Notes under the pieces: generated by a model | What the model was told of the DNA's origin: nothing | Databases searched by the model: none | Seen by the model: only the letters and a program-made list of their open reading frames with translations | In this document: piece by piece, positions 1 through 4,319 of the stretch | Numbering within the stretch: position 1 is the first letter of the stretch | Layout of the letters: every line of letters starts with the position of its first letter | Position numbers and translations under genes: made by a program | Virus record (IMG/VR): IMGVR_UViG_2778261247_000018 | From: a virus | Taxonomy: Duplodnaviria > Heunggongvirae > Uroviricota > Caudoviricetes | Strand: one strand, 5' to 3' | Length of the DNA stretch: 4,319 bases

Positions 1-1134
1 TCTGGTGTGCTGACAGAGGCTGCCATTGACGAGCCACGATTTGAACGTGATGGCCTGCTTATTGAGGGGCAAAGAACTAATCTTCTGCTTAATTCAACAA
101 ATCCATCTAAATGGAATAAGTCAAGCAATCTGGAACTCACAGAAATATCCACGGATTCTTTTAATTTTACTTATGGTAGATTTACTGTAAAAGATACTCT
201 TATTGGTCAAACAAGTGCGATTAGTATCGTAACGGTTTCTGGCAGTAAAGGATTTGATGTCACAGGTGATGAAAAATATGTGACCATTTCATGCCGTGTC
301 AGAAGTGATGTTGAAAATATAAGGTGTCGTTTAAGATTTGAACATCATGATGGTTCTACTTACACTTTTTTGGGAGATGCTTACCTCAATTTATCAACAC
401 TTTTAATTGAACTAACTGGTGGTGCTGCAAATCGTATTATTTCAAAGGCAGTAAAAGATGAGGCTACTGGTTGGATTTTCTTCCAAGCTACAATTAATGC
501 ACTGGATACTGAGAGCATGATTGGTGCGATGGTTCAGTACGCTCCAGTAAAAGGTTCAGGCACAGTATCCGGAGACTATCTGGATATCGCAACTCCACAA
601 GTGGAAGGTGGATCAAGTGCTTCGTCATTTATTGTAACTGATATAACTGCAAGCACTCGCGCAAGCGATATGGTGACAGTCCCAATCAAGAATAACCTTT
701 ATAATCTTCCTTTTACAGTTCTTTGTGAGGTACATAAGAACTGGTATAAAACGCCAAATGCAGCACCGCGTGTTTTTGATACCGGCGGTCATCAAACCGG
801 AGCGGCTATTATTCTTGGCTTCGGTCGTTCAACAGATTACGACGGATTTCCTTATTGTGATATAGGTTTGGCTAACAGACGGGTAAACGAAAACGCATCG
901 CTTGAAAAAATGGTTATGGGGATGCGTGTAAAGTCAGATCAGTCTACGTGCTCAGTAAGTAACGGGCGTATATCCAGCGAAACAAAAACCACATGGTCAT
1001 ATATTCAGAACTCCGCAATTATCCGTATTGGAGGCCAGACTACAGCCGGGTTACGCCATTTATTTGGTCATATCAGGAATTTCAGAATATGGCACAAGGC
1101 ATTGACTGATGCTCAGATGGGGGAGTCAATCTAA
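1..1134 (+). CDS. Phage tail fibre / receptor-binding-like structural protein, C-terminal portion (5' end outside window); C-terminus resembles a LamG / concanavalin-A-like lectin domain
   Basis: The frame is open from base 1 (codons 1-3 and 4-6 are tct ggt, no stop), so the listed GTG at 7 is probably internal. Stop TAA at 1132-1134. The C-terminal motif ...LFGHIRNFRIWHKALTDAQM is, from memory, typical of LamG-like jelly-roll domains in phage tail proteins. Lies directly upstream of a recognisable tail fibre gene on the same strand, with the next gene overlapping its stop (TAATG). Confidence 0.55.
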   Translation, partial: SGVLTEAAIDEPRFERDGLLIEGQRTNLLLNSTNPSKWNKSSNLELTEISTDSFNFTYGRFTVKDTLIGQTSAISIVTVSGSKGFDVTGDEKYVTISCRVRSDVENIRCRLRFEHHDGSTYTFLGDAYLNLSTLLIELTGGAANRIISKAVKDEATGWIFFQATINALDTESMIGAMVQYAPVKGSGTVSGDYLDIATPQVEGGSSASSFIVTDITASTRASDMVTVPIKNNLYNLPFTVLCEVHKNWYKTPNAAPRVFDTGGHQTGAAIILGFGRSTDYDGFPYCDIGLANRRVNENASLEKMVMGMRVKSDQSTCSVSNGRISSETKTTWSYIQNSAIIRIGGQTTAGLRHLFGHIRNFRIWHKALTDAQMGESI

Positions 1135-1415
1135 TGAAAGATTTAACACTCAAATTTGAAGACAGGGCCGACTTTTCGGCCTTTATGGATAGCACTGGCT
1201 ATTATGATGACGAGTCGATGCAGGATAATATTCTTATTGACGTGATAGGTAACGTGTACAAAGAAACCGGAGAACTGACTGAAGATGGCGAACCGGTATG
1301 TGTTAAGGAAGACGGATATTTTGTAAACGTGCGCATCATTAATGATGTGAAAACACCGTCATTATTCGATGAATACGCGGTTGCTGTTGAGCATCAACTT
1401 CGTGGCTGGATGTGA
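1134..1415 (+). CDS. Hypothetical small acidic protein (93 aa), translationally coupled to the upstream fibre-like gene; possible fibre assembly chaperone or adaptor
   Basis: ATG at 1134-1136 overlaps the upstream stop (TAATG). Shine-Dalgarno GGGGGAG at 1119-1125 with about 8 nt spacing. Stop TGA at 1413-1415, followed 9 nt later by the next gene. Protein is rich in D/E with no hydrophobic segment. I recognise no family; the functional suggestion is by position only. Confidence 0.55.
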   Translation: MKDLTLKFEDRADFSAFMDSTGYYDDESMQDNILIDVIGNVYKETGELTEDGEPVCVKEDGYFVNVRIINDVKTPSLFDEYAVAVEHQLRGWM

Positions 1416-1424
1416 GGAAGGAAA

Positions 1425-2465
1425 ATGGCTACATCGACAGTAATTCCTGATGATATCAAAACGCTAAAATCCGACGTTAGCAAATTAAAAACCGATCAAG
1501 GAAACTACGCAACAAAATCTTATGTAGACAATAAAACAACATGGAATGGTTATTGCAATGTAATCTATGATCAAAAAACATTGCCAACAACTGGAACTAT
1601 ATTCAGCGGTAAGCTGCATTTGTCAAATAAAACTGGTGAAACGGAAAACGCTTCTAGTGACATATATACCAGAAAAAATATTGACGGTACAAAAGATACA
1701 ATGACAAGGATTGTCACACACAATGGAACAAAAGGTATCTTTTGGGACTTTAGTGATCTTTACGGAGGAACTTTAATTTTCCCTGGTACTTCAGGTTATC
1801 TGAAAATGGGGAACTGTCTCATGTCGTATGGGGATCGTGTAGATAATGCCCTGATTAAATTTGATTATACAGACACATTACAGATCAAATATGCTAATCA
1901 CGGGTCGACCATGACATTAAACACACAGGGAACCGCTTATGCTGGTGTTACTGCTAAATTGTGGGGCAACTCTAGCCGTCCGGTTGTTTATGAAGTCGGT
2001 GTTGATGGTGGCGCTTATATGTTCTATGCGCAGAAAAATACCGATAACACCTATATGTTAAGCGTTAATGGTGCATGTCATGCCACCGCATTTAACCAGC
2101 ATTCCGACCGGGATCTGAAAGACAACATTCAGGTGATCGATAATGCAACCGACCGCATCCGTAAAATGAACGGCTATACATACACGCTTAAAGAAAACGG
2201 TATGCCCTATGCAGGTGTCATTGCACAGGAAGCTCTGGAAGCAATCCCAGAAGTTGTAGGTTCCGCAATGAAATATCAGGACGGTGCAAGCGGATCGGAA
2301 GGTGAAGAAGGTGAACGTTATTACACAGTAGATTATTCTGGTGTTACTGGCTTGCTTGTTCAGGTAGCCAGAGAGTCAGACGACAGAATAACAGTACTGG
2401 AAGAAGAAAACGCAGAATTAAGGCAAAGATTATCTGCAATTGAGGCGACGCTTGCGTCTAAATAA
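1425..2465 (+). CDS. Tail fibre protein with C-terminal intramolecular chaperone (peptidase S74 / endosialidase-chaperone-like) auto-cleaving domain
   Basis: RBS AGGAAGG at 1415-1421, ATG at 1425, stop TAA at 2463-2465. The C-terminal ~120 aa contain ...NQHSDRDLKDNIQVID... followed by a long helical tail (...EENAELRQRLSAIEATLASK). The Ser (codon 2103-2105, residue 227) and Lys (codon 2118-2120, residue 232) are spaced as in the Ser-Lys dyad of endosialidase / T5 pb1-type chaperone domains, as I recall them. Confidence 0.8.
   Translation: MATSTVIPDDIKTLKSDVSKLKTDQGNYATKSYVDNKTTWNGYCNVIYDQKTLPTTGTIFSGKLHLSNKTGETENASSDIYTRKNIDGTKDTMTRIVTHNGTKGIFWDFSDLYGGTLIFPGTSGYLKMGNCLMSYGDRVDNALIKFDYTDTLQIKYANHGSTMTLNTQGTAYAGVTAKLWGNSSRPVVYEVGVDGGAYMFYAQKNTDNTYMLSVNGACHATAFNQHSDRDLKDNIQVIDNATDRIRKMNGYTYTLKENGMPYAGVIAQEALEAIPEVVGSAMKYQDGASGSEGEEGERYYTVDYSGVTGLLVQVARESDDRITVLEEENAELRQRLSAIEATLASK
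2103..2462 (+). other. Predicted intramolecular chaperone / autoproteolytic domain of the tail fibre (cleavage expected at Ser227, leaving a mature fibre of about 226 aa)
   Basis: S-D-R-D-L-K motif with Ser and Lys five residues apart, then a conserved-looking helical C-terminus. Domain boundaries are approximate. Confidence 0.65.
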
Positions 2466-2468
2466 TAT
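2440..2468 (+). promoter_or_regulatory. Putative sigma70-like promoter for the small membrane-protein gene (-35 TTGAGG at 2440-2445, 17-bp spacer, -10 TAATAT at 2463-2468)
   Basis: Hexamers each match consensus at 4 of 6 positions with canonical spacing, inside the 3' end of the fibre gene. Purely sequence-pattern based and weak. Confidence 0.2.
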
Positions 2469-2476
2469 TAAGGGCT

Positions 2477-2794
2477 ATGCGCCCCGTTTTATTGGGTAGG
2501 ATGAAAATGGATATAACACCTTTTCTTCATGCGCTTTGTGCTGTGGCTGCGCAGGTACTGATTGGCCTTTTTACCGGAAACTGGGCTTACGGTGCGATAG
2601 CCGGTTGTACGTTCTTCATTGCGCGTGAACACACCCAGGCAGAATATCGCTGGATTGAAATGTTCGGGCATGGCAAGCGAATGAATATGCCGTGGTGGGG
2701 CGGTTTTGATCCGCGCGCGTGGGATGTAGCAAGCCTGATGGATTTTGCTGTGCCGGTGGTGGCGTGTCTGCTGATCTGGATGTTGATCCGTTAA
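2477..2794 (+). CDS. Small two-helix membrane protein (about 96-105 aa) in moron position; function unknown
   Basis: ORF 2477-2794, stop TAA at 2792-2794. ATG at 2507 has the better RBS (AGGA at 2498-2501, 5-nt spacer), so the true start may be 2507. Two hydrophobic segments (ALCAVAAQVLIGLFTGNWAYGAIAGCTFFIA and FAVPVVACLLIWMLI) flank a Trp-rich loop. Hand-counted GC of 60-nt lines is about 48-58% here against 32-37% in much of the fibre genes. Confidence 0.6.
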   Translation: MRPVLLGRMKMDITPFLHALCAVAAQVLIGLFTGNWAYGAIAGCTFFIAREHTQAEYRWIEMFGHGKRMNMPWWGGFDPRAWDVASLMDFAVPVVACLLIWMLIR

Positions 2795-2795
2795 A

Positions 2796-2845
2796 TATAA
2801 AAAGTAAAAAGCCGCAGTAACTTGTCATGATAGGATACTGCGGCT
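2796..2845 (-). terminator. Probable rho-independent terminator for the minus-strand dinI-like / int transcripts
   Basis: 10-bp stem 2810-2819 (AGCCGCAGTA) pairs with 2836-2845 (TACTGCGGCT) around a 16-nt loop. On the minus strand the hairpin is followed by TTTTTACTTTTTATATTT (plus 2796-2809 region). On the plus strand it is not followed by a U-tract. Confidence 0.5.
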
Positions 2846-2911
2846 GGCTGGTTAACTTTCGATAGTGCGAGTATTGAATGATTTCCAGCCGTTACTGATT
2901 TTACGTGCTAA

Positions 2912-3160
2912 TTAGTGAACAAACCACTCGTCAGCAGACTCCCAGGTATCTTTCAGAGTTTCCTGAACAAAAGTTTTAGCTGAATCTTTATCGGCGGTGC
3001 GCGTAACAGAAAGGCCATCGTTGCTGGTGGCTTTTACGATCACCTCTACATCGTCATAACGTTTACTGATGCGTCGGGTTAATTCTTCCTTTAACGCATC
3101 CACAGCACCGTTTGGCATTTTAGTCATTTTTTCTTTGGCTATGCAGATCTCAATACGCAT
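2912..3160 (-). CDS. dinI: DinI-family protein (DNA-damage-inducible protein I homologue, 82 aa)
   Basis: MRIEICIAK...[14 protein letters not shown]...LSV...[13 protein letters not shown] aligns by eye along its whole length with E. coli DinI as I recall it (81 aa; MRIEV.IAK...GAIDALAGELSRRI...ETWESADDWFV). ATG is the reverse complement of 3158-3160, SD GAGGG sits 6 nt upstream on the minus strand, stop TAA is the reverse complement of 2912-2914. LexA boxes lie immediately upstream. Confidence 0.88.
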
Positions 3161-3175
3161 AAAAGTCCCTCTATA

Positions 3176-3191
3176 CTGTGTTTGTATACAG
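3176..3191. promoter_or_regulatory. LexA (SOS) box proximal to the dinI-like start: CTGTGTTTGTATACAG (minus-strand reading CTGTATACAAACACAG)
   Basis: Matches the gammaproteobacterial LexA consensus CTG-N10-CAG (CTGTATATATATACAG) at 12 of 16 positions on the minus-strand reading. Sits inside a 20-bp near-palindrome TACTGTGTTTGTATACAGTA (3174-3193), 16 nt upstream of the dinI-like ATG. Confidence 0.75.
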
Positions 3192-3203
3192 TATTATTTT
3201 TAA

Positions 3204-3219
3204 CTGTATGGATAAACAG
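3204..3219. promoter_or_regulatory. Second, distal LexA (SOS) box: CTGTATGGATAAACAG (minus-strand reading CTGTTTATCCATACAG)
   Basis: CTG-N10-CAG with 13 of 16 matches to CTGTATATATATACAG on the minus-strand reading. Its CTG is 28 bp from that of the proximal box, and it lies 2 bp past the integrase stop codon (3222-3224). Confidence 0.7.
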
Positions 3220-3221
3220 TG

Positions 3222-4319
3222 TCAAGAGGTCTTATTTCTGCTCCTTTGGAGCTCTTCAAAACGATTATGTAAAGATTTCGGATACAGTTCGGTATATACC
3301 TGCCATAGCACGTTTAATGAACGATGCCCTGTAACCTGAGCGACTTCCTCAATACTAAAACCAGCCTCAAATAAGCGACTTGCCCCTTCTCTACGCAAAT
3401 CATGGTATCGCAGATCTTTAATACCTAATTTGCTTCTTACCCTCTGAAATCCTGCAGTAACAGAAGTGCTGTTATATGGAAAAATGAATTCCGATTTTTT
3501 GGGCTGTCGTTGGACGATATCCCAGGCTTCCCCAAGCAAGGCTACTTTCATGTGGTTGCCTTCCTTTTTGCGTGGATCTTTCCTGTCTCTTACGAGTATA
3601 GATTTTTGTTCCTGGTCGAGATCTTCCCATCGTAACCGGCATACTTCTCCGATCCGCATACAGGACCACACAGAAAATTTGAGGATATCAACGAACGGAA
3701 TTTTTGAGCATTTATGAGTAGATCGTTGTTGAAGGCCTTCAATGAGCATGTCCAGTTCATCAGATGCTGGTCTACGATTACGACGGTTTGATTTACCAAT
3801 CAAACCAAGTTTAAGTAGATATGGGCGAGCGCTTTTCGCCGGGTTTGATGTGTAATTAATTCCGTATACAGGTTTGGCCGCATCCAGAACACTGCCAAGA
3901 TAACTAACATCGTGGCTGACTGTTGCTGGACCTGCACCAGCGTTGTTTCTTAGCCTGCAATGTTCAATTACGTCATTTTCTGTCAGTTCAGATAGTTTGA
4001 TCGCGGAGATGTCACTATCCATAAGCAGTTCCAGCACATATCTTTTAGTACGGCCTGCTTTACCTCCGGCATTTGGGTCATTTAAATATTTGTGTAGTAA
4101 GTCACGGACTGTAAGTCCGTCAACTGCATTTGATGATGGAATGCCATATAGATCTAATTCCATCACTTTCTGTGTTCCCCATGTTTTGGCATGAGCATGT
4201 TTAGGGAATGTTTTGCTTTCCCTGTAAGTGATAACACCTTTTTCTTTGATAATCACATTACAGCGATAGCGTGGTGTGCCATCGGATTTTAGTCGTTTCT
4301 CTATGTTATAGTACGCCAT
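3222..4319 (-). CDS. int: Tyrosine-type site-specific recombinase / phage integrase (365 aa as seen; start codon at the window edge, so the N-terminus could extend beyond it)
   Basis: Catalytic-domain motifs in the expected order in the C-terminal half: ...MRIGEVCRLRWEDLD... (box I Arg), ...YHDLRREGASRLFEAGFSIEEVAQVTGHRSLNVLWQVYTELYP (H-x-x-R, then GH, then a Tyr 10 residues later). The last block resembles the Rci / Xer / phage-integrase box II (GHRSxNxLxxY). Stop TGA is the reverse complement of 3222-3224. The ATG is the reverse complement of 4317-4319, the final three bases of the window. Confidence 0.85.
   Translation of the reverse strand: MAYYNIEKRLKSDGTPRYRCNVIIKEKGVITYRESKTFPKHAHAKTWGTQKVMELDLYGIPSSNAVDGLTVRDLLHKYLNDPNAGGKAGRTKRYVLELLMDSDISAIKLSELTENDVIEHCRLRNNAGAGPATVSHDVSYLGSVLDAAKPVYGINYTSNPAKSARPYLLKLGLIGKSNRRNRRPASDELDMLIEGLQQRSTHKCSKIPFVDILKFSVWSCMRIGEVCRLRWEDLDQEQKSILVRDRKDPRKKEGNHMKVALLGEAWDIVQRQPKKSEFIFPYNSTSVTAGFQRVRSKLGIKDLRYHDLRREGASRLFEAGFSIEEVAQVTGHRSLNVLWQVYTELYPKSLHNRFEELQRSRNKTS

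Follow-up and report, generated by a model that had tools for sequence, protein, structure and literature searches.

We analysed a 4,319-nt stretch of DNA (the window) from a lambdoid prophage in an E. coli chromosome, 100% identical to NZ_CP178675.1. A small gene, whose product is labelled 'hypothetical protein' in NZ_CP178675.1, lies there between two tail fibre genes. The features of the window are:

1..1134, plus strand: fibre 1 (side or lateral tail fibre; phrog_1419), 3' part of 375 codons, running off the window's left end
1121..1125, plus strand: GGGAG, Shine-Dalgarno sequence of the small gene, 8 nt before its ATG and within the last fibre 1 codons
1132..1136, plus strand: TAATG, joining the fibre 1 stop (TAA 1132-1134) and the small-gene start by a one-base overlap, read from the sequence and the ORF list
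1134..1415, plus strand: small acidic protein gene, 93 aa, phrog_1361; ATG 1134-1136, TGA 1413-1415
1416..1424, plus strand: 9-nt spacer GGAAGGAAA, containing the fibre 2 Shine-Dalgarno sequence; the next ORF starts at 1425
1425..2465, plus strand: fibre 2, 346 aa, with a C-terminal intramolecular chaperone domain; phrog_4563, E 9e-209
1425..1490, plus strand: fibre 2 N-terminal signature MATSTVIPDDIKTLKSDVSKLK, general form M[AV]T[SKV]T[VIN]IPxDIxxLK
2103..2258, plus strand: Peptidase_S74 (endosialidase chaperone) domain of fibre 2, aa 227-278, E 6e-14
2507..2794, plus strand: small membrane protein with two transmembrane segments (two-TM), phrog_1443, last gene of the transcription unit
2810..2845, no strand assigned: strong hairpin between the convergent late operon and dinI; -23.2 kcal/mol, z -3.0

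The small gene and its neighbours

The sequence-only reading of this DNA described a start codon overlapping the upstream stop, a 9-nt gap to the next gene, fibre genes on both sides, and a strongly acidic product lacking a membrane segment. All of this holds. The TAATG overlap was confirmed by the sequence, the ORF list and a script, and the coordinates 1416..1424 give the 9-nt gap. The upstream gene matches the tail protein family phrog_1419 (E 5e-180) and the downstream gene encodes a Peptidase_S74 fibre. The 93-aa, 10.7-kDa product has a pI of 4.1, with 21 D+E against 8 K+R residues, and no hydrophobic segment was found in it. We found no promoter or terminator between the small gene and the fibre genes, and the hairpin at 2810..2845 is a likely terminator. 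A minus-strand ORF lying within the small gene (1202..1339, 45 aa) was unsupported and taken as spurious.

Within 1..1134, fibre 1 carries a lectin-like head module that begins DEPRFERDGLLIEGQRTN and ends RHLFGHIRNFRIWHKALTDAQMGESI. Residues 18-219 match the NCBIfam GTA_spike_fiber domain (59 bits against a cutoff of 36), and weak matches were obtained to Laminin_G_3 at the C-terminus (aa 323-370) and, in the PDB, to the RcGTA head spike fibre 6tb9. The head combines a domain like that of GTA head-spike fibres with a LamG-like jelly roll. A full-length homologue of fibre 1, in phage 2G7b, has 791 aa and a prophage tail fibre N-terminal domain. In fibre 2, the N-terminal signature opens a heptad-patterned, probably coiled-coil stalk.

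The ORF at 1134..1415 is a genuine conserved gene, far beyond a chance ORF. Its product matched phrog_1361 end to end (E 4.3e-45), residues 1-93 aligning with positions 1-92 of the 92-position profile, and all 21 diverse relatives that we aligned matched this profile too; 15 of the 21 matched phrog_18574. The function of both PHROGs is listed as unknown. At E <= 0.001 the protein matched 216 protein clusters, and several single clusters each occur on 380-700 E. coli contigs. In a set of 42 distinct close alleles, variable sites were distributed 17/15/29 over the codon positions, with a dN/dS of ~0.39; other allele groups gave 0.17-0.41. A dN/dS of 0.2-0.4 indicates only moderate constraint.

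Searches with the window protein and the 21 relatives yielded no Pfam family at E <= 1, and for the small protein NCBIfam and the PDB offered no relative and the PADLOC anti-phage defence profiles nothing at E <= 1. In the predicted structure a compact α/β domain (a strand and two helices, then four strands) precedes a low-confidence C-terminal tail, and no convincing structural homologue appeared among the fold matches. At the very end of this tail stands a nearly invariant R-x-W, although block pLDDT means are 58-68; a conserved motif in a poorly modelled tail is typical of partner-binding peptides. The sequence-only reading had recognised no Tfa motif, which the Pfam, NCBIfam and fold comparisons bear out. 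It had also proposed a sensitive profile search and structure prediction; these gave a real family, phrog_1361, and an α/β fold, but neither an assigned function nor a convincing structural homologue. Two long matches from a representative search (P0152 and P0164) were rejected as spurious: both are repetitive Ig-like surface proteins in which only a hairpin-sized stretch aligned.

Linkage of the small gene to a lectin-like fibre head

We compared about 110 loci from six enterobacterial phage groups, together with metagenome contigs; the 100 loci examined first all carry the small gene. It always comes directly after a fibre gene whose stop its start overlaps; in the tabulated set of 100 the overlap is 1 or 4 nt with few exceptions, and a GGAG-like element stands at the equivalent position in most junction types. 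Wherever the upstream fibre gene was intact in the examined loci, the fibre ended in the same lectin-like head, and the upstream fibres are homologous to window 1..1134 across their last 375-550 aa. The homologous head occurs in lambdoid, Drexlerviridae, Dhillonvirus, Queuovirinae, T5-like and rV5-like phages; in the T5-like phages IrisVonRoten, L6jm and AKFV33 the cassette sits at the lateral fibre locus, and IrisVonRoten requires its lateral fibres on O16-positive K-12. By tblastn, 208 phage records carry the head module and 181 the small protein, and the taxon counts of the two agree. Lindwurm and SA126VB, which at first looked like exceptions, do contain an 88-aa family member (HMM E ~1e-24). 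Distant members on metagenome contigs, at 29-39% identity, show the arrangement and the head signatures unchanged. The small gene is strictly linked to the head module, and the two form a two-gene cassette.

Sequence divergence within the cassette was compared in both directions. Small-gene alleles that are at least 89% identical pair with heads that are 30-98% identical over their last 120 aa, and heads sharing 70-84% identity with that of the window go with small proteins of just 36-52% identity. When we examined covariation between the small protein and 40-column windows of the head alignment, no window tracked the small protein.

The one relevant proteome found, that of AKFV33, based on four bands from a 10% gel, detected fibre 1 (ORF137), with ORF136 outside the assessment (PMC3326045). 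The shotgun proteome of rV5 has no bearing here, since the S74 allele of that phage comes with no small gene. In the BASEL, DT57C and RBPseg papers the small gene goes unmentioned.

The chaperone slot and known assembly systems

Two allele replacements are informative about the position that the small gene occupies. Lambda Stf is 60% identical to the N-terminal 278 aa of the 2G7b fibre 1, has a different C-terminus and is followed by tfa at a TAATG overlap; lambda has no member of the small family. Among rV5-like phages, rV5 ORF41 and the CarlMeissner fibre share 91% identity across aa 1-1050. The rV5 allele has a Peptidase_S74 ending and no small gene, whereas the CarlMeissner/EmilHeitz allele has a LamG-like head ending and the small gene. 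A lectin head with the small gene and another tip with S74 are alternative endings of one and the same fibre in rV5-like phages, and the small protein is therefore present exactly where the built-in chaperone is missing. The small gene occupies the slot of a fibre-assembly chaperone. The sequence-only reading had listed a fibre chaperone among its options, and the lambda tfa and rV5 S74 replacements support it. Physical interaction of the small protein with the head, and chaperone activity, are inferred.

The closest parallel in arrangement is the Tfa group (lambda Tfa/orf-194, P2 G and Mu U), whose genes likewise come directly after the side tail fibre gene, in lambda with the identical TAATG overlap and behind a fibre with a homologous N-terminus. 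Tfa and the small protein are also both small, cytoplasmic and free of a signal sequence. Tfa proteins, including Pfam Caudo_TAP, have no sequence similarity to the small protein or its 21 relatives, and no solved Tfa structure is among its fold matches. At 93 aa the small protein is half the size of Tfa (194 aa). Classical Tfa proteins usually match the fibre tip via a variable domain; the small protein shows no such fibre-matching domain, and its proposed client is a lectin-like jelly-roll head rather than a tip of the lambda, Mu or P2 type.

Other fibre-assembly systems differ in other ways. In Peptidase_S74 systems (K1F endosialidase, T5 pb1, rV5 ORF41 and fibre 2 of the window) the chaperone is a cleavable domain, whereas the small protein is a separate polypeptide with no S74 motif and no homology to that domain. 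T4 gp57A, a general chaperone of the fibres gp12, gp34 and gp37, is also small, acidic and cytoplasmic, and like the small protein it shows no matching to the variable, receptor-binding region of a client. It is all-helical and encoded away from its clients; the small protein has a predicted α/β fold and strict linkage to one client, and no homology between the two was detected.

Candidate roles of the small protein

The reading that we favour, at about even odds, makes the small protein an assembly or accessory factor that acts in trans on the head of the upstream fibre, a new kind of helper. In its favour are the strict linkage to the head, the dispensability of fibre 2, the two allele replacements and the R-x-W tail. 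The small gene is a late gene, co-transcribed and translationally coupled with the side tail fibre gene. Its product would act in trans on the lectin-like head as a dedicated assembly factor that helps it fold or trimerise, a job equivalent to that of lambda Tfa for Stf or of the S74 domain for other fibres, and it may remain bound to the finished fibre. By Pfam the S74 domain is absent from fibre 1 and from the small protein, fibre 2 being its only carrier within the window, and the window contains no Tfa-family gene; no other chaperone candidate for fibre 1 is left, which argues for an assembly factor. Several observations point the other way: unlike classical Tfa, the small protein does not covary with the variable parts of the head, it resembles no known fibre chaperone in sequence or fold, and its constraint is only moderate (dN/dS 0.2-0.4). 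ConA-like domains, moreover, often fold unaided, which counts against the need for a chaperone.

Because the small gene sits between both fibre genes and is expressed with both, its product could instead be the adaptor of a branched fibre, seated on the fibre 1 head as a socket for the N-terminus of fibre 2 and so attaching the short fibre to the virion. The conservation pattern fits such a role, the small protein being conserved between variable flanks as a connector should be. Loci of lambdoid, Drexlerviridae, Dhillonvirus, Seuratvirus and T5-like phages all keep the fibre 2 signature but differ in the remaining protein, and full-length matches to the fibre 2 N-terminus were seen only in cassette-bearing phages. 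A distant small-protein subfamily goes with a different fibre 2 N-terminus, MANRxDxxxL; such subfamily-level pairing can be explained by linkage alone, since the genes lie 9-12 nt apart. T5-like phages, DT57C among them, are known to have branched fibres, with LtfA providing the attachment for LtfB (PMC4728585, PMC10713586). DT57C and DT571/2 (LtfA/LtfB) also have two consecutive lateral fibre genes, and the second fibre lacks a tail-attachment domain of its own in DT57C-type and window loci alike. In DT57C, however, branching occurs without any such small protein: no small gene intervenes and both fibres end in S74 (PMC4728585), unlike the window, where fibre 1 ends in the lectin-like head and the small protein follows.

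Fibre 2 is an optional partner. It is missing in phage 21, 2E9, 4A7, ev243, PhiR41_1, contig L106 and rV5-like phages, which represent at least three separate contexts (phage 21-/ev243-type lambdoids, L106 and rV5-like phages). The small gene is intact where fibre 2 is absent, with dN/dS values of 0.27-0.41 compared with 0.17-0.39 where fibre 2 is present. The small gene is independent of fibre 2 and stays under purifying selection without it; it is not confined to loci where a second fibre needs attaching. In addition, the fibre 2 of PhiR11_1 is 92-94% identical to that of the window, yet the adjoining small protein is only 33% identical. The sequence-only reading had the small protein almost certainly co-expressed with both fibres and, as one option, linking the downstream short fibre to the virion. 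The comparative data tie it to the upstream fibre only, and a purely adaptor role for the short fibre is disfavoured because the small gene remains intact and constrained in several phages that lack fibre 2. We regard the branched-fibre adaptor as rather unlikely. We are similarly doubtful of its most general form, in which the small protein is a universal connector, a head-bound socket for the TxT[VI]IPxDIxxLK peptide of interchangeable second fibres. If that were true, lateral fibres would be branched in lambdoid, T1-like, Dhillonvirus, Queuovirinae and T5-like phages, the small protein would have only a cap or chaperone role in phages lacking a second fibre, and the head end, small gene and fibre 2 start would make up a standard joint through which unrelated phages exchange receptor-binding modules.

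Two further readings do not involve assembly of the head. The small gene could be unrelated cargo in the fibre operon, a moron or accessory gene for, e.g., an anti-defence or host-modulating protein, as the sequence-only reading had also allowed. Many small acidic proteins of phages inhibit host proteins, and Pfam, PHROG, NCBIfam and PADLOC all failed to provide a functional annotation, both in keeping with cargo. A moron normally brings its own promoter and terminator and is patchily distributed; here neither promoter nor terminator sets the small gene apart from the fibre genes. The position, the start/stop overlap and the head linkage are constant in six unrelated lytic and temperate backbones, and on allele swap the small gene is lost together with the head. 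We judge cargo improbable because the link spans six phage groups, among which the T5-like, rV5-like and T1-like phages are strictly lytic. It is more improbable still that the small protein sits on the fibre tip as a gp38-like adhesin and itself sets receptor specificity. Its gene directly follows a fibre gene, as the T2-type gp38 gene does, but the small protein has no hypervariable segment and no Pfam GP38 match. Its identity also remains at 89% or more where that of the neighbouring fibre domains falls to 30-45%, the opposite of what a specificity determinant would show. The RBPseg authors speculated about gp38-like adhesins for the S74-terminated MaxBurger sister fibre (PMC12143355), which lends this reading some support; the EmilHeitz counterpart of that fibre has a lectin-like head.

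In many phages of E. coli and Salmonella, the O-antigen or glycan host range is determined by lateral or side fibres with this lectin-like head. Their carriers include T5-like, T1-like and rV5-like phages and Queuovirinae that are used in collections for phage therapy, as well as a large proportion of the prophages of E. coli. If the head needs its small partner, that partner should be included in fibre engineering, heterologous expression and structure prediction, a gene labelled 'hypothetical' in thousands of genomes could get a name, and a third, unrelated solution to fibre assembly would stand beside the Tfa-type and S74 systems. If the small protein is instead the joint of a branched fibre, it would offer a ready-made docking system for a second receptor-binding protein.

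We also asked how the small gene connects to fibre 2. The spacer between them is 9-12 nt in almost all loci tabulated, with spacings of 6, 11, 98 or -10 nt in some. In the window the two genes share a frame (TGA + 9 nt), but stop read-through into fibre 2 was rejected because other lineages have TAA and the shared frame simply follows from Shine-Dalgarno spacers of 9 or 12 nt. Natural fusions were sought with a query joining the fibre 1 end, the small protein and the fibre 2 start; none was present among the 141 candidates collected, which is weak evidence, and the top match, P0171, proved to be an assembly chimera that includes an unrelated periplasmic binding protein. The gene for the two-TM membrane protein directly follows the small gene in phages of the phage 21 and ev243 types. 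In the window the ORF of this membrane protein is listed from 2477, and homologues begin at MDI, which corresponds to 2507.

The small gene and its product

The 4,319-bp window comes from a lambdoid E. coli prophage, where it forms the right-hand end of the late region. The chromosome of strain VTB97074v matches it at 100% identity, and the top phage matches are mEp460-like and lambda-like phages. Its genes are as follows.

1..1134, + strand: side tail fibre gene, last 375 codons (fibre 1)
1134..1415, + strand: small gene, 93 codons, the ORF studied here
1425..2465, + strand: fibre 2 gene, 346 codons, with a Peptidase_S74 domain
2477/2507..2794, + strand: small membrane protein gene, probable true start 2507
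2912..3160, - strand: DinI-like gene
3222..4319, - strand: integrase gene

The TAA of fibre 1 (1132-1134) overlaps the small-gene ATG (1134-1136), a GGGAG lies 8 nt 5' of this ATG, and the TGA (1413-1415) is followed by GGAAGGAAA and then the ATG of fibre 2. The product has a mass of 10.7 kDa and a pI of 4.1, with 21 acidic versus 8 basic residues. The sequence-only reading, which had described a strongly acidic 93-aa protein whose start overlaps the upstream stop and whose gene ends just before the next fibre gene, was thus accurate, and what it observed is real.

The ORF is a real gene. Its product matches phrog_1361 end to end (E 4e-45) and has relatives in 216 protein clusters (E <= 0.001), of which some occur on hundreds of E. 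coli contigs. A tblastn search found it in 181 records of a phage collection, and substitutions are concentrated at third codon positions (dN/dS ~0.39). The family is narrow, as only 51 clusters represent it among 1.84 billion representative proteins, and nearly all named phage records with a member are Escherichia, Salmonella or Shigella phages. In the GenBank/RefSeq records examined the gene is called 'hypothetical protein', with the exception of the RefSeq IrisVonRoten record, which labels it 'tail fiber protein'.

By sequence or predicted fold, the small protein resembles nothing known. The sequence-only reading had recognised no tail fibre assembly motif, and profile searches of Pfam, NCBIfam and PADLOC with the protein and its relatives were likewise empty, as was a sequence search of the PDB. 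An alignment of 21 sequences (29-94% identity) revealed conservation of M1, F8, D36, I38, G39, G61, N65, R67, R90 and W92. AlphaFold2 predicted a confident compact α/β domain (mean pLDDT 82) in the order strand, two helices, four strands, with a lower-confidence C-terminal tail that ends in a conserved R-x-W motif. Foldseek comparison of this model with the PDB returned no match at E <= 0.001, and its matches among viral models were exclusively uncharacterised phage proteins of 80-105 aa.

Linkage to a lectin-like fibre head

We collected approximately 110 loci: 80 IMG/VR prophage loci with close relatives of the small protein, about 25 annotated phages from six groups, and 7 metagenome contigs with distant relatives (L numbers below denote individual loci). 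In nearly all of the collected loci the start of the small gene overlaps the stop codon of the gene before it by 1 or 4 nt. Wherever that preceding gene is intact, it encodes a fibre with homology to window 1..1134 over its final 375-550 residues. The N-terminal part of this fibre is lineage-specific, being lambda Stf-like (phage_tail_N) in prophages and TSP1/Gp66-like in rV5-like phages; in T5-like phages the gene occupies the T5 lateral-fibre locus, just 3' of the collar protein gene. Within the phage collection, the lectin-like head that ends fibre 1 occurs in 208 records, compared to 181 for the small protein, with the same taxon breakdown, and both sampled 'head only' records proved to carry an 88-aa family member missed by tblastn. 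Together, the arrangement of the loci, the matching counts and the resolved 'head only' records identify head and small gene as one cassette, in which the small gene obligately accompanies one particular lectin-like fibre head.

Two loci carry a damaged fibre 1 beside an intact small gene: transposase genes interrupt the fibre in phage 4A7 (L092), and it is split into two CDS in PhiR41_1 (L096). Records labelled 'Campylobacter phage' (MG0656xx) or 'Listeria phage' and others (OR84xxxx) contain E. coli rV5-/T5-like fibre cassettes at up to 100% protein identity; their host labels are probably wrong or the samples contaminated. The BASEL papers, the DT57C genetic and cryo-EM papers (PMC4728585, PMC10713586) and the RBPseg fibre atlas (PMC12143355) describe these loci and do not mention the small gene. 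In AKFV33, proteomics limited to four gel bands (PMC3326045) verified that fibre 1 (ORF137) is a virion protein.

Slot replacement in two phage backbones

Fibre 1 of phage 2G7b is a full-length homologue of the window's fibre gene, and over its first 278 residues it shares 60% identity with lambda Stf (orf-401). Beyond this part lambda has a different C-terminal part and then tfa at a TAATG overlap, and we found no small-family member in the region; the window has the small gene in that slot, also at a TAATG. In Vequintavirus, rV5 ORF41 (L103:10200-14018) and the CarlMeissner fibre (L005:562-5333) share 91% identity across residues 1-1050, after which they diverge. In rV5 the allele has a built-in Peptidase_S74 chaperone at its end, with ORF40 99 nt further and no small gene within 20 kb, whereas the CarlMeissner and EmilHeitz allele lacks the S74 end and carries a LamG-like head, a 110-aa family member, 98 nt and an ORF40 homologue. 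This is a natural allele swap. RBPseg (PMC12143355) places a 'lectin-like head' on EmilHeitz RBP_10 where MaxBurger RBP_11 carries S74; we infer that RBP_10 is the cassette-bearing fibre, in which case this pair matches the rV5/CarlMeissner-type pair.

Thus, in two unrelated backbones the small gene sits at the very position from which a known fibre chaperone, either acting in trans or built in, was exchanged away with its fibre tip. No other observation argues more strongly that the small gene's product serves the lectin-like head in a chaperone-like or accessory way. We give an even chance to the small protein being a fibre assembly or accessory factor of a new and structurally unrelated type, which would act in trans on the head. 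The system would be of a known kind, a fibre gene with its helper. The value of the protein is chiefly practical, for fibre engineering, expression and annotation.

The small protein is not matched allele by allele to the variable parts of its two neighbours. Next to alleles that share at least 89% identity lie heads with 30-98% identity (last 120 aa) and fibre 2 N-termini with 42-97%; where the head is 70-84% identical to that of the window, the small protein reaches only 36-52%, and in PhiR11_1 a fibre 2 with 92-94% identity to the window's accompanies a small protein with only 33%. If the protein binds the head, its target must be the conserved jelly-roll core, with the EPRFE..GLLIEGQRTN start, residues ~188-248 and the RHLFGHxRNxRIWHxALTD end as candidate contact regions.

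Megablast matches begin or end at the small-gene borders (1-1109, T5-like Salmonella phage; 1085-2767, PhiR46_1; 1404-2904, PhiR11_1), placing breakpoint zones at window 1085..1134 and about 1404, so the gene and its flanks appear to be a recombination joint for swapping fibre modules between unrelated phages. Short 'tail fiber assembly protein' fragments a few kb 3' of the cassette in some lambdoid phages, 2G7b (L001:7717-8015) and ev243 (L088:6500-6929) among them, look like remnants of a former tfa left after tip replacement.

The second fibre and the end of the operon

The gene 3' of the small gene varies. An S74 fibre of 229-719 aa follows in the window, most close prophage relatives, Seuratvirus, Nonagvirus and T5-like phages; a membrane protein gene follows directly in phage 21, 2E9, 4A7, ev243 and PhiR41_1; contig L106 has a gene of the Peptidase_S24 family, which occurs in LexA and similar repressors; and in rV5-like phages a 98-nt gap precedes the gene of a conserved 196-aa protein, which the CarlMeissner record annotates as a tail fibre protein. 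Allele groups without fibre 2 have a small-gene dN/dS of 0.27-0.41, those with fibre 2 one of 0.17-0.39, and the two lambdoid alleles without fibre 2 have diverged to dN 0.30 at saturated dS and remain intact. The obligate unit does not include the second fibre.

The sequence-only reading had suggested an adaptor for the downstream fibre. As a sole role this does not fit, since several loci lack fibre 2 and keep an intact, constrained small gene; a connector for a branched second fibre survives as a possible, rather unlikely reading. In five phage groups, fibre 2 proteins have a common N-terminal signature, M[AV]T[SKV]T[VIN]IPxDIxxLK (window 1425..1490; just 3' of the small gene in L004, L007, L089, L097, L098, L100 and L101), with the rest of the protein unrelated or swapped, and a distant small-protein subfamily is paired with a MANRxDxxxL start instead. 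These two signatures keep alive the idea that a head-bound small protein also provides the docking site of fibre 2, although the pairing could arise from linkage alone, the genes being only 9-12 nt apart. That the small gene encodes unrelated cargo is improbable, and a gp38-like tip adhesin is more improbable still; the probability left over was given to no named reading.

Some second fibres are very short, as in PeterMerian (L007:5292-5987, 231 aa) and in L017, L018, L020 and other loci (234 aa). They consist of the N-terminal signature, ~70 heptad-patterned, coiled-coil-like residues, a short linker and the S74 chaperone domain, and after autocleavage would leave a ~110-aa stub without an obvious receptor-binding domain. 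The short gene is split or truncated in orkinos and ityhuna, two Drexlerviridae phages.

A site scan detected no notable promoter-like or terminator-like site between the three + strand fibre-region genes. The late operon closes with the conserved two-TM membrane protein (2477..2794; phrog_1443, function unknown). Its gene lies 9-12 nt directly 3' of the small gene in phage 21-/ev243-type phages, so it seems that the second fibre was inserted between two conserved genes or, where it is absent, was deleted from between them. Beyond it, between the convergent late operon and dinI, is a strong hairpin (2810..2845, -23.2 kcal/mol, z -3.0) that a simple terminator scan missed and whose predicted stem has an internal bulge. 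It has a T-rich run on the minus-strand side and probably serves as the terminator of dinI, perhaps working in both directions.

Follow-up and report, generated by a model that had tools for sequence, protein, structure and literature searches.

A lambdoid prophage side tail fibre with a predicted CBM-like and lectin-like two-domain tip, encoded in tandem with a second short fibre

The stretch of DNA analysed here (the window, 4,319 nucleotides) is found with 100% identity in the chromosome of E. coli VTB97074v (NZ_CP178675.1, chicken). The locus forms the right-hand end of a lambdoid prophage that is inserted beside dusA, with the gene order tape measure, M/L/K/I homologues, gpJ, lom, a fibre gene, a gene for a 93-aa protein and a gene for a 346-aa fibre; a small membrane-protein gene comes next, followed by dinI and int on the opposite strand. 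Frame 1 of the + strand has no stop codon between base 1 and the TAA at 1132-1134, for a total of 377 codons. The GTG at base 7 is a start assigned mechanically by the ORF tool and not a real one, since the reading frame extends to the left beyond the window. The features to which we refer in the rest of the text are the following:

1..1134, + strand: distal part of the side (lateral) tail fibre, 377 codons plus stop, the C-terminal part of a 792-aa protein
58..672, + strand: D1, aa 20-224, CBM-like beta-sandwich ('GTA head spike fibre' domain), from NF048003, profile and Foldseek
673..1131, + strand: D2, aa 225-377, predicted LamG/pentraxin-like beta-sandwich (ConA-like lectin superfamily), from Pfam matches of homologues, profile and AF2/Foldseek
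1060..1119, + strand: motif LFGHIRNFRIWHKALTDAQM, aa 354-373, noticed in the sequence-only reading; last beta-strand and helix of D2, from conserved columns
1134..1415, + strand: 93-aa protein, PHROG 1361; its start overlaps the stop of the fibre gene (TAATG), in the position of lambda tfa
1425..2465, + strand: second short fibre, 346 aa, with a C-terminal self-cleaving chaperone (PHROG 4563, E 9e-209; Peptidase_S74, aa 227-278)
1425..1529, + strand: conserved N-terminal peptide MATSTVIPDDIKTLKSDVSKLK... of the second fibre, a presumed docking peptide, from conserved residues

The ORF at 1-1134 is a real gene, far beyond chance, as its product is matched over its entire length by PHROG 1419 ('tail protein'; E 1e-181) and has more than a thousand homologues (1073 in the first protein search; a second search returned 636 representatives of 50%-identity clusters). 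When the full gene was recovered from NZ_CP178675.1, it proved in our own translation to be a single intact ORF of 792 codons (L003:10756-13134), which RefSeq breaks into four features. The part of the protein outside the window carries PF08400 ('prophage tail fibre N-terminal') with 223.5 bits, residues 1-340 of the 792 share 59% identity with lambda orf-401/Stf, and the shaft consists of tandem repeats rich in Ala, Ser and Thr. On the strength of PF08400, the identity to lambda Stf and the repeat shaft, the 792-aa protein is identified as this prophage's side tail fibre, and the window carries its distal half. This N-terminal tail anchor of the lambda Stf type marks a tail fibre protein, neither a capsid nor an enzyme protein, and contradicts a placement in a non-tail family such as capsid decoration proteins or enzymes. 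A scan for sigma-70 promoters and terminators gave nothing over background.

The resemblance to the Stf/Tfa system of lambda extends to the position after J and lom, to PF08400, to the repeat shaft and to the presence of a small gene behind the fibre gene; the N-terminal PF08400 and the position after J/lom, which are the marks of a lambda-type Stf, are both found with the full-length gene. The distal halves are different: that of lambda is made of the orf-314 part and Tfa, while the prophage fibre has D1-D2 and the 93-aa protein. Past aa ~340 no similarity to lambda Stf was found, a Pfam search revealed no Tfa domain in the 93-aa protein, and the distal orf-314/T4 gp37-like part with Tfa, typical of lambda-type Stf, is missing. 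Gifsy-1 Stf, which binds LPS-core Gal II, was considered as a precedent and rejected, as the protein is an orthologue of lambda Stf and its distal half is a different one.

The tip of the fibre is composed of two domains. The proximal one, D1, matches the NCBIfam model NF048003 (GTA_spike_fiber) with 59.4 bits (cut-off 36; E 6e-16), with aa 20-221 of the window protein aligned to positions 1-181 of the 182 in the model. A family profile was built from 51 diverse homologues: its D1 part matches Rcc01080 of RcGTA at E 4e-49 (over Rcc01080 aa 43-281), and the family profile also matches Pa193 gp46 and E217 gp45 at ~1e-18. The regions matched in these two are peripheral domains of Pseudomonas myophage baseplate proteins. 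Foldseek matches of the predicted D1 fold are 9b45, 8env, Pa193 gp46 and CBM4/6/22. Rcc01080 (GhsB) binds capsular polysaccharide experimentally (PMC10218006, PMC7296036). Its likeness to the prophage fibre lies in the homologous D1; it differs in that it occupies the capsid vertices as a single chain, held there by a Leu-Gly repeat at its N-terminus, and with 325 aa it is too short to include the D2 lectin domain (in 6tb9, residues 2-10 alone of Rcc01080 are resolved). The 'head spike fibre' name of NF048003 reflects a common polysaccharide-binding domain and is no sign of a capsid role.

For the C-terminal domain, D2, a LamG/ConA-like carbohydrate-binding fold had been proposed in the sequence-only reading from the motif LFGHIRNFRIWHKALTDAQM. 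The window sequence alone gives a weak match to Pfam PF13385 (Laminin_G_3), with 17.5 bits and E 0.0048, which is below the gathering threshold of 27.6 bits; the alignment is confined to the last 48 aa (325-372). A single-sequence PDB search returned a marginal match only. At the family level the profile searches are in favour of the proposal: the mEp460_4F5 homologue scores 24.9 bits against PF13385 over its aa 560-681, and 36 of the 51 diverse homologues match Laminin_G_3 at E<=0.01, the best at 2.2e-12. Against solved structures, the D2 part of the family profile matches the S-layer-associated domain 4qvs (3e-9), the CBM40 of NanA (4c1w, 5.5e-6), pentraxins (4.5e-4 to 1.5e-3) and BoNT Hc (4.6e-3). 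The C-terminal strand-helix motif G-x-[IV]-x-x-[FL]-R-[IV]-W-x-x-x-L-[TS]-x-x-[QE], shared with LamG, pentraxin and CBM40 domains, is also present in D2, which is different from those domains in being fused to a phage fibre and in scoring, as the window sequence, under the Pfam gathering value. Judged by these profile matches, D2 is homologous to Laminin_G_3/ConA-like domains at the level of the family. Galectins, LamG domains and pentraxins all belong to the same ConA-like lectin superfamily in the SCOP and Pfam classifications.

The outcome of structure prediction changed with the depth of the alignment. When the alignment was shallow and made up of close homologues (67-96% identity), AF2 left D2 unfolded (pLDDT below 50); with an alignment of cluster representatives 25-74% identical the model had a pLDDT of 93 and a pTM of 0.89, with pLDDT ~90 for D2. 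The model is that of a monomer, while the fibre shaft is trimeric; we infer the trimer geometry. Foldseek matched D2, with probability 1.0, to CRP (1lj7; target-normalised TM 0.57, rmsd 4.2 A over 159 columns), 3flp, the LG domain of SHBG (1f5f, 0.53), the CBM40 of NanC/sialidase, and laminin LG and neurexin LG/LNS domains; the TM for a SAP-like pentraxin was 0.50. Searched against the viral structure library, the tip with both its domains can be superposed on tail fibres of coliphages (query-normalised TM 0.87-0.95), and also on many uncultured-phage proteins labelled ConA-like lectin/glucanase. As predicted, then, D2 is a two-sheet jelly-roll sandwich of LamG/pentraxin type, and the agreement between profile evidence and predicted structure supports the lectin fold. 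The proposal of a LamG/ConA-like C-terminus is thus borne out by the homologues, by the family profile and by AF2 with Foldseek. In a literature search we found no paper measuring ligand binding by D1 or D2 in the tip family; the RBPseg atlas mentions lectin-like heads, none of which is identifiable as belonging to this family.

The tip is present in 208 phage records of the phage collection, distributed over six phage groups: lambdoid phages, Drexlerviridae (T1-like), Dhillonvirus, Queuovirinae, T5-like Markadamsvirinae and rV5-like Vequintavirinae. D1-D2 always form the very end of the protein that carries them; these proteins are 370 to 1480 aa long and their N-termini are of various types (PF08400, Phage_tail_fib, Mtd_N, Tail_spike_N and a depolymerase-type anchor). 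In particle preparations of the T5-like phage SIA3lw, mass spectrometry identified a homologue 70.7% identical together with its S74 partner (PMC12752171).

The fibre gene and the 93-aa gene are translationally coupled, and the latter is a constant companion of the D1-D2 tip. It follows directly after the ORF that ends in D2 in 140 of 142 loci, and its product, which is present in 181 phage records, showed no relative in Pfam, NCBIfam or the PDB. In the IMG/VR loci its sequence does not follow the D1/D2 allele: D1 ranges from 34 to 96% and D2 from 32 to 99% identity to the window beside a near-identical 93-aa gene. The 93-aa gene of mEp460 type is 53% identical to that of the window type; scans of IMG/VR gave 0 loci with the FGS017-type protein and 2 loci with the XY3-type, too few for use.

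The most conserved stretch of the tip is the motif LFGHIRNFRIWHKALTDAQM, in which the columns G356, H357, R359, N360 and W364 are invariant, and which has the family form RHLFGH(I/V)RNFRIWHK. A second highly conserved stretch is the linker PLPDVWIPFNDSLDM that precedes D1. Near-identical fibre-tip DNA (91.8%) is common to this temperate prophage and the virulent T5-like Salmonella phage FGS017, and the match ends at base 1109, within the terminal motif. By their sequence conservation, the linker and the terminal motif look like exchange junctions. In close relatives from E. coli the variation of D1 is independent of that of D2, which is the pattern expected for exchangeable specificity modules; as an example, compared to the window, P0009 is 56% identical in D1 and 95% in D2, and P0040 is 95% identical in D1 and 50% in D2. 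In the same relatives the variation in D1 is at least as large as that in D2, and for this reason D2 may not be the main determinant of specificity. The last ~10 aa of D2 change in step with the type of 93-aa protein, a co-variation that may represent simple linkage.

The downstream fibre noted in the sequence-only reading is a real gene: 1425-2465 encodes 346 aa, with the PHROG 4563 match given above and Peptidase_S74 at E 6e-14. It lies 13 nt downstream in 76 of the 77 loci with a window-type 93-aa gene. It accompanies the mEp460-type 93-aa gene in 0 of 47 loci, and no second fibre is adjacent in the rV5-like phage FFH2; these rV5-like and mEp460-type cassettes comprise the tip and the 93-aa protein. 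A domain search found no tail-anchor domain of its own in the second fibre. What the second fibres share is the N-terminal peptide M-x-T-x-T-x-IP-x-DI-x-x-LK and a C-terminal Peptidase_S74 chaperone, present in all of them; in six fibres with unrelated bodies the residues M1, T3, T5, I7, P8, D10, I11, L14, K15, S19 and L21 are invariant. For a fibre that combines a conserved N-terminal peptide with the lack of a virion anchor, docking on the first fibre is the simplest explanation. From these sequence features, the second fibre probably docks on the first one, which would result in a lateral fibre with two receptor-binding proteins, branched or serial. To locate a docking site, cassettes that have the second fibre were compared with those that lack it, and no distinguishing segment was found before D1; the linker PLPDVWIPFNDSLDM gives no discrimination because it is conserved in both kinds of cassette.

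The closest described system is that of IrisVonRoten (Bas32, a Tequintavirus), whose Gp22 is 64% identical to the fibre across all 377 residues of the window; a homologue of the 93-aa protein comes next, and then a fibre that starts with MVTKTVIPTDITKLK and ends in a chaperone. The segments 1-1134, 1134-1415 and 1425-2465 thus reproduce the IrisVonRoten-type cassette in the same order and with the conserved peptide. In an AlphaFold-Multimer model, Gp22 forms the proximal fibre, from which a lectin-like ('galectin-like') domain at the C-terminus protrudes as a possible extra receptor-binding domain, and a T-shaped Gp24 is attached to Gp22 (PMC11990801); the idea of two candidate receptor-binding proteins in tandem, put forward from the window sequence, therefore corresponds to an architecture already published for Gp22/Gp24. 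The O16 specificity of IrisVonRoten is ascribed to the second fibre and not to Gp22 (PMC11990801). The two systems differ in the anchor, which is of lambda-Stf type (PF08400) in the prophage fibre and of T5 pb1/LtfA type in IrisVonRoten, and in the second fibre, which is a short one of 346 aa in the prophage and a T-shaped one of 574 aa with dual receptor-binding domains in IrisVonRoten; moreover, the element analysed here is a temperate prophage. Given the superfamily that galectins share with LamG domains and pentraxins, the published 'galectin-like' domain agrees with our result for D2.

A further parallel is offered by LtfA/LtfB of DT57C and DT571/2, where the fibre genes are also in tandem, the second protein is devoid of a virion anchor and carries an S74 chaperone, and LtfB is thought to hang on LtfA (PMC4728585, PMC10713586). 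LtfA, however, has an S74 chaperone of its own at the end and no D1-D2 tip, there is no 93-aa gene between ltfA and ltfB, and the docking N-terminus of LtfB (phiEco32 gp15-like) is unrelated to the TVIP..DI..LK peptide. Membership in this system, which is marked by a phiEco32 gp14-like docking region in the first fibre and a gp15-like N-terminus in the second, was rejected, as BLASTP of the tip and of the second fibre against LtfA and LtfB of DT571/2 gave no significant match outside the S74 region. The T5-like phages FGS017 and IrisVonRoten have the conserved peptide in place of the N-terminus of DT571/2 LtfB, and in both the first protein is a T5/LtfA anchor fused to D1-D2; the body of the FGS017 second fibre is 61% identical to aa 185-507 of DT571/2 LtfB. 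Since the docking N-termini are unrelated, a joint in the prophage cassette, if there is one, differs from that of LtfA/LtfB.

These observations can be assembled in the following scheme. The 792-aa fibre would attach to the tail tip via its lambda-Stf-type N-terminal domain and extend through the Ala/Ser/Thr-rich repeat shaft to a rigid two-domain D1-D2 tip; the tip would bind reversibly to a surface polysaccharide (O-antigen, capsule or LPS core) in the primary adsorption step, and gpJ would engage the terminal receptor thereafter. D1 and D2 would be swapped independently between phages, in the manner of specificity modules, and the second fibre, docked on the first, would add a second specificity. 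That the tip is a reversible binder of surface polysaccharide, responsible for primary adsorption ahead of gpJ, is in our judgement likely; it is the binding to a glycan that we infer. Some points weigh against it: the LamG score of the window itself is below the curated threshold, the stronger conservation of D2 than of D1 among close relatives would also fit a structural role, ConA-like folds also include domains that bind proteins (BoNT Hc, LNS domains) and enzymes, and the O16 specificity of IrisVonRoten is placed in its second fibre.

A different assignment of roles, which we regard as rather unlikely, is that D2, with or without the 93-aa protein, serves mainly as a structural joint, and that specificity resides in D1 and in the second fibre. 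Such a role would fit with D2, and especially its C-terminal motif, being the best-conserved part of the tip, with the dependence of its last ~10 aa on the 93-aa type, with a second fibre that has a conserved N-terminal peptide in lieu of a tail anchor, and with the published placement of Gp24 on Gp22 (PMC11990801). It is challenged by the mEp460-type loci (0/47) and by rV5-like FFH2, which keep D2 and the 93-aa gene and have no second fibre next to them, and by the observation that the same 93-aa protein and second fibre accompany D2 alleles just 32-45% identical; furthermore, a recombination junction within the conserved motif can explain the co-variation at the tail end of D2, and cassettes with and without the second fibre are not distinguished by any segment before D1. 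A docking joint and the polysaccharide-binding tip are partly overlapping explanations.

The ligand of the tip could also be a protein, for instance an outer-membrane porin such as OmpC, the proposed partner of Ur-lambda Stf. LamG/LNS domains and BoNT Hc, which are among the fold matches, do bind proteins, and a link to OmpC has been made for lambda Stf, whose N-terminus is the same (PMC11990801); we nevertheless consider a protein receptor improbable, because the sole characterised relative of D1 binds capsule, because the best profile matches of D2 are binders of carbohydrate or phosphocholine (CBM40, pentraxins) and an S-layer-associated domain, and because the lateral fibres of the phage groups that bear the cassette are generally tied to O-antigen (PMC8594841). 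If the tip were instead an enzyme, a ConA-like glucanase or a lyase (depolymerase) that cuts surface polysaccharide, it would have precedents in the GH16 glucanases and jelly-roll lyases of the ConA-like superfamily, and weak profile matches to a beta-glucanase (E 0.35) and to an arabinanase accessory domain point in that direction. Searches of Pfam, NCBIfam and the PDB gave no significant match to a catalytic family, though, the GH16-type ExDxxE motif is not seen in aa 225-377, and the top fold matches are non-catalytic lectin domains, so that we find an enzymatic tip very hard to reconcile with the data. The least credible reading of all is that of a capsid decoration (head spike fibre), which is suggested by NF048003 and by the RefSeq name 'phage head spike fiber domain-containing protein'. 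That name derives from the domain model; the gene is intact, with a lambda Stf anchor and a location between lom and fibre genes; the N-terminal (I/L)-G repeat by which the RcGTA protein binds the head-spike base is absent; and the PHROG and phage annotations are uniformly those of tail proteins.

Beside the polysaccharide-binding tip, we offer as a tentative idea that the D1-D2 tip, the 93-aa protein and a fibre starting with T-x-T-x-IP-x-DI-x-x-LK together form a portable fibre-branching joint, and, with similar reserve, that this joint would be distinct from that of phiEco32 gp14/gp15 (LtfA/LtfB). If so, the second fibre would be held by the 93-aa protein, by the C-terminal helix of D2 or by both; the joint would have been exchanged between lambdoid phages, which are temperate, and virulent phages of the T1-like, T5-like, Queuovirinae and Dhillonvirus groups; and the lectin fold would have a dual role, as binding domain and as docking platform.

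Lateral fibres determine the passage of phages through the O-antigen/capsule layer, and their tips are therefore of importance for host-range prediction and engineering. The fibre described here is an ordinary representative of a lateral-fibre cassette that is widespread, has been annotated and was modelled recently, and the result for the window is a confirmation of an expected and already described architecture. Parts of the window were matched in 3983 of 5426 complete E. coli genomes.

Base 1 of the window corresponds to position 12001 of L003, the matching prophage region of the source genome (NZ_CP178675.1), where the fibre gene can be read at its full length. Its translation contains no stop or frameshift across 792 codons (L003:10756-13134), yet RefSeq/PGAP divides this one intact gene into four separate features:

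L003:10756-13134, full-length fibre gene, 792 codons, intact on translation
within it, feature 1: N-terminal piece, marked 'pseudo'
within it, feature 2: 146-aa ORF, minus strand
within it, feature 3: 109-aa ORF, out of frame
within it, feature 4: 417-aa 'head spike fiber domain' protein

The shaft of the fibre includes tandem repeats, with units of 189 nt and 21/42 nt, and these may be the source of confusion in the split annotation.

Window 1-1109 is 91.8% identical at the DNA level to L005, the Salmonella phage vB_Si_CECAV_FGS017, a virulent T5-like phage, while the window belongs to a temperate E. coli prophage. The match covers the fibre tip only and ends within the conserved C-terminal LamG motif. 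Such similarity suggests that temperate and virulent phages have recently exchanged tip modules. The tip is also found in 598-aa E. coli prophage versions, whose N-terminal anchor is of another type (N-terminal columns of alignment A1). Phage 'depolymerase' tailspikes of solved structure (PDB 7vyv, 7vz3, 7lzj) have an N-terminus homologous to this anchor (E 6e-28), which shows that the tip is joined to tailspike-type anchors too.

A conserved N-terminal peptide, T-x-T-x-IP-x-DI-x-x-LK, is shared by the second fibre of the window (1425-1529) and those of eight compared loci (L001, L004-L006, L008, L141, L142, L144), although these proteins range in length from 151 to 581 aa and their bodies are unrelated to one another. 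A fibre bearing this peptide lies downstream of the window-type 93-aa gene in 76 of 77 loci, and downstream of the mEp460-type gene in 0 of 47.

The 3' boundary of the cassette and the region beyond it contain the following features:

2507-2794, plus strand, 95-aa protein (PHROG 1443), last gene of the fibre cassette
2810-2845, inverted repeat of 18 nt (83% complementary), separating the membrane-protein gene from the convergent dinI gene
~2835-2915, tiny 'capsid protein' pseudogene remnant (RefSeq annotation)
3176-3191, LexA-box-like palindrome, CTGT-N8-ACAG
3204-3219, LexA-box-like palindrome, CTGT-N8-ACAG

Visual inspection of the 95-aa sequence suggests a membrane protein with three helices. 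In loci with and without a second fibre alike, its conservation is 89-99%, far above the level of the adjacent fibres. The inverted repeat is probably a bidirectional terminator. Both palindromes lie between the start of the dinI-like gene and the integrase stop, an interval in which 0.07 would be expected by chance, and thus suggest that the prophage dinI is under SOS control.

Finally, rV5-like or coliphage fibre cassettes also occur in GenBank records titled 'Campylobacter phage' and 'Listeria phage' (phage-collection matches H68, H70, H71, H133-H135, H142, H152), some of them unannotated fragments; these records look like mislabelled or contaminant sequences.

Follow-up and report, generated by a model that had tools for sequence, protein, structure and literature searches.

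The third gene of a three-gene module in the analysed window (the whole stretch of 4,319 nucleotides) probably encodes the distal, or branch, subunit of a two-part side (lateral) tail fibre in a lambdoid E. coli prophage at dusA, and this subunit most likely docks on the larger side fibre encoded upstream via a 15-20-residue N-terminal tag, as judged from comparisons of sequences and predicted structures. The module starts with a lambda-Stf-like side fibre whose C-terminal domain is lectin-like, continues with a small protein referred to here as p93, and ends with the tagged fibre (Table 1). Self-cleaving S74 fibres are already known, as are two-part or branched lateral fibres and one homologous two-part fibre, that of phage IrisVonRoten. 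A sequence-only reading had described the product as a short tail fibre with a self-cleaving chaperone and a minimal N-terminal anchor, an interpretation that appears largely right on comparative evidence; the product is a fibre, but it is a distal or branch piece of a side fibre, unlike the short fibre of the T4 gp12 type.

Table 1. Features of the side-fibre module in the window (nucleotide positions counted from the first letter of the window)
Feature	Position	Strand	Remarks
Proximal side tail fibre, C-terminal 375 aa of a ~793-aa lambda-Stf-like protein	7..1134	+	gene start upstream of window
p93, 93 aa, acidic, 10.7 kDa, pI 4.1	1134..1415	+	overlaps proximal fibre stop (ATGA)
Shine-Dalgarno sequence, strong, serving the fibre gene	1414..1422	+	sequence reading
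Distal fibre precursor ORF, stop codon included	1425..2465	+	346 aa, 38.1 kDa, intact
N-terminal anchor tag, aa 1-22	1425..1490	+	conservation
Variable cassette, aa 23-140; predicted beta domain aa 58-118	1491..1844	+	bimodal identity
Conserved beta domain, aa 141-226, ending at predicted cleavage site	1845..2102	+	
Predicted scissile bond, His226/Ser227	2100..2105	+	homology: Ser227 aligns with T5 pb1 Ser1264
Intramolecular chaperone and S74 self-cleaving domain, aa 227-346, 13.2 kDa	2103..2462	+	
Catalytic Ser227	2103-2105	+	
Catalytic Lys232	2118-2120	+	
C-terminal coiled-coil helix, aa 304-345	2334-2459	+	

The encoded protein, which starts MATSTVIPDDIKTLKSDVSKLKTDQG... and is preceded by the Shine-Dalgarno sequence GAGGAAGGA, aligns over the full length with phrog_4563 ('tail fiber protein'; E 9e-209), and the ORF is labelled 'tail fiber domain-containing protein' in RefSeq. 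Among the 5,426 complete E. coli genomes, 712 contain sequence related to the gene, and 249 of these hold at least 80% of it; as a prophage gene of E. coli it is common and unremarkable, and a tail-fibre annotation for it already exists. The gene is under purifying selection, with dN/dS of 0-0.2 in all four of its segments. Some prophages have copies cut down to 90-323 aa and the upstream fibre of the source prophage is marked as broken in RefSeq, as would be expected of a gene decaying without function in a defective prophage, but this is very unlikely: the window copy is full length, with the catalytic dyad, the Shine-Dalgarno sequence and the selective constraint all intact, and the isolated phages Tritos, 2G7b and HannyBb have the same three-gene module. 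Pseudogenisation of the proximal fibre was likewise rejected, and the RefSeq split is an annotation artefact, because the proximal fibre gene in the source genome is one uninterrupted 793-codon frame.

At the extreme C-terminus of the protein lies an S74 domain with a central alpha-helical coiled coil. Pfam Peptidase_S74 (PF13884) is found on aa 227-278 (E 6.3e-14), covering profile positions 1-57 of 58 with position 1 coinciding with Ser227, and its score of 52.4 bits, where the gathering cut-off is 22, places the match far above chance. The dyad, Ser at residue 227 and Lys at residue 232, sits in the context NQH/SDRDLKDNI (slash, predicted cut). When the protein is aligned with T5 pb1, DT57C LtfA, DT57C LtfB and three sister fibres, just four columns stay constant, and Ser227 and Lys232 are among them. 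Arg185 is invariant as well, but the monomer model gave it no clear place and yielded no assignable equivalent of T5 Arg1250. T5 pb1 (PDB 4UW7, 4UW8, 5AQ5) likewise has a C-terminal S74 chaperone with a Ser-x4-Lys dyad, the two dyads align residue for residue (Ser227/Lys232 with Ser1264/Lys1269), and the pb1 chaperone is cut off right before the Ser, exposing a glycan-binding tip. [quoted passage not shown] By homology, cleavage of the window protein (calculated precursor mass 38.1 kDa) would give products of 24.9 kDa and 13.2 kDa (24.85 kDa for aa 1-226 and 13.22 kDa for aa 227-346). The dyad, an S74 profile match, a mature fibre of about 226 aa and fragments of 25 and 13 kDa had all been anticipated by the sequence-only reading, and the calculated values agree with it; that the fibre carries a self-cleaving intramolecular chaperone appears largely right, the cut itself being predicted from pb1. 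Related chaperones act on other passengers, including the tailspike sialidase and the eukaryotic transcription factor that are served by the K1F endosialidase chaperone (MEROPS S74) and the MyRF ICA domain.

Database records for ESCO3, VogelGryff and KurtStettler describe such genes as 'endosialidase chaperone' or 'putative lateral tail fiber chaperone', and Pfam detects no S74 domain in the upstream fibre itself, both of which would fit a product that is no structural fibre and acts in trans as a chaperone for the upstream fibre. This is scarcely probable, given that characterised S74 domains work in cis, serving the part of the chain that precedes them (PMC4690869), that the window protein has 226 fibre-like residues homologous to the tips of fibres of 738-1,567 aa (in phrog_6921, 5668 and 6578) and holds an anciently diverged variable cassette, and that phage 21 and ev243 have a proximal fibre of the same type but lack this gene.

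The part of the protein that precedes the chaperone is predicted by AlphaFold2, modelled as a monomer, to consist of an N-terminal helix and two beta domains, the chaperone being followed by a terminal helix. The second beta domain, aa 141-226, is the most confident part of the model (pLDDT 84-91), and its alleles share 76-100% identity; a motif resembling T4 gp34 (WGNSSRPVVYEVG...FYAQKN...VNG) lies within it, and a PDB profile search retrieved T4 gp34 (4uxe, E 9e-9), with Foldseek matching 4uxe and 5nxh at a probability of 0.99. A PDB sequence search with the single protein returned S16 gp37 only; the profile search added T4 gp34, with T5 pb1 and K1F retrieved by neither. Across the 346-aa class, aa 141-346 are conserved and the identity of aa 23-140 to the window is bimodal, either ~51% or 88-96%, with dS saturated at ~2.5 and dN/dS of 0.16 in this cassette; pLDDT is ~80 over aa 50-110. 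The alleles of aa 23-140 form two old, deeply diverged types, with a constant tag before them and a conserved C-terminal half behind, as read from the alignments, and this cassette is likely the specificity-determining part. Whole-gene classes of 234, 346, 510 and 574-581 aa have the tag in common, and together with the two cassette types this upholds the earlier suggestion of a compact, exchangeable receptor-binding core. The C-terminus of the proximal fibre varies as well, being 37-97% identical among loci independently of the distal allele.

The tag itself (aa 1-22, MATSTVIPDDIKTLKSDVSKLK) is at least 95% identical in all 346-aa alleles, with dN of 0. Its core motif, M[AV]T[SKV]T[VIN]IPxDI[KT]xLK, opens the third gene in five of the six relatives compared, the sixth, VogelGryff, having a shifted variant, and when six classes from different phage families are compared, 9 of the first 15 residues do not vary. 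Beyond the tag, the third genes diverge until they cannot be aligned, so that the first ~15-20 residues alone are common to those of lambdoid, T5-like, Seuratvirus, Drexlerviridae and Dhillonvirus phages. A single N-terminal helix is predicted at aa 9-30 (mean pLDDT 76 over residues 11-20, falling to 63 over 21-30), and an a/d heptad pattern formed by I11, L14, V18 and L21 can be read off the sequence, in keeping with the proposal that the N-terminus is short and probably coiled. The fibre has no long shaft and no virion-binding domain of the usual kind, also as proposed: a Pfam search found no domain in aa 1-226.

In all 81 tag-centred loci, p93 lies within 30 nt upstream, and the tag is found in every p93-centred IMG/VR locus having a readable downstream gene, although the sample of tag loci consists mostly of closely related E. 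coli prophages. The complete module recurs in lambdoid (Tritos), T5-like (FGS017, IrisVonRoten), Queuovirinae, Drexlerviridae (orkinos) and Dhillonvirus (KarlBarth) phages, the named carriers including the Nonagvirus ESCO3 and the Seuratvirus phages VogelGryff and KurtStettler. In T5-like phages, it directly follows the collar/LtfC gene and occupies the place of pb1. An independent fibre fixed directly to the tail tip, on J or another baseplate-like protein rather than on the upstream side fibre, would have a precedent in S74 fibres with a virion anchor of their own, such as gp114 of the Wifcevirus ManiWeber (BASEL). Such attachment is improbable here, because phages whose tail tips are unrelated (lambda-like J; the T5 set of pb3/pb4/collar; J-like tips in Queuovirinae and Drexlerviridae) have the same 22-residue tag, and the sole neighbours of the tag that all module phages share are p93 and the conserved C-terminus of the proximal fibre. 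It should be noted that the co-occurrence of tag, p93 and proximal fibre could partly stem from physical linkage, the p93 and fibre genes being 9 nt apart.

Docking on the upstream side fibre directs attention to the proximal protein. Its part in the window matches phrog_1419 ('tail protein') at profile positions 418-793 of 793, with NCBIfam GTA_spike_fiber on aa 18-219 (E 6e-16) and a weak match to Laminin_G_3 on aa 323-370, and shares 64% identity with the C-terminal end of IrisVonRoten gp22; this part is a lectin-like region for receptor binding and presumably the docking partner. The final ~35 aa are conserved in all phage families compared; the conserved fibre end reads ...RIGGQTxxGxRHLFGHxRNFRxWH.... 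At the other end, the N-terminus is Stf-like in lambdoids and pb1/LtfA-like in T5-like phages. In the proximal fibre of this module, it includes the lambda Stf N-terminal domain (PF08400, E 6e-67), which lambda Stf shares along with the position of the gene after J and lom; lambda Stf, in contrast, bears its own distal tip and relies on a separate Tfa chaperone, and has neither an S74 subunit nor p93 nor a second fibre gene. No docking site was pinned down, because an alignment of proximal fibres from phages with and without the distal gene gave no segment confined to the phages that have it; the proximal sequence of ev243 and CarlMeissner is of the 'with-distal' type, yet neither phage has a tagged gene.

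The remaining candidate partner is p93, whose predicted fold is compact and confident and which has no known chaperone relative. It is retained without a tagged distal gene in phage 21, Lambda_2E9, ev243 and the Vequintavirus CarlMeissner, and because of this occurrence without a distal fibre, as in phage 21, p93 probably belongs with the proximal fibre, as an accessory that is either a chaperone or a joint component. A variant of the main model, in which p93 is the socket, that is, a structural adaptor binding the tag at the fibre-fibre joint in a role like that of T4 gp35/gp36, is possible but on balance doubtful. The tag and p93 invariably lie side by side and differ in step from one phage family to the next: p93 identity is ~39% with the tag MVTKTVIPTDITKLK and at least 89% with the tag MATSTVIPDDIKTLK, and in the T5-like FGS017, both have diverged while the proximal C-terminus is 91% identical to that of the window. 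Unlike a domain-specific chaperone, p93 does not change along with the variable region of the proximal fibre, and its fold speaks for an adaptor too. On the other hand, the co-variation with the tag is confounded by the short distance between the genes, and the persistence of p93 in phages without a distal fibre ties its primary role to the proximal fibre and makes a dedicated socket less likely. Of the two upstream products, one of which had earlier been suggested as a possible docking partner, the proximal fibre is favoured, as in the model of a homologue, and p93 less so. A broader proposal is offered only tentatively: the lectin-domain fibre end, p93 (a novel fold) and the TVIPxDIxxLK tag might form a universal, chassis-independent 'plug and socket' that accepts unrelated tips, S74 and non-S74, in at least five siphovirus lineages, with p93 as an unrecognised structural joint protein rather than a chaperone. 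As to other tail types, the Vequintavirus myophages have p93 and the conserved fibre end, and the tagged distal gene was not found in them.

The closest known system is that of IrisVonRoten (Bas32, Tequintavirus), whose gp22-gp23-gp24 have the same gene order as the window. Its gp24 was modelled with AlphaFold-Multimer as attached to the proximal gp22, which ends in a galectin-like domain; the small middle protein and the tag are undiscussed in that paper (BASEL, PLoS Biol 2025; 10.1101/2024.09.12.612763). The middle protein gp23 is 38% identical to p93, and gp24 shares both the tag (10 of 17 residues identical) and the C-terminal S74 chaperone. The two distal proteins differ in between: gp24 is 'T-shaped', has 574 aa and carries a T4 gp12-like RBD1 after the tag, whereas the window protein is 228 residues shorter and has an unrelated 118-residue cassette in its place, with no counterpart of the ~235-aa insert of FGS017 and IrisVonRoten in the comparison or in the Pfam search of aa 1-226. 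The chassis differ as well, one being a virulent T5-like phage and the other a lambdoid prophage. The window protein is a shorter architectural variant of the IrisVonRoten-type distal fibre.

A more distant parallel is LtfB of DT57C and DT571/2 (Golomidova 2016; Ayala 2023), which, like the window protein, is a second S74 fibre without a tail-binding domain; it branches from the primary lateral fibre LtfA via a short N-terminal region and adds a second O-antigen specificity. The window protein matches phrog_6921 (E 4e-20), a family that includes gene product 107 of DT571/2, which is LtfB in DT57C. Nevertheless, LtfA terminates in its own S74 domain, whereas the window's proximal fibre ends in a lectin-like domain, and no p93 gene lies between ltfA and ltfB. 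The LtfB N-terminus (MSRPLMPKSGAM...) is phiEco32 gp15-like and unrelated to the TVIPxDIxxLK tag; a direct comparison of the tag with it (MSRPLMPKSGAMAPYVV...) gave no similarity, and the TxIPxDI motif is absent from LtfA and LtfB. Identity of the tag with the DT57C LtfB/phiEco32 gp15 anchor (N-terminal ~45 aa) was rejected for this dissimilarity. Set against known docking sequences, the N-terminus thus resembles the tag of IrisVonRoten gp24 and not the LtfB/gp15 anchor.

Taken together, the following assembly path can be proposed. During translation of the late tail operon, the Stf-like proximal fibre, p93 and then the distal fibre would be made, an order shown by the genes, the ATGA overlap and the Shine-Dalgarno sequence. 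The S74 chaperone with its terminal coiled coil, as in its homologs T5 pb1 and K1F endosialidase, would align three chains and template the folding of the beta tip, and once the trimer is correct, the Ser227-Lys232 dyad would cut its own chain so that the 13.2-kDa chaperone leaves and a mature fibre of 226 residues (24.9 kDa) with an unmasked distal tip remains. The tag and a short trimeric coiled coil (aa 9-30) may then plug into the C-terminal end of the proximal trimer, possibly with p93, as suggested by the strict co-occurrence across unrelated phage chassis and the published models of the IrisVonRoten homologue. The side fibre of the virion would then have two binding units, the proximal lectin-like domain and the distal tip, the ligand by analogy likely being a surface glycan such as O-antigen. 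Specificity would change by recombinational swapping, shown by the mosaic pattern, of the aa 23-140 cassette or of the whole gene behind a constant tag, independently of the equally variable proximal C-terminus.

The O-antigen or capsule types within reach of a temperate phage, and hence the E. coli strains that it can lysogenise or kill, are set by side-fibre modules. A tag of 22 residues may suffice to attach a binding tip of 200 residues to a fibre already in place, and it may function on lambda-like, T5-like and 9g-like chassis, which, if true, would offer a ready-made handle for host-range engineering. The recurrent misannotation of these fibre genes as 'chaperone' is also corrected. Within 1425-2465, antisense and alternative-frame ORFs are only 40-50 aa long and no support for them was found. 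An Rfam search of the window gave no RNA family, and scans of the window for repeats, promoters and terminators had a hairpin at 2810-2845 as their sole result, which sits between convergent genes.

The distal fibre gene, whose ATG has a Shine-Dalgarno site (GAGGAAGGA) directly 5' of it, has the extent and the N-terminal sequence that the sequence-only reading had quoted, and at the sequence level the presence of a fibre ORF bearing a chaperone domain is confirmed. Pfam Peptidase_S74 matches aa 227-278 (E 6.3e-14; 52.4 bits, the cut-off being 22 bits), with Ser227 at profile position 1. When the protein is aligned with T5 pb1, DT57C LtfA and LtfB and three sister proteins, only four columns are invariant, two of which hold Ser227 and Lys232, the partners of pb1 Ser1264 and Lys1269, bearing out the proposed Ser-Lys dyad of the self-cleaving type. 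In pb1, the biochemical precedent for such cleavage, S1264A blocks autoproteolysis, residue 1263 is the last of the mature fibre, and only the cleaved form competes with phage adsorption (PMC4690869). By homology with pb1, the predicted cut site is His226|Ser227, and the calculated masses of the products, 24.85 kDa and 13.22 kDa, agree with the anticipated sizes of about 25 and 13 kDa. The distal fibre would be a trimer that undergoes cleavage.

The AlphaFold2 monomer model is mediocre (pLDDT 67, pTM 0.34), as expected because the protein would be an obligate trimer. Along the chain it places a helix (aa 9-30), a first beta domain (aa 58-118), a linker that is poorly defined, a second beta domain that is predicted well (aa 151-214), and a chaperone region that closes with a long helix (aa 304-345). 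A structure search with a profile of 71 homologues matched a T4 gp34 motif directly ahead of the predicted cleavage site (4uxe, E 9e-9) and the S16 gp37 chaperone region (6f45, E 5e-7). By PHROG profiles, aa ~45-340 share homology with the C-terminal tips of fibres 738-1,567 aa long; the distal fibre is therefore a 'tip plus chaperone' that has hardly any sequence N-terminal to it, in accordance with the short, probably coiled N-terminus described earlier.

Genes of the window, segments of the distal fibre (346-aa class; identity to the window protein) and classes of the third gene of the fibre module
Feature	Position	Strand	Remarks
Side tail fibre gene (~793 aa), last 375 codons (proximal fibre)	7-1134	+	
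p93, 93-aa protein	1134-1415	+	
Distal fibre ORF, 346 aa	1425-2465	+	
Membrane protein, 95 aa	2507-2794	+	
DinI-like gene	2912-3160	-	
Tyrosine integrase	3222-4319	-	
Distal fibre, tag	aa 1-22		at least 95% identity; dN = 0
Distal fibre, cassette	aa 23-140		about 51% or 88-96% identity; two alleles
Distal fibre, remainder	aa 141-346		76-100% identity; conserved
Third-gene class, 346 aa			distal fibre of the window
Third-gene class, 234 aa			longer coiled coil; predicted mature part only ~115 aa
Third-gene class, 574-581 aa			'T-shaped' fibres
Third-gene class, 510 aa			
Third-gene class, non-S74			KarlBarth

The proximal fibre, encoded just upstream, is a lambda-Stf homologue. It opens with a prophage tail fibre N-terminal domain (PF08400), which is followed by an Ala-rich shaft and by a C-terminal region of ~375 aa; the latter matches the GTA head-spike-fibre domain (E 6e-16) and has a Laminin_G_3-like motif at its end. 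In the source prophage, RefSeq/PGAP annotates four pieces in place of this gene (L095:6332-8710), namely a 'pseudogene', a hypothetical ORF on the antisense strand, and two CDSs of 109 aa and 417 aa, but a broken gene is rejected by tblastn with intact homologues, which recovers a single uninterrupted frame of ~793 codons; the split is therefore an artefact of annotating the Ala-rich shaft region. A three-gene module, made up of a fibre with the proximal-type C-terminus, p93 and an S74 fibre, recurs in unrelated phages, including the lambdoid Tritos, Nonagvirus ESCO3, the Seuratvirus phages VogelGryff and KurtStettler, and the T5-like Salmonella phage FGS017 and Escherichia phage IrisVonRoten, in both of which it takes the place of pb1 directly behind the collar gene. 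The proximal-fibre N-terminus varies with the chassis, while its C-terminal domain and p93 are constant.

Either upstream product had been suggested as the docking partner. Homologues of p93 occur in 181 phage records, and in every locus inspected the gene lies directly 3' of a fibre with the conserved C-terminus. It is also present with no tagged gene downstream, in Vequintavirus CarlMeissner and in phage 21, Lambda_2E9 and ev243, where the gene for the 95-aa membrane protein follows directly. This retention argues that p93 primarily serves the proximal fibre, which favours the C-terminal end of the latter over p93 as the site on which the distal fibre would dock. p93 itself would be either a chaperone or a component of the joint, and a structural role for it is rather doubtful.

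Of six relatives compared, five have a third gene beginning with M[AV]T[SKV]T[VIN]IPxDI[KT]xLK, and VogelGryff has a shifted variant, MAKTITNIPKDITNLK; beyond about residue 20, third genes of different classes are unalignable. p93 ends <=30 nt upstream in all 81 loci retrieved via the tag (81/81). The tag, which IrisVonRoten gp24 shares, bears no relation to LtfB or phiEco32 gp15, and its identity with the anchor of the DT57C branched fibre is rejected. The 234-aa sister class, found at L026:6292-6996 and ~25 other IMG/VR loci, shares the tag of the 346-aa class, has its S74 domain at aa 116-172, and would be an even more minimal fibre. In phage orkinos (L090:4292-5030), the gene of this class is divided into overlapping ORFs of 86 aa and 168 aa. 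The division could be a programmed event, or it could come from a frameshift or a sequencing error. In the 510-aa KurtStettler protein (L093:4289-5821), the S74 domain (aa 208-259) is followed by ~250 more residues, an unusual position for the chaperone; this Gly-/Cys-rich extension is homologous to a separate downstream gene in VogelGryff.

Within the 346-aa class, the two cassette alleles lie between a constant tag and a conserved remainder, upholding the exchangeable receptor-binding core of the sequence-only reading. The window carries the rarer allele, 'NKTTWNGYCN'. In the cassette, dS is saturated at about 2.5 and dN/dS is 0.16, which indicates that the alleles are old and spread by recombination and are not the product of positive selection in place. 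Independently of the distal allele, the last 375 aa of the proximal fibre range from 37 to 97% identity. Window 1-1109, in the proximal-fibre C-terminal region, is 91.8% identical in nucleotides to FGS017 (L002:5001-6109); beyond 1109 similarity drops off, with p93 only 39% identical in amino acids, placing a sharp recombination joint about 25 nt ahead of the proximal stop codon. One partner is temperate, an E. coli prophage, and the other virulent, a T5-like phage of Salmonella. From this segment-wise mosaicism it follows that each fibre protein has an independently exchangeable binding part with constant junction elements around it.

The closest described system is gp22/gp23/gp24 of IrisVonRoten, in which the BASEL authors modelled gp24, composed of a gp12-like RBD1, a T5-like RBD2 and a chaperone, as attached to the proximal fibre gp22, with a galectin-like domain at the gp22 C-terminus (10.1101/2024.09.12.612763). 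The window proximal fibre is 64% identical to the gp22 C-terminus and p93 38% identical to gp23, whereas the distal fibre resembles gp24 in the tag and chaperone only. DT57C LtfA/LtfB provides a genetic precedent, a second S74 fibre being carried by the first. The distal fibre gene, named 'tail fiber domain-containing protein' in RefSeq, is present in 712 of 5,426 complete E. coli genomes. The finding is real and its first reading essentially right, and the protein is a common member of an already known kind, whose docking and receptor we infer. What is new is that the short conserved tag has been defined, that it is strictly linked to p93 and the lectin-ended fibre module across phage families, and that the 346-aa class has a cassette structure.

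The window forms the right-hand end of a lambdoid prophage in E. coli VTB97074v, whose chromosome is identical to the 4,319 nt except for a single base at 1227. There the integrase gene immediately adjoins dusA (L095:10798-13021), and the prophage therefore occupies the dusA attachment site. Rfam, repeat and promoter/terminator scans of the window gave a hairpin at 2810-2845, between convergent genes, and added nothing else. The 95-aa membrane protein matches phrog_1443 and has no match in Pfam or NCBIfam; it is the last gene of the fibre module in lambdoid prophages, with or without the distal fibre, did not turn up behind the module when lytic relatives were inspected, and may be an exclusion or lysogenic-conversion gene. 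No invertase gene lies in the 4,319-nt window. An imperfect 19-nt inverted repeat (1063-1081/1442-1460, 15/19 complementary), with one arm in the conserved end of the proximal fibre gene and the other in the anchor-tag codons, is probably due to chance. A 2.8-kb contig from a Collinsella MAG bin (L099, JAGZNZ010000051.1) carries the p93/tagged-fibre junction typical of E. coli phages and is likely a binning contaminant.

What the first reader, a model, noticed from the sequence alone, without database searches (positions are those of the whole stretch)
2477..2794. GC-rich small membrane protein 'moron' between the receptor-binding genes and the integrase side: candidate exclusion or conversion factor
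The gene is compositionally distinct from much of the flanking fibre genes (about 48-58% GC against 32-37% in hand-counted lines). It may have its own weak promoter (2440-2468) and is followed by a hairpin. It occupies the position where temperate phages typically carry lysogenic-conversion or superinfection-exclusion genes. Known precedents for small membrane or lipoproteins next to receptor-binding genes that mask the cognate receptor include T5 llp and phi80/N15 cor. The protein has two predicted transmembrane helices and a Trp-rich loop (MPWWGGFDPRAW), and I cannot assign it to any family.
Basis: partly seen in the sequence, partly recalled or inferred. Interest (0 to 1): 0.6.

Follow-up and report, generated by a model that had tools for sequence, protein, structure and literature searches.

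The report
Uncharacterised membrane protein ending tail-fibre operons

Summary
The ORF is real but starts at 2507, not 2477, giving 95 aa (2507-2794, + strand). It is under purifying selection (dN/dS about 0.17). It belongs to PHROG 1443 ('unknown function') and matches nothing in Pfam, NCBIfam, PADLOC or the PDB. 1,887 of 5,426 complete E. coli genomes carry it (median 2 copies).

AlphaFold gives a confident three-helix membrane protein (pLDDT 91). H8, R40, E41, Q44, E46, R58, W72, D79 and P83 are invariant or nearly so. The positive-inside rule places the conserved polar loop in the cytoplasm.

In E. coli prophages it is the last cistron of the tail-fibre operon, 10-41 nt after the preceding stop codon, with no promoter-like site of its own. 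Its 52% GC matches the phage backbone; the flanking fibre cassette and int/dinI are the AT-rich outliers. The downstream hairpin has its U-tract on the minus strand, so it terminates dinI.

In other phages (P2/HP1-like, P22-like, a DGR phage, gpJ-type, a jumbo phage, and 77 divergent viral contigs) it again sits next to tail fibre or tailspike genes. Aeromonas and sphingomonads have chromosomal copies outside phages.

My best reading (confidence about 0.35) is an accessory inner-membrane factor that acts on a conserved host membrane component, not a Cor/Llp-type outer-membrane receptor mask. The function is unproven.

The parts
2507..2794 (+). Coding sequence of the 95-aa three-helix membrane protein (PHROG 1443); the stop codon is 2792-2794
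   Evidence: PGAP annotates these coordinates. PHROG 1443 matches full length at E = 2.7e-58. The ATG is conserved in 81/81 loci, dN/dS is about 0.17, and none of the 51 alleles has a stop codon. AlphaFold pLDDT is 91.3.
2495..2501 (+). Ribosome-binding site (GGTAGGA) 5 nt upstream of the 2507 ATG
   Evidence: Read directly from the sequence. The equivalent position in the other cassette types is AAGGAGG.
2477..2506 (+). Most likely untranslated intergenic sequence with a weak 4-bp hairpin, not part of the protein.
   Evidence: The 2477 ATG is absent from the common upstream variants listed. The family alignment begins at MD.... The fold of 2462-2506 is no better than shuffled sequence, z = -0.56.
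2624..2725 (+). Codons 40-73: the conserved polar segment (REHTQAEYRWI ... R..MPWWGGFDPRAW), predicted to be an amphipathic helix plus a Trp-rich loop at the cytoplasmic face
   Evidence: R40, E41 and W72 are invariant, and Q44, A45, E46 and R58 are 90% or more conserved, across 107 representatives at 50% identity or less. The loop carries a mean of 5.5 K/R against 0.1 in the TM1-TM2 turn.
7..2465 (+). AT-rich fibre cassette directly upstream, presumably co-transcribed: C-terminal part of the spike-fibre protein (7-1134), orf93 (1134-1415), and a 346-aa fibre with a Peptidase_S74 chaperone domain (1425-2465)
   Evidence: Pfam and PHROG assignments. GC is 41-42% against a 53-60% backbone. The order tail protein, orf93, variable cassette, target is seen across the 80 IMG/VR loci.
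2810..2845 (-). Hairpin with a 10-bp stem, followed on the minus strand by UUUUUACUUUUU (+ strand 2799-2810). It is the intrinsic terminator of the convergent dinI-like gene and also marks the end of the + strand fibre operon.
   Evidence: Minus strand -18.1 kcal/mol, z = -4.55; plus strand -22.3 kcal/mol, z = -3.65, with no U-run.

Best explanation
SHOWN. 2507-2794 encodes a 95-residue integral inner-membrane protein with three predicted helices, and it is under purifying selection. It is the last cistron of the tail-fibre operon of a lambdoid prophage integrated at dusA. It belongs to a stand-alone family (PHROG 1443) found across Proteobacteria. In phages with different tail architectures, members of this family sit directly beside the receptor-binding gene (side fibre, gpJ, P2-type fibre, P22-type tailspike, or a DGR-diversified variable protein). 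The invariant polar residues are H8, R40, E41, Q44, E46, R58, W72 and D79.

INFERRED. These residues sit at the membrane-cytoplasm interface. The protein is an accessory (cargo-type) factor, not a virion or lysis component. From the inner membrane it binds or acts on a host component conserved across Proteobacteria, for example the lipid-linked glycan assembly or export machinery that builds surface receptors, or the inner-membrane route used for phage DNA entry. The result would be altered receptor display or blocked incoming phage, protecting the lysogen or the infected cell. It does not act by masking an outer-membrane receptor directly. Because its DNA is much better conserved than that of the fibre genes, it also serves as the conserved downstream flank across which fibre cassettes are exchanged.
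For: Real gene: dN/dS about 0.17, 51 alleles, no stop codons. It is present in 1,887 of 5,426 E. coli genomes, in 568 clusters at 90% identity and in 438 clusters at 50% identity, all 58-146 aa and stand-alone among the 150 listed.

Membrane protein: AlphaFold pLDDT 91 with three helices, supported by hydropathy.

Cytoplasmic polar face: K/R counts are 5.5 in the loop against 0.1 in the turn.

Linkage to receptor-binding genes:
- 80/80 E. coli viral loci have the tail protein upstream, with three alternative cassettes between orf93 and the target.
- Comamonas: after gpJ.
- Leclercia P2/HP1-like prophage: abutting an S74 fibre gene.
- phiHAP-1: between the tail-fibre assembly gene and the sheath gene.
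- DGR locus L115: between the VR-bearing gene and avd.
- In 77 divergent viral contigs, the PHROG families most often hit by upstream ORFs are almost all tail spike, tail fibre, tail or J.

Not a fibre chaperone: virulent coliphages keep the S74 fibre gene but only a 51-codon remnant of this gene, and chromosomal copies exist with no phage genes nearby.

Not the holin: the prophage has its own lysis cassette.

Conserved partner or chemistry: R40, E41 and W72 are invariant across alpha-, beta-, gamma- and deltaproteobacterial members. That does not fit an arms-race interface with phage proteins.

Cargo neighbourhood: sitABCD, a reverse transcriptase with a SLATT-domain gene, dinI, or the host junction lie immediately downstream.
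Against: There is no experimental or homology-based evidence for any activity. No promoter-like site was found, so expression in the lysogen, which exclusion or conversion would require, is not supported by sequence. The gene may be expressed only late in lytic growth. The topology rests on the positive-inside rule and an AlphaFold monomer; helix 2 is only weakly hydrophobic. Long-term chromosomal retention in Aeromonas at a fixed locus looks more like a cellular housekeeping role than anti-phage cargo. Sitting at the end of an operon next to receptor-binding genes could simply reflect where insertions are tolerated. No operon partner or domain fusion gives a functional clue.
Confidence: 0.35

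Rival explanations
1. It is a cellular-type small membrane protein, for example a minimal enzyme, a metal- or lipid-binding protein, or a membrane-homeostasis factor. Its primary role would be housekeeping or stress-related. Phages picked it up as a passenger, so it benefits membrane physiology during infection or lysogeny and has no specific role against phages or in receptor display.
For: Chromosomal copies lie in non-phage contexts: Aeromonas has pirin, then the gene, then a RIO1 kinase, syntenic in several species, and sphingomonads carry it next to varied housekeeping genes. The polar residues are invariant in an enzyme-like way. The family always stands alone.
Against: In viral contigs it is placed specifically beside tail fibre and tailspike genes, across at least six tail architectures. 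A random passenger would be hard put to explain that. Distribution in bacteria is patchy, not universal: 67 loci among 185,579 species genomes matched the two motif patterns.
Confidence: 0.2
2. It is a lysis-related membrane protein: a holin, an antiholin or a lysis-timing modulator expressed at the end of the late operon.
For: It is small, has three helices (the architecture of class I holins), and appears to be co-transcribed with late genes. Some loci have endolysin or holin genes one or two genes downstream, for example L110 and L212. An M-K-M start resembling the lambda S dual start is present in this window. One of 107 relatives hits Phage_holin_8 weakly, E = 0.0036.
Against: The prophage has its own class II holin, lysozyme and Rz-like lysis protein upstream of the terminase. 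L212 has a separate recognisable holin, phrog_198. The C-terminal tail averages 6 residues with 0.7 K/R, so it is not the charged holin tail. The long invariant polar loop is unlike holins. M-K-M appears only in some upstream variants, mainly the S74 cassette type. Non-phage chromosomal copies exist. No holin PHROG matches even at E of 10 or less.
Confidence: 0.1
3. It is an assembly, maturation or infection-assisting factor for the adjacent receptor-binding protein, for example a membrane-associated helper for fibre folding or attachment.
For: It is tightly linked to receptor-binding genes, with start codons abutting or 10-41 nt from the fibre stop codon, and upstream genes are systematically tail fibres or spikes. 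Genes next to fibre genes are often chaperones (established for Tfa, gp38 and gp57A; from my own knowledge).
Against: The same protein follows unrelated receptor-binding folds: S74 fibres that carry their own intramolecular chaperone, P22-type tailspikes, gpJ and a DGR variable protein. Viable virulent coliphages keep the S74 fibre but only a 51-codon remnant of this gene. Chromosomal copies lack any fibre gene. An integral membrane protein would be an unusual fibre chaperone.
Confidence: 0.08
4. One reading: a Cor/Llp-like factor that physically masks the cognate outer-membrane receptor of the adjacent fibre.
For: Its position next to receptor-binding genes matches that of cor (phi80, N15) and llp (T5) (from my own knowledge). 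One search shows the position in E. coli prophages.
Against: There is no signal peptide or lipobox; Cys11 is not conserved (I/V/L in most relatives). Predicted periplasmic exposure is only a 2-4 residue turn and a short tail. There is no sequence similarity to any annotated PHROG. The same allele accompanies three different fibre cassettes.
Confidence: 0.04

Closest known systems
PHROG 1443 (with its fragment family PHROG 34165), 'unknown function'
   Same: Full-length profile match: E = 2.7e-58, residues 1-95 against profile positions 1-95 of 97. Distant phage homologues (phiHAP-1 ORF19, Aeromonas phages) hit the same profile.
   Different: Nothing differs; this is its family. The family has no assigned function, no Pfam or NCBIfam model, and no literature that I could find.
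Cor (phi80/N15/HK022) and Llp (T5): receptor-masking lipoproteins encoded next to receptor-binding genes
   Same: A small accessory gene placed beside the receptor-binding gene, and a plausible protective role.
   Different: Cor and Llp are outer-membrane lipoproteins with a lipobox that bind FhuA (from my own knowledge). This protein has no lipobox and is a helical integral membrane protein whose conserved face is predicted to be cytoplasmic. It has no sequence similarity to them.
Small inner-membrane superinfection-exclusion proteins (T4 Imm, HK97 gp15, P22 SieA)
   Same: Small helical inner-membrane proteins encoded within or beside tail gene clusters that act alone. P22 SieA is described as an inner-membrane exclusion protein in PMC10883804; the other two are from my own knowledge.
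   Different: No detectable homology. This family is conserved across proteobacterial classes with invariant polar residues, which is unlike fast-evolving exclusion proteins. Prophage expression is undemonstrated.
Seroconversion genes beside tailspike and int genes (P22 gtrABC, Sf6 oac, epsilon15 and D3 O-antigen polymerase inhibitors)
   Same: The same genomic slot, between the receptor-binding gene and int/att. They are inner-membrane proteins acting on lipid-linked glycan assembly (from my own knowledge).
   Different: No similarity to GtrA or the acyltransferase families in Pfam. At 95 aa it is much smaller than Gtr or Oac enzymes. No glycan phenotype is known.
Class I holins (lambda S type)
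   Same: About 100 aa, three helices, and late expression.
   Different: No charged C-terminal tail, a long invariant polar loop, and no adjacency to the endolysin. The prophage has a separate holin, and non-phage chromosomal copies exist.

Membership tests
PHROG 1443 | Significant full-length match to the family profile | tested here: met
   E = 2.7e-58, residues 1-95 against profile positions 1-95 of 97.
Moron (independent transcription unit added to a phage genome) | Own promoter immediately upstream | tested here: not met
No + strand sigma-70-like site of 9/12 or better upstream in the window or in two other cassette types. The intergenic gap is only 10-41 nt. This is a consensus scan only, so weak or non-sigma-70 promoters are not excluded.
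Moron (independent transcription unit added to a phage genome) | Own terminator immediately downstream | tested here: inconclusive
   A strong hairpin lies at 2810-2845, but its U-tract is only on the minus strand. It might still attenuate + strand transcription.
Moron (independent transcription unit added to a phage genome) | Nucleotide composition distinct from the surrounding phage genome | tested here: not met
   GC 52.4% and GC3 54% match the backbone genes (53-60% and 54-67%). The neighbouring fibre cassette is the outlier.
Moron (independent transcription unit added to a phage genome) | Present in some related phages and absent from others, and found in unrelated phages | tested here: met
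   Found in 69 of 50,697 phage records, including lambdoid, P2-like (phiHAP-1), P22-like and jumbo phages.
Cor/Llp receptor-masking lipoproteins | N-terminal signal peptide with a lipobox cysteine | tested here: not met
   There is no lipobox. Position 11 (Cys here) is I/V/L in most of 107 relatives. The N-terminus runs directly into helix 1.
Cor/Llp receptor-masking lipoproteins | Sequence or fold similarity to Cor or Llp | tested here: not met
   Only PHROG 1443 and 34165 match significantly; the only other hits at E of 10 or less are weak matches to two unannotated PHROGs. There is no significant PDB or BFVD fold match.
Cor/Llp receptor-masking lipoproteins | Blocks adsorption through the cognate outer-membrane receptor | not testable with these tools
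   This needs adsorption and plating assays.
Holins (class I) | Encoded in a lysis cassette next to the endolysin | tested here: not met
   The prophage's holin, lysozyme and Rz-like lysis protein lie upstream of the terminase, more than 20 kb away. Only a few of about 140 diverse loci have an endolysin nearby, and one of those has a separate holin.
Holins (class I) | Highly charged cytoplasmic C-terminal tail | tested here: not met
   The C-terminal tail averages 6.1 residues with 0.73 K/R; here it ends in '...LIR'.
Holins (class I) | Conserved dual-start motif (holin and antiholin) | tested here: not met
   M-K-M is present only in some upstream variants, mainly the S74 cassette type. The others have AAGGAGG followed by a single ATG.
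Small inner-membrane superinfection-exclusion proteins (Imm, gp15, SieA) | Small integral inner-membrane protein acting alone | tested here: met
   Three predicted helices, a stand-alone family, and no conserved partner gene. Membrane localisation is predicted, not measured.
Small inner-membrane superinfection-exclusion proteins (Imm, gp15, SieA) | Homology to a characterised exclusion protein | tested here: not met
   No annotated PHROG, Pfam or PADLOC family matches.
Small inner-membrane superinfection-exclusion proteins (Imm, gp15, SieA) | Expressed from the prophage and blocks DNA entry of superinfecting phage | not testable with these tools
   This needs lysogen transcriptomics and infection assays.
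Tail-fibre assembly chaperones (Tfa, gp38 type) | Soluble protein required for the adjacent fibre, co-varying with the fibre C-terminus | tested here: not met
   It is an integral membrane protein. The same allele follows three different cassettes. Virulent phages that keep the fibre retain only a remnant. Whether it is required was not tested experimentally.
PhoR N-terminal membrane domain (PF11808) | Score above the Pfam gathering threshold | tested here: not met
   12.8 bits against a 27.1-bit cut-off, E = 0.16. Only 4 of 107 relatives reach E of 0.05 or less, best 0.0032. This is probably helical-hairpin composition.

The most novel reading that the evidence does not exclude
PHROG 1443 is a minimal (about 95 aa) membrane enzyme or ligand-binding module. 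Its invariant H8, R40-E41, Q44, E46, R58, W72 and D79 form a site at the cytoplasmic leaflet. Phages of many tail architectures carry it next to their receptor-binding genes to rewire a universal envelope precursor pathway, for example undecaprenyl-phosphate-linked glycan assembly. It would thereby control display of the receptor the neighbouring fibre or spike recognises. That would be a previously unrecognised, widespread and mechanistically new form of receptor control or lysogenic conversion.
Probability: 0.12. Interest if true: 0.8.

Novelty: new member of a known kind. Interest (0 to 1): 0.45.

Why it matters
About a third of complete E. coli genomes carry one to seven copies of this gene, yet every database calls it 'hypothetical'. 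It is among the best-conserved genes at the host-range end of lambdoid prophages, and it recurs beside tail fibre and tailspike genes in very different phages. If it controls receptor display or phage entry, it would affect phage host-range prediction, phage-therapy susceptibility of E. coli lineages, and how we understand the exchange of receptor-binding modules. It is short, acts alone and has clear invariant residues, so it could be tested directly: express it, challenge with phages, and profile the surface glycans. Even if it has no such role, its conserved DNA is a useful landmark for the downstream boundary of swappable fibre cassettes.

Tried and rejected
1. Sequence homology. Pfam, NCBIfam and PADLOC scans and a PDB sequence-profile search gave nothing significant. 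A lenient PHROG scan returned only its own family plus weak matches to two unannotated PHROGs. Scanning 107 divergent relatives against Pfam gave only noise-level hits: PhoR N-terminal domain in 4/107 and Phage_holin_8 in 1/107.

3. Domain fusions. All 150 listed representatives are 58-146 aa and stand-alone, so no guilt-by-fusion is possible.

4. Conserved operon partners in bacterial chromosomes. None were found; the neighbours are heterogeneous.

5. Holin hypothesis. Rejected as the main reading. I first thought L146/L147 had a lysozyme downstream, but that gene is an EF-hand protein.

6. Tai tail-assembly-interference systems (PMC11364771). These are unrelated: different loci in phi80 (orf63/orf64), and the paper never mentions transmembrane segments.

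7. Literature. Searches for the PHROG, FIG and WP identifiers and for the PhiR phages carrying the gene found nothing on this gene. The paper describing the Lambda_ev and mEp460 isolates lists lambda morons but does not name this gene in its text.

8. Gene calling. My first crude ORF caller failed in high-GC loci. I replaced it with forced-target, GC3-filtered calls and with the look-up of encoding contigs.

9. An early idea that the polar loop is periplasmic, based on basic C-terminal tails in a few homologues, was dropped after counting charges over 107 sequences.
Full report
WHAT THE WINDOW IS

The 4,319-nt window is 100% identical to the right end of a lambdoid prophage integrated next to dusA in E. 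coli strain VTB97074v. On the + strand it carries, in order:
- the C-terminal part of a spike-fibre tail protein (7-1134; PHROG 1419, a weak ConA-like lectin signal);
- a 93-aa ORF (1134-1415; PHROG 1361, function unknown);
- a 346-aa tail fibre with a Peptidase_S74 intramolecular chaperone domain (1425-2465);
- the ORF in question.

Converging on the minus strand are a DinI-like gene (2912-3160) and a tyrosine integrase (3222-4319).

CHECKING THE OBSERVATION

The start codon. An ORF does run 2477-2794, but its start is almost certainly 2507.
- PGAP annotates 2507-2794, 95 aa, as a hypothetical protein.
- The PHROG profile aligns from residue 11 of the 105-aa version.
- In 81 E. coli loci the sequence ATGGATATA at this position is invariant.
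- The upstream sequence falls into three unrelated classes according to which fibre cassette precedes the gene. Two of them have AAGGAGG just upstream of this ATG, and the 2477 ATG is absent from the common variants listed.

Composition. The ORF is 52.4% GC (GC3 54%). The three upstream genes are 41-42% (GC3 31-43%), and int and dinI are about 43%. Gene by gene, though, the prophage backbone (portal, capsid, tape measure, gpJ, lom) is 53-60% GC, and host genes are about 50-52%. Seventy per cent of 288-nt windows in the prophage are at least as GC-rich as the ORF. So the ORF has backbone composition, and the compositional outliers are the fibre cassette and the int/dinI block.

The proposed promoter. 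By my reading of the sequence, 2440-2468 is TTGAGG-17-TAATAT, 8 of 12 matches. The scan found no + strand site of 9/12 or better upstream here or in the two other cassette types, whereas shuffled sequence gives 1.5-2.6 such sites per region.

The hairpin. It is real: a 10-bp stem at 2810-2819/2836-2845, z = -3.65 on the + strand and -4.55 on the minus strand. The U-tract is on the minus strand only, so it is the terminator of the convergent dinI gene.

IS IT A REAL GENE?

Yes. The 81 loci yield 51 distinct alleles. None has a stop codon, and dN/dS is about 0.17. The gene is found in 1,887 of 5,426 complete E. coli genomes (median 2 copies, up to 7), always annotated 'hypothetical protein'. The wider family comprises 568 clusters at 90% identity and 438 clusters at 50% identity. 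All of the 150 listed representatives are 58-146 aa, so none carries a fused domain. Members occur in Gamma-, Beta-, Alpha- and Deltaproteobacteria.

STRUCTURE AND CONSERVATION

AlphaFold2, run with a 27-sequence alignment, gives a confident model (mean pLDDT 91.3, pTM 0.75) with helices at 4-23, 26-53 and 74-94. Hydropathy is strong for 4-23 and 76-95 and weak for 25-39.

Across 107 representatives at 50% identity or less:
- R40, E41 and W72 are invariant.
- H8, Q44, A45, E46, R58 and P83 are at least 90% conserved.
- Y47, R48, I50, G29, P62 and D79 are at least 75% conserved.

Charge counts over the same set are a mean of 5.5 K/R in the 35-residue segment 40-74, against 0.1 in the TM1-TM2 turn and about 0.7 in each terminal tail. 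By the positive-inside rule the conserved polar segment is cytoplasmic. This holds whether helix 2 fully spans the membrane or not. Predicted periplasmic exposure is then minimal.

GENOMIC CONTEXT IN E. COLI

All 80 IMG/VR loci have the tail protein upstream. Where orf93 is present (65 loci), the gap to the target is 19, about 728 or about 1,096 nt. The longer gaps hold a 234-aa fibre fragment or the 346-aa S74 fibre. The target's DNA stays 90-99% identical throughout.

Downstream lies a variable cargo slot or the host junction:
- dinI and int in this window;
- a tail-fibre-assembly remnant, then ybhB and bioA (L159);
- sitABCD (L160), where the fibre genes are degraded by an IS3 element but the target is intact;
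- a reverse transcriptase with a SLATT-domain gene, then dinI (L161), where the target has an internal stop.

The target is therefore the last backbone gene of the fibre operon and marks the edge of the cargo slot. It is not itself the compositionally foreign insert.

CONTEXT IN OTHER PHAGES

- Halomonas phage phiHAP-1 (P2-like): between the tail-fibre assembly gene and the sheath gene. From memory, this is the slot where P2 carries Z/fun.
- A Comamonas prophage: after a 2,520-aa gpJ-like protein and a 72-aa ORF.
- A Leclercia P2/HP1-like prophage: the start codon abuts the stop of a 939-aa S74 fibre gene.
- A Comamonas/Pigmentiphaga prophage with a diversity-generating retroelement (DGR): between the gene carrying the 119-nt variable repeat and avd, the template repeat and the reverse transcriptase.
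- An Acidovorax prophage: between a small ORF that follows two large, probably tail-fibre, genes and an endolysin-like gene.
- Aeromonas phage 4_4512 (P22-like): upstream of the gp10 homologue.
- Aeromonas jumbo phages: an intact 87-aa copy with all key residues, between the terminase and a tail fibre.

To test the pattern systematically, I retrieved viral contigs with a degenerate pattern for A-Q-A-E-Y-R-W, which excludes the E. coli allele. Of 86 loci (80 from the pattern scan, 6 from two earlier scans), 77 were confirmed with a family HMM. Of the 74 that had upstream ORFs, 52 had a same-strand ORF of at least 300 aa within two genes upstream. The 25 PHROG families most often hit by upstream ORFs were almost all tail spike, tail fibre, tail protein or central fibre J. 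Downstream genes were heterogeneous: some endolysins, a separate holin, head-tail adaptors, DNA-ejection proteins and a reverse transcriptase.

Two further observations constrain the function.
- Virulent coliphages (6947, ZCEC08, PBM-2, HC8A) keep an S74 fibre gene but only a 51-codon remnant of this gene. The fibre therefore does not need it.
- Aeromonas species carry a syntenic chromosomal copy (pirin, the gene, RIO1 kinase) with no phage genes nearby. Sphingomonads carry it in varied housekeeping neighbourhoods with no recurrent partner. The protein therefore acts alone and can be retained by cells.

HOMOLOGY AND LITERATURE

MECHANISM

Shown: a conserved, stand-alone, helical membrane protein encoded as the terminal cistron of fibre operons and systematically linked to receptor-binding genes.

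Inferred:
(i) It is accessory. It is not a virion component or a fibre chaperone, because the same allele follows unrelated receptor-binding folds, virulent phages let it decay, and cells keep it without fibres.
(ii) It is not the holin. The prophage has its own class II holin, lysozyme and Rz-like lysis protein. The C-terminal tail is short and uncharged. The M-K-M start is not conserved.
(iii) Its invariant polar residues across proteobacterial classes point to a conserved host ligand or partner, or to catalysis, at the cytoplasmic leaflet. A fast-evolving interface with phage proteins would not look like this.
(iv) Other accessory genes found beside receptor-binding genes include cor, llp, gtrABC, oac, the epsilon15 and D3 polymerase inhibitors, and sieA (from my own knowledge; SieA per PMC10883804). 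By that analogy, the most likely outcome is altered receptor display or blocked entry, exerted from the inner membrane.

I put this at about 0.35. The rivals are a cellular-type membrane protein carried as a passenger (0.2), a lysis-related role (0.1), a fibre-assembly helper (0.08) and direct Cor/Llp-type receptor masking (0.04). The remainder is unknown.

The main weakness is expression. No promoter-like sequence was found, so by sequence the gene is late-expressed, and a benefit to the lysogen is unproven.

A by-product that the data do show: the gene's conserved DNA forms the downstream flank of the exchangeable, AT-rich fibre cassette.

COMPARISON, NOVELTY AND VERDICT

The protein is a member of PHROG 1443 and of no characterised family. 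In position it resembles Cor and Llp, and in architecture it resembles small inner-membrane exclusion proteins or seroconversion factors. It fails the testable membership criteria for Cor/Llp (lipobox, homology), for holins (cassette adjacency, charged tail, dual start) and for classical morons (own promoter, deviant composition).

I rate it a new member of a known kind: accessory membrane proteins adjacent to receptor-binding genes. Interest is moderate (0.45). The specific claims of the finding are only partly right and the function remains unknown. Even so, the family's prevalence, strong conservation and systematic linkage to receptor-binding genes make it a worthwhile and easily tested target.

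Noticed in passing
window 1134-1415 (+): orf93 (PHROG 1361, unknown function, no Pfam hit) follows the spike-fibre gene with an overlapping stop/start (both at 1134). It is present in 65 of 80 E. coli loci, always between the tail protein and the variable fibre cassette. It may be a fibre-assembly or adaptor protein.
   Followed up: partly
window 7-2465, compared with L001 1-19884: The three-gene fibre cassette is an AT-rich block (41-42% GC, GC3 31-43%) inside a 53-60% GC prophage backbone. Between orf93 and the target, E. coli prophages carry one of three alternatives (gap of 19, about 728 or about 1,096 nt). This looks like modular exchange of host-range genes between conserved flanks.
   Followed up: partly
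window 2855-2827 (minus strand): A promoter-like site (TTAACC-17-TATCAT, 9/12) overlaps the hairpin and points antisense into the target gene. The same site recurs in L024 (5349-5321). Its frequency is within chance expectation, so it may mean nothing, but it could drive an antisense transcript.
   Followed up: no
window 2835-2915 (+): PGAP annotates a 'capsid protein' pseudogene fragment with an internal stop. The translation ([25 protein letters not shown]) looks spurious and overlaps the terminator hairpin. In another prophage (L159 4814-4933) the same slot holds a C-terminal remnant of a tail-fibre assembly gene.
   Followed up: partly
L115 3785-7054 (Comamonas nitrativorans); L116 is similar: A diversity-generating retroelement in which a PHROG 1443 gene (5001-5300) is inserted between the variable-repeat-bearing target gene (VR 4810-4928) and avd (5305-5691), the template repeat (5697-5815) and the reverse transcriptase (5990-7054). 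A second avd-like repeat lies at 7087-7166.
   Followed up: partly
L156 3771-11161 (same prophage, upstream of the terminase): The prophage's lysis cassette is interrupted by IS21-family and IS66-family elements lying between the class II holin and the lysozyme/Rz genes. A DUF1327 gene and a side-fibre N-terminal gene are pseudogenes. The prophage is probably defective, yet the target ORF is intact.
   Followed up: no
L001 14140-14478: A 112-aa hypothetical gene between the tail assembly gene gpI and gpJ is strongly AT-rich (37% GC, GC3 25%) within a 55-59% GC neighbourhood. Compositionally it is a far better 'moron' candidate than the ORF under study.
   Followed up: no
L161 4896-6795; L160 4886-8335: In other E. 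coli prophages the slot just downstream of the target holds a reverse transcriptase with a SLATT-domain gene (a defence-system-like pair) or the sitABCD iron/manganese transporter. This marks the slot as a cargo hotspot.
   Followed up: no
L155 6001-9645 (Aeromonas rivipollensis chromosome): The non-phage chromosomal homologue lies between pirin and a RIO1-type kinase, about 1.2 kb from two tandem lipid A acyltransferase genes. The association may be coincidental, but it is the only envelope-related neighbour seen repeatedly (4 Aeromonas loci).
   Followed up: partly
L005 3965-4120 (virulent Escherichia phage 6947; also ZCEC08, PBM-2, HC8A): A 51-codon unannotated remnant of the family (…IPWWGGFDWRAWDLPSLLD) lies directly after an 859-aa tail fibre gene. 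This is evidence that pieces of the gene travel with fibre modules and then decay in virulent phages.
   Followed up: partly

What the first reader, a model, noticed from the sequence alone, without database searches (positions are those of the whole stretch)
2795..2911. Convergent intergenic region with nested dyad symmetries: terminator and candidate attP or recombinase-binding region
Besides the 10-bp-stem hairpin (2810-2819 / 2836-2845), the segment holds a second partially overlapping inverted repeat: CGGCTGG at 2841-2847 against CCAGCCG at 2885-2891, with CAGTAA at 2816-2821 mirrored by TTACTG at 2892-2897. In tail-then-moron-then-int layouts the attachment site usually sits between the last late or moron gene and the integrase side, so this is the most likely place for attP or an integrase arm-site cluster here. 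No tRNA-like sequence is evident, which would imply integration into a non-tRNA target if attP is here.
Basis: partly seen in the sequence, partly recalled or inferred. Interest (0 to 1): 0.4.

Follow-up and report, generated by a model that had tools for sequence, protein, structure and literature searches.

The report
dinI terminator, not the phage attP
The dyad-rich gap between the tail-fibre genes and the dinI gene of this E. coli prophage is the untranslated tail and transcription terminator of the dinI/integrase unit, and the phage attachment site lies about 190 bases upstream of the integrase gene, past the window edge, inside the host dusA gene.

Summary
All three inverted repeats sit at the stated coordinates. 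Only the 10-bp hairpin (2810-2819/2836-2845) is significant on its own.

That hairpin is conserved across 32 sequence variants, with compensatory changes at 5 of 12 pairs. On the minus strand it is followed by UUUUACUUUUU. I read it as a Rho-independent terminator for the leftward dinI (and int read-through) transcripts.

The second repeat (GGCTGG/CCAGCC) lies in a ~60-nt non-coding block conserved in sequence only. Hairpin plus block also occur in phage lambda's b region, in a decayed dinI remnant in E. coli K-12, and in many lambdoid and Stx phages. The third repeat is chance.

The attP reading is refuted.
- The integrase is a DusA-associated integrase.
- In a lysogen 100% identical to the tested part of the window (2477-4319), the 8-bp crossover core ATGCTCGA lies 185-192 bp beyond the int ATG, inside dusA.
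- The same core marks the other prophage end.
- Free phage mEp460 carries the joined attP at that position.
- 37 of 37 related loci agree.
- A 95%-identical phage has experimentally verified dusA junctions.

No core, arm-like or invertase motif occurs in 2795-2911. This is an ordinary feature. The only open question is what the conserved block does.

The parts
2507..2794 (+). Small ORF of unknown function (95 aa from the ATG at 2507, or 105 aa from 2477). It is the last rightward gene, and its stop codon lies 5 nt from the terminator U-run.
   Evidence: ORF list. PGAP annotates it as a hypothetical protein. It matches phrog_1443 at E = 2.7e-58 and has no Pfam or NCBIfam match.
2799..2809 (-). 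U-run of the terminator. Read on the minus strand, UUUUACUUUUU directly follows the stem.
   Evidence: Sequence. In 23 of 34 distinct variants, at least 5 of the 8 nt after the stem are U.
2810..2845 (-). Terminator hairpin (hairpin 1): a 10-bp G+C-rich stem, AGCCGCAGUA/UACUGCGGCU, with a 16-nt loop and a predicted energy of -16.0 kcal/mol.
   Evidence: Covariation across 32 variants: 5 of 12 pairs change on both sides and 93.5% of cells stay paired.
2846..2904 (.). Conserved non-coding block. It contains the second dyad (GGCTGG 2846-2851 / CCAGCC 2885-2890) and an inner dyad (2858-2864 / 2872-2878), and ends in GATTTTAC. It forms the body of the dinI 3' UTR. Any function beyond that is unknown.
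   Evidence: It is nearly invariant across 39 variants from dinI phages, lambda, K-12, HK633 and Tritos. There is no covariation, only pair-breaking or G.U changes. No reading frame is open in the window (stops in all three plus frames and in the dinI-phase minus frame; sequence). There is no Rfam match.
2912..3160 (-). DinI-like gene (82 aa), a moron carried next to int.
   Evidence: Pfam PF06183 at E = 1.2e-19, phrog_189, and NF007893 below its cut-off.
3173..3225 (-). SOS-type promoter region of dinI. It has two LexA-box-like palindromes (CTGT-N8-ACAG) at 3175-3192 and 3203-3220. The -35 TTGACA at 3225-3220 overlaps the int stop codon, and the -10 lies around 3202-3196.
   Evidence: (I4, I9). 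mEp460 annotates a promoter at the homologous place. LexA binding is inferred from the consensus only.
3222..4319 (-). Tyrosine integrase (365 aa) of the DusA-associated type. The window ends at its ATG. The attP core lies outside the window, at what would be about 4504-4511.
   Evidence: Pfam PF00589. Candidate catalytic residues R222, K258, H306, R309, H332 and Y342 were placed by eye on motif positions. The gene is adjacent to dusA in the lysogen. Core mapping.

Best explanation
Segment 2795-2911 is the 3' untranslated tail of the SOS-inducible dinI-like moron, ending in a Rho-independent terminator.

Leftward (minus-strand) transcripts start at the LexA-boxed dinI promoter. Read-through from int is also likely, because only 61 nt and no terminator-like site separate int from dinI. 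These transcripts run 66 nt past the dinI stop codon through a conserved ~60-nt block. They then form the 10-bp G+C-rich hairpin (2845-2810) and end in the following U-run (about 2809-2799), 5 nt short of the converging rightward ORF.

The terminator works in one direction only, because on the plus strand the stem is followed by GGCUGGUU, not a U-run. The hairpin is also the left edge of the mobile dinI(-int) module. Homology with other phages breaks inside or right after it.

The segment plays no part in integration. This phage's integrase recombines an 8-bp core (ATGCTCGA) located 185-192 bp upstream of the int start codon with the 5' end of the host dusA gene, and the phage supplies a replacement dusA 5' end.

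Shown: the repeats, hairpin covariation, the position of the U-run, the att junctions, and the absence of att-like motifs. Inferred: that transcripts actually stop here, LexA control, and int read-through.
For: Terminator:
- The stem and U-run are read directly from the sequence; the stem energy is -16.0 kcal/mol.
- Folding z-score is -4.1.
- Across 32 distinct variants, 5 of 12 stem pairs show double-sided compensatory changes and 93.5% of cells stay paired. All slid controls fall to 50% or less.
- 23 of 34 variants keep at least 5 U in the 8 nt after the stem. All but one variant keep a hairpin of -8.5 to -22.9 kcal/mol.
- The element sits downstream of dinI in phages, and also in the decayed K-12 dinI remnant.
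- Mosaic break-points fall at 2838 and about 2905.

attP elsewhere:
- The lysogen has 100% identity over window 2477-4319, with the int ATG 88 bp from dusA.
- attL and attR share ATGCTCGA.
- mEp460 attP equals the phage half of attL joined to the phage half of attR.
- K-12 attB lies in dusA.
- 37 of 37 loci have the core at the same offset: 35 are attL and 2 are attP.
- Junctions are experimentally verified for phage 1720a-02 (PMC6328086).
- The family is described in PMC4482086.
- Phage records cut at the prophage ends finish about 191-194 bp beyond the int ATG.
Against: - No transcript 3' ends were mapped.
- The predicted loop is 16 nt, longer than in a textbook terminator. The simple terminator scan, which allows loops of 3-8 nt, did not call it.
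- 11 of 34 variants, and lambda itself, keep the hairpin but lack the U-run. The hairpin may therefore be kept for something other than termination, such as RNA stability or processing.
- The block between the dinI stop and the hairpin is more conserved than a passive spacer needs to be.
Confidence: 0.8

Rival explanations
1. One reading: the segment is attP, or a cluster of integrase arm-type sites, and integration would split the phage genome here.
For: It is a convergent, dyad-rich non-coding gap between late/moron genes and the int side. In several other lambdoid phages the homologous block lies within 0.2-1 kb of the right end of the prophage record. The HK633 GenBank record labels the homologous 81 bp as attP.
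Against: - The segment is contiguous in the lysogen, and the junctions map 1.6 kb away, upstream of int inside dusA (PMC6328086).
- The core ATGCTCGA and the 22-nt attP sequence are absent from the segment.
- The GGGAACC-type repeats that flank the true core are absent from 2795-2911 and occur at chance level across the window.
- The K-12 sequence that HK633's annotators took for attB is a decayed dinI pseudogene plus the same block, that is, a prophage remnant.
Confidence: 0.01
2. The hairpin-plus-block unit acts mainly on the plus strand, as a stop or barrier for rightward late and tail-fibre transcripts so that they do not run antisense into dinI and int. This could be a bidirectional terminator or a roadblock.
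For: - The unit always has the same orientation relative to the tail-fibre genes, whatever lies on its other side: dinI, ea31, or integrases annotated as Sf6-like (HK633) or sitting beside an exonuclease VIII gene as in Rac (Tritos).
- The plus strand folds slightly better (-39.8 against -30.1 kcal/mol).
- The inner stem has a G.U pair on the plus strand where the minus strand has an A.C mismatch.
- All four transitions seen in the outer stem keep pairing only on the plus strand.
- T-rich sequence follows the block (GATTTTAC...).
Against: - On the plus strand neither stem is directly followed by a U-run. Hairpin 1 is followed by GGCUGGUU, and hairpin 2 by 8 nt before UUUU.
- Late transcripts modified by Q-type antiterminators generally ignore intrinsic terminators (established lambda biology).
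- The outer stem shows no double-sided covariation.
- The strand asymmetry rests on 4 or 5 events (about P = 0.06).
Confidence: 0.15
3. The block plus terminator hairpin (about 95-110 nt on the minus strand) is released as a stable 3'-UTR-derived small RNA, or acts as an RNA processing or stability element, with a function of its own in lambdoid phages.
For: - It has the two-hairpin architecture, ending in a terminator with poly-U, that is typical of Hfq-type sRNAs.
- It is an island of 85-95% identity between otherwise unrelated flanks in lambda, HK633, Tritos, K-12 and Stx phages.
- The loops are as conserved as the stems.
Against: - There is no Rfam family, and two keyword searches turned up no paper describing it.
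- Stem 2 shows no covariation, and several singletons break pairs.
- The scan of one genome per species found it only in Escherichia and Shigella, plus lambda contamination. Its conservation may therefore reflect recent spread and recombination, not selection.
- The U-run is missing in a third of variants.
Confidence: 0.12
4. The block has no function of its own. It is a passive stretch of shared sequence, a mosaic joint, that persists because homologous recombination between lambdoid phages keeps crossing over in it.
For: Homology with different phage groups starts or stops at its edges, at 2838 and 2904-2905. The flanks on either side are interchangeable. Tritos keeps the block with only a stub of dinI.
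Against: This does not explain why the neighbouring hairpin keeps its pairing through compensatory changes. It also leaves unexplained the near-invariance of a 60-nt non-coding stretch beside a much more variable hairpin.
Confidence: 0.3

Closest known systems
Rho-independent terminators that bound phage morons (promoter-gene-terminator cassettes in lambdoid phages; own knowledge of the moron concept)
   Same: A G+C-rich stem followed by a U-run, immediately downstream of an independently promoted accessory gene (dinI, with LexA boxes). It sits at a mosaic boundary and at a point of convergent transcription.
   Different: The predicted loop is long (16 nt). A conserved ~60-nt block lies between the stop codon and the stem. 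Some relatives keep the hairpin without the U-run.
attP/attB of DusA-associated integrases (Farrugia et al. 2015, PMC4482086; phage 1720a-02, PMC6328086)
   Same: This phage's integrase and its true att site belong here. int lies next to the 5' end of dusA, a short conserved core is shared by attL, attR, attP and attB, and the phage carries a replacement dusA 5' end.
   Different: The finding's segment is not part of it. It lies 1.6 kb away on the far side of int and dinI, and shares no core or flanking repeat motif.
Lambda tI/sib region downstream of int
   Same: A hairpin at the far end of the leftward int-containing transcription unit, close to the tail-fibre and b region.
   Different: No sequence similarity to lambda 26500-29500. 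Here attP does not separate int from the hairpin, so the sib type of prophage-dependent retroregulation cannot operate. No extended RNase III-type duplex was found.
Unannotated stretch of the phage lambda b region between ea47 and ea31 (NC_001416 24172-24265)
   Same: It is homologous to hairpin 1 plus the block (the block aligns at 88% over 67 nt) and lies in the same orientation relative to the tail-fibre genes.
   Different: In lambda there is no U-run after the hairpin and no dinI. The unit lies inside the leftward unit, with ea47 downstream. No feature is annotated at this spot in the record.

Membership tests
Rho-independent (intrinsic) terminator | G+C-rich stem-loop | tested here: met
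   The 10-bp stem has 6 G-C pairs and an energy of -16.0 kcal/mol.
Rho-independent (intrinsic) terminator | U-run directly 3' of the stem on the transcribed strand | tested here: met
   Met on the minus strand: UUUUACUUUUU at 2809-2799. Not met on the plus strand (GGCUGGUU). 23 of 34 variants keep at least 5 U in 8 nt.
Rho-independent (intrinsic) terminator | Short loop (3-8 nt) | tested here: not met
   The predicted loop is 16 nt in the window, and the consensus scan did not call the site. Relatives have loops of 9-11 nt or partly paired loops. This is atypical but does not disqualify the site.
Rho-independent (intrinsic) terminator | Pairing maintained in evolution | tested here: met
   5 of 12 pairs have changes on both sides and 93.5% of cells are paired. 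No shuffle reached the observed covariation score.
Rho-independent (intrinsic) terminator | Transcript 3' ends at the U-run | not testable with these tools
   Needs Term-seq, 3' RACE or a reporter assay.
attP of a DusA-associated integrase | Core sequence shared with attB in dusA and with attL and attR | tested here: not met
   The core ATGCTCGA and the 22-nt attP sequence are absent from 2795-2911. The core lies 185-192 bp beyond the int ATG.
attP of a DusA-associated integrase | The segment is split between the two prophage ends in lysogens | tested here: not met
   It is contiguous in VTB97074v. The junction lies upstream of int in 35 of 35 lysogen loci.
attP of a DusA-associated integrase | Clustered repeats of the kind that flank the core (candidate Int arm sites) | tested here: not met
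   GGGAACC-like repeats flank the true core, 3 on one side and 2 on the other. None lies in 2795-2911, and the window count is at chance level. Their role as arm sites is itself only inferred.
DusA-associated integrase (the int gene of the window) | Tyrosine recombinase encoded next to, and divergent from, the 5' end of dusA, with the element replacing the dusA 5' end | tested here: met
   PF00589. Candidate R-K-H-R-H-Y residues were placed by eye on motif positions. The int ATG is 88 bp from the dusA start, and that start lies in phage DNA.
Invertase (Gin/Pin/Hin) crossover site | AAACC-NN-GGTTT core dyad | tested here: not met
   No match in the segment with up to 2 mismatches.
Any curated RNA family (Rfam 15) | Covariance-model match | tested here: not met
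   No match in 2795-2911 at E up to 1.

The most novel reading that the evidence does not exclude
The ~95-nt hairpin-plus-block unit is an unannotated, functional non-coding element. It is also present in phage lambda's b region (24172-24265) and in many Stx and lambdoid phages. It might be a 3'-UTR-derived small RNA, an RNA stability or processing signal, or a barrier between the converging late and leftward transcription units. It would be maintained for that role, not as a plain terminator or a recombination relic.
Probability: 0.15. Interest if true: 0.4.

Novelty: new member of a known kind. Interest (0 to 1): 0.15.

Why it matters
This mainly corrects an annotation. It places the true attachment site of this common E. 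coli prophage type inside dusA, upstream of int. It also shows that the dyad-rich gap next to the tail-fibre genes is a terminator and 3' UTR.

The result warns against calling attP from position and dyad symmetry alone. The HK633 GenBank record appears to have done that with the same block.

The one point with wider reach is that a ~95-nt non-coding unit is shared by lambda and many Shiga-toxin phages and has no assigned function. If it proved to be an RNA element, it would add a small piece to lambdoid gene regulation.

Tried and rejected
- Rfam scan of the whole window at E up to 1: nothing in the segment.
- Consensus terminator and promoter scan: it missed the hairpin because of the loop-length limit. 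A promoter-like hit at 2855-2827 (minus strand) lies partly in the variable loop and is not conserved.
- Similarity to the lambda att/sib region (26500-29500) and to the right end of Rac: no block. Hairpin 1 alone occurs near the Rac end.
- Coding potential of the block: in the window, stop codons interrupt all three plus-strand frames and the minus-strand frame that continues from dinI. That frame, in phase with dinI, is open in some relatives, but it lacks a start codon and the window itself has a stop (sequence). The PGAP 'capsid protein' pseudogene at 2835-2915 is judged spurious.
- Alternative pairing of CGGCTGG (2841-2847) with CCAGCCG as an anti-terminator: rejected. The terminator together with the 6-bp register (2846-2851) is far more stable, and both can form at once.
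- Invertase crossover sites: none.
- Arm-like GGGAACC motif and att core: none in the segment.
- Scan of one genome per species for the block: only Escherichia and Shigella, plus what looks like lambda control-DNA contamination. No deep phylogenetic series was available for covariation.
- Literature searches for a known element (ea47/ea31 terminator; ykgJ small RNA): nothing relevant. EcsR2 lies in a different intergenic region.
- Strand-of-action test from G.U against A.C changes in stem 2: suggestive for the plus strand but inconclusive.

Full report
**Context.** The window is the right end of a lambdoid E. coli prophage.
- Three tail-fibre-region ORFs lie on the plus strand, at 7-1134, 1134-1415 and 1425-2465.
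- They are followed by a small ORF of unknown function (2507-2794, phrog_1443).
- On the minus strand lie a DinI-like gene (2912-3160, PF06183) and a 365-aa tyrosine integrase (3222-4319).
- The window ends exactly at the int ATG.

The finding covers the 117-nt convergent gap between the small ORF and dinI.

**Observation.** All three inverted repeats are at the stated coordinates. In 2000 dinucleotide shuffles of the segment, three perfect repeats of at least 7 nt occur with P = 0.0025, and so does a 10-nt arm. A single 7-nt repeat occurs in 26% of shuffles. Both strands fold about 4 sd better than shuffles.

**Where attP really is.**
- A megablast of 2477-4319 against complete E. coli genomes finds a 100% match in strain VTB97074v.
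- There the int ATG lies 88 bp from the annotated start of dusA, which is transcribed divergently.
- The other prophage end lies about 51 kb away, next to zur.
- The two junctions share the 8-bp core ATGCTCGA. On the int side it lies 185-192 bp beyond the int ATG, equivalent to window positions 4504-4511, which is outside the window.
- Phage mEp460, sequenced as a free phage genome, carries a contiguous sequence at the same offset. It matches the lysogen's attL phage half on one side of the core, at the ~93-98% identity expected between two related phages, and its attR phage half on the other. This is attP.
- E. coli K-12, which lacks the prophage, has the matching attB (CCAATGCTCGACTGGAC) about 95 nt into dusA.
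- Of 80 IMG/VR loci encoding this DinI, 43 have this int. All 37 with enough flank have the core at the same offset: 35 as attL joined to dusA and 2 as attP.
- Phage records cut at the prophage ends (PhiR47_1, phiSTEC1575-Stx2k, 1720a-02) finish 191-194 bp beyond the int ATG.
- For phage 1720a-02 (95% identical over dinI and int), integration 100 bp into dusA, both junction sequences and Int-dependent attP formation were shown experimentally (PMC6328086).
- The family of DusA-associated integrases was described by Farrugia et al. (PMC4482086).

The segment contains no copy of the core or of the attP sequence. It has none of the GGGAACC-like repeats that flank the true core, and no invertase crossover dyad.

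**Hairpin 1.** I collected the sequence downstream of dinI from the 80 IMG/VR loci and from mEp460, Tritos and PhiR11_1, which gave 34 distinct variants.
- All but one carry a hairpin at the same place. Several stem versions occur, for example CCGCAGCACG.../...CGTGTCTGCGG, CCGTGGCACGT/ACGTGCCGCGG and GCGGTACGT/ATGTACCGC.
- On a 32-sequence alignment, 5 of 12 stem pairs show changes on both sides and 93.5% of cells remain paired. Slid controls reach 50% at most.
- Stem energies range from -8.5 to -22.9 kcal/mol, with -16.0 in the window.
- Read on the minus strand, the window's stem is followed by UUUUACUUUUU (2809-2799). 23 of 34 variants have at least 5 U in the next 8 nt.
- On the plus strand the stem is followed by GGCUGGUU.

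The best reading is a one-directional Rho-independent terminator for leftward transcripts. dinI has its own promoter, with two LexA-box-like palindromes at 3175-3192 and 3203-3220 and a -35 that overlaps the int stop codon. Nothing terminator-like separates int from dinI, so int transcripts probably end at this terminator too. These last points are inferences.

**The second dyad and the conserved block.** GGCTGG/CCAGCC and an inner dyad lie in a ~60-nt stretch (2846-2904) that is almost invariant in all variants. Its stems show no covariation, only pair-breaking singletons or G.U changes. The third repeat (CAGTAAC/GTTACTG) is not conserved and is chance.

The block is not coding. In the window, stop codons interrupt all three plus-strand frames and the minus-strand frame that continues from dinI. 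The PGAP 'capsid protein' pseudogene at 2835-2915 is spurious. Rfam has no match.

Hairpin plus block form an island of homology in otherwise unrelated contexts:
- Phage lambda, between ea47 and ea31 (24172-24265), without a U-run.
- The E. coli K-12 ykgJ-ecpE intergenic region, where it follows a frameshifted dinI pseudogene.
- Tritos, beside a different integrase that sits next to an exonuclease VIII gene as in Rac, with a stub of the dinI 3' end.
- HK633, beside an integrase annotated as similar to that of Sf6. There the depositors labelled the block attP because it resembles the K-12 region, a call that now looks doubtful.
- Many Stx phages, 0.2-1 kb from the right end of the record.

A pattern scan of one genome per species found the block only in Escherichia and Shigella. 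The other hits look like lambda control-DNA contamination. Homology with different phage groups breaks at 2838 and at 2904-2905. The unit therefore sits at a mosaic joint and marks the left edge of the dinI(-int) module.

**What remains open.** The hairpin survives in lambda and in a third of variants without a U-run, and the block is very well conserved. The unit may therefore have a role beyond termination. Candidates are RNA stability or processing, a 3'-UTR-derived small RNA, or a plus-strand barrier against late transcripts. The few transitions seen in stem 2 all preserve pairing only on the plus strand, but this rests on 4 or 5 events. I put about 15% on an autonomous functional element. 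The default is a 3' UTR plus terminator at a recombination joint.

**Verdict.** The terminator reading is supported and the attP reading is refuted. This is an ordinary feature, a new instance of a known kind, and of low interest.

Noticed in passing
L090 5670-5779 (E. coli K-12 dusA 5' end) compared with L003 7932-8035 and L004 ~24900 (reverse complement): The first ~104 nt of K-12 MG1655 dusA are ~80% identical to the phage-borne replacement 5' end next to int (MHGNSEMQKINQTS... against MHDNHETQKINQTS...). They do not match the native 5' end displaced to attR in VTB97074v (MPAESHTVYPAYRF...). K-12 dusA therefore seems to carry a fossil phage-derived 5' end. yjbL and yjbM, between zur and dusA, may be remains of that element.
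   Followed up: partly
window 3173-3225: The dinI promoter has two LexA-box-like palindromes (CTGT-N8-ACAG) at 3175-3192 and 3203-3220, bracketing the -10. The -35 TTGACA overlaps the int stop codon. The phage DinI is therefore probably SOS-induced, and its promoter is embedded in the end of int.
   Followed up: partly
window 2835-2915 (L003 6359-6439): RefSeq/PGAP annotates a 'capsid protein' pseudogene fragment with an internal stop across the hairpin and block. No plus-strand frame is open there, and the sequence is a conserved non-coding unit, so the annotation looks spurious.
   Followed up: partly
L092 2485-2565 (phage HK633, JQ086377 20680-20760): GenBank labels this stretch attP because it resembles the K-12 ykgJ-yagV intergenic region. 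It is the same hairpin-plus-block unit, and the K-12 match is a decayed dinI pseudogene plus the block, not an empty attB. The HK633 attP call is doubtful.
   Followed up: partly
L093 4206-4450 (K-12 304205-304450, ykgJ-ecpE intergenic region): An unannotated, frameshifted dinI-like pseudogene with its 3' block and hairpin. It is a small prophage remnant outside the listed cryptic prophages.
   Followed up: partly
L094, L098, L102, L108, L129 and others (genome-contig scan): The lambda variant of the block appears in assemblies of Pseudomonas, Shewanella, Streptomyces, Chromatium and others. The contigs are often low-coverage and about 48.4-48.5 kb long. This is almost certainly lambda control-DNA contamination of those assemblies.
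   Followed up: no
L003 7844-7905 and L001 4690-4760 (both flanks of the true attP core, outside the window): GGGAACC-like repeats flank the core: GGGTTCCC, GTGGGAACC and GCGGGAACC on the int side, and GTGGGAGCC and TTGGGAACC on the far side. They are candidate arm-type binding sites for the DusA-type integrase.
   Followed up: partly
L089 8729-8769 (K-12 1434728-1434768, right end of Rac): A copy of hairpin 1 alone, without the block, lies about 190 bp from the Rac attR (ttcC), between ynaM and ttcC.
   Followed up: no

Follow-up and report, generated by a model that had tools for sequence, protein, structure and literature searches.

Between a phage integrase gene and a gene for a small DinI-like protein lies a gap of 61 bp that holds two LexA boxes. 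This locus raises the question of what a DinI-like gene does behind two such boxes, and whether its place beside the integrase gene makes it part of the lysogeny and induction module of the phage. The window (the whole stretch of DNA that was analysed, 4,319 bp) matches lambda-like phages and prophages of E. coli in a sequence search. Its plus strand carries tail-fibre genes (7-1134, 1134-1415 and 1425-2465), the last of which encodes a product with a Peptidase_S74 chaperone domain, followed by a gene for a small predicted membrane protein (2477-2794). The list of open reading frames places two further genes on the minus strand, namely a 365-aa tyrosine integrase gene (4319..3222; Pfam Phage_integrase, E=1.1e-20) and an 82-aa DinI-family gene (3160..2912), with the gap at 3161-3221 between them. 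The coordinates given for the gap and for both boxes in the original prediction proved correct against the reading-frame list and a pattern search. The prediction mentioned neither the minus-strand position of both genes nor the overlap of the integrase stop codon with the -35 hexamer described below.

Over a 336-bp segment around the LexA boxes, the window shows 100% identity with a prophage of E. coli VTB97074v, in which the integrase gene lies 88 bp from dusA, a position that fits the family of integrases described as associated with dusA (PMC4482086). The source-type prophage encodes a CI-type repressor with an HTH and a Peptidase_S24 domain; the presence of the latter suggests that RecA-dependent cleavage matters to the prophage. 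It also encodes a 108-aa protein that has a LexA_DNA_bind domain only (Pfam E=2.6e-19), without an S24 domain. A third LexA box lies inside the repressor gene of the source-type prophage; a promoter beside this box was looked for and none was found.

Profile, sequence and predicted fold all identify the 82-aa protein as a homologue of DinI over its full length. It matches the Pfam DinI profile (PF06183) over its whole length (1-63 of 63 positions) with 70.8 bits (cut-off 24.2; E=1.2e-19), which places it in the DinI family, as the original prediction had supposed. A phmmer search matched residues 1-81 to the PDB entries 1GHH (E. coli DinI) and 7YWA (DinI on the RecA filament) with E=7.9e-13, and the identity to E. 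coli K-12 DinI is 49% over the full length. Moreover, a single-sequence AlphaFold model of moderate confidence (pLDDT 77) gave the element order E-H-H-E-E-H-H, and a Foldseek search with this model returned 1GHH and 7YWA as the only matches at E<=0.001 (TM 0.65-0.68). The alignment to DinI starts at residue 1, and no additional domain is present, confirming that this is a stand-alone protein of DinI size. Its C-terminal motif reads WESADEWF, compared with WESADDWF in E. coli DinI, and an alignment of six homologues shows no change at W73, E74, A76, D77, W79 and F80. The acidic C-terminal helix of DinI contacts RecA (Voloshin 2001, as cited in PMC3121763), and homology with the E. coli protein suggests that the 82-aa protein may likewise bind the RecA filament.

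A search for CTGT-N8-ACAG with zero mismatches found exactly two sites in the whole window, at 3176-3191 and 3204-3219, and both fall within the gap. Read on the minus strand as 20-mers, these are the proximal box, TACTGTATACAAACACAGTA (3193..3174; core 3176-3191), and the distal box, CACTGTTTATCCATACAGTT (3221..3202; core 3204-3219). The 20-mers were scored with a heterology-index matrix that we rebuilt from 34 known LexA sites of E. coli. The consensus of this matrix is the canonical TACTGTATATATATACAGTA, and the dinI site among the 34 was checked and is present in the K-12 sequence. The proximal box has an index of 3.46 and the distal box one of 5.17, and both belong to the better half of the known sites, which score 1.3-12.8 under leave-one-out. 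Functional LexA sites are said, after Lewis and co-workers in 1994, to have a heterology index below about 12.6. On the matrix rebuilt from the 34 sites, both boxes are within this functional range and score as strong LexA-type operators. As a control, 3000 random windows of equal size were drawn from a first-order Markov model; sites with an index below 6 occurred in them at a mean of 0.001 per window, and a pair of sites below 9 at 10-40 bp from each other was found in 0 of the 3000. Therefore, the double LexA box, described in the original prediction as two well-formed sites and found here to consist of exact palindromes, is confirmed and lies far beyond chance.

Cooperative LexA binding has been reported for lexA and colicin genes. 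The centre-to-centre spacing of the two boxes studied here is 28 bp, or about 2.7 helical turns, and it varies between 26 and 29 bp in the two-box relatives; it is neither fixed nor helically phased in the manner of cooperative tandem LexA operators. Because of this spacing and its variation, the geometry lends no support to the idea that LexA might bind the two boxes cooperatively. Each box seems to be placed relative to a promoter element and not to the other box.

The predicted promoter accounts for the position of both boxes. On the minus strand the elements follow in the order C-TTGACA-CTGTTTATCCATACAGT-TAAAAAT-AA-TACTGTATACAAACACAGTA-TA-GAGGGA-CTTTT-ATG. They comprise a perfect -35 hexamer, TTGACA (3225..3220), within which the integrase stop codon TGA (3224..3222) falls; a -10 element (3196..3202) that can be taken as TAAAAA with a 17-nt spacer or as AAAAAT with an 18-nt spacer; and a Shine-Dalgarno sequence, GAGGGA (3166..3171), read from the sequence 5 nt before the ATG. 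The GenBank record of phage mEp460 annotates the same promoter with the 17-nt spacer, and our consensus scan found TTGACA and AAAAAT with the 18-nt spacer. The scan alone is not significant: it found 3 promoter-like sites in the region, where chance would give 2.1. The promoter is thus predicted from consensus together with conservation: the TTGA of the -35 hexamer is invariant in 12 of 12 aligned homologous promoters from five genera, and in every two-box relative the distal box is followed immediately on its 3' side by an A/T-rich hexamer that resembles TAAAAT. Within this predicted promoter, the distal box takes up the -35/-10 spacer entirely. The proximal box starts 2-3 nt past the -10 element, ends 13 nt before the ATG and covers the predicted transcription start and early 5'UTR. 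The proposed overlap of the boxes with the promoter is therefore borne out for both of them, as far as the promoter itself is correctly predicted, and double LexA control of the dinI promoter is very likely.

The gene also has a recognizable 3' end. Alignment and RNA folds of relatives revealed a conserved 3'UTR of about 65 nt on the minus strand (2846..2911), with a hairpin in which GGCTGG (2890..2885) pairs with CCAGCC (2851..2846). This 3'UTR is kept in mEp460, cdtI, Stx2_EH2201 and a Stx2c phage and is absent from more distant copies. It is followed on the same strand by a terminator-like hairpin (2845..2798), found by RNA folding, which consists of AGCCGCAGTA, a 16-nt loop and TACTGCGGCT and then runs into the T-run TTTTTACTTTTT; a consensus scanner missed it because its loop is longer than 8 nt. 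Relatives carry other hairpins, of different sequence, at the same terminator position, and homology to mEp460 stops at 2838. The terminator-like hairpin is thus predicted to mark the 3' end of what we call the cassette. The sole minus-strand open reading frame past the terminator (2828..2616) is antisense to the membrane-protein gene and compositionally implausible. A Gifsy-like antirepressor gene was considered downstream of dinI and is not present; the 3'UTR and then the terminator hairpin follow the gene.

A small RNA from the 3' end was considered as well, since the DinR sRNA of Klebsiella arises from the 3' end of dinI (PMC10907235). This candidate was rejected, as the anti-ftsZ seed is missing from the 3' region of the window: the chromosomal dinI of Klebsiella has UCUCUCC at its stop codon, and the 3' region of the window has no such stretch. 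Nor does this region pair better with the E. coli ftsZ leader than shuffled sequences do (duplex energy -36.7 against a shuffle mean of -38.1), and the longest run complementary to the leader is 8 nt. Rfam, searched with the complete window at E<=1, gave only a chance microRNA match.

The original prediction had taken the position beside the integrase gene as a sign that the dinI gene belongs to the lysogeny and induction module. This part of it did not hold, for elsewhere the cassette adjoins an att repeat or cargo genes. In phage cdtI it comes after cdtABC; in YYZ-2008, Stx2_EH2201 and JLK-2012 it comes after DUF1076, nleC or espV genes, about 225 bp from the att repeat; and PhiR12_2, PhiR5_1, P-EibC and one Stx2c phage offer further contexts. 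In these phages the similarity to the window ends at the -35 hexamer or at most 3 nt from it. Linkage to int is accordingly not constant across related phages (cdtI, YYZ-2008, Stx2_EH2201, PhiR12_2, PhiR5_1, JLK-2012 and the Stx2c phage), and the cassette was found beside int only where the integrase is of the type present in this prophage, encoded next to dusA. Integrases of this type have their attachment site upstream of int, beside dusA (PMC4482086). Because homology stops at the -35 hexamer and the neighbours differ in most phages, the cassette is not part of the int module, and a functional coupling with int was rejected on these comparative grounds. The comparison indicates that the cassette, made up of predicted promoter, gene, 3'UTR and predicted terminator, is a moron-like element that moves as an independent unit, that it sits at the att-proximal end of the accessory region of the prophage, and that its link to the neighbouring integrase is incidental.

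The cassette is widespread. It occurs in 103 INPHARED phage records and in 1809 of 5426 complete E. coli genomes (RefSeq), with up to 7 copies per genome; O157 strains carry 4-5 copies. Both boxes are kept in all 50 IMG/VR loci with enough upstream DNA, which represent 19 distinct sequences with indices of at most 9.5. A scan of IMG/VR with the single protein gave only copies of 98-100% identity, and a more diverse set of 80 loci was obtained by scanning GTDB species representatives with a DinI alignment. In this set at least one LexA box precedes the gene at 76 of 79 DinI-family loci, and a strong box lies 13-23 nt before the ATG in nearly all of them. Chromosomal-type dinI loci have a single box in 25 of 28 cases. 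The phage-type clade, defined by the N-terminus M-x-x-E-x-x-I-A-K-E-K, has two strong boxes at 11 of 19 loci, with the spacing of 26-29 bp given above. About a third of the phage-type copies have one box, which shows that the family can do without the second operator.

The order of -35 hexamer, box, -10 element, box and Shine-Dalgarno sequence is shared by E. coli, Shigella, Erwinia and Mixta copies whose proteins are 58-100% identical. The Erwinia and Mixta copies (58-59% protein identity) keep the CTG/CAG triplets and vary at the inner positions of the boxes; they adjoin tmRNA genes or P22-antirepressor-like and tail-fibre-assembly genes, which suggests that they sit on integrated elements. 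The CTG and CAG cores of the proximal box are invariant in 12 of 12 aligned promoters. The distal box keeps its position in E. coli, Shigella, Erwinia and Mixta and has decayed in Klebsiella and Raoultella, whose copies retain the -35 hexamer and the proximal box. A CCAG half-site of the distal box remains in the Raoultella copy, and no remnant is left in the Klebsiella-phage-type copy. This pattern points to an ancestral state with two boxes, and the conservation as a whole is a sign that both operators are under selection in most of the phage-type clade.

Comparison with the chromosomal gene shows both shared features and differences. The dinI gene of K-12 (b1061) has the same family, the same size, the C-terminal WESAD(D/E)WF helix and a strong box just before the ATG. 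Its promoter has one box, ACCTGTATAAATAACCAGTA, which overlaps the -10 element and ends 19 nt before the ATG; this box has an index of 4.4, and no other site within 150 nt scores better than 14.6, in agreement with the earlier statement that host dinI is driven by a single box. In contrast, the cassette is prophage-borne and has a different promoter, with the perfect TTGACA and two operators of 3.46 and 5.17. On paper, these operators equal or surpass the host dinI box in score.

LexA-controlled prophage homologues of dinI are already known from the Salmonella Gifsy phages, so the basic idea is not new. A LexA box precedes the homologues of Gifsy-1, -2 and -3, and experiments with mitomycin C or nalidixic acid showed that DNA damage induces them (PMC3121763; PMC8072944). 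Their boxes (index 3.9-5.3) are similar in quality to those of the cassette (3.5 and 5.2). However, each Gifsy copy has one box and opens an operon in which an antirepressor gene (gfoA/gftA) and irsA come next, 1.3 kb downstream of replication genes. An operon of this dinI-antirepressor-irsA type is not present in the window, where the gene stands alone behind two boxes, is followed after 67 nt by the predicted terminator and lies at the att/int end beside tail-fibre genes. Tum of coliphage 186, split in PSP3 and Fels-2, is a further LexA-controlled phage product with similarity to DinI (PMC3121763); it has 146 aa and joins an antirepressor half to a DinI-like half, whereas the 82-aa protein of the cassette has no such fusion.

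More than one LexA box in a single promoter is likewise found in lexA, recN and colicin genes. In Salmonella the boxes of lexA lie 6 and 27 nt from the ATG and those of recN 8, 26 and 48 nt from it (PMC8072944). The resulting spacings, 21 bp in lexA and 18 and 22 bp in recN, differ from the 28 bp of the cassette, which has one box in the -35/-10 spacer and one at the predicted start site. Like the lambda morons bor and lom, the cassette is an autonomous promoter-gene-terminator unit in an accessory region, with a mosaic distribution and with expression that is predicted not to depend on the lytic programme of the phage. A repressed prophage expresses its classical morons, whereas the cassette is predicted to stay silent until the SOS response. 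The new features of the E. coli lambdoid cassette are its double operator, which is conserved, and its stand-alone gene; a paper on its two-box promoter was sought in a literature search of incomplete coverage and none was found. The cassette type as such is very common and an already annotated kind of prophage gene, and in this sense the locus is a well-formed yet ordinary case of SOS wiring on a mobile element.

Our main reading, to which we give a probability of roughly 78%, is that the locus forms an autonomous DinI cassette, inducible by SOS, and that this cassette occupies the accessory end of a lambda-like prophage integrated at dusA. In an undamaged cell, host LexA dimers would sit on both operators. 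The distal dimer would block the -35/-10 spacer and the proximal dimer the start, so that RNA polymerase would be excluded twice, and read-through from the upstream integrase gene would run into two bound repressors. Under DNA damage, RecA would become active and LexA would cleave itself, both sites would be cleared, and the 82-aa DinI homologue would be made. This homologue may then bind the RecA filament via its acidic C-terminal helix and modulate filament stability and co-protease activity, by analogy with E. coli DinI. The most likely outcome would be very low basal expression and relatively late induction, since the operators score at least as well as the host dinI box; phage DinI would then be added to the host copy only in strong or prolonged SOS.

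Whom such a late addition of DinI might serve is a separate matter. One possible answer, which we hold tentatively, is that the cassette is a moron that serves the host: it would aid the lysogen under DNA damage, through the stability of the RecA filament or through restraint of UmuD and mutagenesis, and would have no role in phage decisions. The att-proximal position amid cargo genes (cdtABC, nleC, espV and genes for DUF1076 proteins), the predicted promoter and terminator of its own and the presence in 1809 of 5426 complete genomes are all consistent with this answer, and a comparative study counts a prophage DinI-like gene among the elements tied to the later evolution of quinolone resistance. 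However, the host already has a LexA-controlled dinI.

It is also conceivable, if rather doubtful, that the cassette serves the phage as a brake or timer. DinI made in the SOS response would damp the RecA co-protease on slow substrates (CI-type repressors and UmuD), and would thereby delay or limit the induction of its own prophage or of co-resident prophages, to an extent that scales with copy number in polylysogens. Statements in papers that DinI at a high level inhibits the co-protease activity of RecA and stalls SOS point in this direction, as do the HTH and Peptidase_S24 repressor of the source-type prophage, the multiple copies per E. coli genome (up to 7, and 4-5 in O157) and the frequency of the cassette in Stx phages. 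[quoted passage not shown] These deletions are an inexact test of a brake on repressor cleavage, as the Gifsy phages use antirepressors.

Should phage DinI indeed feed back on RecA, copy number in a strain could affect the induction of prophages by antibiotics, including that of Shiga-toxin phages. The two-operator cassette of E. coli lambdoid phages is present in about one third of complete E. coli genomes and in many phages that carry Stx, Cdt or effector genes. An extended form of the same thought, in our view unlikely, is that the cassette acts as a copy-number-dependent SOS damper that two strong LexA sites hold wholly silent and that fires only in deep SOS, when phage DinI would feed back on RecA filaments, slow the cleavage of CI-type repressors and so set the threshold and heterogeneity of prophage and Stx induction in polylysogens with 4-7 copies, such as O157.

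The 108-aa LexA-like protein of the source-type prophage suggests another use of the two boxes, in which this protein would bind them instead of or besides host LexA and re-occupy the operators after LexA cleavage. We regard this as very improbable. The protein has the LexA DNA-binding domain and lacks an S24 domain, as described above, and its recognition-helix region reads SVNAAVEHL, compared with SPNAAEEHL in E. coli LexA. It co-occurs with the cassette in mEp460, cdtI, 2H10, phiSTEC1575 and 15 Stx2c phages. However, none of its 61 records is a Stx1a- or Stx2a-converting phage, whereas 48 such records carry the dinI cassette, and it is present in SfII, SfIV and SfV, whereas no Shigella phage is among the dinI matches. 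Co-occurrence with the cassette is thus partial both ways, and the LexA-domain protein was rejected as an obligatory partner.

Finally, the idea that the palindromes are due to chance, or are recombinase or IHF sites of the integrase directly downstream of which they lie, is hardly credible, given the rarity of single and paired strong sites in the random windows (0.001 per window and 0 of 3000), the fact that the boxes travel with dinI and not with int in phages with other or no nearby integrases, the conservation that falls exactly on the LexA-contact triplets, and the attachment site on the opposite side of int, by dusA.

Published data that bear on the expression of such genes were also searched. 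Experiments on E. coli lambdoid dinI copies were sought in literature of partial coverage and none were found, and the supplements of an EHEC ciprofloxacin transcriptome held nothing specific on prophage dinI copies. The one indirect hint comes from a dinI-like gene of the CFT073 type, c0943, whose expression decreased together with that of sulA, umuD and recN in an evolved strain.

The -35 hexamer of the predicted dinI promoter (TTGACA, 3220-3225) encloses the TGA stop codon of the integrase gene (3224..3222), and we found no terminator in the intergenic stretch between the two genes. Transcripts arriving from the integrase gene would directly meet two LexA-bound operators, and any that were not blocked would continue into dinI.

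At the other end of the gene, close relatives share the dinI 3'UTR (2846-2911, approximately 65 nt), which contains a GGCTGG/CCAGCC hairpin, and the sequence of the terminator hairpin downstream of it varies among them. Opposite this 3'UTR, on the other strand, RefSeq records a fragment of a "capsid protein" pseudogene (5936-6016 of comparison locus L013), which looks like an annotation artefact.

Scanning 49.5 kb of the E. coli VTB97074v prophage region (L175) revealed only three sites with a heterology index below 10. Two are the dinI boxes; the third, TACTGTATGTAAAAACAGTA (L175 44982-45001, outside the window), is a very strong LexA box with an index of 2.69. It falls within the protein-coding part of the gene for the prophage's CI-type repressor (HTH-Peptidase_S24), and a search for a promoter-like site near it found none. 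The window also contains a weak LexA-like site, CGCTGAATATAGTTCCAGTT (1589-1608, index 10.2), within a tail-fibre gene, which is probably a chance match.

The VTB97074v prophage also encodes, on the minus strand (L175 40223-40549), a 108-aa protein whose sole domain is a LexA DNA-binding domain (PF01726, E=2.6e-19); the protease domain is absent, and genes for Dam methylase and RusA flank the gene. Sixty-one phage records contain this protein, among them mEp460, cdtI, SfII, SfIV, SfV and Stx2c phages. We found no characterisation of it; it could serve as a non-cleavable LexA mimic.

In Stx2c phages (L011, Stx2c_PV98-693), the first helix of the DinI homologue carries an in-frame duplication of 4 aa (VDAL-VDAL), which brings the protein to 86 aa. 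In Mixta tenebrionis (L103) and Erwinia tracheiphila (L107), a two-box dinI follows the tmRNA gene at a distance of approximately 270 bp, downstream of it, and is directed away from it. This layout mirrors that in E. coli, in which no other gene separates the cassette from the att site and transcription points into the prophage. The phage-type dinI of Pantoea stewartii (L106) also has two strong boxes, spaced 28 bp apart, but their distances from the ATG are 31 and 59 nt; here, dinI adjoins, divergently, a small Peptidase_S24 (UmuD-like) gene.

Between the dinI terminator and the tail-fibre genes, the window encodes a predicted membrane protein of 95-105 aa (2477-2794), beginning MDITPFLHALCAVAAQVLIG. 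A Pfam search with this protein gave no match, and its counterpart in related phages is annotated as hypothetical. The tail-fibre region itself (1-2465) is mosaic, with sub-segments matching different phages at 74-95% identity, and the 346-aa fibre protein of the window carries a Peptidase_S74 intramolecular chaperone domain at its C-terminus.
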